Assembly (NCBI GenBank): GCA_003576915.1
Contig: QEVF01000011.1
Location: 44,260-108,259 of the forward strand
Origin: Planctomycetota bacterium
Lineage (GTDB): Bacteria > Planctomycetota > UBA8742 > UBA2392
Length of the DNA stretch: 64,000 nt
Reading direction: 5' to 3'
This document shows, piece by piece, positions 1 through 64,000 of the stretch. Positions within the stretch are counted from its first letter, which is position 1. Each line of letters starts with the position of its first letter. The notes below the pieces were generated by a model. It made no database searches. It saw nothing but the letters and a program-made list of their open reading frames with translations, and was not told the origin of the DNA. A program made the position numbers and the translations under genes.

Positions 1-237
1 ATCGGCAAAGCCCTTGACCTGTATCGCATGGACCACGGCGTGTATCCCGACCGCCTGGACCAGCTTGCAGGCCGCCTGGACACCAGCAAACTGCACGATC
101 CGTTCACCCGGCTGCCCTACCGCTATGAGCGCGGGCCCGACGGCTCCACCTACACCCTGCAGTTTCTGGGCAAGGACGGCGCCGAGGGCGATGCGCCGCC
201 CCCCGACCAGGACATCGTGCTGACCGAGCGCGGCTGA
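1..237 (+). CDS. GspG-like major pseudopilin, C-terminal fragment (5' end outside window)
   Basis: Frame 1 is open from base 1 to TGA 235-237. Translation IGKALDLYRMDHGVYPDRLDQLAG..DPFTRLPYRYERGPDGSTYTLQFLGKDGAEGD..DQDI resembles the globular C-terminus of GspG/PulG pseudopilins and is a paralogue of the next ORF. Confidence 0.7.
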   Translation: MGKALDLYRMDHGVYPDRLDQLAGRLDTSKLHDPFTRLPYRYERGPDGSTYTLQFLGKDGAEGDAPPPDQDIVLTERG

Positions 238-367
238 CACCCCTTGGGGTTGTTGTGACGGGTTGGATTTTCCCCATCGCCGGGTCCGATTGTGCGTATC
301 ATGTTTGCGGGGCAGGCGCCTGAGAGGCGGCTTGCCGTCCGGGACCATGAGTTCTTTGGAGTGGAAC

Positions 368-766
368 ATGCAGCGCAAACGCAATCGCGGCTTTACCCTC
401 GTTGAGTTGATGGTGGTGATCGTCATTCTCGGAATCATCGGCACGGTCGCCTTTGTGTTCGTGATGGACAAGCCGGACAAGGCCAAGTGGGAAAAGGCGC
501 GCACGGAGATGGGTGAAGTCGTCAAGGCCCTGAACATGTACAACCTGGACAACGGCGAATACCCGGACTCCCTGGATGCCATCGCCGACCGCTTCAACAA
601 CAAGGTGCCGTCGGACCCCTTCAGCAAGCAGCCCTACGGCTATGAACGCACGGCCACGGGCTTCACCCTCGTGTGCCTGGGCAAAGACATGGCCGAGGGC
701 GGGGCCGAGGTGCCGGACAAAGACATCCGCGCCACCGAAAAAGGACTGGTGGACGAAGGCAAGTAG
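368..766 (+). CDS. gspG: GspG-like major pseudopilin with prepilin-type N-terminal cleavage/methylation site
   Basis: GGAG lies about 7 nt upstream of ATG 368 (alternative ATG at 347). N-terminus MQRKRNRG/FTLVELMVVIVILGIIG carries the G/FTLxE prepilin peptidase site plus a hydrophobic helix. C-terminus ..DPFSKQPYGYERTATGFTLVCLGKDMAEGG..DKDI. Confidence 0.85.
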   Translation: MQRKRNRGFTLVELMVVIVILGIIGTVAFVFVMDKPDKAKWEKARTEMGEVVKALNMYNLDNGEYPDSLDAIADRFNNKVPSDPFSKQPYGYERTATGFTLVCLGKDMAEGGAEVPDKDIRATEKGLVDEGK

Positions 767-848
767 CCATCGCGGGTGAACCAGGCCAGGGGGCGGGATT
801 CATCCCGCCTCTTTCCGTCCCCGCCGGCTTCCTGTTCGTTCAATAATC

Positions 849-1439
849 ATGCATGCCATCGCCCCATCACGCCCCGGTCGCGGCTTCACGCTTGTGGAGC
901 TGACCATGGTCGTGCTGCTCATGGGCCTGATGGTCATGGCCGTGTTCAGCGTGGGCTACTTCACGGCCCGGGACAGCGAAGACCTCAAAAGCCAGGCCCG
1001 GGCCCTGGCGGGCTTTCTGGAGTCCGTTCGCACCAACGCCGCGATCAAGGGCAAGCCCTACGCCGTCGAATACAACCTGGACGAGCAGTACTACTTCGCC
1101 TGGGTGCCGCGCGCCGGTGAAGGCGGCCAGGTCGTGGACCCCGAAGCCGAGGAAACCCGCGCCGCGGGCGCCTACATTCAGTTGCCCTCGCGCTTCACCG
1201 GGGCCAGAACCCGTGAATTCACCGTGTGGATTGACCGGATCACCTTTCCGGACGGCGCCGGCGAGTCCCGCGGCACGGTCAAGATCGAGTTCACGCCTTC
1301 GGGCGGCAGCCACTGGCATTACATCTACCTGCGCAACGTGCGCGACGAAGTCTACACCATCGAAGTGAACCCCTTCACCGGCATGGCTGAAGTGAGCCCC
1401 GGCGAACTGAGGCCCGAGCCGCCCGAGCGGCTGAAATAG
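849..1439 (+). CDS. Minor pseudopilin (GspH-like), prepilin-type N-terminus
   Basis: MHAIAPSRPGRG/FTLVELTMVVLLMGLMV prepilin motif. Lies in the pseudopilin operon directly after the gspG-like gene. Subfamily assignment is tentative. Confidence 0.75.
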   Translation: MHAIAPSRPGRGFTLVELTMVVLLMGLMVMAVFSVGYFTARDSEDLKSQARALAGFLESVRTNAAIKGKPYAVEYNLDEQYYFAWVPRAGEGGQVVDPEAEETRAAGAYIQLPSRFTGARTREFTVWIDRITFPDGAGESRGTVKIEFTPSGGSHWHYIYLRNVRDEVYTIEVNPFTGMAEVSPGELRPEPPERLK

Positions 1440-1445
1440 ACCCCC

Positions 1446-2189
1446 ATGCCTGCCTGCGCCCACAACCCGAGTGCGAGTAGACGCGGCTTTGCCCTGCTGG
1501 AGGTCATGATTGCCGTGCTGATCATGGGCTTTGCCCTCATGTTCCTGCTTCAGATCCGCAACCAGACGATCTCCAGCTACGCCTTCAGCGGCGACCAGCA
1601 CACGGCCCGCTGGCTGGCTGAACTGAAGATGAACGAAATCATGAGCCAGGACCTCCCGGACCCCGAGAGTGAGGACAGCTACCTGCTGACGGGCGAGGGC
1701 AACTTCGGCGACTACGACGCCCGAGTCCATGATTTCAACCGCCGCGCCAATGAAGGCTGGGTCGAGCGCGACTACCTGTCCCGCTTTGAGTACCGCTGGA
1801 CCAAGGAACTGATCTTCGTGACGCAGGGCTTCACCGGCAACAAGGAGGCCCTCGACAACTGGGAGCAGCCCGTGGACAGCCAGGGCAATCCCACCGAGGA
1901 GAAAGACCCCCGCACCCAGCCCTCGGCCCGCGTGATTCGCGTGACCCTTGAAGTGATCATGCCCCTGTCACGCGGCCGCGACAGCGAAGGCGAAACCGAG
2001 AGCGAGACCCAACTGGAAAAGCGCCGAACCATCAAGCTGGTGACCTACGTTGATCCGGCGCAGCTCAAGCGCGCCGCCCAGGAGGAAACAGCGGCAACGG
2101 GCGGTACGGGCGGCACCGGCGGCACGGGCGGCACGGGCGGCACCGGCGGTACCGGCGGCACGGGCGGCACGGGAGGCACAGGACGGTGA
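1446..2189 (+). CDS. Minor pseudopilin (GspI/K-like, unusually long) with C-terminal (Gly-Gly-Thr)x9 tail
   Basis: ..ASRRG/FALLEVMIAVLIMGFAL prepilin motif. 247 aa. The tail is GGTGGTGGT...GR. Its TGA overlaps the GTG of the next ORF (GTGA at 2186-2189). Confidence 0.75.
   Translation: MPACAHNPSASRRGFALLEVMIAVLIMGFALMFLLQIRNQTISSYAFSGDQHTARWLAELKMNEIMSQDLPDPESEDSYLLTGEGNFGDYDARVHDFNRRANEGWVERDYLSRFEYRWTKELIFVTQGFTGNKEALDNWEQPVDSQGNPTEEKDPRTQPSARVIRVTLEVIMPLSRGRDSEGETESETQLEKRRTIKLVTYVDPAQLKRAAQEETAATGGTGGTGGTGGTGGTGGTGGTGGTGGTGR
2100..2180 (+). repeat. Nine tandem 9-bp units encoding (Gly-Gly-Thr)9
   Basis: In-frame units ggc-ggt-acg / ggc-ggc-acc / ggc-ggc-acg ... gga-ggc-aca. The units differ at synonymous positions. 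Confidence 0.95.
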
Positions 2190-3034
2190 ACCGGCTCCAC
2201 GCCCATCAACGTCGTCTCGCCCGCGGCTTCACGCTGCTGGAGCTCGTGCTCACCATGGTGATCACCGGCACCCTGCTGGCGAGCCTCACAGTCATCGTCA
2301 TCTCGACCGTGGATGTCAAAGTGCGCCTGGAGAGCGAAACCAGGGCGCGGAAGCTGGGCCCCGCCATCCTCGAGATCATCTCGCGCGACCTGCGCAACGC
2401 CTGGGCCACGGGGCCCGACAAAAGCGAGAACAAGGGCGAAGAGGTCAAGATCGAAGGTCAGTTCTTCAAGGGAGCACACAACGGCGACAACGACTCCGGC
2501 GCCGACGAAGTCTGGTTCGTGACGACGGTGGACTCCTACATGCGCTATGAGGGCCTGCGGGCAGACCTTTGCGAGGTGGGCTATTACGTCAGGAAGAACC
2601 CCGAAGGCGGCCTGAGCTCCCTCTATCGCCGCGAGGATTTCTCCATCGACAAGCGCCCCGACGAAGGCGGGCTGGGCGTGCGCCTGAGCGACCGCGTTGT
2701 CAGTTTCCGCATCCGCTACTACGACCGCCCCAAGAACGACGAAGACCCCAAGGCATACGAAGAAGTCGTGCGCAAGGACGGCAAGTTCCAGGAAGACGAC
2801 TGGGACATCGAAAAGCACCAGCGCCTTCCTTATGCCGTGCGCATCGAACTCGTCCTCGACGTCACCCCGGCTGACTCCTACAAGCGCGGCAGGGAAAGGC
2901 GCATCGGCGTCTATGAGACCCTCGTGCGCATGCCTGACATCCCCAAGCTGGATGACAAGTATCAGCTCTACCAGTTGGCCCTGCCCACCGAACCCAAGCC
3001 CGAAGACGCCAAGAAACCCGCCGAGAAGAAGTAG
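2186..3034 (+). CDS. Minor pseudopilin (GspJ-like), prepilin-type N-terminus
   Basis: ..RRLARG/FTLLELVLTMVITGTLLASL prepilin motif. 282 aa. GTG start overlaps the upstream stop. Subfamily assignment is tentative. Confidence 0.75.
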   Translation: MNRLHAHQRRLARGFTLLELVLTMVITGTLLASLTVIVISTVDVKVRLESETRARKLGPAILEIISRDLRNAWATGPDKSENKGEEVKIEGQFFKGAHNGDNDSGADEVWFVTTVDSYMRYEGLRADLCEVGYYVRKNPEGGLSSLYRREDFSIDKRPDEGGLGVRLSDRVVSFRIRYYDRPKNDEDPKAYEEVVRKDGKFQEDDWDIEKHQRLPYAVRIELVLDVTPADSYKRGRERRIGVYETLVRMPDIPKLDDKYQLYQLALPTEPKPEDAKKPAEKK

Positions 3035-3112
3035 GGCCGGGGCCGGAGCCCTCACGCTTGAGAAGCCGCCGCGCCATCGGTAAAACCGTGCCGCAAACCA
3101 GAAAGGCAGAAC

Positions 3113-4888
3113 ATGGCCGGCATGGCACCGTCACCAGCACCCGCTACCGTCAACATCAAGATTGATGGCGTCCCCTATACAGTGCCCAAGGGCGCCAACG
3201 TGCTGGATGTCTGTCTCAAGGCCGGCCGCCAGAACCAGGACTACCCCGATCAGCGCGAGGGGGGCCCCCACTACGTGCCGCACTTCTGCTGGCACCCGGG
3301 CCTGAGCATTTCCGGCAACTGCCGCATGTGCTTTGTCAAGGTCACCACGTACATGAAGAAGGGCGATCAGATGGTGCCGAACACCATGCCGACCATCGCC
3401 TGCAACAGCGTGGTCGCTGAGGGCATGGAGATCGACACCAGGTCTGACGAGGTGCAGAAGATCCGCGCCGGCATCATGGACCTTGAGCTGCTCAACCACC
3501 CGCTGGACTGCCCGGAGTGCGACAAGGCCGGCGAGTGCCGCCTGCAGGACTACGACTACGACTACGGCAACGACCACAGCAAGTTCGACTTCAAGAAGGT
3601 GGACCGGCACATCAAGAGCCTGGGCTCGAAGATCAACATCTGGGGCACGCGCTGCATCCTGTGTTCGCGCTGCATTCGCGTCTGTGACGAAGTCTCGGGC
3701 ACGAGCGAGCTGGCCTTTGTCAACCGCGGCGACCGCAGCGTGATTGACATTTTCCCCACCCGCCCGCTGGAAAACGAACTGGCGCTGAACACGGTCGAGG
3801 TATGCCCCGTGGGCGCGCTCAAGAACAAGGACTTCCTGTACACGGCGCGGGTGTGGAACCTCGAGGAAAACGCCGGGGTCTGCGGCCTCTGCTCCAAGGG
3901 CTGCGCCACGCGTGTCGATTCGCTCAAGGGCGTCGTCAAGCGCATCATGGCGCGCGAGAACGTCGCCGTGAACCAGTACTGGCTGTGCGACCAGGGCCGC
4001 CTTGACTTCAAGTGGGTCAACGGCGACAAGCGCTTTGACCGGCCCCTGCTCAAGGCCTCCAGCGGACCGGACAAGTCCGTGAGCTGGGCCAAGGGTTACG
4101 CGGCCGCCGCCGAGTTGCTCCAGAAGGCCGCGACTGACAGCGCCAACGCCTGGGCCCTGATTCACGCCAGCGCCACCAACGAAGAACTCTGGCTCTTCAA
4201 GAAGCTGACCCAGGCCCTGGGCATCACGAACATCGCCGTGATCGCCGCCCCGGACCGCAAGCCCATCGATCTCAAGGGCTTCAAGGCGCCGGCCGACGCC
4301 AACGCCAACCGCGCCGGCGCGCGCCTGGTGCTGGGCGTTGCCAGCGCGGAGGAAAGCCTGACGCGCTTCATCGAAGCCGCCAAAAGCTCCAAAGCCCGCC
4401 ACGTCCTCGTGGTCAGCGGCCTGCCCCACGGTTTTGAAGGCCTGAGCGCCCTGACTGAGGCCCTGGGCCAGCAGTCTGTCGAGAACATCGTCGCGCTTGA
4501 CTTCCAGCAGGGCCTGCTGACCGAGCTGGCCCAGGTCTCGCTCGCGAGCCAGACCTGGTTTGAAACCGGCGGAAGCTGGATCAACGCCGACCACCGCCTC
4601 CAGGCCTTCCGCCCCGCCCTGCCCTTTGGCATCAAGGGGCGCCCCGTCACCGAAATCCTGCAGGAGCTGCTCAGCCGCGTCGCGCCCCAAGGCGCGCCGA
4701 TGGCCGCAGCGCCCGCGGCCCAGGCCGCCGGGGCGGCCACCGCCGTGGCCGCGCCGCCCGTCACCCGGCCGCGCGTGGTGCTGGGCGCGGCGGCCCTGTT
4801 CGATGAGATGGCCGCTCAAGTCGAGTCGCTCAAGGGACACAGCCACCTGAGCCTCGTGCGCAGCAAAGGCGCCAGGGTCGAGCTCTAG
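3113..4888 (+). CDS. nuoG: NADH-quinone oxidoreductase subunit G-like Fe-S protein (short form, isolated from other nuo genes)
   Basis: N-terminal 2Fe-2S ferredoxin-like VNIKIDGVPYTVPKGANVLDVC..HFCWHPGLSISGNCRMCFVKV. Then HPLDCPECDKAGECRLQDY, RCILCSRCIRVCDEV and CPVGAL cluster motifs typical of NuoG/Nqo3. Confidence 0.8.
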   Translation: MAGMAPSPAPATVNIKIDGVPYTVPKGANVLDVCLKAGRQNQDYPDQREGGPHYVPHFCWHPGLSISGNCRMCFVKVTTYMKKGDQMVPNTMPTIACNSVVAEGMEIDTRSDEVQKIRAGIMDLELLNHPLDCPECDKAGECRLQDYDYDYGNDHSKFDFKKVDRHIKSLGSKINIWGTRCILCSRCIRVCDEVSGTSELAFVNRGDRSVIDIFPTRPLENELALNTVEVCPVGALKNKDFLYTARVWNLEENAGVCGLCSKGCATRVDSLKGVVKRIMARENVAVNQYWLCDQGRLDFKWVNGDKRFDRPLLKASSGPDKSVSWAKGYAAAAELLQKAATDSANAWALIHASATNEELWLFKKLTQALGITNIAVIAAPDRKPIDLKGFKAPADANANRAGARLVLGVASAEESLTRFIEAAKSSKARHVLVVSGLPHGFEGLSALTEALGQQSVENIVALDFQQGLLTELAQVSLASQTWFETGGSWINADHRLQAFRPALPFGIKGRPVTEILQELLSRVAPQGAPMAAAPAAQAAGAATAVAAPPVTRPRVVLGAAALFDEMAAQVESLKGHSHLSLVRSKGARVEL

Positions 4889-4897
4889 CCAATGGCT

Positions 4898-5043
4898 GAA
4901 GTACGGCCTGTGAGCGCAAGCCATGGAAGGCTTGCGCATTTCAGGCGGCTGGAAAGCCGCTTGAAATGGAGGTCGGGCGGAATTCACTTCGGCGCGACCG
5001 GGCTGAAAAGGTGGCTGGATGCCACTTTTTCAACAACCTGCCA
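4898..5043 (+). repeat. Intergenic four-hairpin repeat element, copy 1 (full length)
   Basis: Hairpins gcgcaagcc-atggaa-ggcttgcgc (4914-4937), atttcaggcggc-tggaaa-gccgcttgaaat (4938-4967), ggtcgggc..gcgcgacc (4971-4999), ctgaaaaggtggc-tggat-gccactttttca (5004-5032). Alignable end to end with 19142-19283. Confidence 0.85.
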
Positions 5044-5053
5044 AGGTCCCTGA

Positions 5054-6322
5054 TCAGTTCTGGAAGACGGGCAGATATCCGGCCGGGATATTCAGGATCA
5101 GACAGGCCATGGCCGTGGCGTAGGCATTGCGGTCAGGGTCGTAGCCGCCGATTTCGTCAGTCCAGGCGCCGTTGCCGTGCTGCATTTTCAGAAAGTTGAT
5201 GCGGTTGGTGCGGTTCCACTCCACCCAGGCGCGCTCGCCCGCAGGCCCGCTGAACTGATACTGAAAGAAGGCCTGGGCCGCATAGTAGTGGCCATACCAG
5301 AAGCCGTAGCTGTGGCTCCAGCGGCGCGTGGGCGAAATGGCCCCCCCCTCCTCCACCTCGGGGCGCAGGCGCTGCAGGTAAACAAAGCTCTTGTTCAGGT
5401 CGATGGTCTTGGTCAGCGTCTGGCCCGTCAACTCGCTGCGATAGGTCCAGGAATGGCTGCTGTACTCGCCCGCGCTCTGCAGCGCAACGACGCCCGCGGC
5501 CGTCAGAGAGAACGTGTCGCGCGGGTCGTAGTCGCGCTCCAGTTGATACATGAAGCCGCCCGGGGGGTTGAAGCCGTTGCCGCGCGTGCGGTAGCTGCGC
5601 CGGACGTAATCCTTGGCGGCTTCAATGGTGCCGGAAGGCACGTTGACGCCGACGTTGGCAGCCGCGCGCAGGGCCTGAAGCTGGCACACGCACACGCTCA
5701 TGTCGCTTTCGTTCTGGTTGGGAATGTAGCGCCAGGCGCCGTACTGGTTCTGGGAGTCGATGATGAATTTGGTGGCGCCCCGCAGGTGGCGGAGCACGAC
5801 CTCGTCGCGGGTCATGCCGTAGACCTCGGCCAGCAGCAGCGTGCAGAAGGAGTGCTCATACATGCGCGTGCCGTAGGCGGAAATCCAGCCCCGCTGGGGG
5901 TCCACGCAGTCCATGATGAACTTGAGTCCCCGGGCCACGGTGAACCGGAACTCACCGCGGTCGGGGGTGTGGCCGGCGGCCAGAAACGCCATGCAGCAGA
6001 TGGCCGTCACGCCGACGTTGGGCTTGCCGTAGCCGTCGGGGTTGATCTGGTATTCGTCGCCCAGCTTGTTGCCGATATTGTTGATCCAGGAGCCGTCGTT
6101 CTGCTGGATGCGGGCCAGGTGGCGCAGGCCCTTCTCGACGGCCTCCTTCACGCGCAGGTCGTCGGAGGTGGGGCGGGGGTCTTTTTCTTCGTCGGTGTCA
6201 ATGCCGCCGCGCGGGCTGCTGGGATCCACACCGCTGTCGTCGCGCTGGGCGCTCAACGTGAGCGAACCGGCGGCCATAAGGCCGGCGCAGAGCGCGAAGG
6301 CAAACAGGATACGCCTGAGCAT
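5054..6322 (-). CDS. Secreted prenyltransferase/squalene-cyclase-like (QW-repeat alpha/alpha toroid) protein
   Basis: Start taken at MLRRILFAFALCAGLMAAGSLTLSAQ (signal peptide), which is internal to tracked ORF 5054..6547. QW-like motifs RIQQNDGSWIN, DSQNQYGAWRY, KMQHGNGAWTD. Confidence 0.8.
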   Translation of the reverse strand: MLRRILFAFALCAGLMAAGSLTLSAQRDDSGVDPSSPRGGIDTDEEKDPRPTSDDLRVKEAVEKGLRHLARIQQNDGSWINNIGNKLGDEYQINPDGYGKPNVGVTAICCMAFLAAGHTPDRGEFRFTVARGLKFIMDCVDPQRGWISAYGTRMYEHSFCTLLLAEVYGMTRDEVVLRHLRGATKFIIDSQNQYGAWRYIPNQNESDMSVCVCQLQALRAAANVGVNVPSGTIEAAKDYVRRSYRTRGNGFNPPGGFMYQLERDYDPRDTFSLTAAGVVALQSAGEYSSHSWTYRSELTGQTLTKTIDLNKSFVYLQRLRPEVEEGGAISPTRRWSHSYGFWYGHYYAAQAFFQYQFSGPAGERAWVEWNRTNRINFLKMQHGNGAWTDEIGGYDPDRNAYATAMACLILNIPAGYLPVFQN

Positions 6323-6324
6323 GG

Positions 6325-6540
6325 CTACTCCGACTTTTCCAGTCTCTCGGGGCGCCGGCCGGACATCCGCTCCAGCATCACCCCGGTAAAGAACGCCACC
6401 ACACCGCCCGCCGCCAGCCAGGTTTCCGCCCTGAAGTCGCCTCCGGGAATGCCGATGACGATGGCCAGGGGCAACGCAATCAGTCCCAGCACCTCCAGGC
6501 CCTTGGCAAACCAGTAAACCAGCGCGCTTCCCACAGGCAC
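6325..6540 (-). CDS. Small two-helix membrane protein (hypothetical)
   Basis: 71 aa with two hydrophobic stretches (LEVLGLIALPLAIVIGIP; LAAGGVVAFFTGVML). Its stop lies 2 nt from the ATG of the downstream toroid gene. No family recognised. Confidence 0.5.
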   Translation of the reverse strand: MPVGSALVYWFAKGLEVLGLIALPLAIVIGIPGGDFRAETWLAAGGVVAFFTGVMLERMSGRRPERLEKSE

Positions 6541-6682
6541 TCCACAAAATCGCTTCAGGATTATACGAACAGGGGCGCGGCTACGTCACCCAAACCGCCC
6601 TGGCCGGCGAGAGCCTTGTGACTCCTGCATGCGCCGCCGGCCGGGAAACCTGGAAAAGGCCATCCGAAGGGAGCATCGACCC

Positions 6683-7018
6683 ATGTTCGCCCATACACCT
6701 CCGCCGCCCTATTACGCCGTGATCTTCACCAGTCTGCGCACCCCGGGCGACCAGGGCTACGAAGCCATGGCCCGGCGCATGTTGGAGCTGGCCGCCCGGC
6801 AACCCGGCTATCTGGGAGTAGAGAGCGCTCGCGGCTCTGACGGACTGGGCATTACGGTGAGCTACTGGCGCAGCGAAGCCGACATCGCGGCCTGGAAGGC
6901 CAACGCCGAACACCAGTTGGCGCAGCACAAGGGCAGGCAGACCTGGTACGAGGGCTTCTTCACGAGGGTGGCCAGGGTGGAGCGGGAGGGGCCACGCCCT
7001 GCTGACGGGGCAAAGTGA
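6683..7018 (+). CDS. Antibiotic-biosynthesis-monooxygenase (ABM/Dabb) domain protein
   Basis: MFAHTPPPPYYAVIFTS..YEAMARRMLELAARQPGYLGVES..ITVSYWRSEADIAAWKANAEHQLAQ fits the ferredoxin-like ABM pattern. Start chosen at an internal Met of ORF 6629..7018. Confidence 0.7.
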   Translation: MFAHTPPPPYYAVIFTSLRTPGDQGYEAMARRMLELAARQPGYLGVESARGSDGLGITVSYWRSEADIAAWKANAEHQLAQHKGRQTWYEGFFTRVARVEREGPRPADGAK

Positions 7019-7088
7019 GCCCCTGCCGAGCTTCACTTCAGGCAGCTTTTCACCGGCCTGTCCAAAGCCGCGAGCTATTCTAGGCAAC

Positions 7089-9464
7089 ATGTCCCTGCTT
7101 GACGCCCTCAATGAGCAGCAACGCGACGCGGTGACCACGATCCAGGGGCCGCTGCTGGTGCTGGCCGGGCCCGGCTCGGGCAAGACCCGCGTGATCACCA
7201 CACGCATCGCCTGGATGATCGAACAGGGCATCTCGCCCTATCGCATCCTGGCCATGACCTTCACCAACAAGGCCGCGGGCGAGATGAAGGCGCGCGTGGA
7301 GAAACTCGCGCCCGGCAGCAACGTCCAGATTTCGACCTTCCACAGCTTCGGCGCCTGGCTGCTGCGGCGCGAGGCCGAACACCTGGGCTTTGCACGGGAC
7401 TTCTCCATCTACGATACCGATGACCGCGAAAGCCTGATCCGCCGCCTGATGAAGGACCTCAACATCGACAGCGCGTTCGTCACGGCCAGCGCGGCAGGCT
7501 ATGCGATTTCCGACGCCAAGAACCGCGGCATCAACCCCCACTACTTCGCCAGCGGCGCCTTTGACCCCAAAACCAGGGCCATCGCCGACATCTACGAGAA
7601 GTACCAGGCGGCGCTCAAGCAGGCCAACGCCATGGACTTCGACGATCTGCTCGTCCTGCCCCTGGAACTATTTCACAAACACGAGGCCGTTCTCGAAAAG
7701 TACCGCGACCGCTTCACGCACCTGCTCATCGACGAATACCAGGACACCAATACCGTCCAGTACCAGCTCGCCAAGCTGCTGGCGTCGCGCGAAAAGAACC
7801 TCTGCGTCACGGGAGACCCGGACCAGAGCATCTACTCCTGGCGCGGCGCCGACATCCAGAACATCCTCAACTTCGAGCGCGACTTTCCCCAGGCCCGCAC
7901 CGTCGTTCTGGGCCAAAACTACCGCAGCACGCGCAACATCGTGGCCGCCGCCGACGCCCTGGTGAAGCACAACGTTGCGCGCAAAGACAAGAAGCTGACC
8001 ACCGACAACGAGGAAGGTTCCCGCGTCCGCATCTGCAAATGCCAGAACGAGGTCCACGAAGCGCTGACCGTGGCCGACGCCATAGCCGCCTTGCGCCGCG
8101 ACGAGAACATCGACTACGGCGAAGTCGCCGTGTTCTACCGCATGAACGCGCAGTCCCGCGTGCTGGAACAGGCGCTGCGCGAACGCAGCATTCCCTACCA
8201 GCTCATCGGCGCGGTCGCCTTTTACCAGCGCCAGGAAATCAAGGATGTGCTCGCCTACCTGCGCCTGCTGGTCAACCCCCGCGACAGCGTTGCTTTCGCG
8301 CGCGCGCTGATGCGCCCGGCGCGCGGCGTGGGCGAGGGCACCCTGGCCAAGCTCACGGCCGCGGCAGCGCCCGGCGGACGCACCCTGCTCGATGTCGCCA
8401 AAGACCCCAAAGCCGCGGGCGTGGCCGGAGTCCAGAAGCGGGCCCTGGACGGCCTTTCAAAGCTGGCCCATATGTACGGCGGCCTTCTCTCCGGCCCGCT
8501 TCACCCCATCAGCCAGATCGTCGAGCGCGTGGTCATGGAAAGCGGCTACATGCAGGCCCTCAAGGAGGACGTAGACCCCCGCGCCCAGGACCGCATCGAA
8601 AACGTCAAGGAACTGATCTCCGATGCCCGCACCCGGGAGCAGCAGAACCCCGAACTCGATCTCGGGGCCTGGCTTGAGCAGGTCGCCCTCGTCAGCGACA
8701 CCGACAACCTTGACGCCCAGAAACCCGCCGTCACGCTCATGACCCTGCACAGCGCCAAGGGCCTCGAGTTTCCGGCAGTGTTCATCGTCGGCCTTGAAGA
8801 CGGCTGCCTGCCCCACAGCCGCGCCATCCAGGGCGACAGCGACCTTGAGGAAGAACGCCGCCTGTGCTACGTGGGCATCACGCGGGCGCGGCGCTTCCTG
8901 ACGCTTTCGCTGGCGCGCCATCGTGAACAGTTCGGCAACTTCCAGCGCAATGCTCCCTCGCGTTTCCTGCGCGAGATTCCGCCGGACCTGTGCGAGACCC
9001 GCGATCTCTCCGGCGCCGCCGAGGCCTATCTCGGACACTGGGCCGACCAGTGGAGCGGCCGGCGCAAGAGCCAGGCCGGCGTTGAATACCGCGAAGGCGA
9101 CAACCCCTTCGACTTCAGCCATGCCGCGCCGGGCGATGCCGCCGACGACGAAGGCGATCTGCCCCCCGTCGAGGATGGCCCCGCCGACCACCTCGGGACC
9201 GCCGCCAGGCGGCCCATGGCCGGGCGCGGGGAGACCAGAACCAACAGCCTGTTCAGGGAAACGCCAGAGTCCGAGCCGGCCCCCGAAAGCCGGAGCTACG
9301 CCTCGGACTTCAAAACGGGCGATCGCGTGCGGCATGCCGTGTTCGGCATCGGGCGGATCCTGGAATGTACGGGCTCGGGCGAGAAGGCGCGGGTGCGCGT
9401 GAGCTTCCAGGGCTGGGGCGAGAAGAACCTGGCCCTTGAGTTTGCGCGGCTGGAGCGGGTCTGA
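7089..9464 (+). CDS. pcrA: ATP-dependent DNA helicase PcrA/UvrD (SF1)
   Basis: LNEQQRDAV..LLVLAGPGSGKTRVIT (Walker A), LLIDEYQDTN, VTGDPDQSIYSWRGA, QNYRST, TLHSAKGLEF, YVGITRAR. C-terminal Tudor-like GDRVRHAVFGIGRI. Confidence 0.95.
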   Translation: MSLLDALNEQQRDAVTTIQGPLLVLAGPGSGKTRVITTRIAWMIEQGISPYRILAMTFTNKAAGEMKARVEKLAPGSNVQISTFHSFGAWLLRREAEHLGFARDFSIYDTDDRESLIRRLMKDLNIDSAFVTASAAGYAISDAKNRGINPHYFASGAFDPKTRAIADIYEKYQAALKQANAMDFDDLLVLPLELFHKHEAVLEKYRDRFTHLLIDEYQDTNTVQYQLAKLLASREKNLCVTGDPDQSIYSWRGADIQNILNFERDFPQARTVVLGQNYRSTRNIVAAADALVKHNVARKDKKLTTDNEEGSRVRICKCQNEVHEALTVADAIAALRRDENIDYGEVAVFYRMNAQSRVLEQALRERSIPYQLIGAVAFYQRQEIKDVLAYLRLLVNPRDSVAFARALMRPARGVGEGTLAKLTAAAAPGGRTLLDVAKDPKAAGVAGVQKRALDGLSKLAHMYGGLLSGPLHPISQIVERVVMESGYMQALKEDVDPRAQDRIENVKELISDARTREQQNPELDLGAWLEQVALVSDTDNLDAQKPAVTLMTLHSAKGLEFPAVFIVGLEDGCLPHSRAIQGDSDLEEERRLCYVGITRARRFLTLSLARHREQFGNFQRNAPSRFLREIPPDLCETRDLSGAAEAYLGHWADQWSGRRKSQAGVEYREGDNPFDFSHAAPGDAADDEGDLPPVEDGPADHLGTAARRPMAGRGETRTNSLFRETPESEPAPESRSYASDFKTGDRVRHAVFGIGRILECTGSGEKARVRVSFQGWGEKNLALEFARLERV

Positions 9465-9589
9465 CACCACGACGGCAGCGCGCTTTACGGGTTCGCCCCC
9501 TTCGGTCGCTGTCTGCCCCGCTCGGTTTGCGCTTGCCGTTGGCAGCGCGGAACCACTTCCACAAAGCTCCAGGCACGCGCCACAAACAG

Positions 9590-9621
9590 CACCGGCCGCC
9601 CGCGGGCGGCCGGTGTGATTT
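9590..9621. terminator. GC-rich hairpin between convergent pcrA and the PPC-repeat gene (bidirectional terminator candidate)
   Basis: caccggccgcc-cgc-gggcggccggtg followed by tgattt on the plus strand. Its complement is followed by ctgtttgtgg on the minus strand. Confidence 0.6.
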
Positions 9622-9632
9622 CAGGTGCAGCA

Positions 9633-12482
9633 TCAGCGGCCGGCAAGCCGGCGCCTGGAGAACCAGAGGGCGGGCAGCAGCAGCGAGGCCAGCAGCCACA
9701 GGTTCAGGGAGTCGTCCCCCGTCGAGCAGCCGCCACCGCCCTTGGGGCCGGGGTTGAGGCTCGAACCGAGGGTGAAGCTGCCATTGCCGGAGGCCGGGTT
9801 GTCGCCCCCGCCTCCCGCCAGGCTCACGGTGATGCTTCCCAGGGTGGCAAAGCCGTCAATGGCGTAGGTCCAGGAAACGGTCCGCGTCTGTCCGGCGGGA
9901 ATCGCGACGGGCAGGACCGGGTTGGTGGTGCCGGTGGCCACGTACTGGTAGGTCACCGTGGTCGCCCCCGCCAGGAAGGTGATGCTGCCCGGAGCATTGA
10001 AGGTGCCCGTGGCCCGGCCCGTGGCATTGCTGACCACGGCTTCGAGGATGAGCACGCCGCCCGGCACCAGGTTGCTGGTCGTGCCGGCGCGGATGTTGCT
10101 GTACGTGAGCTGCGGGACCGCCGGCACGCCGCCGGACACCGTGAAGGTATCGGCAGGGTCGCCGGGCAGCCTCCGCGTGCCGGACAGGCCCACGGCGTTG
10201 ACGCTGATGACGCCGTTGGTCGTGGCCGGATTGCCCGTGATCTGGAACGTGATGTTCTGGTTCGCGCCCGCCGCGATCGCGACCGGCATGGCCGGCGTGG
10301 GGGCGGTGATGGTGTATTCGGTGGTCACCGTCGCGCCCAGCGCATGGGTGAGGCGCAGCGTCAGGCTCGTGAGATTCTCAGAACCCATGGCGGCCGTGTT
10401 GGACACGTTCACCGTGACATTCACGCTGCCGCCCACCGAGGCGTCCATGGTCTTGGGCGCGGCCACGGTCACACTGTTGATCTGCAGCGGCGTCAGGGGA
10501 TTGGCGTTGTTGATGTTGACATTGACGGCGTAATTCATGGCGCGCGACGCCCAGCGGAAAACGCGGAAGTAGATGTCGCCGGAGGCGGGAGGCGTAAGCC
10601 CGAGGGCCGTGTAGGCATCGCCGGCGTTGGCGGTGACCACGACCTTCTGGAAACCGGCGCTCTCGCGGGTGAGGTTGCGGTTCATGAGCCCGTCCGCGAC
10701 GTCGGAAAGCGCGCCGCTGCCGGTGTTCATGTCGTAGACCTCGAGATCGAGGTCCATTTCCGTGCCGGCCGTGTAGATGAGGGTGATTTCCACGGACTGG
10801 CCGTTGGAGGCCGAAATCTTGTACCAGTCCGCGCCGTCCATGGCCTTGAGGCCCGGGGTCAGGCCGCCCAGAAGGCGGGCATTGGCTGAAGTCTGGGCTT
10901 CGGCCAGGGTGTCGTTGGGTTCTCGGGTGTCTTCGGGCGCGATGCTCAACGGCGTCAGGGTGGGGCCGCCGGCCGCGCCGTTGATGTACACGGTCAGGGA
11001 GTAGGTGCCGTCCGCGGGCACGTTGCCGGGTATGACGCGGATCAGGTAGTCACCGGCCGCATAGCCCGTGGTCCCGCCGCTGCCCACGGTGCCCCAGATG
11101 CCCACGATTTCCTTGGCGGTCGTGCCCGCGGGCGTCTTGACCGTCGAGTTGTTGTTGGGAATGAACGTGAAGTCGATGCGGTCGTCGATCAGGCCGGGGT
11201 TGGCCGCGTTGGGCTTGTAGAGTTCGATGTCAAGGTTGTCCGTCGCGGGGGCGGTGTGGGTCAGGTGAACTTCCAGGGTGCCGCCGTTGGGCACATTGAC
11301 CTTGTACCAGTCCTGCTCGTTGAGTCCCGACGAGTAGAACATCTTCAGGCCCGAGTGGACGCCGGCAGCCAGCGTCGCGGCCGTGGCGGCGGTGTCGTTG
11401 TTGCCGCTGCCGGTGTCGTAGATGTCGTCCGTCACGTTGGTGACGGTAAAGGCGATGTTGTAGTTGCCGGCGGTGTAATAGAAGCCGATCTGGTTGGGCG
11501 GCAGTTGCACCCAGGCCAGCACATGGAAGTAGTAGGTTCCGGCACCCAGAGGCGCCGTGGTGAGTGATTCGGATGTATTGACGGTCGCCGGAAAGGTCAG
11601 GTTGAAGTTGGGAGGCGGGAAGGTGTCCGAGGCGCCCTGGAACGAAAGCACACCACCGGCGTCGTCGATCCAGAAGAGATCGAAGTTGATCTGCTGGGTT
11701 CCCGTGGTCGTGGCAAAGCCCGTCAGGTTGACGTTGATGCGGCCGGGCTGCGGCAGGGTGACCTTGTAGTAATCCCAGCCGGTGTAGGTGCGCGTGTTCA
11801 GCGTCGTGGTGCGGGGGCTGCCGGTGCCGGCCGGGGTGGCGTCTGCGGCGTTGGCGAGAAAATGGTTGTTGGAATAGAGGCCCTCGGAGGCGTCGGGCAG
11901 GAGCGTGGCGGTGCTGAATTCCACCGACCAGTGATAGGCCAGGTTCTGGCCCGAGGGGATGCCGCCGGAAACGACGTAAAAGCGCAGGTAAATGTTGCCG
12001 GCGGGGCTCACCGTGGCCGAAGCCACGGCGCCGTTGTAGGGATCATTGACGCCGCTGGTCCCCGTGCCGTTGGTGCGCAGGGTGCGATAGGCCGTGGGCG
12101 GGCTGAGGGGCCCGGCCAGCACGACGCCGTTGGCATCCAGGACTTCAACGCCGATGGCCGCCGTCGCGGGCGCCAGGCCTTCCTGATAGACGTAAACGGA
12201 CGCGATGCTGTCAGGCGCGCCGTTGATCAGGAAGTAGTCCACATCGCCGGAAACCAGGTAGAGCTGCTCGTCAAAACTCGGGGCGTTGAAGAGCACGCCG
12301 AAAATGTTCTGGCTGCTGTAGTGGGTGCAGCCGGCGACCGTGGCGCCCGCCAGGTTGTTGTTGGGCTCAAAACCGTCATTGGTGGCCTGTGCAAACAGCG
12401 GGGCGCAGAGGCCCGCAAACAGCGTCAGAGCAGCGAGTCGAATCCCGTTCACAGTATTCTCCCAGGCCGGAGTATCCGGCAA
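9633..12482 (-). CDS. Large secreted PPC (pre-peptidase C-terminal)-repeat / Ig-like-repeat protein with C-terminal Cys-containing sorting signal
   Basis: Signal peptide ..RLAALTLFAGLCAPLFAQA. Repeated modules such as EPNDTLAEAQT..GADWYKISASNGQSVEITL..DLDLEVYD and NNDTAATAATL..EQDWYKVNVPNGGTLEVHL..LDIELY. C-terminus GGGGCSTGDDSLNLWLLASLLLPALWFSRRRLAGR. Confidence 0.8.
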   Translation of the reverse strand: MPDTPAWENTVNGIRLAALTLFAGLCAPLFAQATNDGFEPNNNLAGATVAGCTHYSSQNIFGVLFNAPSFDEQLYLVSGDVDYFLINGAPDSIASVYVYQEGLAPATAAIGVEVLDANGVVLAGPLSPPTAYRTLRTNGTGTSGVNDPYNGAVASATVSPAGNIYLRFYVVSGGIPSGQNLAYHWSVEFSTATLLPDASEGLYSNNHFLANAADATPAGTGSPRTTTLNTRTYTGWDYYKVTLPQPGRINVNLTGFATTTGTQQINFDLFWIDDAGGVLSFQGASDTFPPPNFNLTFPATVNTSESLTTAPLGAGTYYFHVLAWVQLPPNQIGFYYTAGNYNIAFTVTNVTDDIYDTGSGNNDTAATAATLAAGVHSGLKMFYSSGLNEQDWYKVNVPNGGTLEVHLTHTAPATDNLDIELYKPNAANPGLIDDRIDFTFIPNNNSTVKTPAGTTAKEIVGIWGTVGSGGTTGYAAGDYLIRVIPGNVPADGTYSLTVYINGAAGGPTLTPLSIAPEDTREPNDTLAEAQTSANARLLGGLTPGLKAMDGADWYKISASNGQSVEITLIYTAGTEMDLDLEVYDMNTGSGALSDVADGLMNRNLTRESAGFQKVVVTANAGDAYTALGLTPPASGDIYFRVFRWASRAMNYAVNVNINNANPLTPLQINSVTVAAPKTMDASVGGSVNVTVNVSNTAAMGSENLTSLTLRLTHALGATVTTEYTITAPTPAMPVAIAAGANQNITFQITGNPATTNGVISVNAVGLSGTRRLPGDPADTFTVSGGVPAVPQLTYSNIRAGTTSNLVPGGVLILEAVVSNATGRATGTFNAPGSITFLAGATTVTYQYVATGTTNPVLPVAIPAGQTRTVSWTYAIDGFATLGSITVSLAGGGGDNPASGNGSFTLGSSLNPGPKGGGGCSTGDDSLNLWLLASLLLPALWFSRRRLAGR

Positions 12483-12485
12483 CGC

Positions 12486-12513
12486 GCAAAAGCCCAGCTT
12501 GCCCGCTGGGCTA
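12486..12513 (-). terminator. Weak terminator-like hairpin downstream of xerD
   Basis: On the minus strand, agcccag-N8-ctgggct is followed by tttt. Short U tract, about 75 nt after the xerD stop. Confidence 0.35.
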
Positions 12514-12588
12514 CCGTCCCCAAGCCAGATAGTCTGAGTTACGCAGGCCTGATTCTAGGCTTTGTCACGGCTGCGTCAATGCGCGGGC

Positions 12589-13500
12589 CTACCCCGCCCG
12601 GGGGTGGAAGCGCAGCATGACGTTGCGCAGGCGGTTGGCGTCCACGTGGGTATAGATCTGCGTGGTGGCGATGCTGACGTGCCCCAGCATTTCCTGCACG
12701 CTGCGTATGTCCGCGCCGTTCTCCAGCAGGTGCGTGGCAAAGCAGTGCCTCAGGGTGTGGGGGTGCAGCAGCTCCGGTGCAATCTGGGCCGCCGCAGCGT
12801 AGTGTTTGACCACCTCCCACAGCCGGTTGCGCGAGACCCGCCTGCCGGTCTTCGACACAAAGGCGATGTCCGTCGGAAACTTCAGCAGAGGCGGCCGCCC
12901 GCGGCTGAGGTACTCCTTGAAGTGCTCCACGGCCCGGCGCGAAATGGGCACCACGCGCTCCTTGCTGCCCTTGCCCCGCACCTGCAGGTAGCCTTCATCC
13001 AGATGCAGCCTCGCCAGCGTCAGGTCACAGACCTCGCTGGCCCGCGCCCCCGTGGCGTAAAGCGTGTGCAGCATGGCCCGGTCCCGCAGCACCAGCGGCG
13101 AATTCCCCGACGGCGCGTCCAGAAAGCGGGCCACATCGGCCGTGCTCAGCATGCGCGGCAGCCCCTGCTCGAGCTTGGGCGGAGCGAGGAACTGCGCTGC
13201 GTCCTCCTGGCGCGTCACCTCAACGCTCAGAAACCGCGAGAACATGCGCAAGGCGCTGACGCGCCGGGCCAAGGTCCTGTCCGCCATGCCCAGGGCCCGT
13301 TCCGACGCCAGGAACTCCGACAGGTCGTCAGCGCGCACGTTGCGCCAGTCAAAGATGCCGCGCGCGAAAAGGAACTCGAGCAGGCGCTCGAGGTCGCGGC
13401 GGTAGGCGGCCATGGAATTCTCGGCCAGGCCGCATTCGAGGCTCAGGTAATCCAGAAACGACTGCAACTGGAGGCGCAGGGCGCAGGCTTCAGCGGTCAT
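12589..13500 (-). CDS. xerD: Tyrosine site-specific recombinase XerD/XerC
   Basis: 303 aa. ..LHPHTLRHCFATHLLENGADIRSVQEMLGHVSIATTQIYTHV..RFHPRAG matches the Xer catalytic C-terminus (R..HxxR..Y). N-terminal SAM-like FLDYLSLECGLAENSMAAYRRDL. Confidence 0.9.
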   Translation of the reverse strand: MTAEACALRLQLQSFLDYLSLECGLAENSMAAYRRDLERLLEFLFARGIFDWRNVRADDLSEFLASERALGMADRTLARRVSALRMFSRFLSVEVTRQEDAAQFLAPPKLEQGLPRMLSTADVARFLDAPSGNSPLVLRDRAMLHTLYATGARASEVCDLTLARLHLDEGYLQVRGKGSKERVVPISRRAVEHFKEYLSRGRPPLLKFPTDIAFVSKTGRRVSRNRLWEVVKHYAAAAQIAPELLHPHTLRHCFATHLLENGADIRSVQEMLGHVSIATTQIYTHVDANRLRNVMLRFHPRAG

Positions 13501-13601
13501 AGGACGGGGCTCTGCCCCAGATCGTTATCGACTGCCGGGCCGGACGACTTGAATGATTGAGGGATTGACAGAACGGGGGCCGGCAGGCCGGCGCTGCGGC
13601 G

Positions 13602-14270
13602 TCACTCGAATTCCCGCAGGAAGCGGTCGATGTCCTTGTCGCGGGCCACCAGCATGAGCACGTCGCCTTCATGGACCGTGGTGTCGGGGCCGGGGATGAC
13701 CACCGCCTCCTCGCCGGCCATGGTGCCGGGACGTTTGATGGCCACCAGGTTCAGGCCCAGCCTCTTGCGCAGGTTCAGTTCGAGCAGTGTCTTGCCGTGG
13801 ATGCCGCGCGGAGACTTCACCTGCACGAAACTGTGGTCCTTGCCGATTTCGACGGCCTCGAGCAGGGTCGGCCTTGAAAGGCGCTGGGAGAGTTTGAGCG
13901 CGGCCTGCTCCTCGGGCATGATGACTTCATCGGCGCCCAGGCGCCTGAGGATCTTCTCCTTGACGCGGTCATTGGCGCGCGCGATGACCTTGGGGTATTC
14001 CAGGTCGCGCGCGGCCAGCATGGCGAGCTGGCAGGCCTCGAAGTCCTCGCCGATGGCGACGATGACGGTGTCAACCTTGCCCAACCCCAGCGAGCGGAGG
14101 GTTTCAAGATCGGTGCCGTCGCCGCTGACGGCCAGGGCGACCTTGTCCTTGATCTGGTTGATGATTTCGGGGCGCGAATCCAGGGCAATGACTTCAATGC
14201 CCTCCTGCGCGAGGCTTTCGGCCAGCGCCATTCCAAAACGACCCAAGCCGATGACTCCAACTTTCTGCAT
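13602..14270 (-). CDS. trkA: Potassium uptake protein TrkA/KtrA (RCK, NAD-binding)
   Basis: MQKVGVIGLGRFGMALAESLAQEGIEVIALD Rossmann motif plus a C-terminal TrkA_C-like region. Lies 2 nt downstream of trkH. Confidence 0.9.
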   Translation of the reverse strand: MQKVGVIGLGRFGMALAESLAQEGIEVIALDSRPEIINQIKDKVALAVSGDGTDLETLRSLGLGKVDTVIVAIGEDFEACQLAMLAARDLEYPKVIARANDRVKEKILRRLGADEVIMPEEQAALKLSQRLSRPTLLEAVEIGKDHSFVQVKSPRGIHGKTLLELNLRKRLGLNLVAIKRPGTMAGEEAVVIPGPDTTVHEGDVLMLVARDKDIDRFLREFE

Positions 14271-14272
14271 GT

Positions 14273-16111
14273 TCAGCCGATCATCACGCCTTCCTTGGGA
14301 TACTCAAACCGCTGAGCCCGGCGCGCGCTGATGGCGAGCACCAGGGTCAGCGGACCGATACGGCCAAGGAACATGCAGGCGATAATGATGAGCTTGCCCG
14401 CTTCGGTCAACCTCGGAGTGACGCCGACACTCAGGCCCGTCGTGGCAAAAGCGCTCACGGCCTCGAACATCAGGCGCAGGCCGCCGTGGCTGGAGGCCGC
14501 CAGCACGGTCTCCTGCTCCGTGGCCAGCAGCGCAAACACGGCCGCACTGATGAAGGAGAAGGCCAGAACCAGCATGACCAGGCTCTTGACCACCAGTTCG
14601 TCGGGGATGCGGCGCCGCAGGATTTCAGGGCTGCGGCCGCGAATCAGCGCAACCACCGCCAGCAGCAGGATCACCACGGTCGTGGTCTTGAGGCCGCCCG
14701 CGGTGCCGCCGGGGCTGCCGCCCACCAGCATCAGCAGCATGGTGAAGAAGTGGGTGGCAGGCTGCATCTTTTCCAGGTCCAGGGTGTTGAATCCCGCTGT
14801 ACGGGGCGTGAGTGCGTGGAACAGGGAGCCGGCGGCCTGGCCTTCGGCGTCCAGCCCCGCCAGGGAGTGGCCCCGCTCCATGAGCCAGAACACCCCCATG
14901 CCCAGGGCCAGCAGCAGCAGCGTGCCGCTGACCACCAGTTTGGTCTGGACGGAAAGCCGGGGCACCGGTTGCTTGGGCACGTAGCGCCTCAGAATCGGCA
15001 GGCGGCGCACGGCGGGCAGCGCCCAGAAGCGGAAGGTCAGAAGTTCCACAATGACCGGAAAACCCAGCCCCCCCACCACCACCAGCCAACCGATGTTCAG
15101 CACCACCGGCCAGCGATCGGTGTAGCCCATGAGGCTGTCGCTGTGCAGGCCAAAGCCCGCGTTGCAGAACGCGCTGACGGAGTGAAACACCGAAAAATAG
15201 AGCTGCTGATCCGCGGGCAGGTAGCCGTCGGGCCCCCGCCAATGCCCGTAAAGCAGCGCCGCCCCCAGCAGCTCGCAGCCAAGCGTAATGCCCAGCACCC
15301 AGCCCGCCACGCGCCCCACGCGGCCGGCCAGATTCACGTTCATCATTTCGCCCAAAGCCGCGCTGTCGCGCACGCCCGCGCCCGAACCGAACATGAGCGA
15401 AAAGAACGCCGCGAAGGTCATGATGCCCAGGCCGCCGAACTGGATGAGCACCAGGATCACCAGTTGGCCAAAGGGCTTGAACTGTGTGCCGATGTCCATC
15501 GTGGCCAGGCCCGTGACGCAGGCCGCCGAGGTGGCCATGAACAGGGCGTCCACAAAGCGCGGGCTGCCCTCGGCCACCGTCGCGCCCGGCAGCATGAGCA
15601 GGCCCGCCCCCACCAGAATCAGCCCGATGAAGCTTGCAATGAACACGGTCAGGGGGCTGGCCGTCAGCTTGGCCAACACGTTGAAGAACCGCAGCAGGCG
15701 CTCCATCGAATAGAAGACCACGCCCCCCTGCACCAGCAGCACCAGCGCGCCCGTGCTTTGCGCCTCGTTGAGCACGTTGAGCGCTCCCGGCGAAAGCAGG
15801 CCCACGGCGGCCAGCATGACGAGCCCCAGCACCGCCGCCACGGAATCCACGGCGGTATGCCTGAACGCATAACGCAGATTGCGCCCCTTGAAATAAACCC
15901 CCAGGGGCTCACCCAGCAGCGCCAACAGACACACGGCCTGAACCAGATAGACCCAGGTCTTGTACTCGTGGGCAATCACCTCGCCGTGATAGAGCAAAAA
16001 GGCCACAGACCCGATCAGGGCGGCCAGGGCATTAACCGCACGATAGCGGCGCTGGAAGGCCTCCACGCGTTCGGTGGCGAAAATGGCGCTGATCTGGGTC
16101 AGTTCGCGCAC
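14273..16111 (-). CDS. trkH: TrkH/KtrB-family potassium transporter with about 140-aa N-terminal membrane extension
   Basis: FMATSAACVTGL, FHSVSAFCNAGF, HALTPRTAGF, FEAVSAFATTGL are the four selectivity-filter-like repeats of TrkH/KtrB. 612 aa. Confidence 0.9.
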   Translation of the reverse strand: MRELTQISAIFATERVEAFQRRYRAVNALAALIGSVAFLLYHGEVIAHEYKTWVYLVQAVCLLALLGEPLGVYFKGRNLRYAFRHTAVDSVAAVLGLVMLAAVGLLSPGALNVLNEAQSTGALVLLVQGGVVFYSMERLLRFFNVLAKLTASPLTVFIASFIGLILVGAGLLMLPGATVAEGSPRFVDALFMATSAACVTGLATMDIGTQFKPFGQLVILVLIQFGGLGIMTFAAFFSLMFGSGAGVRDSAALGEMMNVNLAGRVGRVAGWVLGITLGCELLGAALLYGHWRGPDGYLPADQQLYFSVFHSVSAFCNAGFGLHSDSLMGYTDRWPVVLNIGWLVVVGGLGFPVIVELLTFRFWALPAVRRLPILRRYVPKQPVPRLSVQTKLVVSGTLLLLALGMGVFWLMERGHSLAGLDAEGQAAGSLFHALTPRTAGFNTLDLEKMQPATHFFTMLLMLVGGSPGGTAGGLKTTTVVILLLAVVALIRGRSPEILRRRIPDELVVKSLVMLVLAFSFISAAVFALLATEQETVLAASSHGGLRLMFEAVSAFATTGLSVGVTPRLTEAGKLIIIACMFLGRIGPLTLVLAISARRAQRFEYPKEGVMIG

Positions 16112-16120
16112 TTTTGAGGT

Positions 16121-17434
16121 CTAGCCTCCCAGCATTCGCCGGCTGATTCGCTTGCCCAGCTCCACGGCGGGCTGATCATAGGCATCCACCGCCCAGGCAA
16201 AACCGGCATAGGTCGTGGCCAGCTCCAGCCCCAGAAGCAACTCGCCCAGCACCCGAGGCGACAGCGCAGGCAGGCTCAGCGTAGCATTGGGCCGCTGGCG
16301 CTCGGCCAGGGCCTGGGCCGTGCCGCGCTGCTGGGCGTTGAGCACCTGGGAAAGGGTCTTGCCGCGCACAAACCCGGCATCGAAGGCTTCCCACTCGAAA
16401 TCGCCCAGGGGCAAGTCCGGCTCGGGGCGCTCCACGCGGGCAAAGAGAGTGAACTTGTCGTTGGGCCCTTCCAGGAACAACTGAAGCTGGGCGTGCTGGT
16501 CCGTGGCGCCGACGGCCCTGATCGCCGTCTGGCCGGCCTCCACGGCCGTCTGGTCCAGGCGGCGGCCCTTGCCCAGGCTTTCATCCCAAAGCTGCACCAG
16601 CCAGTCCGCCACGGCCGCCAGGCGCGAACTGTAGGGCATGAACACCAGGCCCCGCTTGCCTTTGTCGCGGCAGAGGTCCGTGGCAACGAGCCCCAGGCGC
16701 GCCGGCCAGTCCTGCTCCAGGGCGCATTCGCGGCAGGCACGTTCGGCCCGCTCGGCACCCTCCATGAGCGTGCCGATGTCCAGCCCCGCCAGGGCCGCCG
16801 GCAGCAGGCCCGCCGCCGTCAGGACCGAGAAGCGGCCCCCCACCCCGGGCGGAATCGAAAGTGCTTCCAGCTCGTGCTCATCGGCGAACTTCTTCAGGGG
16901 CCCCTTTTCGGGGTCCGTGACCACCATCAGGTGATCGGCCAGCTTGAGCTGAGCCGCGCGCAGCTTGCCCGCAAAGAACCCAAGAGCCAGCACCGTCTCC
17001 AGCGTGGAGCCCGACTTGCTGACCGCCACGAACAGCGTGCGCTTGAGGCTGATGCGGCCCGCGATGTCCGCAAACAGCAGCGGGTCGGTGTTGTCCACCA
17101 CATGAACGCAAACGCCCGCGCCTCCCAGCGGCGAAAGCGCGCGGCACAGCGCCCAGAGCCCCAGGGAACTGCCCCCGATGCCGAGCACGACCAGATCGTC
17201 AAAGTGGCCCATGCGCGGCGCGGCGGCGCGCAGCACGGTCTCGAGCGCGTCCTGGTCGTGGGGCAGGGCGAGGTAACTGTGCTTGCCCTGCCCGCGCTCG
17301 AGGTTGAGGCGGGCGCGAAATCCGCGAACGCGATGGGGCAGGTTCTCAAAGTAGGAAGCGTCCAGGCCGTGGCTTCCCACGCGCTCTGCCGCGGTGTGGG
17401 CGAGGTCGAGGGAAATGGAGTAGGACTGGCTCAT
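16121..17434 (-). CDS. pgi: Glucose-6-phosphate isomerase (short bacterial type)
   Basis: ..DLVVLGIGGSSLGLWAL.., FVAVSKSGSTLET, GGRFSVLTAAGLLPAAL are SIS-domain PGI motifs. 437 aa. Confidence 0.9.
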   Translation of the reverse strand: MSQSYSISLDLAHTAAERVGSHGLDASYFENLPHRVRGFRARLNLERGQGKHSYLALPHDQDALETVLRAAAPRMGHFDDLVVLGIGGSSLGLWALCRALSPLGGAGVCVHVVDNTDPLLFADIAGRISLKRTLFVAVSKSGSTLETVLALGFFAGKLRAAQLKLADHLMVVTDPEKGPLKKFADEHELEALSIPPGVGGRFSVLTAAGLLPAALAGLDIGTLMEGAERAERACRECALEQDWPARLGLVATDLCRDKGKRGLVFMPYSSRLAAVADWLVQLWDESLGKGRRLDQTAVEAGQTAIRAVGATDQHAQLQLFLEGPNDKFTLFARVERPEPDLPLGDFEWEAFDAGFVRGKTLSQVLNAQQRGTAQALAERQRPNATLSLPALSPRVLGELLLGLELATTYAGFAWAVDAYDQPAVELGKRISRRMLGG

Positions 17435-17455
17435 GTCAGGTTCCCGTGCCGGCCA

Positions 17456-19081
17456 TCAAGTGCCCACCGGCAAAAGCAGCGAACGGCCCGTCATCTCCTG
17501 CGGCTTGGGCAGGCCCATGAGTTCAAGCACGGTGGGCGCAACGTCCGCCAGCCGGCCCCCCGAGGCCAGAGCCAGGGGCCCGTGGCGCCCGGCCAGAATC
17601 AGTGGCACGGGGTTGTGGCTGTGGTTGGTGCTGGGCACCAGTCCGTCCGCGCGCGGGGCGACACCCTTGGGCCCTGCGTAGGCGGCGCCCTTTTCCTGGT
17701 TGGCGGGGTCGGAGGCGGCCTCCGCAGAGATCAGCATCTCGTCAGCGTTGCCGTGATCGGCCGTGACCAGCACGGCATAGCCCTTCGCCTCGGCGGCCTT
17801 GATGAGCGCGGCAAGCCCGCGATCGGCGGCCAGCACGCCCTGGATGCCGGCCTCGAGGATGCCGGTGTGCCCCGTCATGTCCGGGTTGGCGTAATTGACG
17901 AGCACGAAGGCATAGCGGCCTAAAGCAATCGCCGCCTCGACGCTGGCAGTCACCTCCGGCGCGCTCATTTCCGGCTGAAGGTCGTAGGTGGCGACCTTGG
18001 GCGACGGCACGAGTTTGCGCTCCTCGCCGTCAAAGGGCTGCTCGCGCCCGCCGTTGAAGAAGTACGTCACGTGGGCGTACTTTTCGGTTTCCGCGCAGCG
18101 GAACTGGGCCAGACCCTTCTGGGCCAGGTAGTCGCCCAGCACGTTGGTCAGGGGCTGGGGCTCATAGCACACCAGCGCGGGCAGTTCCGACTCATAACGC
18201 GTCATGGTCACCAGGGTGACCTTCACGGGCATCTTGCGCCTGAAACCATCGAACTGGGGCAGCGTCAGGGCGCGGCAGATCTGGCGGGCGCGGTCAGCGC
18301 GGAAGTTGAACCAGAGAACGATGTCGCCGTCCATGACGCGACCCAGGGGCTGGCCGTGCTCGACGACAACCTTGGGGGTGACGAATTCGTCCGTGACGCC
18401 CTGGGCGTAGCTTTGCTCCAGGGCGGCTACCGCGTCGTTGACCACTTCGGCGTCACCCAGTGTGATGGCGTTGAAGTATTTCTCGGTGCGCTCCCAGCGC
18501 TTGTCCCGGTCCATGGCGTAGTAACGACCGCAAAGCGTGGCTATGCGGCCCATGCCGCCTGCATCGAGCCGGTCGCGCAGGGCCTGGACGTAGCGCACGC
18601 CGCCGCGCGGAGAGGTGTCGCGACCGTCCGTGATCACGTGAAAGCAGACATCTCCGCCCGGGACCCCGGCCTGCTTGAGCCAGTCCAGCAGGGCGAAGTA
18701 ATGACGGTCCATGCTGTGGACGCCGCCGTCGCTGACCAGGCCCATGAGGTGGATGCGCGCCTTGCGCGTCTTGGCGGCCAGAGCCTTCTTCAGCGCTTCG
18801 AGCTGGAAGAAGCGGCCCTCACGGATGTCGCGGTCGATGCGGGTGATCTCCTGGTACACGACACGGCCCGCGCCCAGATTCATGTGCCCGACTTCGGAGT
18901 TGCCGAACTGTCCCTGCGGCAGGCCCACGTCTTCATCACCCGCCACCAGGGTGGTGTGCGGCGCATTGTTCCACAACTTCATGAAGCAGGGCGGCTGCGC
19001 CAGTTCTATGGCGTTGCCCGGCGAAGGCGGGGCGACACCCCAGCCATCAAGAATCACGAGCAGGACAGGATTCACTTTCAC
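17456..19081 (-). CDS. gpmI: 2,3-bisphosphoglycerate-independent phosphoglycerate mutase
   Basis: VKVNPVLLVILDGWGV..GNSEVGHMNLGAGR..ITDGRDT..VTADHGNA. GTG start chosen at 19079-19081; the tracked ORF extends upstream into the repeat element. Confidence 0.9.
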   Translation of the reverse strand: MKVNPVLLVILDGWGVAPPSPGNAIELAQPPCFMKLWNNAPHTTLVAGDEDVGLPQGQFGNSEVGHMNLGAGRVVYQEITRIDRDIREGRFFQLEALKKALAAKTRKARIHLMGLVSDGGVHSMDRHYFALLDWLKQAGVPGGDVCFHVITDGRDTSPRGGVRYVQALRDRLDAGGMGRIATLCGRYYAMDRDKRWERTEKYFNAITLGDAEVVNDAVAALEQSYAQGVTDEFVTPKVVVEHGQPLGRVMDGDIVLWFNFRADRARQICRALTLPQFDGFRRKMPVKVTLVTMTRYESELPALVCYEPQPLTNVLGDYLAQKGLAQFRCAETEKYAHVTYFFNGGREQPFDGEERKLVPSPKVATYDLQPEMSAPEVTASVEAAIALGRYAFVLVNYANPDMTGHTGILEAGIQGVLAADRGLAALIKAAEAKGYAVLVTADHGNADEMLISAEAASDPANQEKGAAYAGPKGVAPRADGLVPSTNHSHNPVPLILAGRHGPLALASGGRLADVAPTVLELMGLPKPQEMTGRSLLLPVGT

Positions 19082-19141
19082 GACCGGAACACCTCTTGCC
19101 CGGGACGTCAGACTGCCGCCCCGCTGTGCCGGCAGGCCGAT

Positions 19142-19283
19142 GAAATGCGGCCTGCTGACGCAAGCCTCGGATGGCTTGCGCATTTCAGGCCGCTGAACAG
19201 CGCCTGAAATGGAGGTCGGGACGAATTCATTTCGGCCCGACCGGGTTGAAAAAGTGGCCGGATGCCACTGTTTCAACGACCTG
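19142..19283 (+). repeat. Intergenic four-hairpin repeat element, copy 2 (full length)
   Basis: gaaatgcggcctgctgacgcaagcctcggatggcttgcgcatttcaggccgctgaacagcgcctgaaatggaggtcgggacgaattcatttcggcccgaccgggttgaaaaagtggccggatgccactgtttcaacgacctgc aligns with 4898-5043. It fills the moeA-gpmI gap. Confidence 0.85.
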
Positions 19284-19290
19284 CACGCCG

Positions 19291-20508
19291 CTAGCGGATC
19301 ACGTTCACCACCAGGTCGGCGCCCTTGGCGATCACGCCGTCTCCGGCATCAATCGAGATGAAGCCCACGCTCTGCGACAGGCTGGTGATGCTCCCGCTGC
19401 CCTTGAACGTGCTCCAGGCCACCTCGTTCTCGTCCACGCGCACGGGCACGATCTGCTGCTTGGTCTTGTCCTGCTTGATTTCGTGGCCCAGTTTGGCGCT
19501 CAGGCGGACGCGGCTGGTGTCCTCGTTGTGGGCCAGCTTGCGCACCGCGGGCGCGAGAAACAGCTCCGCCGTCAGCAGGCAACTGGTGGGATAACCCGGC
19601 ATGCCGAACACGCCGCAGTCACCGACCACGCCAAACAGCACCGGCTTGCCCGGCTTGATGGCCACGCCGCGCACGTAAACGTCTCCCAACTGGTCAATGA
19701 CCTCGGCGCCGAAGTCCTTGTTGCCCACGCTCGTGCCGCCCGAGAAGACGATCAGGTCGTACTTCCTGGCCCCGGAGGCAATGACCTTGCGCAGCGCCGC
19801 CTCGGTATCGGGCACGTTGGCACGGTAAGTCACGTTGGCGCCCGCGCGCCGGGCGATGGTCAGCATGGCAAAGCTGTTGCAGTCGTAGACCTGGCCGTCC
19901 TTGAGGGGCTTGCCGGGCGCCACGACTTCGTCTCCCGTGGTGAACAGCAGCACCTCGGGCCGCGAGAACACCTTGATGCGGGCCTTGCCGGTAATGGCGA
20001 TGGCCGCCACCTGCCCCGGGCCCAGCAGCGTGCCTTTCTTCACCACCGTGTCGTTCTTGGCGATGTCTTCGCCTTTGCGCGTGATGTGGTCGCCCTGGCG
20101 CGCCGGCTGCTTGAACTGCACGGCCTGGCCCACCACCTGAACACTCTCCACCATCACCACGGCGTCGGCGCCCTTGGGAATGGGCGCGCCCGTGGCAATC
20201 TCCACGCACTCGCCGCGCTTGAGCACGCCCTTGAAGGGCTTGCCCGCAAAGGCCGCTCCCACCACCTTCAGCATGGCGGGCTCGTGCAGGTCCTCGGCGA
20301 TCACCGCATAGCCGTCCATGGCGGCGCGGTCAAAGGCGGGCACAAACACCGTGCTCTTGACATCTTCGGCCAGCACGCAGCCTGCCGCGTCTTCCAGGTT
20401 TACGGTTTCCACGCCCGCCACGGGTTTGAGCTTCGCCAAAATGGTGTCCAGCGCGTCGTCCGCGCTCACCAATGTTCCGAAGGGGTTCATGTTTGCTCCG
20501 TTTGTCAC
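19291..20508 (-). CDS. moeA: Molybdopterin molybdenumtransferase MoeA
   Basis: ..VPAFDRAAMDGYAV.., ..IVFSGGTSVGNKDF.., GKPVLFG..VFGMPGYPTSC are MoeA N-terminal, MoCF and C-terminal domain motifs. Confidence 0.9.
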   Translation of the reverse strand: MTNGANMNPFGTLVSADDALDTILAKLKPVAGVETVNLEDAAGCVLAEDVKSTVFVPAFDRAAMDGYAVIAEDLHEPAMLKVVGAAFAGKPFKGVLKRGECVEIATGAPIPKGADAVVMVESVQVVGQAVQFKQPARQGDHITRKGEDIAKNDTVVKKGTLLGPGQVAAIAITGKARIKVFSRPEVLLFTTGDEVVAPGKPLKDGQVYDCNSFAMLTIARRAGANVTYRANVPDTEAALRKVIASGARKYDLIVFSGGTSVGNKDFGAEVIDQLGDVYVRGVAIKPGKPVLFGVVGDCGVFGMPGYPTSCLLTAELFLAPAVRKLAHNEDTSRVRLSAKLGHEIKQDKTKQQIVPVRVDENEVAWSTFKGSGSITSLSQSVGFISIDAGDGVIAKGADLVVNVIR

Positions 20509-20592
20509 GCGTGTGGCGCAGGCACTTCGTCTGCAACCGTCCGGGCGCCAGGCGCCGTGAAGTGTGATTCCCGCGTCGCAGCCCCGACGCGG

Positions 20593-21687
20593 TCAGCTCA
20601 GCAGTTTTTCCAACGTCGCCCAGAGTTCGTCTCGCGCGGCCAGGGCCCCGGGGTCGCTCTCTTGATTCCATTGCTTGTCGAGGTGCCGCTTGAGGTCGGC
20701 AAGATCCTTCTGAAACGCACGGAATTCAGCCAGTGCCGCGGCTTCTTCTTCCGACGGGCCCTGCTGGCCCTTTTCCGCACCCTTGCCTCGCAGCGTCAGC
20801 GCTGCATGCACGTTTTCCAGATAAGCGCGCAGGCTGCGGGCGCCGGCGGCCCTGATCTCGGCGGACGGGCTTGCCAGCGCCCGCACGAAAAGGTCCTGCT
20901 GCCCCCGATTCACGGACGCCGCACACACACTCAACAGCAGGGGCAATGCCGGCGCCCCCGGCTCGGCGGTGCCGCCCTGAATCGCCTCCACCAGCCGGCG
21001 GCACTTCACGACACCGGCGGCACTCTGTTTCAAGGCGTCGCGCGCGGCATCCCGCACGAAGTAGGCCTCGTCGCTGAGCAGCTCGATCAGGCGCGCTATC
21101 GCCTTCTTGTCCTCGAAATTCCCCAGCAGCGGCACCAAGCGCACCTTCAGGCGCTCGGCCAGCGGCTCCTGCGACTGCGTCACGCGGGTGCACTCGATCA
21201 GAGGGTCAAGCGCCGTGGGTTCCTTCCAGCGCGCCAGCGTCTGCAAATGCCCCACCTTGCAGCGCAGATCGGCTTCCTTCTTCAGGTGATCGACCATCGG
21301 GCCCGCGACGCTCCGGTCATCGATTGCTCCCAGCAGGGCCGCCACGTTGCGCCGCACCTGAACTTCTTCGTGGGCCATGCGCTCCAGCAGGCCCGGCAGC
21401 GCCCGCGCGCCAAAGCCCTTGAAGACCACCTCCAGGCAGCGGTACTGAAGGCTGTCGGAACTGCCCAGCTTGGTGAGCGCAAACGCCAGCCCGGCCTCGC
21501 CCGCATCAACAAGCGCCTGGCGCGCGGCATCGACCTTGGGGATGTTGTCACCCACCTGCCAGAGAGAGCCCGTCTTCCAGAGCTCTTCAAGTTCGGCCTG
21601 GGTGGGCGCCTTGGGCGCTGGCTGGGCAGCGACTGTGGGCCCGCCGGCGAGCAGGAACAGGCACAAGGTAAGAAGCAGGGTTCGCAT
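20593..21687 (-). CDS. Secreted HEAT-repeat protein
   Basis: Start at MRTLLLTLCLFLLAGGPTVAAQ (signal peptide). Repeated helical ..VRRNVAALLGAI.D.. / ..FVRDAARDALK.. / ..AEIRAAGARSL.. HEAT/PBS-lyase-like units. Confidence 0.7.
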   Translation of the reverse strand: MRTLLLTLCLFLLAGGPTVAAQPAPKAPTQAELEELWKTGSLWQVGDNIPKVDAARQALVDAGEAGLAFALTKLGSSDSLQYRCLEVVFKGFGARALPGLLERMAHEEVQVRRNVAALLGAIDDRSVAGPMVDHLKKEADLRCKVGHLQTLARWKEPTALDPLIECTRVTQSQEPLAERLKVRLVPLLGNFEDKKAIARLIELLSDEAYFVRDAARDALKQSAAGVVKCRRLVEAIQGGTAEPGAPALPLLLSVCAASVNRGQQDLFVRALASPSAEIRAAGARSLRAYLENVHAALTLRGKGAEKGQQGPSEEEAAALAEFRAFQKDLADLKRHLDKQWNQESDPGALAARDELWATLEKLLS

Positions 21688-21786
21688 GGCCGTTTGCCGG
21701 AAGACAGGGACGACCAGATTAGCGCACGGGGCAGGGCGCGCCAATGAGGGACCGCGTGCGGAGGTCACGAAAAGGCTGTATCAGCC

Positions 21787-21820
21787 CCAAAACAACGAAG
21801 GCCGCCTGATGGCGGCCTTC
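21787..21820 (-). terminator. Rho-independent terminator of hup
   Basis: Minus strand gaaggccgcc-atca-ggcggccttc followed by gttgttttgg, about 20 nt after the hup stop. Confidence 0.8.
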
Positions 21821-21841
21821 GATTGAAATGAGGGGCAGGAG

Positions 21842-22138
21842 TTACTTCTTGCCCTTCTTGTTGACGTCGTCCTTGAATTCCTTGCCGACCTTGAAGCCGA
21901 CGGTGGTGAAGGCGGGAATCTTCATCGCCTCGCCCGTCTGGGGGTTGCGGCCGTTGCGGGCGCCGCGGGTGCGCTTGCTGAAGGTGCCAAAGCCGATGAT
22001 CTGGGCCTTGCCGCTCTTGGAAACGCCTTCCTTGATGGCAGCGACCACGCCGTCAAACGCGCGTTCAGCGGCGGCCTTGCTCTCGAAACCGGCGTCCTTG
22101 TTCTTCAGCAGGATGTCAACGAGTTGAGCCTTGTTCAT
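21842..22138 (-). CDS. hup: DNA-binding protein HU
   Basis: MNKAQLVDILL..AAAERAFDGVVAAIKEGV..IIGFGTFSKRTRGARNGRNPQTGEAMKIPA..VGFKVGKEFK is canonical HU. GGAG lies upstream of the ATG. Confidence 0.95.
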   Translation of the reverse strand: MNKAQLVDILLKNKDAGFESKAAAERAFDGVVAAIKEGVSKSGKAQIIGFGTFSKRTRGARNGRNPQTGEAMKIPAFTTVGFKVGKEFKDDVNKKGKK

Positions 22139-22429
22139 GGGTTCTCCGTGTCCAAAAAAAGAAAGTGAAACGACAAGTGTGGTAAACCGGGACCTTCCCG
22201 GTGATTAGTGTCAACAGAACTGCCAACGCACTACATATAGTCCGTCAGTAAGTTCGATGCGGTTGAAACTATTCTGGGTTGCCCTGGAATTGCGTTCAAT
22301 CAAGGCCTGCACAACGCTGCCCCGGAACCCGCCATTCACCGCACTACAATCCCTTGCGACGTCGAAACCATAGACCGCTCCCTGGACTGGGTCAAGCATC
22401 ACTTGCCGAATTTTCAGGGAGATTTTGCC

Positions 22430-22806
22430 GCTGAACCCGCTTCCAGAGCGGGTTCAGCCTGCCCGACATCCTGAATTCCGCTTGACAACGGGCTTTGAGG
22501 CGAATACTGGCAAACCCGCCCCTGAGGCGCGTTTCACGGCCATTACCTTGCGCGAACCACCTGTCAAGCGGCTTTCCAGCCGTCGCCGCAGGACCGGCCT
22601 CTGAAGCGGCTTTGGAGCCCGTGACTTGAGCCGCCTTTTACCGGACGTTGCTTGGAGGCGCCCTGACAGACTGCTGAAAAAGTCCTCTTCGGCAGCCTGC
22701 CCGGCCCGCGCGACCGCACGGGCCGGCAAAGTGACGGGCTTTGCCCGCCACTTTGGCCTTTGCCTTCCGCTGAAAAAGTCGGCATTTCGACTTTTTCAGC
22801 GGCCTG
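22430..22806. repeat. Cluster of short REP-like hairpin modules related to the four-hairpin element
   Basis: gctgaacccgc-ttccaga-gcgggttcagc (22430-22458). Repeated (a/g)agcggcttt(cc/gg)agcc modules near 22565, 22603 and 22625. Terminal ctgaaaaagtcg-gcattt-cgactttttcag (22769-22800), homologous to hairpin 4 of copies 1-3. Confidence 0.7.
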
Positions 22807-23319
22807 CTAAGTGGCCACCCGCCGCGCGCCCAGCAGCAGGGCGCTGCTGACGATGGTGAACATGTAAATCGCGCTGGCCCGCCGATGCAGGTCATCGAAC
22901 TCTGACTGCTCTGCCGCGTTTGCCGGCTTGCCCTGCTCGAAGCGGCCCTCGCGCCGAAGCTCATGCATGCGCCGATTGCTCACCGCCTCCATGAAGCCCA
23001 CGGCAAGCGCCAGCGCCACGCCCAGCGCGGCCATGGCCCGCCACAGATTGCGCCTGAAGGCTCCGGGCAACTGCTGAAGCGGGGGATGCAGGCCCGCGTA
23101 CAGGCAGCCCAGCCCCGCCACGGCCGCCGCCACAAGCAGCGGCGTGCCGACCTGGGCAAACATCTCTCCGGCGAGCACGCCGGCCTGGCCGCGGTCATAG
23201 GCCTGTTCACGCGAAACCCGGAAAATGGACGTGGCGGCCAGGGCCGCCACGATGGAACCGCCGAAGCAGAAGCCCAGCGCGATATCAGTCAGAGCGTGAA
23301 CCCAGCGCGCGAGTTTCAT
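22807..23319 (-). CDS. Membrane protein, 4 predicted TM helices (hypothetical)
   Basis: 170 aa. Hydrophobic segments ALTDIALGFCFGGSIVAALAA, TPLLVAAAVAGLGCLYAGL, AMAALGVALALAVGFMEAV, IYMFTIVSSALLLGA. Lies 18 nt downstream of nuoM. Confidence 0.6.
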   Translation of the reverse strand: MKLARWVHALTDIALGFCFGGSIVAALAATSIFRVSREQAYDRGQAGVLAGEMFAQVGTPLLVAAAVAGLGCLYAGLHPPLQQLPGAFRRNLWRAMAALGVALALAVGFMEAVSNRRMHELRREGRFEQGKPANAAEQSEFDDLHRRASAIYMFTIVSSALLLGARRVAT

Positions 23320-23337
23320 GGCACCAGCCCCGGCCCG

Positions 23338-24930
23338 CTACTTTGCCGCCGCCTGGGCCGCGCGATGCTCGGCCACGGCCGCCAGGGTGCGCTGCAGCGT
23401 GGCCTGCACGGCGGGCTCGCTGCGCGCCAGCAGGAAATTGGGGTTGAGGCCGATGAAGAAGATCATGACCACCACAGGCACGGAGAATGCAAGCTCCGTG
23501 CGGTTTACGTCGCGCAAGGCCAGATTCTCCTTCACCGTGATTTCGCCGAAAAACACGCGCTGATAGGCCCAGAGCATGTAGACCGCGCCCAGCACCACGC
23601 CCGTGGCCGCCAGCAGCGCCATGGTGGAGTTGAGCGTCCAGGTCCATTGCCCGTCGGGCACGCCGCCGAAGGTGCCCATGAGAATCAGGAACTCGCCCAC
23701 AAAGCCGTTGGTGCCCGGAAGGCCGATGCTGGCAAGGGTGGCAATCATGAACAGCACGGCAAACTTGGGCATGACTTTGGCGATGCCGCCAAAGTCGGCA
23801 AAGATGCGCGTGTGCCTCCGCTCATAGAGCATGCCTACGCATAGAAACAGCAGGCCGGTGCTCAAGCCGTGATTGATGTTCTGAAGCAGGGCACCCTGGG
23901 TGGCCATGAAGTTGAAGCTGAACAGGCCCAGCACGATGAAGCCCATGTGTGCCACGGACGAATAGGCAATCAGGCGCTTCAGGTCGTCCTGCGCCAGGCA
24001 CATCATCGAGCCGTAGATGATGCCGATGACCGCCAGCGTCATGATCAGGGGCGCCATTTCATAGGCGACCACCGGAAAGAACGGAATGGCAAAGCGGATC
24101 ATGCCGTAGGTGCCCAGCTTGAGCATCATGCCGGCCAGAGCGACCGAGCCGCCCGTGGGCGCCTCGGTGTGCGCGTGGGGCAGCCAGGTATGAAAGGGAA
24201 ACAGGGGCGTCTTGATGGCAAAGCTGAGCATGAAGGCGCCAAAACAGAGATACTGGGCCGTCATGGGAAGCTGCGCGCAGGCCTCGGGCAGGCGCTCCAT
24301 GTCAAAGGTCTTGGCCACGCCCGCGATGTAAAGGACCGCCAAAAACATCAGCAGCGAACCCACCAGCGTGTAAACGAAGAACTTGATGGCAGCCGCGCGG
24401 CGGGCGCTTTCGTCGCTGCCCCAGACCCCGATCAGCAGGTACATGGGGATCAGCATCAACTCGAAGAACACGTAGAACAGGAACAGGTCCAGGGCGCAGA
24501 AGCTGCCGATGAGGCCCGTTTCCAGCACGAGCATGGCGATGAAATACTCTTTGACCTTGCTGTGAACGGTGGTGCTGCTGGAGAGCATGATGATGGGCGC
24601 GAGAAACGTCGTGAGCATCACCAGAAACAGGCTGATGCCGTCGACGCCCATCTTGTACTGGATGCCGAAGGCCGGAATCCACTCGGCCGTTTCCATCAGG
24701 CGCTTGTCGTAGCCCGCGCCCACGTTGAAATCAAACAGCACCGGCAGGCTGGCGATGAAGGTGATAAGCGAAAAGAAGAAGGCCGTCGCCTTCAGTTCGC
24801 GCTCGCGCTTGCGGTTGATGAACGCCAGAAACAGCGCCCCCACCAAAGGCAGAAACGTGATCACGCTGAGGTGATGTTTAATGTCCGGGTCAATCGCCGC
24901 AGCGAGGAAGTCAAGCATCACAGGGTCCAC
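23338..24930 (-). CDS. nuoM: NADH-quinone oxidoreductase subunit M-like proton-pumping subunit (isolated)
   Basis: ..HTWLPHAHTEAPTGGSVALAGMMLKLGTYGMIRF.. plus the overall 14-TM pattern of NuoM/NdhD (PF00361-type). Confidence 0.85.
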   Translation of the reverse strand: MDPVMLDFLAAAIDPDIKHHLSVITFLPLVGALFLAFINRKRERELKATAFFFSLITFIASLPVLFDFNVGAGYDKRLMETAEWIPAFGIQYKMGVDGISLFLVMLTTFLAPIIMLSSSTTVHSKVKEYFIAMLVLETGLIGSFCALDLFLFYVFFELMLIPMYLLIGVWGSDESARRAAAIKFFVYTLVGSLLMFLAVLYIAGVAKTFDMERLPEACAQLPMTAQYLCFGAFMLSFAIKTPLFPFHTWLPHAHTEAPTGGSVALAGMMLKLGTYGMIRFAIPFFPVVAYEMAPLIMTLAVIGIIYGSMMCLAQDDLKRLIAYSSVAHMGFIVLGLFSFNFMATQGALLQNINHGLSTGLLFLCVGMLYERRHTRIFADFGGIAKVMPKFAVLFMIATLASIGLPGTNGFVGEFLILMGTFGGVPDGQWTWTLNSTMALLAATGVVLGAVYMLWAYQRVFFGEITVKENLALRDVNRTELAFSVPVVVMIFFIGLNPNFLLARSEPAVQATLQRTLAAVAEHRAAQAAAK

Positions 24931-25028
24931 CAGCCAGTGCGCGCGGCGATGTTAGGCGCGCCCATGCGGGATGCAAGGCGGATTTGGCCGCCACGCCCGC
25001 GGCGCCCCGCTGCCCGAACGTCACGAAC

Positions 25029-25982
25029 TTACTTGAACAGCAGGCTCACGCTTTCGCTGAAATGGATGCGCTTGATGGCCTCCGCAAGCAGCCCCGCCAC
25101 GCTCAGCACCTTGAGCTGCGGGAACTCCTTGCCCTGGGTGGGAATCGTGTCGCACACCACGCATTCCTGCAGCGGGGCGTTGCTCAGGCGCTCCACGGCG
25201 GGGCCGCACATCACAGGATGGGTGCATGCAACGTAAATCTCGCCCGCCCCGAACTTCTTGCAGGCCTTGGCCGCGTCTACGATGCTGCCGCCCGTGGCGA
25301 TCATGTCGTCAATGATGACACAGACCTGCCCCTCGACGTTGCCGATCATGTCGAGGAACTCCGTCTCTTCGCCGCTCACGCGCCGCTTGTCGACAATGGC
25401 CAGGCCCGCGTTCAGGCGCTTGGCGTAGCCGCGCGCCACCTTGCTGCGCCCGACATCAGGCGCGACAATCGTGATGTTGCGCGTCTCCAGCCGCTTCTTG
25501 AGGTCACGGAAATACTCAAACAGCACGGGCGCGGCATAAAGATGGTCCACGGGGATGTCAAAGAACCCCTGAATCTGGGCCGAGTGCAGGTCCATGGTCA
25601 GGACCCGGTCATAGCCGGACACGCCGATGCAGTTGGCGACAAGCTTGGCCGAAATCGGCACGCGCCCCTCATCCTTGCGGTCCTTGCGCGCATAGCCGTA
25701 GTAGGGAATCACCGCCGTGATGCGCTCAGCCGAAGCGCGGCGGGCCGCGTCTCCGAACAGCAGCATCTCGATCAGGTTGTCGTTGACGGGCGGGCAGGTG
25801 CTCTGGATGAAGAAGCAGTCCACGCCGCGGACGTCGTCGTAGATCTTGACGTCGATTTCGCCGTCGGGGAACTTTTCGATGCGGGCGTTGCCCAGCGGCA
25901 TTTCCAGCGCGTCGCAGATGGCCTTGGCCAGCGCGGGGTTCGAGTTTCCGGCGAAAACTTTGAGACCTTTGCTGCGAGCCAT
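25029..25982 (-). CDS. prs: Ribose-phosphate pyrophosphokinase
   Basis: LKVFAGNSNPALAKAICD..FPDGEIDVKI..; ..VCVIIDDMIATGGSI.. PRPP-binding loop. 317 aa. Confidence 0.95.
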   Translation of the reverse strand: MARSKGLKVFAGNSNPALAKAICDALEMPLGNARIEKFPDGEIDVKIYDDVRGVDCFFIQSTCPPVNDNLIEMLLFGDAARRASAERITAVIPYYGYARKDRKDEGRVPISAKLVANCIGVSGYDRVLTMDLHSAQIQGFFDIPVDHLYAAPVLFEYFRDLKKRLETRNITIVAPDVGRSKVARGYAKRLNAGLAIVDKRRVSGEETEFLDMIGNVEGQVCVIIDDMIATGGSIVDAAKACKKFGAGEIYVACTHPVMCGPAVERLSNAPLQECVVCDTIPTQGKEFPQLKVLSVAGLLAEAIKRIHFSESVSLLFK

Positions 25983-26117
25983 GGTCGGGCACCCGTTTGA
26001 GCGAGGTTCTTATGCCTTGGCGCGGCACACTTGGAAAGCTCGCGTTTGGTGCTTCGTGCCGCACCTCGGGGGACACTGGCTGAAAGGTCTGTGCCCGAAC
26101 ACCCGAGAGCGCGCGGA

Positions 26118-27368
26118 CTATGCCTTCCTTTTCAGTACCCGGGCCGGCGCGCCCACGACAATCGTGTCGTCGGGCACATCCTTGTTCTTGGGCACCACCG
26201 TGTTCGCCCCTGTCTGGCCGCGCTTGCCGACCTTCACGGGCGCCACCAGAACGGTGCCGCAGCCGATGAAGGCCTCGTCGCCGATTTCGGTCTTGTGCTT
26301 CTGTTTGCCGTCGTAGTTGGCGACAATCGTGCCCGCGCCGATGTTCACGTCTTTGCCGAGCGTCACGTCGCCCAGATAGGCGAGATGGCCGGCTTTGCTT
26401 TCGTCGCCGATCTTCGCGTTCTTGGTTTCAACAAACGCGCCCACTTTGCAGTCGTTGCCCACCACGGTACCGCTGCGCAGGTGCGCATAGGGGCCGATTT
26501 CGCAGCGCTCGCCGATCTGCACGCCGGCGTGAATGGCGGTGTAGGGGTAGATGGTGGTGTCGCGGCCGACTTTCACGCCCGCCTCAATGTAGGCGTTTTC
26601 GGGGTCCAGCACCGTAACGCCTCCGGCCATCAATTGCTCGACCACACGCCAGCGCGCGATTTTATCGCAGGCGGCGAGTTCTCTGCGTGTGTTGATGCCC
26701 AGCACCTCGCGCGAATCCTCGCAGCACCAGGCCGCCACAGACTGGCCGTCTTGTGCCAGCAGGTGAACGACGTCTGTGAGGTAATACTCCTTCTGTGCGT
26801 TGGCATTGGTCAGCCGGTCCAGACGCGCCACAAGCTCGGGACCATTGAACAGGTAAGTGCCCGAGTTGATCTCGCTGATGCGTTCCTGGCCCGGCTTGAG
26901 GTCTTTCTGCTCGACGATGGCTTTCACGCTGCCGCGCTCGTCGCGCAGGATGCGGCCGTAGCCCGCGGGTTTTTCCAGCACCGTGGTAAGAACCGTGGCG
27001 GCGGCGCGCGCGTCACGATGGCACTCCGCCAGCCGCTTCAGCGTGTCGGCCGTCAGCAGGGGCACGTCGCCGCAGAGCACGGCCACCTGCCCCGCGCCGG
27101 CCAGAGCCGCGCGGGCCTGCAACACGGCATGGCCGGTGCCCAATTGGGGCTCCTGCGCCACGAAGGTGAGTTTGTCCGGGGCGAACTCTTTGCGCACACC
27201 TTCGGCGCCGTGGCCCACAATCACGATGATTTCGTCGGGCGAAAGGGCGCGCGCGGCTTCCACGACCCAGCGCAGCATGGGCAGGCCCGCAATGGCGTGG
27301 AGCACCTTGGGCCGGTCCGACTTCATGCGTGTCGATTTGCCTGCGGCAAGGATGACGACCTTGAGCAT
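26118..27368 (-). CDS. glmU: Bifunctional GlcNAc-1-P uridyltransferase / GlcN-1-P acetyltransferase (short GlmU-like)
   Basis: MLKVVILAAGKSTRMKSDRPKVLH nucleotidyltransferase signature. C-terminal left-handed beta-helix hexapeptide repeats (..IGERCEIGPYAHLR..VGNDCKVGAFVE..). Confidence 0.85.
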   Translation of the reverse strand: MLKVVILAAGKSTRMKSDRPKVLHAIAGLPMLRWVVEAARALSPDEIIVIVGHGAEGVRKEFAPDKLTFVAQEPQLGTGHAVLQARAALAGAGQVAVLCGDVPLLTADTLKRLAECHRDARAAATVLTTVLEKPAGYGRILRDERGSVKAIVEQKDLKPGQERISEINSGTYLFNGPELVARLDRLTNANAQKEYYLTDVVHLLAQDGQSVAAWCCEDSREVLGINTRRELAACDKIARWRVVEQLMAGGVTVLDPENAYIEAGVKVGRDTTIYPYTAIHAGVQIGERCEIGPYAHLRSGTVVGNDCKVGAFVETKNAKIGDESKAGHLAYLGDVTLGKDVNIGAGTIVANYDGKQKHKTEIGDEAFIGCGTVLVAPVKVGKRGQTGANTVVPKNKDVPDDTIVVGAPARVLKRKA

Positions 27369-27504
27369 GGTGGCAATCTAGCAACGCCGCGCCATGACGC
27401 GAGGGGCGCAGAAGCGGCGCGGCGTGCATGCGGCAGGGGCGGCCTGCAGCCGGGCAGCAAAATGGGGGCGGCATGCGCCGCCCCCGGGCCGATCTTCGCG
27501 GCCA

Positions 27505-28437
27505 TCATCGGCCGCCGGCAGGCTTGGGCTCCACGGTTTTCAGGTAGAGCCACAGGGCGGTGATGTCGTCCTCGCTCATGTCCTTGTAGAGCTTGTAGGG
27601 CATGACTTCGCTGAGCTGGTCGCCGTTCTTGCGTTTTCCCTCGCGCAGCACGCGTCTGAAATCTTCAAAGGTGTAGGTGCCGATGCCCGTGGCCTTGTCC
27701 GGCGTGATGTTGCGCGCGGCGGGCCACTCCGGCGGCGCCCCGGGGATCTTGCCGCCGGAAAAGGAGAAGCCGTGGCAGCCCGTGCACACGTTGGCCAGAA
27801 CTTTGCCGTATTCCCGAGTCGGCCCTGGAGGCGGCGTGATGGGGCGCTCGGCCTCGTGGTCAATCAGCTCGGCCGAGAGCGTGATTTCACCGGCCAGCAT
27901 CAGCACGCGCGCCAGGGGGCCCACTGAAATCGGGGGCGTTTCGTTGTCCACCGGAGGCAGTTGCTTGAGGAAGGCGATCACCGCCCCCAGATCGTCGTCG
28001 CCAAATCCGTTGAAGTCCGTGGCCGGCATCAGCACCAGCGGGCGGCCATCCTTGGCCACGCCGTGGCGGATGGCCCGTACCCAGTCGATGTCGTGGAAAT
28101 CCCGGGTGCGGCTGCCCTTGCCTCGCGTCAGGTTCGGCCCGGCCATGAGCCCGATGGCGGGATCATTGACCACCACGCGGCCTGCGAAGTTGTCGCCGTG
28201 GCAATCCACGCAACCCATGAGCGTGCTGGCGAGATACCTGCCGCGCGCGATCTCGCGCGGATCGTCGTCGGGGATGAACACCGGCCTGGGGGTGACGTCG
28301 TAGCGCTGATTGAGGCGCGAGGTCGATAGGGCGTAGACCGTCGTGGTGCCGGCGGCGCCGAGAAAGAAGAGCGCCAGCGCCAGGTATACAAGCCAGCGCC
28401 AGAGCCGGCGGGGTTTGGGTGCGGAGTCAGTAGCCAT
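27505..28437 (-). CDS. Membrane-anchored dihaem c-type cytochrome
   Basis: N-terminal TM helix WRWLVYLALALFFLGAAG. Two CXXCH motifs (CVDCH, CTGCH). A distal Met candidate in ..SEVMPYKLY... Confidence 0.85.
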   Translation of the reverse strand: MATDSAPKPRRLWRWLVYLALALFFLGAAGTTTVYALSTSRLNQRYDVTPRPVFIPDDDPREIARGRYLASTLMGCVDCHGDNFAGRVVVNDPAIGLMAGPNLTRGKGSRTRDFHDIDWVRAIRHGVAKDGRPLVLMPATDFNGFGDDDLGAVIAFLKQLPPVDNETPPISVGPLARVLMLAGEITLSAELIDHEAERPITPPPGPTREYGKVLANVCTGCHGFSFSGGKIPGAPPEWPAARNITPDKATGIGTYTFEDFRRVLREGKRKNGDQLSEVMPYKLYKDMSEDDITALWLYLKTVEPKPAGGR

Positions 28438-28627
28438 GGCTTTGTCCTTTTCCTGTCAGTCCAATGAATGACGCATAAGCGTCGTGGCAGGAAAGTACTG
28501 CGCCAGGCTGCCGGGGGCTTCCTATGGGTGTCCTATTGCATCCTAAATGTTTGCTAAACGCGGCAAGGCCCGGCCTGCCCGCCGGCCACCGCGCGTGAAT
28601 CGGGCGGCCCGCTGCTACCATGGCGGC

Positions 28628-30043
28628 ATGGACGCCGAGTCCGCCTACCTGTTCTGCCATGCGCTGCTGCGTGACGCGGCTTACCAGCTTCAGCTCCCGG
28701 GCGATCGCGCCAGGCTGCACCGGCTGGCCTTTGACATCATGGAGCAACTGCACGGCGGCCGCGCCCCGGAAGTCCCCCCGGCAAGCGAGGACGACTCCGC
28801 CGCCCGGCCCCACGCCACGGACCGCGTCGCGGCGGAGCTGGCCGAGCACGCGGCGCTGGCCGTGGACGAGCGCGGCCAGTCTCTCCTGCCGGGCATGCAC
28901 CTGCTGTATCTGCAGCGCCATGCCAGCCACTGCGCCCGGCAGTTCCGGCTCGAGGCTGCAGCACGTTCCTGGCTGGCCGCCGCGTCCCTCCTGGACGCGG
29001 AGCAGCAATGGGCGGCGCTGCGGCTCGCGGCGCACTCCCTGCATCAGGCGGGCCGCAGTCAGGAGGCAGAGCCGATCGTGTCTCAGGCGCTGGCCAACGC
29101 GCGTGCCGCCCAGAATCGGCGGGCCGAAGGCTCCCTGCTTGAGCTGCTGGCCACCATACAGCGCGAACTCGGACTGCCGGACGCCGCCGAGTCCAACTAC
29201 CACCTGGCGCTGGCCGCCAACCGCGAATCCCGCGACCGCCGCACCGAAGGCATCGCCCTGGGCGGACTGGCCGTGGTCTACCAGAACACGGGCAGATTCG
29301 AACTCGCCCGCAGGACACTGCACCAGGCCTATGAGATTCACCGGGCATTGGGCAACCGCAAGTATGAGGGGGTGGCGCTGGGCAATCTCGCCATCACGGA
29401 AAAGGACGTCGGCAACTACTCGGCCTCCGAGCAGTTCTATGGGCAGGCCCTGGACGTGCAGCGTGAAACCGGCGAACGACGGCATGAGGGCCTGACACTG
29501 GCCAACCTGGCCACGCTTTATCGGGCCACAGGCCGCAACGAGGAAGCGGAGGAACTGCTGGCCCGTGCCCTGCGCACCCTGCGCGAGTGCGGTGATCGCC
29601 GCGGCGAGGGCACCGCCCTGACGACGCTGGCCGTGCTGTACCAGGCCACGGACCGCGTGGAACTGGCCGAGCGGACCTTTGCCGATGCGCTGCTGATTCA
29701 CCGCGAAGTGGGCAACCGGCGCTTTGAAGGCGTCACCCTGGGCAACGTCGCGTTGATCCAGTTCAACAGCGGCCGCGTCGAAGAGGCGGAGAGGAATTGC
29801 CGCCGGGCGCTTGAGATTCATCGCGAAGTCAAGCACCGGCGCTTTGAGGGCATCAACCTGTGCGACTATGCCCTGTGTCGAATGGCGCTGGGCCACCCGG
29901 CAGAAGCCAGGGCGCTGTGGCTGCAGGGCGCGGCCATCCTCCGGGAGCTGGCTGAAAGGGAAATCCACGAGCGCAAGCGCAAAGCCATGCAGCGAGCCTG
30001 CGCCAGAGCCGGCATCCCCCCGCTTGATGAGGGCGGTCCATGA
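28628..30043 (+). CDS. TPR-repeat protein resembling the C-terminal half of AAA(STAND)-TPR regulators (NTPase domain absent)
   Basis: Begins MDAESAYLFCHALLRDAAYQLQLPGDRARLHRLA, the post-NTPase F-H-x-L-x-x-D-A-A-Y helix as I remember it from these proteins. About 9 TPR units of type R.EG.AL.NLA.VY...G....A...Y..AL.I.RE.G follow. Confidence 0.7.
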   Translation: MDAESAYLFCHALLRDAAYQLQLPGDRARLHRLAFDIMEQLHGGRAPEVPPASEDDSAARPHATDRVAAELAEHAALAVDERGQSLLPGMHLLYLQRHASHCARQFRLEAAARSWLAAASLLDAEQQWAALRLAAHSLHQAGRSQEAEPIVSQALANARAAQNRRAEGSLLELLATIQRELGLPDAAESNYHLALAANRESRDRRTEGIALGGLAVVYQNTGRFELARRTLHQAYEIHRALGNRKYEGVALGNLAITEKDVGNYSASEQFYGQALDVQRETGERRHEGLTLANLATLYRATGRNEEAEELLARALRTLRECGDRRGEGTALTTLAVLYQATDRVELAERTFADALLIHREVGNRRFEGVTLGNVALIQFNSGRVEEAERNCRRALEIHREVKHRRFEGINLCDYALCRMALGHPAEARALWLQGAAILRELAEREIHERKRKAMQRACARAGIPPLDEGGP

Positions 30044-30100
30044 ACTCGCAGATGCCCGCAGGCGGAGACGCCCGTGCTGTTCGCCGCGCGCGAGCCTGCC

Positions 30101-30189
30101 GGCAGGCTGTTGAGGCAGTGGCAATCGGCCACTGCTTCAACCCGGTCGGGGCAGAGTGAATCCGGCCCGACCTCCATTTCCACGGCCTG
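30101..30189 (-). repeat. Intergenic repeat element, copy 3 (truncated: hairpins 3 and 4 only), inverted
   Basis: The reverse complement reads gcaggccgtggaaatggaggtcgggccggattcactctgccccgaccgggttgaagcagtggccgattgccactgcctcaacagcctgcc. It abuts the stop codon of the GspE-like gene. Confidence 0.8.
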
Positions 30190-32121
30190 CTAGGCCCTGT
30201 CGGCGTCGAGATCCACGATGCGGGCTTCAGCCTCGGGGATGTCATCCTCTTCAATGATACGGGCGGGCTGCGCCGGGCGCTTGACTTCGTCGTGCTTCTG
30301 AAAGCCCAGGGCAAAGACTTCATCCACGGAGGTCAGGCCCATTTCCAGCTTGCGAAACGCGCTGTCCAGCAGCATCTGCATGCCGCCCTCCCGGGCGCGC
30401 TGCTCAATGAGCCGCTCTTCGGCGCCGTGGCTGATCAGCTCGCGCAGGGGGTCGTCCAGTTCAAACAGCTCACTCACCGCCACGCGCCCCTTGTAGCCCG
30501 TGTGGCCGCAGTTGTCGCAGCCGCGCGGCAGCGCAACCGGGAAACTCACCGCGCGCGAAAAGTAGCGCTCCAGGGCCTGACGGATGGCGGGCGTGGGTTC
30601 ACGCAGTTCGCGGCAGTCAGCGCAGACCCTGCGCACCAGGCGCTGGCTCAAGGCCGCCAGCAGCGTGGCCGCGATCAGGTAGGGCTGGAGGCCCATGTTG
30701 ACCATGCGCGTGACAGCGGAAACGGCGGTGTTGGTGTGCAGCGTGGAAAGCACCAGGTGCCCCGTAAGCGAGGCGCGCACGCCCACCTCAAGCGTCTCGA
30801 GGTCGCGCATTTCGCCCACCATCATGATGTCCGGGTCCTGGCGCAGCATGGTGCGCAGCACCGAGGCAAAGGTCAGGCCGATCTTGGGGTGAACGTGCGT
30901 CTGGTTGACGCCCGCGACCGTGTACTCGATGGGGTCTTCCACGGTGACGATGTTGACGTCCTGCGTGTTGAGTTCGCGCAGGAAGCTGTAAAGCGTCGTG
31001 CTCTTGCCGCAGCCCGTGGGACCGCACAGCAGCACAATGCCGTGGGGCGAGTGAATGAGCCGCCGCATGTCGGACACGGTTTTCTCGTCAAAGCCCAGCA
31101 CGGCGAGGTCCAGCGCCGTCGCGCTCTGGTCGAGCAGGCGCAGCACCACCTTCTCGCCAAAGGCCGTCGGCATGGTGGAGACGCGCACGTCAATCATGCG
31201 GCCCAGAAAGCGCAGCTTCACACGGCCGTCCTGCGGCAGCCGGCGCTCGGCGATGTCGAGGCCCGAAATGATTTTCAGGCGCGAAACAATCGCGCTCTGC
31301 AGCGCCTTGGGCGGCGGGGCCACCGCGCGCAGGTCGCCGTCAATGCGGAAGCGCACCCGCAGATCGTGCTCCTGCGGCTCCACATGGATGTCGCTGGCCC
31401 TCATGCGCGCGGCTTCAAACAGCATGCTGTTCACATAGCGCACCACGGGTGCCAGGCCGGCTTCGCTCTTGAGGCGGGCGAAGTCCTTGTCGTCCATCTG
31501 TTCGCCGCCCACCTCGATGCGGAAGTCTTTCAGCTCGCCGACGGCTTCCTCCAGCGAGAGCGGGCTTTCAAAATAGGCCGTGGACAAGGCGTCACGTATC
31601 TGGCCCCGCGTGGCCACGGCGGTCACCGGCTCCAGCCCCGTGGACGTGCGGATGCTGTCCAGCGCCGTGAAATCGCTGGGGTCGGACATGGCCACCACGA
31701 TGCGGGCCGGCGTGCGGGTGTCCGGCGGCGGCTGGATGAACCTGACGCCGATGAGGCCGTGGCGCCGCGCGATGTTTTCAGGAATCATGCGAGCCGCGTC
31801 AGGCTCCACGGCGCCCAGCTTGTTCAGATCGAGGAACTCGATGCCCAGGGCCTCCGACAGGGCCGCGGCCAGGGCCTGATCGTTGATCAGCCCAAGCTCG
31901 ATCAGCACCGAACCGATCAGCCCCCCCGCCGTCTTCTGAACCTCCAGCGCGTGGGAAAGCTGGTCTGGCCGCAGTACGCCCTTCTTGACCAGAATCTCGC
32001 CCAGTTTGACGTGGGTGGCGTGCCGCAACTGGGTGTTGCCGTGGATGGGTTTGTCCAGGCTGCCCGCGGCATTCTGACCATGGCGGCCTGACGAATTTGG
32101 AGTGGTTGCTGGCTGCGGCAT
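30190..32121 (-). CDS. GspE/PilB/MshE-family secretion ATPase with N-terminal MshEN-type motif pair
   Basis: Walker A LLCGPTGCGKSTT, Walker B DPDIMMVGEMRD, His box GHLVLSTLHTN, tetracysteine CADC..CDNC. T2SSE_N ..IVVAMSDPSDFTALDSI... N-terminus KLGEILVKKGVLRPDQLSHALEVQ-KTAGG-LIGSVLIELGLINDQALAAAL. Confidence 0.9.
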   Translation of the reverse strand: MPQPATTPNSSGRHGQNAAGSLDKPIHGNTQLRHATHVKLGEILVKKGVLRPDQLSHALEVQKTAGGLIGSVLIELGLINDQALAAALSEALGIEFLDLNKLGAVEPDAARMIPENIARRHGLIGVRFIQPPPDTRTPARIVVAMSDPSDFTALDSIRTSTGLEPVTAVATRGQIRDALSTAYFESPLSLEEAVGELKDFRIEVGGEQMDDKDFARLKSEAGLAPVVRYVNSMLFEAARMRASDIHVEPQEHDLRVRFRIDGDLRAVAPPPKALQSAIVSRLKIISGLDIAERRLPQDGRVKLRFLGRMIDVRVSTMPTAFGEKVVLRLLDQSATALDLAVLGFDEKTVSDMRRLIHSPHGIVLLCGPTGCGKSTTLYSFLRELNTQDVNIVTVEDPIEYTVAGVNQTHVHPKIGLTFASVLRTMLRQDPDIMMVGEMRDLETLEVGVRASLTGHLVLSTLHTNTAVSAVTRMVNMGLQPYLIAATLLAALSQRLVRRVCADCRELREPTPAIRQALERYFSRAVSFPVALPRGCDNCGHTGYKGRVAVSELFELDDPLRELISHGAEERLIEQRAREGGMQMLLDSAFRKLEMGLTSVDEVFALGFQKHDEVKRPAQPARIIEEDDIPEAEARIVDLDADRA

Positions 32122-32180
32122 GCCCTGGTCTTTCGAATCGCCTGCCCAAGAGGTCCTCGCGGGTTTGCTCGAGGGGCGGG

Positions 32181-32672
32181 CTATTCGTCCTTGCGGTACT
32201 TGCCGTGGCAGCCGTCGTCACTGCAGGAGGTGGCCAGCTTCTCCTTCTGTTTGTCGGCTTCCTTCCAGTCGCTCTTCTTGGCGGCCTTGGAGAAGTCCTG
32301 GGCGGCCTTCTTCAGTTCAGCAACCCAGTCCTTGTAGTCCTTGGCTTCGCGCATTTCCTTGAGGTGGTGCTTGAGCATTTTGTCCGCCGCTTCCGCCAGC
32401 TTGTCAGCGGCCTCGGCGGCCTTGTCGCCCATCTTGGACTTGGCGTTGATCTTGAGCTTGTTCCAGTTGTCCTTGCACTCCTCCATCAGCTTCTCGTAGG
32501 CGGCGTCATCGAGCCACTCTTCCTTGGGAGGGTCCTTCTTGGGCTCTTCCTTTTTGGGCTCTTCCTTCTTGGGCTCTTCCTTCTTGGGCGCGCCGTTGCC
32601 CTGGGCCTGAAGGGCCAGTGTGCCAAAGCCGAGAAGTCCCAACAGGCTGATAGAAAGTGCCAGCAAGCGCAT
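32181..32672 (-). CDS. Secreted helical protein, cytochrome c'-like (class II), with C-terminal CX4CH and KKEEP repeats
   Basis: Signal peptide MRLLALSISLLGLLGFGTLALQA. Lys/Glu/Ala-rich helices. C-terminus ..KLATSCSDDGCHGKYRKDE resembles the C..CH.KYR end of cytochromes c' but with 4 residues between the Cys. Confidence 0.55.
   Translation of the reverse strand: MRLLALSISLLGLLGFGTLALQAQGNGAPKKEEPKKEEPKKEEPKKDPPKEEWLDDAAYEKLMEECKDNWNKLKINAKSKMGDKAAEAADKLAEAADKMLKHHLKEMREAKDYKDWVAELKKAAQDFSKAAKKSDWKEADKQKEKLATSCSDDGCHGKYRKDE
32535..32588 (-). repeat. 15-bp tandem repeat encoding P(KKEEP)x3KK
   Basis: Plus strand cttcttgggctcttcc repeated three times. Encodes PKKEEPKKEEPKKEEPKK right after the signal peptide. 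Confidence 0.9.
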
Positions 32673-32910
32673 GAAGTGCTCCCAAAGTCAGTGGCCGCCC
32701 CGTCGTGCATGATACGCCAAGGGCAGGGCAAGGTCGCGCGAATTTGCCCAAGCCCCCCGGTCCTGCCGGAATTGCGTCACAGGATCGGGGACCGGCCAAA
32801 AGGCATGTCCCCCCGCCGTGCGAAATAAATCGCCCAAATTGCCGTTAATCGCTACAATGGCGCTGTAGGACCGCGACAGGCACCAGCGCCAGTTCACAGA
32901 CATTCGGGAT

Positions 32911-33207
32911 TTGAGCATGTCGGCAAAGAAGCGTCCGGACGAAAAAGCCCAGGACCAGCAGGTCAGCCCCGGGCTCGTAACGGCCATGTTTGATCGCGTG
33001 CGCCTTATCAAGCGCAAGCACCCTGATACCTCCCGCCGTATCGACACCCACGAGTCCGAGATCCGCGAAAAGCTGATGCAGATCAAAGACGCCATCGACG
33101 AGTTCCCCGCCATGGAAAAGGAACTCATCACCGTTCTGGTCATCAACGGTATCCACAAGATGTGCGATGAAATCCTGATCGATTCCGACGAAGAGTCCGA
33201 AGGCTAG
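32911..33207 (+). CDS. Hypothetical acidic 98-aa protein upstream of the Ser/Thr kinase
   Basis: High-GC3 ORF ending 9 nt before the kinase ATG. No family recognised. Helical, with a DSDEESEG tail. Confidence 0.5.
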   Translation: MSMSAKKRPDEKAQDQQVSPGLVTAMFDRVRLIKRKHPDTSRRIDTHESEIREKLMQIKDAIDEFPAMEKELITVLVINGIHKMCDEILIDSDEESEG

Positions 33208-33216
33208 AGGCGCGGC

Positions 33217-34713
33217 ATGGCGAGCAAGCAGGAACTGGTGCTCATGGCCCTGGCCGTCAAACAGGGCATCCTGAACAAGGAGCAGGTCCAGACGTGCATG
33301 GACCTTCAGGCGGTGCTTGAGCAAAACGGCCAGTCCCTGCCCCTCGTGCAGATCGCGCTCAAGAAGAAATTCCTGACCCAGGAGCAGGTTGACGCCCTGT
33401 CCGGGAAGTCCGCCCCGACGGTGGACGTGCCCCAGGACGACAAGGTGCTGCTGGAGCAGGCGCGGCGCATTCCCATCTTTGACGTGCACGAGGAAATCGG
33501 GCAGGGCGGCATGGCCTCGGTGTTCCTGGCCACGGACAAGGAATCAGGCAGGCAGTGCGCCCTGAAGGTGCTCTTCCCCAAACACACCAGCAACCCCGTG
33601 TTCGTCGAGCGCTTCCTGCGCGAGGGCCGGCTGCTCAAAGAGTTCGAGTGCGAGAACATCGCCAAGGGCTACCGCTTCGGCGTCGTCGGCAAGGGCAGCC
33701 CCATTCCGCTCTACTTCATGAGCATGGAATACATCGAGGGCCAGAGCATCCAGGACCTCCTCGACAAAGAAGGAATGTTCCCCGAAACCAAGGCCATTTA
33801 CGTCATCACGGAAGCCGCGCGCGGCCTGGCCTACATGCAGGAGCACGGCTACGTGCACCGTGACGTGAAGCCGGACAACATCATGTGGAACAACGATGGC
33901 CGCGTGATGCTGGTGGACCTGGGCTTCTCGACGCCGATCCGCGCGGACCTCAAGGGCCAGTACCTCGACGAAACCTGCGGCACCGTGCAGTACATTTCGC
34001 CCGAGCAGGCCAAGGGCCAGGCGGACCTGGATATCCGCGCCGACATCTACTCCCTGGGCGCGACCCTGTATCACATGGTCATGGGCAAGCTGCCCTTTGG
34101 CGGCAACGACTCCATGGAAATCATGGCCAAGCAGGTCATGGAGAACCTGGACGCCGCGATGCTCAAGGGCGGCAAGATCTCCATGCACATGCACTACTTC
34201 ATCGAAAAGATGATGGCCAAGGACCGCGACATCCGCTACCAGAGCGCGCGAGAGATCGTGGACGATATCGGCGAGGTGCTCTCCGGCGCGGCTGACCTGC
34301 AATACAACCCGGCGGAAGACCCGAGCAACCCCTTCTCGCTGCTGGGCAAGCCCGTGCCCATTTCTTCGGCGCGCATGGCCAAGGTGCCGGGTGTTTCAGG
34401 ACGCATGGCGCCCAGTCCCAACACCAGTGTGCGCATGAGGCCCACGGGCGAAAGCGTGCGCCAGGCCCCGCCCATAACCAAGGGCAACACCACCAGTATC
34501 CGCAAGCCCATCCCCCAGAGCGGCAGCGTGCGCATGCCCGCGCCCCAGGGCAGCCCCACCCCGCCTCCCGACGCACAGAAGAAGCCCGGCAGCAACACCA
34601 GCCAGATTGCCAAGCCCGCGCTCAAGCCCGGCGCTTCCGTGCGCCTGCCCCAGAGCCCGGGCAAGCCGGCCCCGACGCAGATTCGCCTGCCTGAAAAGCG
34701 CAAGCCCACCTGA
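33217..34713 (+). CDS. Ser/Thr protein kinase with N-terminal helical-repeat region and Pro-rich C-terminal tail
   Basis: IGQGGMASVF (Gly loop), CALKVL, HRDVKPDNIMW, DLGFS, GTVQYISPEQ. N-terminus LVLMALAVKQGILNKEQVQTCMDLQ / LVQIALKKKFLTQEQVDAL. Confidence 0.9.
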   Translation: MASKQELVLMALAVKQGILNKEQVQTCMDLQAVLEQNGQSLPLVQIALKKKFLTQEQVDALSGKSAPTVDVPQDDKVLLEQARRIPIFDVHEEIGQGGMASVFLATDKESGRQCALKVLFPKHTSNPVFVERFLREGRLLKEFECENIAKGYRFGVVGKGSPIPLYFMSMEYIEGQSIQDLLDKEGMFPETKAIYVITEAARGLAYMQEHGYVHRDVKPDNIMWNNDGRVMLVDLGFSTPIRADLKGQYLDETCGTVQYISPEQAKGQADLDIRADIYSLGATLYHMVMGKLPFGGNDSMEIMAKQVMENLDAAMLKGGKISMHMHYFIEKMMAKDRDIRYQSAREIVDDIGEVLSGAADLQYNPAEDPSNPFSLLGKPVPISSARMAKVPGVSGRMAPSPNTSVRMRPTGESVRQAPPITKGNTTSIRKPIPQSGSVRMPAPQGSPTPPPDAQKKPGSNTSQIAKPALKPGASVRLPQSPGKPAPTQIRLPEKRKPT

Positions 34714-34913
34714 CTTGTGTCGCGGGCGTCCTTGCCTGCTCCCATCGGCAAGATGCCGATGCCACTTGCATGTGCCAAAAGTCCAGCGCACAAGATTTGT
34801 GCTCCCAAGGCTTTGCGGCGCTCGCCCGGTTTCTTCAGATTTCTCCGCGGCTCCTGTGTCCCAAAGTTCCAAGCCATGAGGGCGCGCTTTGCGCCCGCCT
34901 TTTGGGAGACCCC

Positions 34914-35561
34914 ATGGCCGCCAGTCCGCACATCGTCCAGCAGCTCGCACGCCACAAGCTCATCCAGGAAGCCGTGCTCAAACTCTATGCCGCGCGCGGC
35001 GGCAAATTGCTCGACCTCAACATCCGTCAGGCGGAGGAAACGGTGCAGGCCGCGCTCAAGTGCCGTGAGGCCGACCACCGCCGCCTCATAGCCGACCCCG
35101 ACGCGCGGCGCGAAAAGGGCGAGCGCCCCATCGTCACCGTCAGCGAGGGGCGCCTGCACGCGAGAGACCTGGCCCGCTTCATGGAGCAGAAGCAGCTCGC
35201 CCTGATCGAGGCCAAGAACCTGATTGAAGAGGCCATCAACCGCGCGCGCCCCAGCACCGAAGAAGACCTCCAGCTTGTGCTCGAGGCCGCGGTGCAGGAC
35301 GTCGCGGCCGTGGGCCGCATGGGCATCCTCGAGCCCAAGGCGCCCGTGGAGAACTTCCCCTACGAGGACGTGGCCCGCGCCGCGCTGCAGGTGATGCCGC
35401 GCCTGCCCGACAAGCTGGCGCGCCAGCTGGACACGGCCTTGCTGACGGGGCGCATGGATGACGTGTACGACGCGCTGGGCAGCGCAGGCGAAGAGGTGCA
35501 GCAGGAGTTTGCCTATCACCTGAAGGCCGCGAGGCACCAGAGGCCCGGCCACGCGGCGTGA
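34914..35561 (+). CDS. Hypothetical helical protein
   Basis: Start chosen at MAASPHIVQQLARHKL (internal Met of ORF 34770..35561). No recognised motifs. Same strand as the kinase. Confidence 0.45.
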   Translation: MAASPHIVQQLARHKLIQEAVLKLYAARGGKLLDLNIRQAEETVQAALKCREADHRRLIADPDARREKGERPIVTVSEGRLHARDLARFMEQKQLALIEAKNLIEEAINRARPSTEEDLQLVLEAAVQDVAAVGRMGILEPKAPVENFPYEDVARAALQVMPRLPDKLARQLDTALLTGRMDDVYDALGSAGEEVQQEFAYHLKAARHQRPGHAA

Positions 35562-35612
35562 CCCGGCGCCGCGGCCCGACGATGCAGAACGCGCAGACAA
35601 GCGCCGGCAACC

Positions 35613-35627
35613 TGCAACCCGGTTGCA
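35613..35627. promoter_or_regulatory. Perfect 6-3-6 palindrome upstream of znuA (candidate metalloregulator operator)
   Basis: tgcaac-ccg-gttgca, immediately followed by ataaat, about 50 nt upstream of the znuA start. Confidence 0.35.
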
Positions 35628-35675
35628 ATAAATAGCCTGTCGGCTAACGTAGCCTGGCTTTCATCTTCCGGGGCC

Positions 35676-36584
35676 GTGATGCGCACCGCCATGTTCCTGC
35701 TGTTTTCGCTCCTGCTGACTTCCTGCAGCGGCGGCGGCACGCGCACAGTGCGGCCGGGAGAGAAGCTGGTGGTCATGGCCTCGACCACCCATCTTGCCGC
35801 CCTGGCCATGGCCGTGGCGGGAGAGTCCGCCACGGTTCAGTTATTGCCGCGCGAAGGCACCGACCCCCACAGTTTCGAGGCCACAGCCGAGGACCGGCGA
35901 AGACTGGAGGGCGCCCACCTGCTTTTGATCAACGGCCTGAAACTCGAGACATTCGACGCCGCGAAACTGGCGGCGGCGGCGGGCATCACGCTGGTGGATT
36001 GCAGCGCACAAATCCCCAAGAGCTTTCTCATCGCCCCGGGGGGCGATTTGCACGACCATGGCCACGACCACGGCGAGCAGGACCCCCACGTGTGGCTCTC
36101 CTGCGAGGGCGCAGCCTTTCAGGCCCAAGCCATGGCCAGGGCCATGGCGTCGCTGGATTCGTCCAACAGCGAAGGTTACCTCAAGCGCGCTTCCGAGTTT
36201 CAGGCGCGGGTGCTCAAGCTGCGCGACGACTCCAAGGCGCGGCTGGCCACTTTGCCTGACCGCAGCTTCGTGACCGACCACGATGCCTTTGCCTACTTCG
36301 CCCGTGAGTTCGAACTCAAGAACCTGGGCTTCCTGCGCAAGCTGCCCGGCAAAGAGCCCACGCTGGAGGAGCGCCGGTCCCTGGAGGCTGCCATCCGCAA
36401 AAGCGGCGCGAAGGCCATTTTCACCGAGCCCGGCCACGACCCCGCGGCCAGCGAGACTCTGGCCAAAAGCCTGGGCGTGAAGCTCGCTCAGCTGGACCCC
36501 TTCGAGATCGGAAAGCCCTCGGCCACCGCCTACGAGGAAACCATGCGCAAGAATCTGCAGGCCGTTCTGGAGGCTTTGAAGTAA
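35676..36584 (+). CDS. znuA: Metal (Zn/Mn) ABC transporter substrate-binding lipoprotein
   Basis: Lipobox LLLTSC. ..DPHSFEATAEDRRRL.., His-rich loop DLHDHGHDHGEQDPHVW, ..FVTDHDAFAYFA.. are typical cluster-9 (ZnuA/TroA) motifs. Confidence 0.85.
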   Translation: MMRTAMFLLFSLLLTSCSGGGTRTVRPGEKLVVMASTTHLAALAMAVAGESATVQLLPREGTDPHSFEATAEDRRRLEGAHLLLINGLKLETFDAAKLAAAAGITLVDCSAQIPKSFLIAPGGDLHDHGHDHGEQDPHVWLSCEGAAFQAQAMARAMASLDSSNSEGYLKRASEFQARVLKLRDDSKARLATLPDRSFVTDHDAFAYFAREFELKNLGFLRKLPGKEPTLEERRSLEAAIRKSGAKAIFTEPGHDPAASETLAKSLGVKLAQLDPFEIGKPSATAYEETMRKNLQAVLEALK

Positions 36585-36589
36585 CCGCA

Positions 36590-37348
36590 ATGACTGCCCC
36601 CGTCCTCAGCGTCGAGAACGTCAGCGTCGAGATCGGCGGGCGAGCCCTCGTGGAGCATGTCAGCTTCAGCCTCGGGCCCGGCGAATTTGCGGCCCTGATC
36701 GGGCCCAACGGAGCGGGCAAGACGACCCTGCTCAAGGCCATCCTGGGACAGCTTCCCTTCCGCGGCAGCATTCGCGTGAACGGCCGCATGGGCTATGTGC
36801 CCCAGCGCCTGAACTTCGACCGCACCCTGCCCATGACTGTGCTGGAATTCCTGGCGCTGACGCTGCAGCGCCGGCCCGTGGCGTTTGGTATCGCGACGCG
36901 CGTGAGGAAGAGCGTCTCGGCCATGCTCGAGCGCGTGGGCGCGGGGGCCCTGCTGCACAAGAGCCTGGGCGGACTCTCCGGCGGCGAACTGCAGCGCGTG
37001 CTGCTGGCCGCGGCGCTGGGAGAGGGAGCGCAACTGCTGCTGCTCGACGAACCCGCGGCCGGCGTGGACATCGAGGGCGAGGCAGCCTTCAACGACCTGA
37101 TCCTGCATGAAGTGCGCGAGCACGGCGCGGCAGCCATTCTGGTCAGCCACGACTTGAGCGTGGTGGCGGACATCACCGACCGGGTGCTCTGCCTCAACCG
37201 TGTGCTGATGTGCGAGGGCAAGGCCGGCGACCTTTTGACGGCCGAGACCATCGCGCGCGTGTTCGGCGGCGGAAAGGCCGTCTATGACCATCACCGGCCC
37301 GTGCCGCACACCCACACCCACGGGCCCGACCACCACCACGGACACTGA
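36590..37348 (+). CDS. znuC: Metal ABC transporter ATP-binding protein with His-rich C-terminal tail
   Basis: Walker A GPNGAGKTTLLK, signature LSGGELQRV, Walker B LLLLDEP. Tail HHRPVPHTHTHGPDHHHGH. Confidence 0.9.
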   Translation: MTAPVLSVENVSVEIGGRALVEHVSFSLGPGEFAALIGPNGAGKTTLLKAILGQLPFRGSIRVNGRMGYVPQRLNFDRTLPMTVLEFLALTLQRRPVAFGIATRVRKSVSAMLERVGAGALLHKSLGGLSGGELQRVLLAAALGEGAQLLLLDEPAAGVDIEGEAAFNDLILHEVREHGAAAILVSHDLSVVADITDRVLCLNRVLMCEGKAGDLLTAETIARVFGGGKAVYDHHRPVPHTHTHGPDHHHGH

Positions 37349-38175
37349 TGTTCGAGATCCTCGCGCGCTACTTCACCGTGGACTGGCAGGCCGTGATTCT
37401 GGCGGCCGTGCTCTGCCTTTCGCTGGCGGCCGGCTCGCTCAGCACGATCGTGGTCAGCAACCGCATGTCATTTTTCTCCGATGCCATCGCCCACAGCACG
37501 CTCAGCGGCGTGGCCCTGGGCCTGCTGATCGGCGTGGACCCCATCGCCACCATGATCGCGGCGGGAGTCGTCGTGGCGCTGCTGATTGCCGCCATGCGCC
37601 AGCGCTCGGGGCTTTCGCTGGACACGCTGTTGGGCGTCGCCCTGGCGGGCTCTTTGGCCGTCGGCGTCATCCTCTATCACCGCGCGCAGGGCTACAGCGA
37701 CCTGCACGCCTATCTGTTTGGCCGCGTCACCTTTCTGGACACCACGGACCTCGCGGCTCTGGCGGGCGCGGCCTGCCTCTCGCTCGCGCTCGTGGGTCTG
37801 TACTCCAACGCCTTCGCCCTCCTGGCCGTTTCGCGGCCCCTGGCCCAGGCGCGGGGCATACGCCCGGCGCGCTTTGACTTCATCCTGATCGTGCTGCTCG
37901 GCCTCGTCGTCAGCGTCTGCGTGCGGGCCGTGGGGCTGTTGCTGGTCAACGCGCTGATGGTGGTGCCCGCCGCCGCCAGCCGGAACGTGGCGCGCAGCTA
38001 TCGCGGCATGTTCTGGGGCGCGCTCTGCGTCAGCGTCATCTCCTGCGTGGCCGGCCTCGTACTGGGCGATTACTTCAGCGTGCCGCCCGCGCCTGGCATC
38101 GTCGTGGTTGCCGTTTCCTTCTTTCTGGCATCCCTGCTCTTCCGAAGGGGCGCGGCCCTTTCCGTAGATGCCTGA
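37348..38175 (+). CDS. znuB: Metal ABC transporter permease
   Basis: ATGA overlap with znuC. Polytopic, ..FFSDAIAHSTLSGVALG.. is typical of ABC-3 (ZnuB/TroCD) permeases. Confidence 0.85.
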   Translation: MFEILARYFTVDWQAVILAAVLCLSLAAGSLSTIVVSNRMSFFSDAIAHSTLSGVALGLLIGVDPIATMIAAGVVVALLIAAMRQRSGLSLDTLLGVALAGSLAVGVILYHRAQGYSDLHAYLFGRVTFLDTTDLAALAGAACLSLALVGLYSNAFALLAVSRPLAQARGIRPARFDFILIVLLGLVVSVCVRAVGLLLVNALMVVPAAASRNVARSYRGMFWGALCVSVISCVAGLVLGDYFSVPPAPGIVVVAVSFFLASLLFRRGAALSVDA

Positions 38176-38245
38176 TTTGCGGCAGGGGCCTGCCGGCCTT
38201 CCCCCGTGCCTGCAAAGGAGCAGCCTTCCGTGCTAAGATTGCGCC

Positions 38246-38749
38246 ATGGCCGACGAAACCCGCCGCGTGCCCCAGTTCCTTTCAGGCCCCACGGCCCCTT
38301 TGGCCGTGCTTTTGCCCATGCGGCTATTTGTAGGGTATGTCTGGCTTCAGGCGGGCGTGATCAAGTTTTACGACGGCTGGCTTTCCGGCAGCGTGGAGGG
38401 GGCGCGGCGCCTGGTGGAGGATTATCGCGCGGCCCTGCAGCATCCGCCCGAGTGGTACAACTCGCTGGTACTGGAGCCCGCGGCGCAGAACCCCCTGGTC
38501 ACGGCCTGGATTATTGTGGGGGCGGAAATCCTGTTCGGCATCATGACCCTGGCCGGAGCGGTGACGCGAGTCGCCGCCACGGCGCTCGGAATCATGGCCC
38601 TGCTCTGGTATCTCGGCGAGACGGCCGCCCGCACCGAGGCCCTGGCCTTCGCGCTCATGGGCTTCACCCTGGCCATTTCGGCCTCCGGCCGCTACCTGGG
38701 CGTTGACGCCATTTTCAAGGCCCGCAACATGCAGGTGCCGCTGTTCTAG
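38246..38749 (+). CDS. DoxX-family membrane protein
   Basis: ..LPMRLFVGYVWLQAGVIKF.. plus 4 hydrophobic helices, a DoxX-like pattern. 167 aa. Confidence 0.65.
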   Translation: MADETRRVPQFLSGPTAPLAVLLPMRLFVGYVWLQAGVIKFYDGWLSGSVEGARRLVEDYRAALQHPPEWYNSLVLEPAAQNPLVTAWIIVGAEILFGIMTLAGAVTRVAATALGIMALLWYLGETAARTEALAFALMGFTLAISASGRYLGVDAIFKARNMQVPLF

Positions 38750-38822
38750 TTTTTCGGTCAGATCGACCCGACCTCCGAAACACATGATGAGGGATCCAAC
38801 GATGCGACAAGGAGCCACGACG

Positions 38823-40160
38823 ATGAGCAAGTTGACGATTCTGGCAGCCGCGCTGATGCTGGCCCTGGGCTGCGTGAAGCAGGAGGCCCAGCGCCCCGAC
38901 CCGAGGCAGGCCAAGGCCGAGCCGATGGCGGCCAGGCCGGAAACCCCGGCCCAGGCCCAGCCCTTGCAGGCCAAACCCGATGCCCGGGACGCCATGATTG
39001 AAAAGGCGTGGGCCTATCTCCTCACGCAATACAACGTGCAGGGCAAGCCCGAGAACAAGGGCACCGACTCGGGCTGGGGCCCCAAGTCGATGAACATCGC
39101 GTACACGGCTCTGGTGCTTCAGGGCATTTACGGCTCCAAGGTTTGGAACGACTCCGATGAGCGCATCAAGGCCAGCGTCGAGTTCGTCATCGACAGCCAG
39201 GAAGCTTCGGGCGGGTTCTCCCTGATGCCCGAAAAGGTCATGCCCGCCATGAAGGGCCAGCGCGCCGTGTACATTACGGGAATCGTCGCCCAGCTCATGG
39301 CCGACCTCAACGCAGCGGGCGCCTGGAAGGGCAAGCTGACCCAGAAGATCGAGCTGGCCCGCGACTACCTCAAGCAGTCGCAGGTGGGCAACCCGGCCGG
39401 ACCCGCCGCCGAATACAAGCGCGGCAGCGTGGGCTTTGGCGGCTGGGCCTACAGCAAGGAAGAACTGCCCAAGAAGATTGAAGAGGGCAAGCCCGCGGCC
39501 AACATGAGCACGACGATTTACGCCATGGATGCCCTGAAGGCCTGCGGTGTGGCGAGCGACGACCCCATGTGGCAGGACGCGCTGGTGTTCCTCAAGCGCA
39601 ACCACAACGCGGGCGAACTCCAGAGCGCGGACTTCACGGCCAAGACGCAGGACGGCAAGACCATCAAGGCCGCCGGACCCGACAGCCCGGACTATGGCGG
39701 CTCCATCTACAGTGAAGATTCAAGCATGTCCGAAGAGCGCACGGAAAACGAGGACGGCACCGTGACTCTGCACAGCTACGGCACCATGACCTACAACCTG
39801 CTGCGCGCCTATCTGTTTGCCGGCCTGAAGAAGGACAGCCTGCCGGTGAAGCTGGCCCTGGGCTGGGTCCGCAAGAACTACGTGCTCAACAAAGTGCCCG
39901 GCTACCGCAAGGAAAAGCAGTTCGATCAGGGCCTCTTCTACTACTACGTCAGCTTTGCCCGCACCCTCAAGGCCCTGGGCGAAGACACGATTGAGGACGA
40001 CCGCGGCTTCAAGCACGACTGGCGCGCGGAACTGGTCGAGCAGCTCGGCAAGCTCCAGGGACAGGACGGGAGCTGGGTGAACAAGAACCCGAAGTGGCAG
40101 GAAGGCAGCCCGGTGCTGGCCACGGCCTTTGCCCTGGACGCCCTGCGCCACACCCGTTGA
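38823..40160 (+). CDS. Lipoprotein with prenyltransferase/squalene-cyclase-like (QW-repeat toroid) domain
   Basis: Start at ATG 38823: MSKLTILAAALMLALGC (lipobox). Motifs DSQEASGGFSL, GGWAY, GGSIYSE, KLQGQDGSWVN. Paralogue of 5054..6322 and 47042..49495. Confidence 0.8.
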   Translation: MSKLTILAAALMLALGCVKQEAQRPDPRQAKAEPMAARPETPAQAQPLQAKPDARDAMIEKAWAYLLTQYNVQGKPENKGTDSGWGPKSMNIAYTALVLQGIYGSKVWNDSDERIKASVEFVIDSQEASGGFSLMPEKVMPAMKGQRAVYITGIVAQLMADLNAAGAWKGKLTQKIELARDYLKQSQVGNPAGPAAEYKRGSVGFGGWAYSKEELPKKIEEGKPAANMSTTIYAMDALKACGVASDDPMWQDALVFLKRNHNAGELQSADFTAKTQDGKTIKAAGPDSPDYGGSIYSEDSSMSEERTENEDGTVTLHSYGTMTYNLLRAYLFAGLKKDSLPVKLALGWVRKNYVLNKVPGYRKEKQFDQGLFYYYVSFARTLKALGEDTIEDDRGFKHDWRAELVEQLGKLQGQDGSWVNKNPKWQEGSPVLATAFALDALRHTR

Positions 40161-40174
40161 TCACGCCCCGCGAT

Positions 40175-40204
40175 CAAACAGGGAGCCTTCGGGCTCCCTG
40201 TTTG
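40175..40204. terminator. 13-bp perfect hairpin between convergent genes (bidirectional terminator)
   Basis: caaacagggagcc-ttcg-ggctccctgtttg. A/T runs flank the stem on both strands. Confidence 0.75.
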
Positions 40205-40218
40205 AATTCAGCGCGGCG

Positions 40219-40713
40219 TTACTTGGCGTGAGCCTTGGCGGCCCGCCGCTTGGTTTCCTTCTTCTTGTCCTTCTTTTCTTCTTCATCCTCGCGCTCGACG
40301 CGCTTGGTGTACTCCTTGGCTGTTTCGGCGGCGGCCTTCTGAAGGCGTGATTCGCCGGCCACCAGTCGCGGCTCGTGGGACACGTTGAAGCCCATGCTGC
40401 GCTCCTTGCGCGACTTGTTCAGCACGTTGATGCAGTAGATGGTCTGGTAGCGGATGTAGGTGTGGTAGGTGTCCGCGCAGTCCCGTTCGTCAATGAAGGC
40501 GCTGACCAGCATGTAGTCGTCCTTCAGCTCGGAAATGTGCGACACGTCCAGCACCTGGCCGGATGTCAGCATGATCTCGAGCACCGGCACGGTGCCGTCA
40601 ATGCTGCAGGCCTCACGGATCCAGGTGTAAAAGCGCGTCTTGAAGAACCGGGGGCCGAAGGCGTCTTCGGGCATGCCGCTGCCCCCGGGATTGATGTTGT
40701 AGTATCCGATCAT
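40219..40713 (-). CDS. Hypothetical protein with Lys/Glu-rich C-terminal tail
   Basis: 164 aa, high-GC3 ORF divergent from nadE. The tail is ..VEREDEEEKKDKKKETKRRAAKAHAK. No family recognised. Confidence 0.5.
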   Translation of the reverse strand: MIGYYNINPGGSGMPEDAFGPRFFKTRFYTWIREACSIDGTVPVLEIMLTSGQVLDVSHISELKDDYMLVSAFIDERDCADTYHTYIRYQTIYCINVLNKSRKERSMGFNVSHEPRLVAGESRLQKAAAETAKEYTKRVEREDEEEKKDKKKETKRRAAKAHAK

Positions 40714-40765
40714 CGTTCACCTGACAGTCGCAAAGGGCGCAGAGCGTAGCATAATCAGCCCCGCC

Positions 40766-42385
40766 ATGAAGATTGCTTTGCTCCAGATCAACCCCACCGT
40801 CAATGACTTTGACGGCAATGTGGCCCGCATCGAGGCCGCAGCCCGTGAAGCCGTGGCCGCGGGGGCCGAACTCTGCGTCGCCCCGGAACTCGCCCTGTGC
40901 GGCTACCCGCCCCACGACCTCATGCTCCAGAGCCGCTTTGCAGCGCGCAATGAAGCCGCCTGTGACCGCCTGGTGCGGCTATCCGCCGCCCTGCGCTGCG
41001 GGCTGCTGTTCGGGCTGGTGCTGGCCAGCGACAACCCCCGGGGCAAGCCCCTGAGCAACGGCGCCGTGCTGTGCGACAGCGGCCGCGTGCTGGCCGTCAA
41101 GCGCAAGGCCCTGCTGCCCACCTATGACGTGTTCGACGAGCGGCGCTACTTCGAGCCGGACTTCACGCCCTGCGTGGCCGAGTTCCGCGGCCGCAGGCTG
41201 GGCCTGCTGATCTGTGAAGACGTCTGGGTTGAAGAAAGCGTGCTTGGCCGCATCGAGTACAGCCAGGACCCGGCCGCTGAATGCGTGAGCCGGGGGGCGG
41301 ACCTGCTCATCAACATCAGCGCCTCGCCCTGGCAGGAAGGCAAGCACCGACTCCGCGAACGGCTCTGCGCCGCCGTCGCGCGACGGCTCAAGCGCCCCCT
41401 GCTGCTGTGCAACCAGTGGGGCGGCAACGACGATCTGATCTTCGACGGCGGCAGCCTCGCCGTGGGGGCCGACGGCCTGACCTGCGCCCGCGGCCGCCTG
41501 TTCGGCGACGACGTGGTGGCCGTCGAACACCTGGCGGCACGCGCCAACCAGCCCCAAACCTGGGCCGAGGACGACATCGCCGACCAGATTGAAGCGCTCT
41601 GCCTCGGCATCCGCGATTACTTCAGGAAGACCGGCTTTGCCAAAGCACTGCTTGGCCTCTCGGGCGGCATCGACAGCGCCCTGGTGGCCTGCCTGGCCCA
41701 GCGGGCCCTGGGCCGCGAGAACGTCAAAGGCATCACCATGCCCACCCGCTTCTCCAGCCGCGGCAGCGTGGAGGACAGCCGCCTCCTGGCTCAGGCCCTG
41801 GGCATCGGCTTTGAGGTTGTGCCCATCGACGGAGCCTTTGAAAACCTGCGCACGCTTTGCGGCAAGCCCGGCGGCCTGGCCGAAGAAAACCTGCAGGCCC
41901 GCGTCCGCGGGCTGGTACTCATGACGCGCAGCAACGCCGAGGGTTCGCTGGTGCTGGCCACGGGCAACCAGAGTGAGCTGGCCGTCGGCTACAGCACGCT
42001 TTACGGAGACATGTGCGGCGCCCTGGAAGTCATCGGCGACCTGTCCAAGATGCGCGTGTATGAGATGGCGCGGCGCTTCTCCGAGATTCCTCCGGACACC
42101 CACACCAAGGCCCCTTCCGCCGAGCTGCGCGAGAACCAGACCGATCAGGACAGCCTCCCCCCCTACCCCCAGCTTGACGCCCTGCTGGAGGGCTACCTCG
42201 ATGGCCGGCTCGACATCGAAGACCTCGTGGCCCAGGGCCAGGATGCAGCTCTGGCCCGGCGCGTGGCGCGCATGGTGGAAGTGGCGGAGTTCAAGCGGCG
42301 CCAGGCGCCCATCGTGCTGCGGGTTTCGCGCTATGCCTTCGGCGCGGGGCGCCGCATGCCGGTGGCCAAAAAACTCCCCTCGTAG
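40766..42385 (+). CDS. nadE: Glutamine-dependent NAD+ synthetase
   Basis: N-terminal CN-hydrolase MKIALLQINP..CVAPELALCGYPP. C-terminal PP-loop LGLSGGIDSALV. 539 aa. Confidence 0.9.
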   Translation: MKIALLQINPTVNDFDGNVARIEAAAREAVAAGAELCVAPELALCGYPPHDLMLQSRFAARNEAACDRLVRLSAALRCGLLFGLVLASDNPRGKPLSNGAVLCDSGRVLAVKRKALLPTYDVFDERRYFEPDFTPCVAEFRGRRLGLLICEDVWVEESVLGRIEYSQDPAAECVSRGADLLINISASPWQEGKHRLRERLCAAVARRLKRPLLLCNQWGGNDDLIFDGGSLAVGADGLTCARGRLFGDDVVAVEHLAARANQPQTWAEDDIADQIEALCLGIRDYFRKTGFAKALLGLSGGIDSALVACLAQRALGRENVKGITMPTRFSSRGSVEDSRLLAQALGIGFEVVPIDGAFENLRTLCGKPGGLAEENLQARVRGLVLMTRSNAEGSLVLATGNQSELAVGYSTLYGDMCGALEVIGDLSKMRVYEMARRFSEIPPDTHTKAPSAELRENQTDQDSLPPYPQLDALLEGYLDGRLDIEDLVAQGQDAALARRVARMVEVAEFKRRQAPIVLRVSRYAFGAGRRMPVAKKLPS

Positions 42386-42435
42386 GGCGGGCCGTGCAAT
42401 CGCGGGCGATTTGGCTTGCGCGCCACAAACCGCGG

Positions 42436-42458
42436 GTTATGTTTTATAACAACGTTAT
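42436..42458. promoter_or_regulatory. AT-rich array of GTTAT/ATAAC half-sites at the 5' end of the lplT-aas fusion gene
   Basis: gttat-gtttt-ataac-aac-gttat: two overlapping inverted repeats in the only AT-rich patch of this intergenic region. Confidence 0.3.
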
Positions 42459-45400
42459 GCAAATGACGAACGCGCCGACTACCGCTCGAAGACCGTTGCT
42501 GGGCCTGCTGATCGCCCAGTTCTTCGGCGCGTTCAACGACAACGCCTGGAAGATGGTCGTCATTCTGCTCGGCATGCGCGCGGTCGAGCAATCCCTGGGA
42601 CCCGGCGCCGAACTTGACGCCGCCGCCCAGAAGCAGGCCATGCTGGCCCTGGTCACCCTGACCGTGCCCCTGATGCTGTTTTCGCTGCCTGCGGGCGCCC
42701 TGGCCGATCGCTGCTCAAAGCGCAGCGTCATCATCGCCATGAAAGTCCTGGAGCTGGTCTTGATGGGCGCAGCCACGCTGGTGCTGCTTCAGCCCGGGGC
42801 TTCCAGCGTGCCCGGCCTGCTGGTGCTGGCGCTGATGGGCCTGCAGAGCGCGCTGTTCAGCCCGGCGAAGTACGGGATTCTGCCCGAAATCCTGCCCCAC
42901 GAGCGGCTTTCCAGCGGCAACGGCCTGCTCGAAATGCTGACCATGGTCGCCATCATCGCGGGCACGGCTTTGGGCCCCGTGCTGCTCAAGCAGGCGCCCG
43001 AGCCCTGGGTCGTCGGCGCCGTCCTGACCTCCCTTTCGGTGCTGGGATTGGCGGCCTCCTTTGCCATTCCCAAAGTCCAGCCTGCCAGCGCCGGCGGCGG
43101 CATGGTGGACACCCTGCGCGGCGCTTTGAAGGCCATCCGTGGTGAGCGCATCCTGTGGCTGACTGTCATCGGCGGCGCCATTTACTGGGCTCTGGCAAGC
43201 CTCGTCGGACAGAACGTGATCGTCTATGCCAAGACGGTGCTGCGGCTGGACGAGCAGTTTGTGGGCGCGCCCCTGGCGGTGCTGGGCGTGGGAATCGGCC
43301 TGGGCGCGGTCCTCGCCGGGCGCATGTCGGCGCGCAAAGTTGAGTACGGCCTGATCCCCCTGGGTGCCATCGGCCTCGGACTCACAACCCTGGCCTTCGG
43401 GCTGATCCGCCCCGGCGTGGCGCTTTCGCACGTTTTCATGGCCGTGACCGGCCTGTGCGGCGGCTTGCTCGTCGTCCCGCTCAAAACGCTGCTCCAGTGG
43501 TATTCCCCCGCGGACAAGCGCGGCGGCGTCATCGCGCTGGACAACGTGCTGTCCTTCGCCGGCGTGCTTGCAGGAAGCATCACCGGCTACTTTCTGGCGG
43601 CAGCCGAGGTTTCGCCTTCGGGCATCATGATCAGCGCCGCGGCCCTGATGCTGGCGGGAACGCTCTGGACCTTCTACCTGCTGCCCGACGCCCTGCTGCG
43701 GCTGGTGCTGGTGGTGGCGACCAACACGATCTACCGCATCAAGCGCGTGGGACTGGAAAACGTGCCCCGTCAGGGCGGGGCGCTGATTGTGTGCAACCAC
43801 CTCTCGCTTCTGGATGGCCTGTTCATCATGGTCAGCGTGGACCGCCCGGTGCGCTTCATCGTGGATTCGGGCTACTTCCATAACCGCTGGCTCAAGCCCT
43901 TCATGAAGGTCCTGGGCGCCATCCCCATTTCGACGAGCGAGGGACCCAAGGTCCTCATGCGCGCCCTCAAGGACGCTGGCGATTACCTTGACCGCGGCGA
44001 ACTCGTCTGCATCTTCGCCGAAGGTCAGATCTCGCGCATCGGCATGCTGCTGCCCTTCAAGCGCGGCCTTGAACGCATCCTCAAGGGACGCAGCACTCCC
44101 GTCATTCCCTGCTGTCTGGACCGCATCTGGGGCAGCATTTTCAGCCAGGCTGCGGGGCGGGGCACCGCCCACGTTCCCCGCCGCCTGCCCTATGCCGTCA
44201 CCCTGCTCTTTGGCAAACCCCTGCCGGCCGGCACGCCTTCGGGCGAGATCCGCCGCGTGGTCAGCGAGCTGATTGAGGCAGCCTGGGACGAGCGCAAGGC
44301 CTCCTCGCGCCCCCTGGCCGAATCCCTGATCCGCATCGCCCGCCGACACCCCTTCAAGCTGGCCATGGCCGACCCCATGCGCGAGGGCGTAAGCTGGATC
44401 AAGGCCCTCACGGGCGGCATCGCCCTCGCCCGCGCCCTGCGGCCCAGTTGGGCCAGCCAGCAGCGCGTGGGCATCCTGCTGCCGACGAGCGTGGGCGGAG
44501 CCCTCACGAACTATGCCGCGTCTTTGTCGGGCCGTGTGACCGTGAATCTGAATTACACGGTGGGCCGCTCCGGCCTGGAAAGCGCCATCAGCCAGGCAGG
44601 TATCGAGACCATCGTGACCAGCAAGCAGTTCGTCGCCAAGGCCAGGCTGGAGCTGCCCGGCAACGTGCAGGTGCTGCACCTCGAGGAAATCGCTGCCGGC
44701 ATTACGACGCTCAAGCGGCTCTTCTGCCTTGCCGTGGCCTTTCTGGCCCCCATCTGGCTGCTGCGCCGACTGTGCGGCTGCCGTCGCACCGAAAGGCCCG
44801 ACGACGAAAGCGCCATCATCTTTTCCAGCGGCAGCACAGCCGAGCCCAAGGGCGTAGTCCTTACCCACTACAACGTGCTGAGCAACGTGGAGGCCGCGGG
44901 GCAGGTGCTGCACTTTGCGCCGCGCGACCGCGTACTGGGAATCCTTCCCTACTTTCATTCCTTTGGCAACCTTCTGCTCTGGGCGGCCACGCATCACGGC
45001 TGCGCCATGATCTGGGTTCCCAACCCGCTGGACGGTCCCGTTGTCGGCTACATGGTCGAGAAGTACGCGGCGACCATTGCGGCCTGCACGCCCACCTTCC
45101 TTCAGATCTACATGAAGCGCACCAGTCCCTCCCAGCTGGGCAGCCTGAGGCTGCTCATCACCGGGGCGGAAAAGCTTCCGCCCCGGCTGGCCGAGGCCTT
45201 TGAAGAGCACTTCGGCATCAAGCCCCTGGAGGGCTACGGCATTACGGAGTGCGCGCCCGTCATCTCCGTCAATACGCAGGACTTCCGCGCCGCGGGCTTC
45301 TACCAGAAGGGATCGCGCAAGGGCTCCGTGGGCCCGCCCCTGCCCGGCATCAAGGTCAAGACGGTTGATCCCGACACCCTGGCCGACCTGCCGCCGGGCG

Positions 45401-45933
45401 AGCCCGGCATGCTGCTGGTCAAGGGTCCCAATGTCATGACCGGCTACCTCAACCGGCCCGACCTCACGGCCAAGGCCTTCCACGAAGGCTGGTACGTCAC
45501 GGGAGACATCGCCCGCATCGATGAAGACGGCTTCATCTACATTACGGGGCGCCTGTCGCGTTTCTCCAAGATCGGCGGAGAAATGGTGCCCCACGGCAAG
45601 GTCGAAGACGCCCTGTGCGAGGCGGCGGGCATGGATGAGCGCGTCTTTGCCGTCACAGGCGTACCGGATGAAAAGAAGGGCGAGAAACTCGCCGTGCTGC
45701 ACACCCTCGACCCCGCGCGCATTCCCGCCATCATCGACGAGATGACTCGAAAGGGGCTGCCCAACCTGTTCATTCCCAAGGCCAACCTCTTCATCAAAGT
45801 CGAAAGCCTGCCCATGCTGGGCAGCGGCAAACTGGACCTGCGGGCTCTGAAAAAAATCGCTGAAGAAGCCCTGACCTCCCGATCCCAGCCAGAGCCCGTC
45901 GAAGAGCCCGATGCCCAGCCCACAGAGGCTTGA
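42457..45933 (+). CDS. Triple fusion: MFS lysophospholipid transporter (LplT-like) + PlsC acyltransferase + acyl-ACP synthetase (Aas-like)
   Basis: N-terminal MFS (IAQFFGAFNDNAWKMVV, about 12 TM). Acyltransferase HX4D (VCNHLSLLDG) and ..IFAEGQISR... AMP-binding IFSSGSTAEPKGV, ..YGITE.., ..GWYVTGDI... Start 42457 or 42463. Confidence 0.85.
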   Translation: MQMTNAPTTARRPLLGLLIAQFFGAFNDNAWKMVVILLGMRAVEQSLGPGAELDAAAQKQAMLALVTLTVPLMLFSLPAGALADRCSKRSVIIAMKVLELVLMGAATLVLLQPGASSVPGLLVLALMGLQSALFSPAKYGILPEILPHERLSSGNGLLEMLTMVAIIAGTALGPVLLKQAPEPWVVGAVLTSLSVLGLAASFAIPKVQPASAGGGMVDTLRGALKAIRGERILWLTVIGGAIYWALASLVGQNVIVYAKTVLRLDEQFVGAPLAVLGVGIGLGAVLAGRMSARKVEYGLIPLGAIGLGLTTLAFGLIRPGVALSHVFMAVTGLCGGLLVVPLKTLLQWYSPADKRGGVIALDNVLSFAGVLAGSITGYFLAAAEVSPSGIMISAAALMLAGTLWTFYLLPDALLRLVLVVATNTIYRIKRVGLENVPRQGGALIVCNHLSLLDGLFIMVSVDRPVRFIVDSGYFHNRWLKPFMKVLGAIPISTSEGPKVLMRALKDAGDYLDRGELVCIFAEGQISRIGMLLPFKRGLERILKGRSTPVIPCCLDRIWGSIFSQAAGRGTAHVPRRLPYAVTLLFGKPLPAGTPSGEIRRVVSELIEAAWDERKASSRPLAESLIRIARRHPFKLAMADPMREGVSWIKALTGGIALARALRPSWASQQRVGILLPTSVGGALTNYAASLSGRVTVNLNYTVGRSGLESAISQAGIETIVTSKQFVAKARLELPGNVQVLHLEEIAAGITTLKRLFCLAVAFLAPIWLLRRLCGCRRTERPDDESAIIFSSGSTAEPKGVVLTHYNVLSNVEAAGQVLHFAPRDRVLGILPYFHSFGNLLLWAATHHGCAMIWVPNPLDGPVVGYMVEKYAATIAACTPTFLQIYMKRTSPSQLGSLRLLITGAEKLPPRLAEAFEEHFGIKPLEGYGITECAPVISVNTQDFRAAGFYQKGSRKGSVGPPLPGIKVKTVDPDTLADLPPGEPGMLLVKGPNVMTGYLNRPDLTAKAFHEGWYVTGDIARIDEDGFIYITGRLSRFSKIGGEMVPHGKVEDALCEAAGMDERVFAVTGVPDEKKGEKLAVLHTLDPARIPAIIDEMTRKGLPNLFIPKANLFIKVESLPMLGSGKLDLRALKKIAEEALTSRSQPEPVEEPDAQPTEA

Positions 45934-46197
45934 GGCCCCCTGTCATCCTTTTGACTCTTTCCTGTCGCTGCCTTCGGCGCCTGCCGCTATCCTTTGTTTC
46001 GTTCATGAAATCACATGCCGCACGGTCCGGGGCCGTCGTGCGAACTGGCGGGCGGCTTGCGCGTTCTGTTTCGCGCCGCCGGAATTTCGTGTAACGCGGG
46101 GCAGGTCATTGCCGTAGTCACCTTCCTTGGGCCAACGAGGCCGGGGGGTGCCTGCCGCACTTGAGGCAAGAGTCAACTGACTGAGGGGTACACTTCC

Positions 46198-46941
46198 ATG
46201 CGCAATCTTCTGGTACTTTCGCTGGCTTTGAACATCTTCTTCCTGGGCGGCCTGGGCCTGGCGTTTGGCTTCCCCGGCACTCGCGCCACGCAGGCACAGA
46301 CGGCCGACGAGGGCAAGCCGGCGCTGCCTTCAAAGGAGAAGCAGACGTCGGAGTTCAGCCCTGAGCAGCTCGTGCGCCTGGCCGGCGACCTGGCCTGCTG
46401 GGGACGCGACAACAAGCATGCCGGCGCTCTGGCCGTAGCCTCGAGCATTCTGTCCTCGGTCAAGGTCAAGGAATCCAAGGCCCTGGAGAAGAAGTTCAGC
46501 GCCGAGGGTGAAGGCAGCGCCATCACGGCGGACTCCCTGCTCACCGAGGCCAAGAAAATGGCGGGCGAGGGTGGCTCTCCGTTCATGGAGGCCATTGCCA
46601 GGCTCGGCATGCAGGGCCGCGGTTCCACCAAGGGCGTTTTGCAGGCCCGGGGCACGATTGCCGCGGCAGGCAAGAACGAGAAGGGTGAGGCCCAGGTCGG
46701 TGCGGTCGTGGAGAAGATGACCTTCACCGTGGGCGAGCTGGCCGCCATCTGGGTGGGCGGAGACGGCACCACGGACCTCGACCTCTTCATCTTCGACTCC
46801 ACGGGCAAGGTGCTGATCGCCAGCGACACCCGCCCCGGCGACTCCTGCTGGGTGGAGTGGGTCCCGACGGAGTCAACCTACTACATCCAGATCGTGAACT
46901 GGGGTCCCAAGAAGAACACTTTCACCATTGTCCTGAACTAG
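46198..46941 (+). CDS. Secreted protein with C-terminal PPC-like beta-sandwich domain (hypothetical)
   Basis: Signal/anchor MRNLLVLSLALNIFFLGGLGLAFG. C-terminus ..AAIWVGGDGTTDLDLFIFDSTGKVLIASD..YYIQIVNWGPKKNTFTIVLN resembles the PPC-domain pattern (D.DL.v.D..G......Y.i.V). Confidence 0.6.
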   Translation: MRNLLVLSLALNIFFLGGLGLAFGFPGTRATQAQTADEGKPALPSKEKQTSEFSPEQLVRLAGDLACWGRDNKHAGALAVASSILSSVKVKESKALEKKFSAEGEGSAITADSLLTEAKKMAGEGGSPFMEAIARLGMQGRGSTKGVLQARGTIAAAGKNEKGEAQVGAVVEKMTFTVGELAAIWVGGDGTTDLDLFIFDSTGKVLIASDTRPGDSCWVEWVPTESTYYIQIVNWGPKKNTFTIVLN

Positions 46942-47041
46942 TCCCGCACGGGGGAGGGTTTTCCCTCCCCCGCTTCTTTCACGATCGCCCTGCCCTGCCG
47001 CGCGCGGGGCAGAGCCTTTGAGTCAACCCCGCGAGGATTCC

Positions 47042-49495
47042 ATGAGTTACGGCAAAGCCGCCCTGATGTTTCTGGTGGCCACCGCGCTTGCCGCGGTGGC
47101 GTTGCAGGCCCCGAGCCAGGCATCCGTCGCCGAACCGGCCCAAGCCACGGTGCCGGGCCTGCGCCAGGACCGGCCAAAGGCTCGCCTGCCCCAGTTGCTC
47201 GAAGGCGAGCAGGAAGCCTGGGCGCCCGAGAAACCGCTGGACCTCAGCGGGCCCATGCCCAAGGACGAAGATGTCGCGGCCGCCATTTCCAAGGGCATCG
47301 AGCACCTGCTCAACAGCCAGGAAGAAGACGGCTCCTGGAACGAGCTGCTCATGGGCACCATGCTCTCGTTCGTGGCGGACTACGCGCTCGATGCCGTGTC
47401 CCTCACTTCGCTGTGCGGCATGGCGCTGCGCGCCCACATCAACTACGACAAGGCGCGCATCGAGGCAGCCCTGACCAAGGCCGTCGATTTCGTCATGGGG
47501 CAGGTGTTCCGCGGCAAACTCCCGCTGCGCACCTGGTATGCCAACTGGCGCTACACCACGGGCCTGCAGTTCCTCGCGCTGGAATACCAGAATACCCCCG
47601 ACGCCGACCGCAAAGCCACCCTGCAGGCCTGCGCGCGGCGCATGGCCGGCAGCCTGCTCAAGATCCAGTTGACCAACGGCGAAACGCCGCTGCTTGAACG
47701 CGCCAATGCCGCGCGCATGAGCGAGGCGGCAGCCGCCTATAAACTGCGCGGGCAGCTCGGCCTGGTGCTGCAACTCCCCACGGATGGCGACTATCGCGGC
47801 GGCGCGCTGGTCAAGGATATGCAGATCAACAGCCCCTCCCACCTCGCGGGAGTCAAGGCCGGCGACCGCATCATCGAGTGCGAGGGCCTGCGCATCGAAA
47901 ATGCCGTCGATTACTACCTGCTGGAAACAAGTTTCTTCTGCGGTCAGTCGGTGGCGCTCAAGGTCAAACGCGACAACAAGGTGGAAAGCATCACCTGCAA
48001 CATCCCCCTGGCCTGGGCCGCCTACCTGGGCATGGAAGTGGGCGGCAACAAGGGCGACAAGCCCGAGATCACCCGCTTCTTTGATCTCTCGCCGGCCAAG
48101 GCCGCGGGCTGCGCCATCGGCGACATCGTCACGGAGCTGGGCGGGGCCGCCATTGCCACCCCGCAGGACTACTACAACCAGCTCTACAAGCTCAAGATCG
48201 GAGAGAAGGTCAAGATCGTCCTCAAGCGCGGCGAGCAGACGCTCTCCGGCGAATTGATGGCGACGCTGGCGCCTGACGGCGATCTGGGCATTTACGTCGC
48301 CAACGAAGACGTCAGCAGCGATGAAGGCATCCTCGTCGGCGCCTCCATGGTGCGCCCCGCCCACGGCCCCGTCGTTCCCGGCCCCGGCGGCGCGGCTCTG
48401 GGCATGAAGCCCGGGGACCGCCTGACCCACGTCAACTGGATCCCCGTATCCTCGGCGGATCAATTGGCGGGCCTGGAGGCCACCATTCCCGCCGGCATTC
48501 AGGTGCGCGTGCACTACACGCGCAGCGGGCAGAAGTTCGAGGGCTTTGTGGTGGCCCGCGCCAAACTCTCACCCGGATCCCTGGGCGTGGTGCTGGACGT
48601 CGTCAACGCGGCCGACCCGCCCCGCATCAAGTCTCTGCTAGCCCAGGGCCCCGGCGCCAACGGCGGCCTGCAGCCCGGCGACGAAATCGTCTCCATCGCC
48701 GGCATCAACACCCCCACCCACATGTTCTTCTGGCGTGTCATGGCCAAGTTCTACGCCGGCGAGACCGTGGAAGTGCAGATCAAGCGCGGCGGCAAATTGC
48801 TCAAGGGCAACTTCACGCTCTGGAAGGCCGACAAGTCCTTCAGTGATGTCGAAGAGGGCGGCTGGGCCTACTACCCTGAACTGGGCGAGGCCACAAGCTT
48901 CGGCACATCCGCGGCCCTGCTTGCGCTGTATGAGGCTTCTTCCGTGTTTGGCATCAAGGTGCCGGCCCAGTCCATCAAGGCAGGCGAGAACATGGTCAAC
49001 GCCATGCGCTGCCTGGACCCCAACATCGCCGGGCTGGAAACCTACGCCTACCGCCGCGGAACGCTCGAGAAAGTTCCCGGCCTGCAGGGCTACGTTCAGG
49101 ACGTGCGCGGCTGCCTGGGCCGCAACGCCATCTGCGAACTGGCCATGTTCAAGGCCAAGCGCCGCACGCAGCAGCACCTGGAGAAGACCCTCCAGGCCTG
49201 GGTGGACCTGCGCGGCGAACTCGACCGCGTGCGCAGCTTTCCCCTGACCCACCTGCAGGAGCTCTACAACAACGCGGCCTACTACTGGGTGTTTGGCCAC
49301 TATTACGCCGTCAAAGCCGCCCGCGAGGCCGGCGGCAAGATCTACGACAAGGTCAATGAAGTCGTGGTCAAGGCGCTGCTGCTCAAGCGCGAGAAGGACG
49401 GCACCTGGCTCAACCACGAGAGCTTCGGCAAGTGCTGCGGCACGGCACTGGCACTGCTGGCCTTCGGAGAAACCAAGGGCGCCTGGCGCAAGTAG
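47042..49495 (+). CDS. Secreted QW-repeat toroid protein interrupted by four PDZ domains
   Basis: Signal peptide MSYGKAALMFLVATALAAVALQA. N-terminal NSQEEDGSWNE. Four PDZ-like units (GVKAGDRIIECEG, GCAIGDIVTELGG, GMKPGDRLTHVNW, GLQPGDEIVSIAG). C-terminal ..LLKREKDGTWLN... Confidence 0.8.
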   Translation: MSYGKAALMFLVATALAAVALQAPSQASVAEPAQATVPGLRQDRPKARLPQLLEGEQEAWAPEKPLDLSGPMPKDEDVAAAISKGIEHLLNSQEEDGSWNELLMGTMLSFVADYALDAVSLTSLCGMALRAHINYDKARIEAALTKAVDFVMGQVFRGKLPLRTWYANWRYTTGLQFLALEYQNTPDADRKATLQACARRMAGSLLKIQLTNGETPLLERANAARMSEAAAAYKLRGQLGLVLQLPTDGDYRGGALVKDMQINSPSHLAGVKAGDRIIECEGLRIENAVDYYLLETSFFCGQSVALKVKRDNKVESITCNIPLAWAAYLGMEVGGNKGDKPEITRFFDLSPAKAAGCAIGDIVTELGGAAIATPQDYYNQLYKLKIGEKVKIVLKRGEQTLSGELMATLAPDGDLGIYVANEDVSSDEGILVGASMVRPAHGPVVPGPGGAALGMKPGDRLTHVNWIPVSSADQLAGLEATIPAGIQVRVHYTRSGQKFEGFVVARAKLSPGSLGVVLDVVNAADPPRIKSLLAQGPGANGGLQPGDEIVSIAGINTPTHMFFWRVMAKFYAGETVEVQIKRGGKLLKGNFTLWKADKSFSDVEEGGWAYYPELGEATSFGTSAALLALYEASSVFGIKVPAQSIKAGENMVNAMRCLDPNIAGLETYAYRRGTLEKVPGLQGYVQDVRGCLGRNAICELAMFKAKRRTQQHLEKTLQAWVDLRGELDRVRSFPLTHLQELYNNAAYYWVFGHYYAVKAAREAGGKIYDKVNEVVVKALLLKREKDGTWLNHESFGKCCGTALALLAFGETKGAWRK

Positions 49496-49512
49496 AAGAA
49501 ACGTTACAAGGC

Positions 49513-49546
49513 AAGGGGCAGCCCGCGGGCTGCCCCTTTTTGTTTG
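49513..49546 (+). terminator. Rho-independent terminator after the PDZ-toroid gene
   Basis: aaggggcagccc-gcg-ggctgcccctt followed by tttgtttg. Confidence 0.85.
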
Positions 49547-49553
49547 CTGCGCG

Positions 49554-50777
49554 TCAGCCCTTGACGCACACGACCTGCCGCAAGCTGTGAAGGACTTCCA
49601 CGAGGTCGCGCTGGGCCTCCATCACGGCGTCGATGGGCTTGTAGGCGCCGGGCGTTTCGTCGATCACGTCGGCGTCCTTGCGGCACTCGATGCCCGCCGT
49701 GGCTGCCTCGTGATCGGCGAGGCTGAAGCGCCGCCTGGCCTCGCCGCGCGACATGGCGCGTCCCGCGCCGTGAGAGCAACTGTGAAAGCTCTCGGCGTTG
49801 CCCAGGCCGCGGACGATGTAACTCTTCGCGCCCATGGAGCCGGGAATGATGCCCAGGTCGCCCGGGCCCGCGCGCACGGCGCCTTTGCGCGTAACCAGAA
49901 TCTCCTGGCCGTAGTGCACTTCACGGGCGACGTAATTGTGGTGGCAGTTCACGGCCACCAGGTCGGCGTCAAAGGGTTTGATCCGGGGCACGCGGCTCAC
50001 CGCGCGGATCACGGCGTCCATCATCAGGCGGCGGTTGAGCATGGCGTAGTTCTGGGCCCATTCGACGGCCTCGACGTAATCGGCGAAATGCTCGCTGCCC
50101 TCTTCGAGGTAGGCGAGATCTTCGTCGGCCAGGTTCTTCACGTGGCCGCGCATATCTTTCTTGGCCAGCTCGATGAAGAACGTTCCGATGCGGTTGCCCA
50201 CTCCGCGCGAACCCGAGTGAAGCATGAACCACACGTGCTGCGCTTCGTCGAGGCAGACCTCAATGAAGTGGTTGCCCGTGCCCAGGGTGCCGAGGTGGGC
50301 CACCGGGTGCGCGTTGCGCTGGATGTGCGGATACTTGCCGACAATGCGGCCATAACCCGGCTCGAGGGCCTTGAATGCATCGGCGTAGGTTTCGGGCGGG
50401 CTCTGCCAGGCGCCGCGGTCGTTGCGGCCACCGCTGTCGGTACGACCGTGGGGTACGGCCTTCTCAATGGCGGTGCGGACCCCATGCAGGTCGTCGGGCA
50501 GGTCGCTCGCCTGCAGCGTCGTGCGAACGGCGCACATGCCGCAGCCGATGTCAACGCCCACGGCCGCGGGCACAATGGCGCCCCGGGTGGGCACAACGGA
50601 GCCGACGGTGGCGCCCAGGCCCCAGTGAACGTCGGGCATGGCGGCCACCCACTTGTAAATGAAGGGCAGGCGCGCCGTGTTGATGAGCTGGGCACGCGCT
50701 TCGTCTTCGAGTTTGACGCCGTGGACCCAGGCCTTGATCGGCGCGGCATCCTTGGCGGTGATGAGTTCGTAGTTCAT
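49554..50777 (-). CDS. rtcB: RNA 3'-phosphate/2',3'-cyclic phosphate--5'-OH ligase RtcB
   Basis: Alignable over its full length (from memory) with E. coli RtcB: MNYEL..PDVHWGLGATVGSV..GVDIGCGM..GTLGTGNHFIE..HSGSRG..NCHHNY..IPGSMG..SCSHGAGR..RQVVCVKG. 407 aa. Confidence 0.95.
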   Translation of the reverse strand: MNYELITAKDAAPIKAWVHGVKLEDEARAQLINTARLPFIYKWVAAMPDVHWGLGATVGSVVPTRGAIVPAAVGVDIGCGMCAVRTTLQASDLPDDLHGVRTAIEKAVPHGRTDSGGRNDRGAWQSPPETYADAFKALEPGYGRIVGKYPHIQRNAHPVAHLGTLGTGNHFIEVCLDEAQHVWFMLHSGSRGVGNRIGTFFIELAKKDMRGHVKNLADEDLAYLEEGSEHFADYVEAVEWAQNYAMLNRRLMMDAVIRAVSRVPRIKPFDADLVAVNCHHNYVAREVHYGQEILVTRKGAVRAGPGDLGIIPGSMGAKSYIVRGLGNAESFHSCSHGAGRAMSRGEARRRFSLADHEAATAGIECRKDADVIDETPGAYKPIDAVMEAQRDLVEVLHSLRQVVCVKG

Positions 50778-51982
50778 GTGTTGGGGGCATTATCTTCGTC
50801 GTACATCTTCCGCATTACTTCAACCAACGCGTCGTGGGCAACCTCACTTGCAGCTCGCGTCCATGCGTTGCTATGAGGTCCCGATTCGTCTACGCGCCAC
50901 CAATCCGATTCGCAGAGTACTTTCTCGGCAATCTGGAGACGACGCATGAGTTTGTCAGGTTCAGTTGCACCAAACTCCTTTGTCAATACCTTCCACAGAG
51001 CAACCAGAAACACTTGGGCGGCGATCACAGAGTGCTCGCGCGGAGCCCACACAGTGGGCTTCGCATCGCCCTCGTGAAAAACTGCATTTCGAAGCTCGTA
51101 AAGATCGACAAACCAGTTCCATAAGACCGGCTGGTCACGTCGCTTCTGGAGGTGTGGCAGGAGCCGGCGTTTGACCACGGCCCCAAACCTGTTTCTTTCG
51201 GCGGGAAGATCGAGTAACCAGTCCAGACGATCTGCGAGGATTTCTTTCTTGGCGAAATCCCCCTTTTTCCGCTGCCGAGGGTTCTCTGGTGTTGTGGCTT
51301 TTAGAAGTACCTCTATTGCGCGCAGCGCCATTGCTGCCTCCTCGTGGTCCAACGTCCAATCGTCGTCCACGTAAGAAAGGAGAAAGCAGTGGATTGCGTT
51401 GAGGACTCCCAGCTTTTTGGGGTCACTTTCGGGCATTGCAACGGCCTGCAACGAATCCAGCAACTTCTTGTTCACCTGAATGTCGCTAAGACCGTGCGCC
51501 CAAGAGGGACAGCTAAACCTGACCTTGTTCGAATCATACCCCATGTCATCGTGATCGAAGTATTTTCGCCGAAAGGTAAATGCGAACCAAGGTTGGGCTA
51601 TGTCAACTCCTTCTTGGAAGTATGGTCTGAAGATGGCGTAGTTCGCATAGCCAATCAACGACGCGCGCTCCTCGTTGTCTGCAATCGCCGATACGGCCAC
51701 AAGGCGGCATGCTCGGAGTATTGCCTGTTTGACGTTTGCGTCGGGTTCGAGCCAAATGGGTGCACCGTTGTGGCAAACTACGGTGAGGTGTCCCCGCGAA
51801 TCACCTTTGATTGAGACATGTTGATCCATCAGCGTTCGAACATGGTCGGTTATCAACTTGTCCCAACCTTCGTTGGCGAGCGAATCACGGCGAACTGTTC
51901 TAAGCTCGATCGCCCCTACATGCGCAGGCTCGCAAAGATCAAGCCATGGAAGGAATGCAAAGAGCACGCGATGGTTTTTCAT
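50774..51982 (-). CDS. HEPN-motif protein (Abi/ApeA-like architecture: unknown N-terminal domain + C-terminal Rx4H helical domain)
   Basis: 402-aa ORF. Its TGA overlaps the rtcB ATG (ATGA 50774-50777). C-terminus ..LDHEEAAMALRAIEVLL..FVDLYELRNAVFHEGD..VIAAQVFLVALWKVL. Visibly lower GC and A/T-ending codons compared with neighbours. Confidence 0.65.
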   Translation of the reverse strand: MKNHRVLFAFLPWLDLCEPAHVGAIELRTVRRDSLANEGWDKLITDHVRTLMDQHVSIKGDSRGHLTVVCHNGAPIWLEPDANVKQAILRACRLVAVSAIADNEERASLIGYANYAIFRPYFQEGVDIAQPWFAFTFRRKYFDHDDMGYDSNKVRFSCPSWAHGLSDIQVNKKLLDSLQAVAMPESDPKKLGVLNAIHCFLLSYVDDDWTLDHEEAAMALRAIEVLLKATTPENPRQRKKGDFAKKEILADRLDWLLDLPAERNRFGAVVKRRLLPHLQKRRDQPVLWNWFVDLYELRNAVFHEGDAKPTVWAPREHSVIAAQVFLVALWKVLTKEFGATEPDKLMRRLQIAEKVLCESDWWRVDESGPHSNAWTRAASEVAHDALVEVMRKMYDEDNAPNT

Positions 51983-52234
51983 GTTTTCGAGCCCCGCAAA
52001 GGTGTTGGCCAGCTTCCGCTACAACAGTTTTAGTCGGGGCCGGTTGCGAAGTCTCATACTTCGCCAAACGCCAGGCAGGCGTGACCGGTTTTCTGGGGGG
52101 ATGGTCCGGTCCCGGCCCCAACTGTGGTCCACGTCGTTCTACCTCCGGGGCACGGCCAGCCGCGCCCCACAAGGCCGGCGCCGCCTTCGGGGTGGAAGAG
52201 GGGGGACACCCCGCGCGGCGCCGGCCGCGCAGCT

Positions 52235-52426
52235 TCAAGCCGCAACGGCCATCAGCGTTTCAGTTTCGGGTTCGGCGTCGGAATCGATGACTTCGTCGGG
52301 CCAGTAGCTGCAATCGACGTAGCCCTGCGGCGCCCAGCCGGGCAACGCGGACTTCGGCTCGCGCAGATACTCGTGACGCTGCGGCTCCCGGATGGGGAGC
52401 GGTTTGATCTGAATTCTGTGTTTCAT
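52235..52426 (-). CDS. Small acidic hypothetical protein (63 aa)
   Basis: ATG at 52426 is preceded by aagagg with a 6-nt spacer. High GC3. MKHRIQIKPLPIREPQRHEYL..DEVIDSDAEPETETLMAVAA. No family recognised. Confidence 0.4.
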   Translation of the reverse strand: MKHRIQIKPLPIREPQRHEYLREPKSALPGWAPQGYVDCSYWPDEVIDSDAEPETETLMAVAA

Positions 52427-52475
52427 GACGCGCCTCTTTTCTGGCCAGCGCACGGGCTGGCCGAGGCGCTGGGGA

Positions 52476-52739
52476 CTACGAGTGAACCGGTGAACTCAGG
52501 ACTTCAGACGTGGAACGGGCCGACGCGAAATCTCGCGTGATCTGCGTTTGCGACGCCGGCCTGCCGGTTCGATGACCGCACGAATTCACACGCCGCATCA
52601 GGCGTGCGCCGCGCAGCGACTTCGCGCGTTCGTGGTGGGCCAAGTGATTCCGTTGAGCGTCGCCGAGCATGTCGGCAGCCTTTTCAAAATTGTCCCGCCT
52701 CAGGGCGGTCCACGTTCCAATCAAGTAACAATTCTTCAC
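52476..52739 (-). pseudogene. Possible remnant of an Abi2/HEPN-type gene (RNxxAHH motif)
   Basis: GTG-initiated 87-codon ORF directly after an in-frame TAA. Reads ..FEKAADMLGDAQRNHLAHHERAKSL.. and then degenerates into an Arg/Ser-rich sequence. Low-GC 5' part. Confidence 0.3.
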
Positions 52740-52877
52740 TTACAACCCCGTCTGGGGCCCGCTAAAAGCGAATGCCGTGCCAAAAATCAGTATCGCCCCA
52801 GAACCCGCTTCCCAAGCGGGTCGCGAATTCCAGGGCGCTACTCAGATGTAACAGAATATCACTTCACCGCCCGCCCA

Positions 52878-54692
52878 TCAGTCCAGGGCGTGCCAGTTCA
52901 CGTATCCGATCATCATCTCTTCCCAGGTCTGTTCGCCGAAAAACACATCGGCCTTGGGGTCCGGGTTGGCCGGGTTCTTGTCGCTGTTGTCGTACCAGGC
53001 CGTCACGATGATCTTCGCGCCCTTGGGCAGATCCAGGGGTTCAGCCAGTTCATACAGAAGCTGCCAGTTGAAGTCATAGCGCGGGATCTCAAGGATCGTC
53101 TCGCGCTTTCCGTCGGGCCACAGAACTTCGTAGCGCCAGGCCTTGCCGCGCACGTGGGCGTGTGGGTCGAAACTCAGAATGCGCGCAGCTTGGGGCAGCG
53201 TCCAGGAGGCCGTGATGGCGTGGTTGTCGGCCCCTGCCGGAATACGGAAGAAAGTGTTGGCGATACCCTTGGTATGTACCTCAACGGCGGGAGCGCCCGG
53301 CGCGAAGATCAGGCCCATCTTGGTTCTGTCCTCGGCCTCCACGCCGTTGGCCGTGTAGTGAAGCTGGAACACCAGTGTGGCGCCCTTGGGCAGGAACTTC
53401 GCCTGGCCCTCGGGGAACTGCACGTGGCCCTGGCCGGGCACCATGCCCATGAAATAGCCGTTGAGGCCGCCCATGTCGTTGGGCTGCTCCTTGGCCCTGG
53501 GGTGCTTGCGGGGATACTTCAGAAACACCAGCACATGGTGCACAACCTGGGGCGCCGTGGGGCGAATCTCCATGGCCTGCACCCAGCGGTCCTCCTCAAA
53601 GTTTGTCTCTACGTTCACGTAGCGGTACTTCACTTCACCCTTGGCCGGAATCTTCTGCACCTCGGGAAGCTCCAGCACGGCCTCGGGCTTGCCGATGCGC
53701 CAGCCCTGGGGCCACTTGCGCTCCTGCGCCGCGTCTTTGGCATCGCCTTCAGGCAGGCCATTGTCCAGCCAGGCCAGCAGATCCTCGCGGTCACGCTCGC
53801 TGAGCGAGCGGTCGTTGCGCCACTGGCCGACCTTCTCATCAGCGAACCAGGGCGGCATGGTGCGGTTCTTGACCACTTTCTTGATCATGCCGCGCTGGGC
53901 CTTCACCTGGGCGTAAGTCATCAGCTCAAAGGGACCGTTCTCGCCTTCGCGATGGCACTCCTGGCAGTTGGCCTGAATGATGCGGCTGACGCGGCTGTGC
54001 CAGGTCACGCCCGAGGGGGCCTTGAGTTCGCCCAGCTCCAGCGCGAGGTCGCAGCCGGGGGCCCAGGTCGCCTTGAACATGGGGTCTTCGCCTGCCACGA
54101 CGGAATTGAGGGCGTCGCGCAGGTAGTGGACACGGGGCTTGTCGAGCATGTAGCCAATGCCGTACTGGTCGTCCACGGCGCCGCGATAGCGCAGGGTGCG
54201 GGCGCCGTCGAGAACAAAGGCATCGGTCGTGGTCAGGGCGCGCAGGGCCTTGCCCAGCAGCGCTGTGGGATCCAGCACGTAGCGACCCGCGAAGCCGTAA
54301 TCCTTGACGGCCTTCCGGGCCGACTCGACGGTCTCGCCCTCCGTGACGTTGAGGTAAAGGAATTGGACGCCCTTTTCACCGTAAGCCTTCTCGAACTCAA
54401 CCAGACTCGGCGCGTAGCGCTTGCACAGCGGGCAGGTCGTGTTGGTCGTGAAAACTACGAGCGTCTTGCCGGCGTAGTCCGAGAGCTTGCCGGCCTTGCC
54501 CTGGATGTCCGTGAAAGCAACGTCTTCAATCAGCTCCCCCACGCGATACTGCCGGTGATCCAGAAGGCGCGGCGGCTGGCGAAGTTCCTCGGTCTTTTCG
54601 GGCTCGACCTCCTGGCTGAATGCGGCGGACACGAAGGAAAGCAGGGCGGCGGGCAGCGCGGCCAGAAGAACCAGGCAAAGTCGGCGATTCAT
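52878..54692 (-). CDS. Secreted three-module redox protein: thioredoxin-fold (redoxin) + monohaem cytochrome c + PHM/DBH-like copper monooxygenase domain
   Basis: Start at MNRRLCLVLLAALPAALLSFVSAAFS. TNTTCPLCKR (CxxC), CQECH (haem c). Cu-ligand pattern VVHHVLVF .. QLHYT .. PHAHVRG .. EEMMIGY and YDFNWQ. Confidence 0.75.
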   Translation of the reverse strand: MNRRLCLVLLAALPAALLSFVSAAFSQEVEPEKTEELRQPPRLLDHRQYRVGELIEDVAFTDIQGKAGKLSDYAGKTLVVFTTNTTCPLCKRYAPSLVEFEKAYGEKGVQFLYLNVTEGETVESARKAVKDYGFAGRYVLDPTALLGKALRALTTTDAFVLDGARTLRYRGAVDDQYGIGYMLDKPRVHYLRDALNSVVAGEDPMFKATWAPGCDLALELGELKAPSGVTWHSRVSRIIQANCQECHREGENGPFELMTYAQVKAQRGMIKKVVKNRTMPPWFADEKVGQWRNDRSLSERDREDLLAWLDNGLPEGDAKDAAQERKWPQGWRIGKPEAVLELPEVQKIPAKGEVKYRYVNVETNFEEDRWVQAMEIRPTAPQVVHHVLVFLKYPRKHPRAKEQPNDMGGLNGYFMGMVPGQGHVQFPEGQAKFLPKGATLVFQLHYTANGVEAEDRTKMGLIFAPGAPAVEVHTKGIANTFFRIPAGADNHAITASWTLPQAARILSFDPHAHVRGKAWRYEVLWPDGKRETILEIPRYDFNWQLLYELAEPLDLPKGAKIIVTAWYDNSDKNPANPDPKADVFFGEQTWEEMMIGYVNWHALD

Positions 54693-54806
54693 GAACGGGT
54701 CTCCGGAACTCACTTCAAATGTAAACGATAGTCGGCCCCGGCGCGACGAACTCACGCCCAAATTGGCGCGGGCCGCCGGAGTTCGCCGACGGCCCGCCTG
54801 GTTCAA

Positions 54807-55187
54807 GAGTGGCTCTGTAAGCCGGGTTTTGTGCGCCGGGCGGTAAATCCCGGAGCGGCAATCATTCGTCTAGGCCTGCGGTTGCCCGCAGGCTCCAGCA
54901 GCCTACCCGGGTCTTCAAACGGCGCGAGCCGCGCCGCGCGCCATATGCCGCGCTCGACCCCTATTTGGCCTTGCTCCGGAGGGGGTTTTGCCTGCCGGCC
55001 CTGTCGCCAGGGCTCGCGGTGCGCTCTTACCGCACCTTTTCACCCTTACCCCGATGCGCCGGGGCGGTATGTTTTCTGTGCCACTGTCCCTGGGCTCGCG
55101 CCCGGTTGCCGTTAGCAACCCTCCTGCCCTGTGGAGCCCGGACTTTCCTCCCGCCGCTGATCCGGCCGGCGATTGCCCGAACCACTC
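54807..55187 (-). ncRNA. rnpB: RNase P RNA, bacterial type A
   Basis: Minus strand: 5' gagtggttcggg..ggcgggaggaaagtccgggctccacagggcagg..ggtaagggtgaaaaggtgcggtaagagcgcacc..ggagcaaggccaaatagggg..acaaaacccggcttacagagccactc 3'. P1 pairs gagtgg/ccactc. All universal blocks are present. Confidence 0.92.
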
Positions 55188-55194
55188 GCGCGCG

Positions 55195-55200
55195 ATTATA
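55195..55200 (-). promoter_or_regulatory. Candidate -10 box (TATAAT) for rnpB
   Basis: Minus strand ggcTATAATcgcgcgcGAGTGG: a perfect TATAAT 7-8 nt upstream of the predicted RNase P RNA 5' end. No convincing -35 seen. Confidence 0.5.
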
Positions 55201-55228
55201 GCCCCCGCATCGCGGCGCGGCAGGGGTG

Positions 55229-55260
55229 GGAAAAAGACAGCCCGCCGCAAGCGGCGGGCT
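55229..55260 (-). terminator. Rho-independent terminator of the 55280..56677 gene
   Basis: Minus strand agcccgccgc-tt-gcggcgggct followed by gtctttttcc, 20 nt after the stop codon. Confidence 0.85.
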
Positions 55261-55279
55261 TTTGTGATGGCATGCCGGT

Positions 55280-56677
55280 TCAACGGCGCTGGAAGGCCGG
55301 CACCTGGGGACCGCTGATGTTGCTCTTGCTGCGGTCTTCCTTGAACTTGGTGATGGTGATGCGGTTGCCGACGTCGTTGTACTCGACTTTGTCCACGCAC
55401 TTGGTCATGAGCATGATGCCCAGGCCGCCGAGCTTGCCGGCCTGGCGGCGTTCGCGAACACGGTCCACGGCGCCCTGCTCAGGCTCGATGTAGAGGCGCC
55501 AGTCAAAGCCCTTGCCCTGGTCGGTCACGACGACCGTCAAGCGCTTGGGGTCCAGGTAGTACTCGACGTCAATGAAGCGGTCCTTGCGGTGGCGGTTGCC
55601 GTGCTGCGCCGCGTTGGAGCAGGACTCTCTGAAGGCGGTACACATCTGCACCTGCTGGCCTTCGTTGAGGCCGCTGTCAGCAAACAGGCGCGCGGCAATC
55701 TCGTTGGCGCGGTCAATCCAGCGGTCTTCAGTGGGGAAGCGGAAATAGACTTCCTGCTCGAAGACGGCCTGTTCTTCGGTGGAGCGTTCCAGTTCGCGCT
55801 CGCCCAAAGTGAGCATGTCCTTGACTTCAAAGGGCTGATTGAGCTGGTTGTTGCCCAGGAAGCGGAAGGTCTTGAACCAGTCCTTCTCGCGGCCGGCGGG
55901 CAGCAACTCCATGATGGGAACGAGAGAGGTCTTTTTGTGGGTCTTGGCGTACTCGACGACCTTGTCGGCGTCGGGCATCACGCAATCCACGATGATGAGC
56001 GAAATGGGGTCTTCGATCAGGTATTGCTTGGCCTGGTCGAAGGTGCTGACGACTTCAACGATCCAGCCCGCCTTGCTGAAGTGGTACTCGATGGTCTTGA
56101 TGAAGAAGTCGTTGGGGTCCTTGCAGGCCAGCAGTATCTTGTTGGCGCGGGCGTGCTCAAGCTGCTCCTTGAGCTTGCCTTCGGCCTCAAAGCCGATGTT
56201 CTGACCGGCCAGCGCGTTGAGCAGCTCGGGCTGGGGCGTAAGCTCAATCTTGCGCTTGGTGACGGCAATGGTGCGCATGCCCTGGTGGCCCGTGGCTTCG
56301 GCTGGCACCAGTTGCGCCTTGCGGTCCACCAGCGCCGCGGAAAAGTGGGAGGAGAAGGTCACGCGGTCGTGGCGCATGACCTTGCCGGCCACGACTTCGA
56401 CTACCGCGGCACAGACCTTGTCGAGGTCCGAAGCATTGACGCCACCTTTGGCCGACAGAGCCTGACCGCCGTCGGCGCCCGGAATCTGGGCCTGGCCGCC
56501 CTGCTTGCCGGACACGGAGATCTTGCCGAAGTCGCGCCACACCACCTCTTTGCCCGCCTTGAGACCATCGGTCAGCGCGCCCAGCAGCACGGACAGAACC
56601 TTGTTTACGGTATCGCCAGCGACGCCCGAGGTGCGCGTCACTTCGGAGGCAATCTCCTGCTGGGTCCAGGTCTTCAT
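55280..56677 (-). CDS. Fusion protein: tandem HU/IHF-like N-terminal units + receiver-like domain + RsbW/SpoIIAB-type HATPase (anti-sigma Ser kinase-like)
   Basis: N-terminus MKTWTQQEIASEVTRTSGVAGDTVNKVLSVLLGALTDGLKAGKEVVWRDFGKISV (HU-like). Middle ..ISLIIVDCVMPDADKVV... C-terminus ..SCSNAAQHGN..VVVTDQGKGFD..GGLGIMLMTKCVDKVEY... Confidence 0.7.
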   Translation of the reverse strand: MKTWTQQEIASEVTRTSGVAGDTVNKVLSVLLGALTDGLKAGKEVVWRDFGKISVSGKQGGQAQIPGADGGQALSAKGGVNASDLDKVCAAVVEVVAGKVMRHDRVTFSSHFSAALVDRKAQLVPAEATGHQGMRTIAVTKRKIELTPQPELLNALAGQNIGFEAEGKLKEQLEHARANKILLACKDPNDFFIKTIEYHFSKAGWIVEVVSTFDQAKQYLIEDPISLIIVDCVMPDADKVVEYAKTHKKTSLVPIMELLPAGREKDWFKTFRFLGNNQLNQPFEVKDMLTLGERELERSTEEQAVFEQEVYFRFPTEDRWIDRANEIAARLFADSGLNEGQQVQMCTAFRESCSNAAQHGNRHRKDRFIDVEYYLDPKRLTVVVTDQGKGFDWRLYIEPEQGAVDRVRERRQAGKLGGLGIMLMTKCVDKVEYNDVGNRITITKFKEDRSKSNISGPQVPAFQRR

Positions 56678-56843
56678 AAGGTAGCCCTGAAAGAGGATTT
56701 AGGTTTGCAGTCTAGAACCCGGAGCAGGGTTTTGGACAGGGGTTTTTGAATTTCGGAAAGGCTGTGGAAATCCGGTCCGATCCTGACACTCCCGGGCCAT
56801 GGGAGCCCCGGCCGAAGCCACGAACTCCAAAATCCATGTCGGG

Positions 56844-57611
56844 CTACTGCCCCGCCGTTTCCTTGGCGCGGTCGATGAGCTCGCGATCCGTCAGCAGGCC
56901 CTTGCGCTTGAGGAGTTCCATCACCGCGTCAAAGAGCTCGCCCTCCGTGATCACGCCCTTCTTGATCAACAGGGGAATCACTGCCGCGCGCAACTCGGCG
57001 CGGGTCAGCATGGTCGTGGCAACTTTGGCCCCCGAGGCCTCGATCTTGCGCTTGACGTTCTCAACCAGCGAACTCTCCGTGGCCTCGGCCAGGGCCTTGA
57101 GTGAGCCCGCGCTGGCAGGACGCAGCTTGCCCGCGCTCTTGGGCTTGTCGCCGCCCTTTTCCTCGGCCGAGCGCTCAAGCTGAGCCAGAAACTCCGCAAT
57201 CGCGCGCTTGATCGAGTCCCGCGTGGCGATGGTCGTTTCTATCTTCTTGCCCGTGGCGAACTGCAATTCGTCCAGCGCCTCGTAGTCCGTGGGGTCGCTC
57301 ATGGCCACCGTGACCACGCTGCCCGTCACGTGCACGGGGATGAGTTCGTGCTTCTCGATAATCTGGCGCGGCACCGACTTGAGCAGATCCAGCGGCAGAA
57401 TCTGGTTGGCCAGATCCGTCACTTCCATGCCGTAGTGATGGGCCAGTTCGCGGGTCAGTTGCTCGTCGGAGATGAAGCCCAGCTTCACGACGATGTTGCC
57501 GATTTTTCCGCCCAGTGACTTCTGGTACTCGATGGCGGTCTGGAGCTGTTCCTTGGTCAGGAGTTTCTTCTTGAGCAGCAATTCGCCAAGTTTCAGGCGT
57601 TCAAATGCCAT
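56844..57611 (-). CDS. Stand-alone MshEN + T2SSE_N domain protein (secretion-ATPase N-terminal half without ATPase)
   Basis: Start at ATG 57611: MAFERLKLGELLLKKKLLTKEQLQTAIEYQ-KSLGG-KIGNIVVKLGFISDEQLTRELAHH. Then ..ILPLDLLKSVPRQIIEKHELIPVH..VTVAMSDPTDYEALDELQFATG... No Walker motifs. Confidence 0.8.
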   Translation of the reverse strand: MAFERLKLGELLLKKKLLTKEQLQTAIEYQKSLGGKIGNIVVKLGFISDEQLTRELAHHYGMEVTDLANQILPLDLLKSVPRQIIEKHELIPVHVTGSVVTVAMSDPTDYEALDELQFATGKKIETTIATRDSIKRAIAEFLAQLERSAEEKGGDKPKSAGKLRPASAGSLKALAEATESSLVENVKRKIEASGAKVATTMLTRAELRAAVIPLLIKKGVITEGELFDAVMELLKRKGLLTDRELIDRAKETAGQ

Positions 57612-57820
57612 GGTTGCCCCCGGTTCGTGTCTGGCGCCCCCAAGCTTGGGCGCCAAGTGCGAAATCTCGCACTTCAGCACGTCGCGCAGCGGGGGAAGGG
57701 CGACGTTAGCAGGGCAGTCCCGCAGCGTCAACGTCGTTTGAACCGGCCTGTAAGGCCCATCGGGGCCAGTTGGCCCGCGCGTGCTCTACCCTTGGTCGCG
57801 CCCCTTGCTTCAATGGCGAC

Positions 57821-59521
57821 ATGAAAACCCTTGCCTGCATGCTTCTGCTCTGGATCTGCGCTCCGTTGTTGGCGGACGCCGGAGCCGACTATCGGGCCCT
57901 GGTCGAGGCCAGCGACGCCAAGAAGCACGCCGAAACTCTGCGGCTATGCGAGAACTTCCTCAAACAGTACCCCGAGCATGAGTCCCTGCCGGCGGTCCTC
58001 TATCTCGGGGGAGCCGCGGGACTGGCCGCCCGCGAGTACGGCCGCGCCGAGCCCTTTTACCGCAAACTCCTGGCCGATTTCCCCCAGGACGCCAACGTGC
58101 CCCGCGCCCGCGACGAATTGGCCAGCGTGTTGCGCGACGCGCGCAAACTCGAGGCCTGTCTCGCGCTCCTGGACGAGAACCTCAAGGTCCTGCCCAAAGA
58201 CCCCCGCGCGGAGCGCTGGGCTTACCTCAAGGGCGAGTGCCTGTTCCGCCTCTGGCGCTTTGATGACGCCCGCAAGGAATTGGAGGCCTTCAAGAAAGCC
58301 TGGCCCAAGTCTTCGCTTGCGAAAAGCGCTGATCGCTACCTGGCCGACATCGATCCGTCCTGGACCCTCGACGCCTACAACGTGATCCAGGATTACAACG
58401 GCAAGTACGCCGGCGACACACGCCTGGAAGCCGCCCGCCGCAAGCTGCCCGCCTACACGCGCGAGGCCGTGGAGGTGCTGCGCGAGCGACTGGGCGTGGA
58501 CATTTCCGGCCACCTCGATGTCGTGTTCCGCTTCCGCGACAAGGGCGAAAACCGCGACGGCGAGCGGGCCGTCACCACCACCGTAGGACGCAAGAACAAG
58601 CCCTGGATGGTGATGACCTTCTACACCGAGTTTGTGGTGCTCGACGAAGAGGACCACCACAGCCGCGTCATTCATGAACTCAAGCACGCGGGCTTCCGCG
58701 GCATCATGGGTCAGAAGTACCTCGACCTTCCCAAGTGGATCCGCGAGGGGCTCGCCGTCTACGGCGCCGGGCAGTTGCCCGAGCGCATGCCCCTGATCCT
58801 CAGCAACGAGGTGTTCGGAAGCCGCGATCCGGTCGCCGTGCTCGACGGCATCGACGAGCCGGACAAGGACCACAATACTCTCGACTACCTCGAAGACGCC
58901 CTGTTCTTCGAGTGGCTCGACGCGACGTGCAAGGGCGGCACGGCCGCTTTCTGCAGGCGCCTCGTCAAGGGCGAGGACTACAAGGCCATTCTGGCCGACC
59001 TCTGCCAACAGCCCTGGGACAAACTCATGGCCCAGGCCGAGGACCATGGCCGGCGGCGCGTGGAGGAAGCCCTGGGCAAGGGCCACAAGGCCTACACGGC
59101 CCTGCGCGGCGATGAAGCCGCCGCCGAGCGCAAGGGCAGGAAAGCCTTGAGCCAGTGGCTGGAAGAGAGCGGGCTGGCCGCCTACGAAAAGTGGCTCAAG
59201 GACTACCCCGGCCACCTCTGCGAACCCCTGGCCCTCTACCGCATGGGCAAGGGGCTGGTCACCCTGGGCCGCCACGAAGAGGGCCGGGTCATTCTCGCCC
59301 GCGTCCGCGACCAGTATGGCCGGTGCTCCACGGTCAACGATGACGCCGCCTACCAGTATGCGCTGAGCTTCGAACTGGCCGGAGACGAAGAAGGAGCGCG
59401 GCGGGAGTTCGGCCTCTTTCTGCGCGACTACTCATGGTCTGCCGGCGCCGCCGAGGCCGCGAAGAAGTACAAGGCCGCCGGGCCGGCGGCCCCGGGCGAA
59501 GAGGCTGAAAGCGAAGACTAG
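57821..59521 (+). CDS. Secreted TPR protein with embedded HExxH (peptidase-MA-like) module
   Basis: Signal peptide MKTLACMLLLWICAPLLADA. TPR-like helices at both ends. Central ..SRVIHELKHAGFRG..LPKWIREGLAVYGAGQ (HExxH plus a downstream Glu). Confidence 0.7.
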   Translation: MKTLACMLLLWICAPLLADAGADYRALVEASDAKKHAETLRLCENFLKQYPEHESLPAVLYLGGAAGLAAREYGRAEPFYRKLLADFPQDANVPRARDELASVLRDARKLEACLALLDENLKVLPKDPRAERWAYLKGECLFRLWRFDDARKELEAFKKAWPKSSLAKSADRYLADIDPSWTLDAYNVIQDYNGKYAGDTRLEAARRKLPAYTREAVEVLRERLGVDISGHLDVVFRFRDKGENRDGERAVTTTVGRKNKPWMVMTFYTEFVVLDEEDHHSRVIHELKHAGFRGIMGQKYLDLPKWIREGLAVYGAGQLPERMPLILSNEVFGSRDPVAVLDGIDEPDKDHNTLDYLEDALFFEWLDATCKGGTAAFCRRLVKGEDYKAILADLCQQPWDKLMAQAEDHGRRRVEEALGKGHKAYTALRGDEAAAERKGRKALSQWLEESGLAAYEKWLKDYPGHLCEPLALYRMGKGLVTLGRHEEGRVILARVRDQYGRCSTVNDDAAYQYALSFELAGDEEGARREFGLFLRDYSWSAGAAEAAKKYKAAGPAAPGEEAESED

Positions 59522-59530
59522 GCCGCCCCC

Positions 59531-61492
59531 ATGGCAGACGAGCGCTCGCTTCTGGAAAGGCAGATTGATGCCGCGCCCCACGCGCCGGGCTGCTACCTGT
59601 TCAGGGATGACGCCGGAACGCTGCTCTATGTGGGCAAGGCCATTGATATTCACAAGCGGGTGCGGAGCTACCTGCGGCCCGGCAACGACGGCCGCGCCCA
59701 CATCTATTTCCTGATGGAGCGCGCCACTCAGGTGGAGTTCGTGGTTACGGCCAACGAGAAGGAAGCGCTGATCCTCGAGAACAACCTGATCAAGCGCTTC
59801 CGCCCCCGCTACAACATTGTGCTGGCCGCCGACGACGCGACGTACGTGTCGGTGCGCATGGACCTGCGGCACCCCTACCCCCGGGCCACCATCGTTCACA
59901 AGTACAAGCGCGACGGTGCCGCCTACTTCGGTCCCTTTGCGAGCTCGGACAAGCTGCGCGAAACCATGGACACGCTCAAGCGCGTCTTTCCGCTGCGCCT
60001 TTGCTCAGACCATGTGCTGGACAACCGCACCCGGCCCTGCGTGTACCATGACATCGGCATCTGCTGCGCCCCCTGTGTGCCGGGGCGCATCTCTGCCGAT
60101 GATTACCGCCGACACGTCGATGGCCTCATCGATGTCCTCAAAGGCCGGGACAAGAGCCTGCTGTCCCGGATCGAAGCCGAGATGAACCAGGCCTCCGAAA
60201 ATCTTGAGTTCGAGAAAGCGGCGCGCCTGCGCGACCGCATGAGGGCCATTGCCGCCACGGTCACTCGCCAGCGCGCCACCGTGGGCGACGACACCACAGC
60301 CGACCGCGACGTGATCGGGCTCTACCGCGAAGCCGACCGCGCCCTGATTGCGCTGCTGGTTTACCGCGAGGGGCAGCTCATCGACACCAGTTCCCGCGAG
60401 ATCAAGTCGCTGTTGCCCGATGAAGAGCTGCTGGCCGGCTTCATCGAGGCCTGGTACCAGCAGGCGGCCTTCATTCCCGACGAAGTGCTCACACCCCTGG
60501 AGCTGGAGGGGGCCGAGGCGCTCTCCAGTTGGCTCTCCGACAAGGCCGAGCATCGCGTGCGCCTGCTGGCGCCGCGGCAGGGCGACAAGCGCAAGCTCGT
60601 CGAGCTGGCCCAGACCAACGCCCGCCATGCCCTCAAGGTGCGCGACGAAACCCAGCAGCGCGAGCGCGAACTCCTCAAGCAGCTTCAGGAGGCCGCCGGC
60701 CTGGAGAATCTGCCGGTGGTCATGGAGTGCTACGACATCAGCCACACCCAGGGCCAGGAAACCGTGGCTTCGGGTGTCTGCTTCGTCGAGGGCAAGCCGG
60801 AGAAGTCGCTCTATCGCCGGTACAAAGTGAAGAGCCATGACCGCAACGACGACTTCGCGAGCATGGAGGAAATCCTGCGCCGCCGCCTTGAGCGCGCACG
60901 CAAGGAAGAGCGCTACCCCGACCTGATCGTCATCGACGGAGGCGCGGGCCAGCTCGGGCGCGTTCAGAAGGTGTTCGAAGAGTTCAATATCGTCGGCATT
61001 GATCTCATCGGCCTGGCCAAGAGCCGCGACAAGGGCAAGCCCGGCTGGGAGTCAGGCTACAGCGCCGGACGCCAGCGCAGCGACGAACGCATCTTTGTGC
61101 CCGGCCGCCCTGAGCCCCTCACACTGGACCAGCGCTCACCCGCGCTGTTTTTGCTCATGCGCATCCGCGATGAGGCGCACCGCTTCGCCGTGACGTTTCA
61201 CCGCGAACTGGCGCGCAAGGCAGCCGTGGCCAGCGGCCTTGACTCCATTGACGGCATAGGCCCCAAGCGCAAGAAAGCGCTCATCAGGCGCTTTGGCTCT
61301 CCCAGGGGCGTCAAGCTCGCAGGCCTCGAGGAGCTGGCAGGCGTCGAGGGCATCTCGCGCCAGGTAGCACAGCGCATCTTCGAGCACTTCACGCAGGAAC
61401 GCGCCGAGATACTGGCCCGTGAAGCCGCGCGCACGCCGCCGGCCCAAGAAGAACTGCCCGCGGCCGGCAAGGCGCCGCCGATGGGGCATTGA
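59531..61492 (+). CDS. uvrC: Excinuclease ABC subunit C
   Basis: GIY-YIG N-terminus PGCYLFRDDAGTLLYVGKAIDIHKRVRSY, UVR domain ..LEFEKAARLRDRMRAI.., endonuclease V-like and C-terminal (HhH)2 ..IDGIGPKRKKALIRRFGS... Confidence 0.95.
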   Translation: MADERSLLERQIDAAPHAPGCYLFRDDAGTLLYVGKAIDIHKRVRSYLRPGNDGRAHIYFLMERATQVEFVVTANEKEALILENNLIKRFRPRYNIVLAADDATYVSVRMDLRHPYPRATIVHKYKRDGAAYFGPFASSDKLRETMDTLKRVFPLRLCSDHVLDNRTRPCVYHDIGICCAPCVPGRISADDYRRHVDGLIDVLKGRDKSLLSRIEAEMNQASENLEFEKAARLRDRMRAIAATVTRQRATVGDDTTADRDVIGLYREADRALIALLVYREGQLIDTSSREIKSLLPDEELLAGFIEAWYQQAAFIPDEVLTPLELEGAEALSSWLSDKAEHRVRLLAPRQGDKRKLVELAQTNARHALKVRDETQQRERELLKQLQEAAGLENLPVVMECYDISHTQGQETVASGVCFVEGKPEKSLYRRYKVKSHDRNDDFASMEEILRRRLERARKEERYPDLIVIDGGAGQLGRVQKVFEEFNIVGIDLIGLAKSRDKGKPGWESGYSAGRQRSDERIFVPGRPEPLTLDQRSPALFLLMRIRDEAHRFAVTFHRELARKAAVASGLDSIDGIGPKRKKALIRRFGSPRGVKLAGLEELAGVEGISRQVAQRIFEHFTQERAEILAREAARTPPAQEELPAAGKAPPMGH

Positions 61493-62292
61493 TTTCTCTC
61501 CACCGGTTGACCGTAATCGGCACCGTGCCCATCGAAGTCATACTCGTTTTCGCGCTCCTGCCCCTGCTGGCCTACTTCGTCAAGGGCATCGTCGGCGCCG
61601 CCAGCGCCATCGTATTCAACGCCGTGCTTTTGCTCGTGATCGCCTTTGGCCACAACGGCGACATTTCACTGCATGACGGCCTCTACTGGGTCGGCATGGC
61701 GGACTTCATCACCAGCGCGGCCATGGCCTGGCTTGTGCGCCGGGAACTGCGTCTGGAACGTCAGGTGCTCCTGCTCCTCGCGGGCATGCTGCCCGTCAGC
61801 GTCCTGTTCTCACTGCTGCTTGAGCGCATCGAACTGGACTGGCTGCTGGCCACGCTGTCCGTGGCCATCACCGCCTCGGGCCTCTGGCTGATCTACAGCC
61901 GCGGCCACGCCCTGGCCCGCGAGCGCAGCCTTGAACGCGCGGCACTGCCCACGGGGGTGGTTTCCGGAGTGCTGAGCGGCCTTTTCTCCATGGCCGGGCC
62001 CGTGGTCATCGTTTTCCTCGCCGCCGGCAGCAAAGACCCCGTCCGGCTTCGAGCGCGCCTGGTGTTCATCTCGCTGTGCGCCACGGCCACGCGCCTGGCC
62101 ACGCTGTCGCTTGAGGGCGCCTACACCCGGCAGCGCCTCGAGTGGTTTGCCTTGAGCCTGCCCGCCGTGGGGCTGGGACTCGGTCTGGGCTATCTGTGCT
62201 CGCGCTTTGTGCAGGCCCAGGCCTTCCGCGTGCTACTCGGAGCGCTGGTGGCTGTCGCGGGGGTAGCCGCCGCCGTCAAGACCTTCACCTGA
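61489..62292 (+). CDS. TauE/SafE-family (sulfite exporter-like) membrane protein
   Basis: About 8 TM helices, with ..GIVGAASAIVFNAVLL.. and ..GVLSGLFSMAGPVVIVFL.. typical of the TSUP/TauE family. The start (TTG 61489 overlapping the uvrC stop) is uncertain. Confidence 0.65.
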   Translation: MISLHRLTVIGTVPIEVILVFALLPLLAYFVKGIVGAASAIVFNAVLLLVIAFGHNGDISLHDGLYWVGMADFITSAAMAWLVRRELRLERQVLLLLAGMLPVSVLFSLLLERIELDWLLATLSVAITASGLWLIYSRGHALARERSLERAALPTGVVSGVLSGLFSMAGPVVIVFLAAGSKDPVRLRARLVFISLCATATRLATLSLEGAYTRQRLEWFALSLPAVGLGLGLGYLCSRFVQAQAFRVLLGALVAVAGVAAAVKTFT

Positions 62293-62339
62293 GACCCGTG
62301 ATGCTTGTCTGAATCAGGCGCGGCTACTAGTCTTCCGCC

Positions 62340-63743
62340 ATGGCCAAGAAATTGATCGTCGTCGGTTTGGATTGCCTCGAACCCAGCTTCGCCTTTGAGC
62401 AGTGGGCAGACTCCATGCCGAACCTTACGCGCATGCGCAAGACGGGCGTCTTTGCACGCATGCGCTCAAGCGTTCCGCCCATCACCATTCCTGCGTGGCA
62501 GTGCATGGTCACGAGCAAGGACCCCGGCGTGCTGGGCTTTTATGGCTTTCGCAACCGCAAGGATTACAGCTACGACAGCTTTGTCTTCGCCGACGGAAAG
62601 GCCATCCGTGAACCCCGTGTGTGGGACCACCTTTCCAGAGCCGGCAGAAGAAACATCATCCTCGGCGTCCCGCAGACGTTCCCGCCGCGCCCGCTCAACG
62701 GCGTGATGGTCAGCGGCTTCCCGCTGCCGGGCACGGAGGAGAACTACACCTATCCCGCCGCGCTCAAGGACGAAATCAAGACCGTCTGCGATTACATCCC
62801 TGACGTCGAGGAGTTCCGCGCCGACGACAAGGAAACGATCCTGCGTGATCTGATCACGATGGCCGAGCGCCGCTTCAAGCTGGCCGCGCACCTGCTGAAA
62901 CACAAGCCCTGGGACTTCTTCATGATGGTCGAGATGGGTACCGACCGCATCGTGCACGCGCTGTGGCGCTACACCGACCCCAATCACCGCTACTACGAGA
63001 AAGGCCACAAACTGAACAGCGCCATGCGCGACTACTACGCGCTCTGCGACAGGCTCATGGGCGAGCTGATTGCACCTTACGAGAACGACCCCGAAACCGC
63101 CGTCATGGTGGTCAGCGACCACGGGGCGCGCGGCATGGACGGCGGCATCCACCTCAATGAATGGCTCATCGACAAAGGCTATCTGGTGCTGAAGGAGCGA
63201 CCCAAGGAGCAGACCGGCCTGAGCAAGCTGATCAAGGCGGGGCTCGTTGACTGGACGAAGACGAAGGTCTGGGCCGAGGGCGGTTATTACTCGCGCATCA
63301 TGTTCAACATCAAGGGCCGCGAACCCCAGGGCGTACTGGAGCCCGGCGAGGTAGCGGCGTTTGCGGCGCGGCTTGCCGGCGAAATCAAGGCCATTCCCGA
63401 CGACAAAGGTCGGCCCATGGAGACGCACTGGTTTGAGCCCGGCAAGATTTACAGGAAGGTCAACAACATCGCGCCCGACGCGATGGTGATTTTCGACGAC
63501 CTCCGCTGGCGCGCTCTGGGCAGTATCCGTCCGCAACAGGGCCTGCCGCTCTGGGTGTTCGAAAACGATACGGGCCCCGACGACTCCAACCATAACTGGC
63601 ACGGGTGCTTTGTGGCCGCCGGCGCAGGCATCCCCGCCTTGGGTGCGCTCGACCCGATCACCTTGTATGACTTCGCCCCCACGGTCATGAAGTTCATGGG
63701 CCTGGACGTTCCCCCGGACATGCAGGGAAAGCCGGTGGTCTGA
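62340..63743 (+). CDS. Alkaline-phosphatase-superfamily type I phosphodiesterase/nucleotide pyrophosphatase-like protein
   Basis: MAKKLIVVGLDCLEP (metal-binding Asp), ..SSVPPITIPAWQCMVTS.. (nucleophile Thr context), ..VVSDHGA.. (DHG metal site). Confidence 0.75.
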   Translation: MAKKLIVVGLDCLEPSFAFEQWADSMPNLTRMRKTGVFARMRSSVPPITIPAWQCMVTSKDPGVLGFYGFRNRKDYSYDSFVFADGKAIREPRVWDHLSRAGRRNIILGVPQTFPPRPLNGVMVSGFPLPGTEENYTYPAALKDEIKTVCDYIPDVEEFRADDKETILRDLITMAERRFKLAAHLLKHKPWDFFMMVEMGTDRIVHALWRYTDPNHRYYEKGHKLNSAMRDYYALCDRLMGELIAPYENDPETAVMVVSDHGARGMDGGIHLNEWLIDKGYLVLKERPKEQTGLSKLIKAGLVDWTKTKVWAEGGYYSRIMFNIKGREPQGVLEPGEVAAFAARLAGEIKAIPDDKGRPMETHWFEPGKIYRKVNNIAPDAMVIFDDLRWRALGSIRPQQGLPLWVFENDTGPDDSNHNWHGCFVAAGAGIPALGALDPITLYDFAPTVMKFMGLDVPPDMQGKPVV

Positions 63744-63798
63744 CGGGTGCTTGAACTGTCGCGCGGGCTCGCTATCATTCGCCGCCCGCAGTGCAGTT

Positions 63799-63874
63799 GG
63801 GCCGGTAGCTCAGTTGGTAGAGTACCTGAATGGCATTCAGGGGGTCATGGGTTCGAATCCCTTCCGGTCCACCA
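63799..63874 (+). tRNA. tRNA-Ala (anticodon GGC)
   Basis: Hand-folded cloverleaf. Acceptor gggccgg/ccggtcc with G3:U70 (Ala identity pair). D arm gctc-agttggta-gagt. Anticodon arm cctga-atGGCat-tcagg. T arm atggg-ttcgaat-ccctt (one U-U mismatch). Encoded CCA. Confidence 0.9.
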
Positions 63875-63882
63875 TCTTTCAG

Positions 63883-63921
63883 AGCCGCCCCGGGAGCCAC
63901 ATCCGGGGCGGCTTCGCTTTT
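63883..63921 (+). terminator. Rho-independent terminator after tRNA-Ala
   Basis: agccgccccgg-N9-ccggggcggct followed by tcgcttttg. Confidence 0.8.
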
Positions 63922-64000
63922 GCGCCAGGCAGGCGAGCTGAAGCTCGTTTGCACCACTGCCCCACCGCCTAGCCCACGTTGAGATCGTGGCCGACGGTTC

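What the first reader, a model, noticed from the sequence alone, without database searches (positions are those of the whole stretch)
49554..51982. HEPN-motif protein translationally coupled to the RNA ligase RtcB: candidate RNA cut-and-reseal module carried on a compositionally foreign gene
Seen in the sequence: the 402-aa ORF (50774..51982, minus) ends with a TGA that overlaps the rtcB ATG (ATGA at 50774-50777), so the two genes form one translationally coupled unit. Its C-terminal ~150 aa is helical, with an acidic first helix (LDHEEAAMALRAIEVLL) and the motif LYELRNAVFHEGD. That motif is R-N-x3-H, the Rx4-6H signature of HEPN RNases, in the RNxxxH form I associate with Abi2, ApeA-like and RiboL-PSP-type HEPN proteins. 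The N-terminal ~230 aa matches nothing I recognise. My hand counts of 60-nt lines inside the gene give about 47-63% GC with many A/T-ending codons; one sampled rtcB line gave about 75% GC. So this gene looks acquired, while rtcB looks native and canonical. Established knowledge: HEPN-type metal-independent RNases leave 2',3'-cyclic phosphate and 5'-OH ends, which are exactly the substrates RtcB seals. The usual rtcB partners (rtcA, rtcR, archease, Ro/Y-RNA) are absent from this window. Inference: this may be a nuclease/ligase pair in which RtcB limits or reverses HEPN damage, with toxin-antidote or resettable abortive-infection logic.
Basis: partly seen in the sequence, partly recalled or inferred. 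Interest (0 to 1): 0.85.

Follow-up and report, generated by a model that had tools for sequence, protein, structure and literature searches.

The report
HEPN-like RNase partnered with RtcB ligase
An unannotated 402-aa protein with the signature of an RNA-cutting HEPN enzyme sits fused in expression to the RNA-sealing ligase RtcB, and its closest relatives in other bacteria are also wired directly to rtcB in three different gene arrangements, pointing to a previously undescribed bacterial "cut-and-reseal" RNA module.

Summary
A 402-aa ORF (50774-51982, minus) ends in a TGA that overlaps the rtcB ATG (ATGA). It has GC3 0.585 against 0.82-0.87 for its neighbours and carries LYELRNAVFHEGD.

The protein belongs to an unannotated family of about 77 clusters, with no Pfam, NCBIfam, PADLOC or PHROG hit. 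An MSA-based AlphaFold model (pLDDT 90.5) shows an N-terminal alpha/beta domain and a helical C-terminal domain. R298 and H303 are invariant in 61/61 members and lie at the end of a helix. The C-domain consensus hits only Pfam HEPN_Apea (E=0.022, sub-threshold). The weak Foldseek hits with the highest probabilities are HEPN proteins.

Distant members sit in defence islands and plasmids without rtcB. The window protein's own subclade (bootstrap 100) abuts rtcB in 5 of 6 lineages, in three architectures: fam-rtcB, rtcB-fam and rtcB-fam-rtcA, with spacers of -4 to +8 nt. In sister genomes the same slot upstream of rtcB holds four YrlA Y-RNA genes instead.

A functional nuclease-ligase link is well supported by comparative genomics. 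RNase activity, target and toxin/antidote logic remain inferred. Low GC3 recurs in all six lineages, so it is not simply a sign of recent import.

The parts
50774..51982 (-). 402-aa gene of an unannotated family (includes stop codon). NCBI annotated only the last 308 aa.
   Evidence: ORF. There are 77 family representatives, mostly matching over most or all of their length. The invariant P12 and W13 fall in the part NCBI left out.
51482..51982 (-). N-terminal alpha/beta domain (residues 1 to about 167). Fold unassigned. Near-invariant residues are P12, W13, N114, F118 and P159.
   Evidence: AlphaFold model at pLDDT 90.5. No Pfam hit even for the consensus. No fold match.
50777..51481 (-). C-terminal all-helical HEPN-like domain (residues 168-402).
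   Evidence: Helices 188-203, 212-230, 286-304 and 314-337, with a variable insert at 231-285. The consensus hits only PF18739 HEPN_Apea at E=0.022. Csm6, Las1, TT1696 and AF0298 lead the Foldseek hits by probability.
51074..51091 (-). Codons for R298-N-A-V-F-H303, the candidate catalytic Rx4H.
   Evidence: R and H are invariant in 61/61 members. The residue after R is N (28), S (24), G (8) or H (1). The motif lies at the C-terminal end of helix 286-304, before the loop 305-313.
50774..50777 (-). ATGA: the family gene's stop overlaps the rtcB start (translational coupling).
   Evidence: Read directly from the sequence. Equally tight junctions occur in relatives: +1 in L001, +2 in L005, +8 in L006, +4 and -4 in L122.
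49554..50777 (-). rtcB, the 3'-phosphate/5'-OH RNA ligase (407 aa).
   Evidence: Pfam RtcB 2e-127 over the full length. Hallmark motifs present. 83% identical to the rtcB of L009/L090.
49513..49538 (.). GC-rich hairpin terminator shared with the convergent PDZ gene. It marks the end of the operon; there is no rtcA here.
   Evidence: rtcA has no homologue anywhere in the window.
52018..52128 (-). Conserved cloverleaf-like leader RNA: a 12-bp closing stem around three hairpins. It forms the left border of the variable slot.
   Evidence: MFE -54.7 kcal/mol, z = -4.1. 90-91% identical in L001, L009 and L090, with two compensatory pairs. The covariance model finds it only in these four loci. No Rfam family matches.
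52173..52231 (-). Long conserved hairpin upstream of the cloverleaf.
   Evidence: 87% identical in L001 and L009. Part of the predicted fold. In L001 and L009 it follows a tRNA gene.

Best explanation
The 402-aa gene encodes a two-domain protein: an uncharacterised N-terminal alpha/beta domain, presumably a sensor or substrate-binding module, and a C-terminal HEPN-type metal-independent endoribonuclease domain that is distantly Apea-like. It belongs to a small subclade that has become a dedicated partner of the Rtc RNA-repair ligase.

The nuclease gene and rtcB are transcribed together behind a clade-specific structured leader and are translationally coupled, so every cell that makes the nuclease also makes the ligase. 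When activated, the nuclease would cut RNA, most plausibly tRNA anticodon loops or other RNAs of the translation apparatus as ApeA and PrrC do. This would leave 2',3'-cyclic-phosphate and 5'-OH ends, which are exactly the ends RtcB joins. The pair would then act as a reversible, self-limiting RNA-cleavage module for stress or phage defence with a built-in reset.

Shown here: the gene, its family, the invariant Rx4H, the predicted architecture, the coupling, the recurrent rtcB adjacency, and the swap with a Y-RNA array.

Inferred: RNase activity, end chemistry, target, trigger, and that RtcB reverses the damage.
For: - Family and motif: 77 representatives, mostly matching over most or all of their length. 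R298, H303, W290, H317 and P12 are invariant in 61/61 members. E215 and E224 are conserved in the preceding helix.
- Fold: the model has pLDDT 90.5 and pTM 0.91. The Rx4H lies at the end of a helix followed by a loop and another helix, and a variable insert lies before it. This matches the published HEPN description (PMC3710099).
- Remote homology: the sole Pfam hit of the domain consensus is HEPN_Apea, E=0.022, covering model positions 13-128 of 136. By Foldseek probability the best PDB hits are all HEPN proteins: Las1 0.38, AF0298 0.35 and Csm6 0.33, while the non-HEPN hits checked among the top 24 score 0.10 or less.
- Link to rtcB: the subclade is monophyletic with 100/100 bootstrap. Five of six lineages abut rtcB in three architectures: window and L001 fam-rtcB, L004/L005 and L006 rtcB-fam, and L122-L124 rtcB-fam-rtcA. 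Spacers run from -4 to +8 nt.
- Conflict-type biology of the wider family: P0007 lies between DrmD/DrmMI and a DruE-like helicase, P0020 lies beside an OLD-like ATPase, and members occur on the conjugative plasmid pMOL28 next to an integrase.
- Precedent: ApeA is a single-protein HEPN abortive-infection nuclease that cleaves tRNA anticodon loops (bioRxiv 10.64898/2026.01.26.701840).
Against: - No significant profile or fold match to any HEPN family. Pfam, NCBIfam, PADLOC and PHROGs are negative for individual members. PDB sequence profiles are negative. The best Foldseek E-value is 0.1-0.5.
- One subclade member (P0003) and all nine or more examined contexts outside the subclade lack rtcB. The nuclease therefore does not need RtcB in order to be tolerated.
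- None of the 80 closest rtcB loci in species-representative genomes carries the gene, so the pairing is rare.
- In L122 the gene sits inside a canonical rtcB-rtcA operon. That fits a constructive repair role at least as well as a toxin role.
- No expression, activity or phenotype data exist.
Confidence: 0.5

Rival explanations
1. Constructive repair nuclease. The protein is not a toxin but an end-processing component of the Rtc repair pathway. It would trim or re-cut damaged or stalled RNAs so that clean 2',3'-cyclic-phosphate and 5'-OH ends are available for RtcB. Its role would be analogous to that of RtcA, which also supplies cyclic-phosphate ends.
For: In L122-L124 the gene lies between rtcB and rtcA and is coupled on both sides. 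In L004-L006 it occupies the position directly after rtcB that rtcA holds in L009. No antitoxin-like partner is conserved anywhere in the family.
Against: The wider family is found in defence islands and mobile elements, not in repair operons. The persistently low GC3 of 0.54-0.62 in GC-rich genomes is what one would expect if expression of a dangerous protein had to be kept low (inference). No known RNA-repair system uses a HEPN nuclease as a healing enzyme (own knowledge).
Confidence: 0.2
2. Programmed RNA processing. The nuclease cuts one specific RNA at defined sites and RtcB joins the products, giving unconventional splicing, circularisation or maturation as in Ire1 (KEN/HEPN) plus RtcB in metazoan XBP1 splicing. 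Candidate substrates are the structured leader on its own transcript or tRNA-like RNAs.
For: A conserved structured RNA sits on the same transcription unit in the window and L001. The same slot holds tRNA-mimicking YrlA RNAs in the sister genomes L009 and L090. HEPN plus RtcB is the established enzyme pair for XBP1 splicing (own knowledge).
Against: The cloverleaf is absent from the rtcB-fam loci as far as they can be seen, and is found only in four loci. No intron-like or bulge-helix-bulge substrate was identified. Nothing ties the leader to the protein rather than to rtcB, because L009 and L090 have the leader without the protein.
Confidence: 0.1
3. Non-catalytic RNA- or nucleotide-binding cofactor. 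The HEPN-like domain binds RNA or a nucleotide and assists or regulates RtcB, in the way archease does, without cutting anything.
For: HEPN was first described as a nucleotide-binding domain, and some HEPN families are non-catalytic (PMC3710099). Tight coupling to rtcB would suit a stoichiometric cofactor.
Against: Non-catalytic HEPNs typically lose the Rx4-6H motif (PMC3710099). Here R and H are invariant in 61/61 members, along with a second invariant His and conserved acidic residues. Most family members have no rtcB nearby.
Confidence: 0.1
4. Incidental neighbour. A mobile, compositionally foreign gene landed in an insertion hot spot next to a tRNA gene that happens to lie upstream of rtcB, with no functional relation to it.
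For: The slot between the leader and rtcB is variable. L001 (family gene) and L090 (YrlA array) share a 97% identical leader. A tRNA gene precedes the leader in L001 and L009. The gene has atypical composition.
Against: Adjacency recurs in 5 of 6 subclade lineages, in three different gene orders and with different flanks, including insertion between rtcB and rtcA. This cannot be one inherited insertion or one hot spot.
Confidence: 0.05

Closest known systems
ApeA (Apea-like HEPN, PF18739), a single-protein abortive-infection anticodon nuclease
   Same: [quoted passage not shown] Found in defence islands. It is the only Pfam model the C-domain consensus touches. ApeA cleaves tRNA anticodon loops.
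   Different: The Pfam score is below threshold (15.7 against 24.4 bits) and the PADLOC ApeA models do not hit. The characterised Ec2ApeA is longer (its catalytic arginine is R502) and predominantly alpha-helical in its N-terminal and Mid domains. Here the protein is 402 aa with an alpha/beta N-domain. ApeA is not reported next to rtcB: 'RtcB' occurs 0 times in that paper.
PrrC/RloC anticodon nucleases countered by phage T4 Pnkp + Rnl1
   Same: A HEPN-type nuclease makes 2',3'-cyclic-phosphate and 5'-OH breaks in tRNA that an RNA ligase pathway can reseal (PMC3710099; own knowledge).
   Different: In that system the nuclease belongs to the host and the repair enzymes to the phage, so they are adversaries. 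Here both are in one operon of one genome and are translationally coupled. The ligase is RtcB, not an ATP-dependent Rnl.
rsr-yrlA/B-rtcBA RNA repair operon (Ro60/Y RNA with RtcB and RtcA)
   Same: The same ligase and the same operon logic. The sister loci L009 and L090 carry four tandem YrlA genes exactly where the window carries the protein gene, and L122 keeps rtcA.
   Different: The window has no YrlA, rtcA or rsr. A HEPN-like nuclease is not a described component of this operon in the literature searched.
Ire1/RNase L KEN (HEPN) domain plus RtcB in metazoan XBP1 mRNA splicing
   Same: A HEPN-fold nuclease with an N-terminal sensor cuts RNA and RtcB ligates the products (own knowledge; KEN is classed as HEPN in PMC3710099).
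   Different: That system is eukaryotic, the genes are unlinked, the sensor is a kinase and the substrate is defined. No substrate is identified here.
RtcB reversing ribotoxin damage (MazF-cut 16S rRNA; RtcB2-PrfH repair of colicin E3 damage)
   Same: RtcB reseals RNA cut by a metal-independent toxin RNase (PMC9223846 and PMC9304027, listed; the MazF case is from own knowledge).
   Different: In those cases the nuclease comes from a separate toxin-antitoxin locus or from a competitor cell, and is not co-encoded and coupled with the ligase.
HEPN-MNT (HepT/MntA) toxin-antitoxin pairs
   Same: A HEPN RNase paired with a neutralising partner encoded next to it.
   Different: There is no nucleotidyltransferase partner. 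The proposed neutralisation would work by repairing the product, not by modifying the toxin. The protein is three times larger and has an extra domain.

Membership tests
HEPN superfamily | Conserved Rx4-6H motif | tested here: met
   R298 and H303 are invariant in 61/61 aligned family members, and also in the 26-sequence C-domain alignment.
HEPN superfamily | Polar residue (N/D/H) immediately after the conserved R | tested here: met
   Position 299 is N in 28, S in 24, G in 8 and H in 1 member. It is mostly polar, although S is not among the residues listed as typical in PMC3710099.
HEPN superfamily | [quoted passage not shown] | tested here: met
   In the AlphaFold model (pLDDT 90.5), helix 286-304 carries the motif at its C-terminal end, followed by loop 305-313 and helix 314-337. 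The variable, lower-confidence insert lies at 231-285, after helix 212-230. The criterion comes from PMC3710099. Only the secondary-structure order was checked, because the coordinates could not be inspected.
HEPN superfamily | Conserved acidic residue in helix 2 (often Ex3[KR]) | tested here: inconclusive
   E215 (49 E, 4 D) and E224 (49 E, 5 D) are conserved in helix 212-230, but there is no K or R at +4.
HEPN superfamily | Significant profile or fold similarity to an established HEPN domain | tested here: inconclusive
   Individual members have no Pfam hit at E<=1. The domain consensus gives HEPN_Apea as its only hit, but at E=0.022 and below the gathering score. Foldseek gives E>=0.1, yet Las1, AF0298, Csm6 and TT1696 lead by probability.
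HEPN superfamily | Metal-independent RNase activity that yields 2',3'-cyclic phosphate | not testable with these tools
   Requires biochemistry.
ApeA defence system (PF18739 / PADLOC ApeA) | Passes the family model threshold | tested here: not met
   Pfam gives 15.7 bits against a 24.4-bit cut-off, and only for the consensus. PADLOC gives no hit for the window protein and no ApeA hit for any of the 61 members.
ApeA defence system (PF18739 / PADLOC ApeA) | Predominantly alpha-helical N-terminal and Mid domains (catalytic arginine at R502 in Ec2ApeA) | tested here: not met
   The protein is 402 aa with an alpha/beta N-domain containing seven strands. ApeA architecture is taken from bioRxiv 10.64898/2026.01.26.701840.
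RtcB RNA ligase (PF01139) | Full-length match above threshold and the catalytic motifs | tested here: met
   426 bits against a cut-off of 27, covering model positions 1-426. The GCGMC, GTGNHF, NCHHN and SCSHGAGR motifs are present.
rsr-yrlA-rtcBA operon | YrlA Y RNA and/or rsr and rtcA next to rtcB | tested here: not met
   No YrlA in the window at the gathering threshold or at E<=10 near the locus. No homologue in the window of any recurrent rtcB-neighbour gene from 80 loci. These elements are present in the sister loci L009 and L090.
HEPN-MNT type II toxin-antitoxin | Adjacent minimal nucleotidyltransferase antitoxin | tested here: not met
   Neighbours in the window and in more than ten family contexts show no MNT/NTase gene.
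Conserved gene neighbourhood with rtcB (functional linkage criterion) | Adjacency recurs in diverged lineages and in more than one gene order | tested here: met
   Five of six subclade lineages (27-57% identity) abut rtcB in three architectures with junctions of -4 to +8 nt. The subclade has 100/100 bootstrap support.

The most novel reading that the evidence does not exclude
Bacteria possess a dedicated, co-translated HEPN nuclease-RtcB ligase pair that performs programmed, reversible RNA cleavage. This could be a 'resettable' immune or stress switch, in which translation is shut off by cutting tRNA or rRNA and restored by the operon's own ligase. It could also be a bacterial counterpart of Ire1-RtcB unconventional splicing. 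The interchange of this nuclease with a tRNA-mimicking Y-RNA array at the same operon slot would then mean that Y RNAs and the nuclease act on the same RNA-damage and repair axis.
Probability: 0.25. Interest if true: 0.9.

Novelty: new variant of a known kind. Interest (0 to 1): 0.75.

Why it matters
HEPN RNases and RtcB are each well known. They are normally seen as opponents, with a host nuclease set against a phage ligase, or as unlinked partners in eukaryotic XBP1 splicing.

An operon that hard-wires the two together, recurring in three gene orders, would give a concrete and testable case of self-inflicted but self-repaired RNA damage in bacteria. That bears on three open questions:
- What the natural substrates of bacterial RtcB are.
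- Whether abortive-infection responses can be reversible.
- What bacterial Y RNAs do, given that a YrlA array and this nuclease swap at the same position.

It also defines a new, completely unannotated protein family. The family has an invariant catalytic-looking motif and a confident predicted structure, occurs in defence islands and plasmids, and is repeatedly mis-called by gene finders.

Tried and rejected
- Single-sequence AlphaFold gave pLDDT 34 and was unusable.
- Pfam, NCBIfam, PADLOC and PHROGs on the protein and on all 61 members gave nothing relevant.
- PDB sequence-profile searches with the full-length and C-domain alignments gave nothing.
- Foldseek of the full-length model against PDB and BFVD gave no significant hit.
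- Word-indexed homologue searches with the protein, the family alignment and the subclade alignment returned only P0001, P0002, P0005 and P0043.
- A metagenome scan for the cloverleaf returned 22 stretches, of which 21 were chance matches.
- My interim conclusion that only the window and L001 abut rtcB was wrong. The Pfam column showed '?' for RtcB fragments cut by contig ends, and a tblastn check corrected this.
- My interim idea that the gene replaces rtcA was rejected by L122, which has both.
- I considered an HD-domain phosphohydrolase because of weak 4l1j hits. I rejected it because the invariant residues do not form an H...HD...D pattern.
- Burroughs & Aravind 2016 (PMC5062991) is not held, so I could not check whether it mentions HEPN-RtcB neighbourhoods.
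- Neighbour proteins of P0003, P0004 and P0007 gave no informative Pfam hits.
- The first NJ bootstrap script timed out. The second produced NaN distances, so I repeated it with capped distances.
Full report
**1. The observation**

The minus-strand ORF 50774..51982 encodes 402 aa. Its last sense codons and stop read ...AAC ACA TGA, and the rtcB ATG is the ATG of that ATGA.

rtcB (49554..50777) matches Pfam RtcB over the whole model at 2e-127. It keeps the metal-binding and guanylylation motifs GCGMC, GTGNHF, NCHHN and SCSHGAGR. A GC-rich hairpin terminator at 49513-49538 follows immediately, and the next gene is convergent. rtcB is therefore the last gene of the unit.

The upstream gene has GC 0.534 and GC3 0.585. 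rtcB and six other neighbours have GC3 0.82-0.87. It is the lowest-GC 1.2-kb stretch of the 64 kb. The motif LYELRNAVFHEGD lies at residues 294-306.

The motif alone means little. The protein contains seven R-x4-6-H matches where 3.3 are expected from its composition.

**2. A real, unannotated family**

Pfam, NCBIfam and PADLOC give nothing for the protein, even at E<=10.

The word-indexed protein search found only two proteins:
- the NCBI record of this gene, from a Planctomycetota MAG, annotated from an internal GTG as 308 aa;
- one JGI protein at 47% identity (P0002).

An exhaustive phmmer scan of 1.84 billion cluster representatives found 77 proteins. Nearly all are 370-410 aa and most match over most or all of their length.

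In an alignment of 61 members, five residues are invariant: P12, W290, R298, H303 and H317. Eleven more are at least 90% conserved: M1, W13, N114, F118, P159, D206, W312, L333, Y339, D345 and W374. E316 is close behind, with E in 54 and Q in 7 members. P12 and W13 lie in the part NCBI left out, so the 402-aa reading is the correct one.

No member hits any Pfam, PADLOC or PHROG model meaningfully. Every source calls the family's proteins 'hypothetical'.

**3. Is it HEPN?**

With the family alignment, AlphaFold gives a confident model (pLDDT 90.5, pTM 0.91):
- an alpha/beta N-terminal domain, residues 1 to about 167;
- an all-helical C-terminal domain.

R298-x4-H303 sits at the C-terminal end of helix 286-304, followed by a loop and helix 314-337. 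That second helix carries the E316-H317 pair, in which H317 is invariant. The most variable, lowest-confidence segment (231-285) precedes it, after helix 212-230, which carries the conserved E215 and E224.

This matches the published HEPN description (PMC3710099):
- an insert between helices 2 and 3;
- an acidic residue in helix 2;
- a polar residue after R. Here that residue is N in 28, S in 24, G in 8 and H in 1 member.

Direct similarity is weak:
- PDB sequence profiles give nothing.
- Foldseek of the full-length model has no hit below E=0.1. However, the hits with the highest probabilities are all HEPN proteins: Las1 at 0.38, AF0298 at 0.35 and Csm6 at 0.33, with TT1696 and a second Csm6 also in the top 24. 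The non-HEPN hits checked among those 24 score 0.10 or less.
- The HMM consensus of the C-terminal domain hits exactly one of 24,736 Pfam models: PF18739 Apea-like HEPN. The E-value is 0.022, the score is 15.7 bits against a 24.4-bit cut-off, and the match covers model positions 13-128 of 136.

I conclude that this is very probably a divergent HEPN domain, at about 0.85. It is distantly Apea-like but is not a member of the ApeA family. The characterised Ec2ApeA is longer (its catalytic arginine is R502) and predominantly alpha-helical in its N-terminal and Mid domains.

**4. Where the family lives**

Members outside the window's subclade show no rtcB nearby:

| Member | Context |
|---|---|
| P0007 (most abundant) | Between genes matching DrmD (1e-129) and DrmMI (6e-106) and a DruE-like helicase (2e-143) |
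| P0020 | Beside an AAA_15/OLD-TOPRIM gene |
| P0010 | In a mobile-element-like block with a DNA methylase |
| P0017 | Beside a PRiA4_ORF3 gene |
| Plasmid copies | Cupriavidus conjugative plasmid pMOL28, next to an integrase, and Microvirga megaplasmids |
| P0008, P0012, P0019 | No rtcB nearby |

This is the footprint of a stand-alone conflict or defence gene.

**5. The link to rtcB**

I first concluded that only the window and L001 abut rtcB. That was wrong. A tblastn check showed RtcB C-termini cut off by contig ends directly upstream of two other relatives.

The five proteins closest to the window protein, together with it, share a WNW[FY][VI][DE] signature ahead of the catalytic R. The five of them present in the 61-sequence alignment form a clade with 100/100 NJ bootstrap support. 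The sixth, P0052, is assigned by the signature and by 57% identity to P0004.

Their contexts are:

| Lineage | Arrangement | Junction |
|---|---|---|
| Window | fam-rtcB | ATGA overlap |
| L001 / P0002 (47% id) | fam-rtcB | TAG-C-ATG |
| L004, L005 / P0004 (28%) | rtcB-fam | TAG-GG-ATG |
| L006 / P0005 (31%) | rtcB-fam | 8-nt spacer |
| L122-L124 / P0052 | rtcB-fam-rtcA | 4-nt spacer, then ATGA overlap |
| L002, L003 / P0003 | No rtc gene within 6 kb | none |

P0052 was called as 196 aa but is an intact 396-aa ORF, 57% identical to P0004.

Five of six lineages, three gene orders and uniformly tight junctions cannot come from one inherited insertion or from one hot spot. This is the standard comparative-genomic signature of functional coupling.

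The pairing is nevertheless rare. None of the 80 best rtcB loci from species-representative genomes has the gene within 5 kb.

**6. The slot in this clade**

Upstream of the gene lie two conserved elements:
- a long hairpin at 52173-52231;
- a cloverleaf-like RNA at 52018-52128, with a 12-bp closing stem around three hairpins, MFE -54.7 kcal/mol and z = -4.1.

These elements are 87-91% identical in L001, L009 and L090, with compensatory changes. A covariance model finds the cloverleaf only in these four loci. Rfam has no match for it.

In L009 and L090 (rtcB 83% identical to the window's), the segment between the cloverleaf and the rtcB ATG holds four tandem YrlA Y-RNA-like genes. Their Rfam RF02553 scores reach 75.9 bits against a 69-bit gathering score. 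rtcB-rtcA follows.

L001's leader is 97% identical to L090's over 144 nt, yet L001 carries the protein gene instead of the YrlA array. In this clade, therefore, a tRNA-mimicking Y-RNA array and the HEPN-like gene are alternative cargos at the same position of the rtcB transcription unit.

The window has no YrlA, rtcA or other recurrent rtcB neighbour.

**7. Composition**

All six subclade lineages have GC3 0.54-0.62, next to rtcB, rtcA or other genes at 0.77-0.88. This holds despite protein identities of only 27-57%.

A single import would have ameliorated over that divergence. The trait is therefore either maintained, for example as codon de-optimisation that keeps a dangerous enzyme scarce (inference), or renewed by continual turnover.

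The low GC3 may also explain why gene callers truncate the gene: 308 aa in NCBI, 196 aa for P0052, and an odd GTG start for P0004 (inference).

**8. Mechanism**

Best explanation (confidence 0.5): a HEPN-type endoRNase with an N-terminal sensor or substrate domain is co-expressed with RtcB. Its 2',3'-cyclic-phosphate and 5'-OH products are RtcB substrates, which gives a reversible cleavage module.

The end chemistry follows from established HEPN and RtcB enzymology (PMC3710099; PMC11090510). The likely targets, tRNA or other RNAs of the translation apparatus, are suggested by analogy with ApeA and PrrC.

Rivals:
- a constructive end-processing nuclease of the repair pathway (0.2), favoured by the rtcB-fam-rtcA architecture;
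- Ire1/RtcB-like programmed processing of a specific RNA (0.1);
- a non-catalytic cofactor (0.1), disfavoured by the invariant catalytic-type residues;
- an incidental neighbour (0.05), largely excluded.

**9. Comparison and novelty**

Conceptual precedents exist: PrrC against T4 Pnkp/Rnl1, Ire1-RtcB, MazF-RtcB, colicin E3 with RtcB2-PrfH, and the rsr-yrlA-rtcBA operon.

In the searchable literature I found no description of a HEPN nuclease encoded in and coupled to an rtcB operon. I could not read Burroughs & Aravind 2016.

I rate the finding as a new variant of a known kind, built on a previously unannotated protein family, with interest 0.75.

Noticed in passing
window 52018-52128 (-) and 52173-52231 (-); L001:56-115 and 248-356; L009:72-131 and 278-386; L090:62-170: A clade-specific structured leader: a long hairpin plus a cloverleaf-like four-way junction RNA. 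It is about 90% conserved with compensatory base changes and has no Rfam family. It lies upstream of rtcB whatever cargo follows, and in L001 and L009 it follows a tRNA gene. Its role is unknown; it could be a processing signal, a regulator, a substrate or a recombination site.
   Followed up: partly
L009:384-972; L090 about 200-793: Four tandem YrlA (Y RNA-like, RF02553) genes lie directly upstream of rtcB-rtcA in two Planctomycetota loci. No rsr/TROVE gene is visible within the 4 kb downstream. The copies differ widely in score (30-76 bits).
   Followed up: partly
window 51699-51982 (the part missing from NCBI's 308-aa call); L122:286-885; L005:77-94: Gene callers systematically mis-start this family: 308 of 402 aa in NCBI, 196 of 396 aa for P0052, and a GTG start overlapping rtcB for P0004. 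The atypical codon usage in GC-rich genomes is probably the cause.
   Followed up: yes
window 50777-51982; L001, L002, L004-L006, L122: The low GC3 of 0.54-0.62 is shared by all six subclade genes, whereas the flanking genes have 0.77-0.88. This is a persistent compositional oddity rather than a one-off import signature.
   Followed up: partly
window 54802-55188 (-): Bacterial RNase P RNA class A (284.7 bits), about 3 kb upstream of the locus.
   Followed up: no
window 63799-63871 (+): A tRNA gene (Rfam 64.1 bits). It is the only tRNA in the window at the gathering threshold.
   Followed up: no
L010:7972-10500: An array of 13 tRNA genes lies about 1.7 kb downstream of rtcB in another Planctomycetota MAG (rtcB 73% identical).
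   Followed up: no
L114:88-14484 (also L115-L118): The most abundant family member (P0007) is embedded between DISARM-like DrmD and DrmMI genes and a 1895-aa DruE-like helicase. A conserved unannotated 199-aa gene lies directly after it.
   Followed up: partly
L004:1505-5935: Downstream of rtcB-fam (P0004) lie an unannotated 247-aa gene with unusual GC3 (0.61) and two VWA-domain proteins (VIT-VWA of 740 aa, and a 398-aa VWA protein). VWA modules are known companions of Ro/RNA-repair systems (own knowledge).
   Followed up: no
window 52238-52426 (-): A 63-aa ORF with no Pfam hit lies where L001 and L009 have a tRNA gene, just upstream of the conserved hairpin. It is unclear whether it is coding.
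   Followed up: no
window 49293-50876 (+), 42715-45702 (-), 46979-48514 (-): Very long ORFs (511-995 aa) lie antisense to real genes. These are typical high-GC artefacts, not genes.
   Followed up: no
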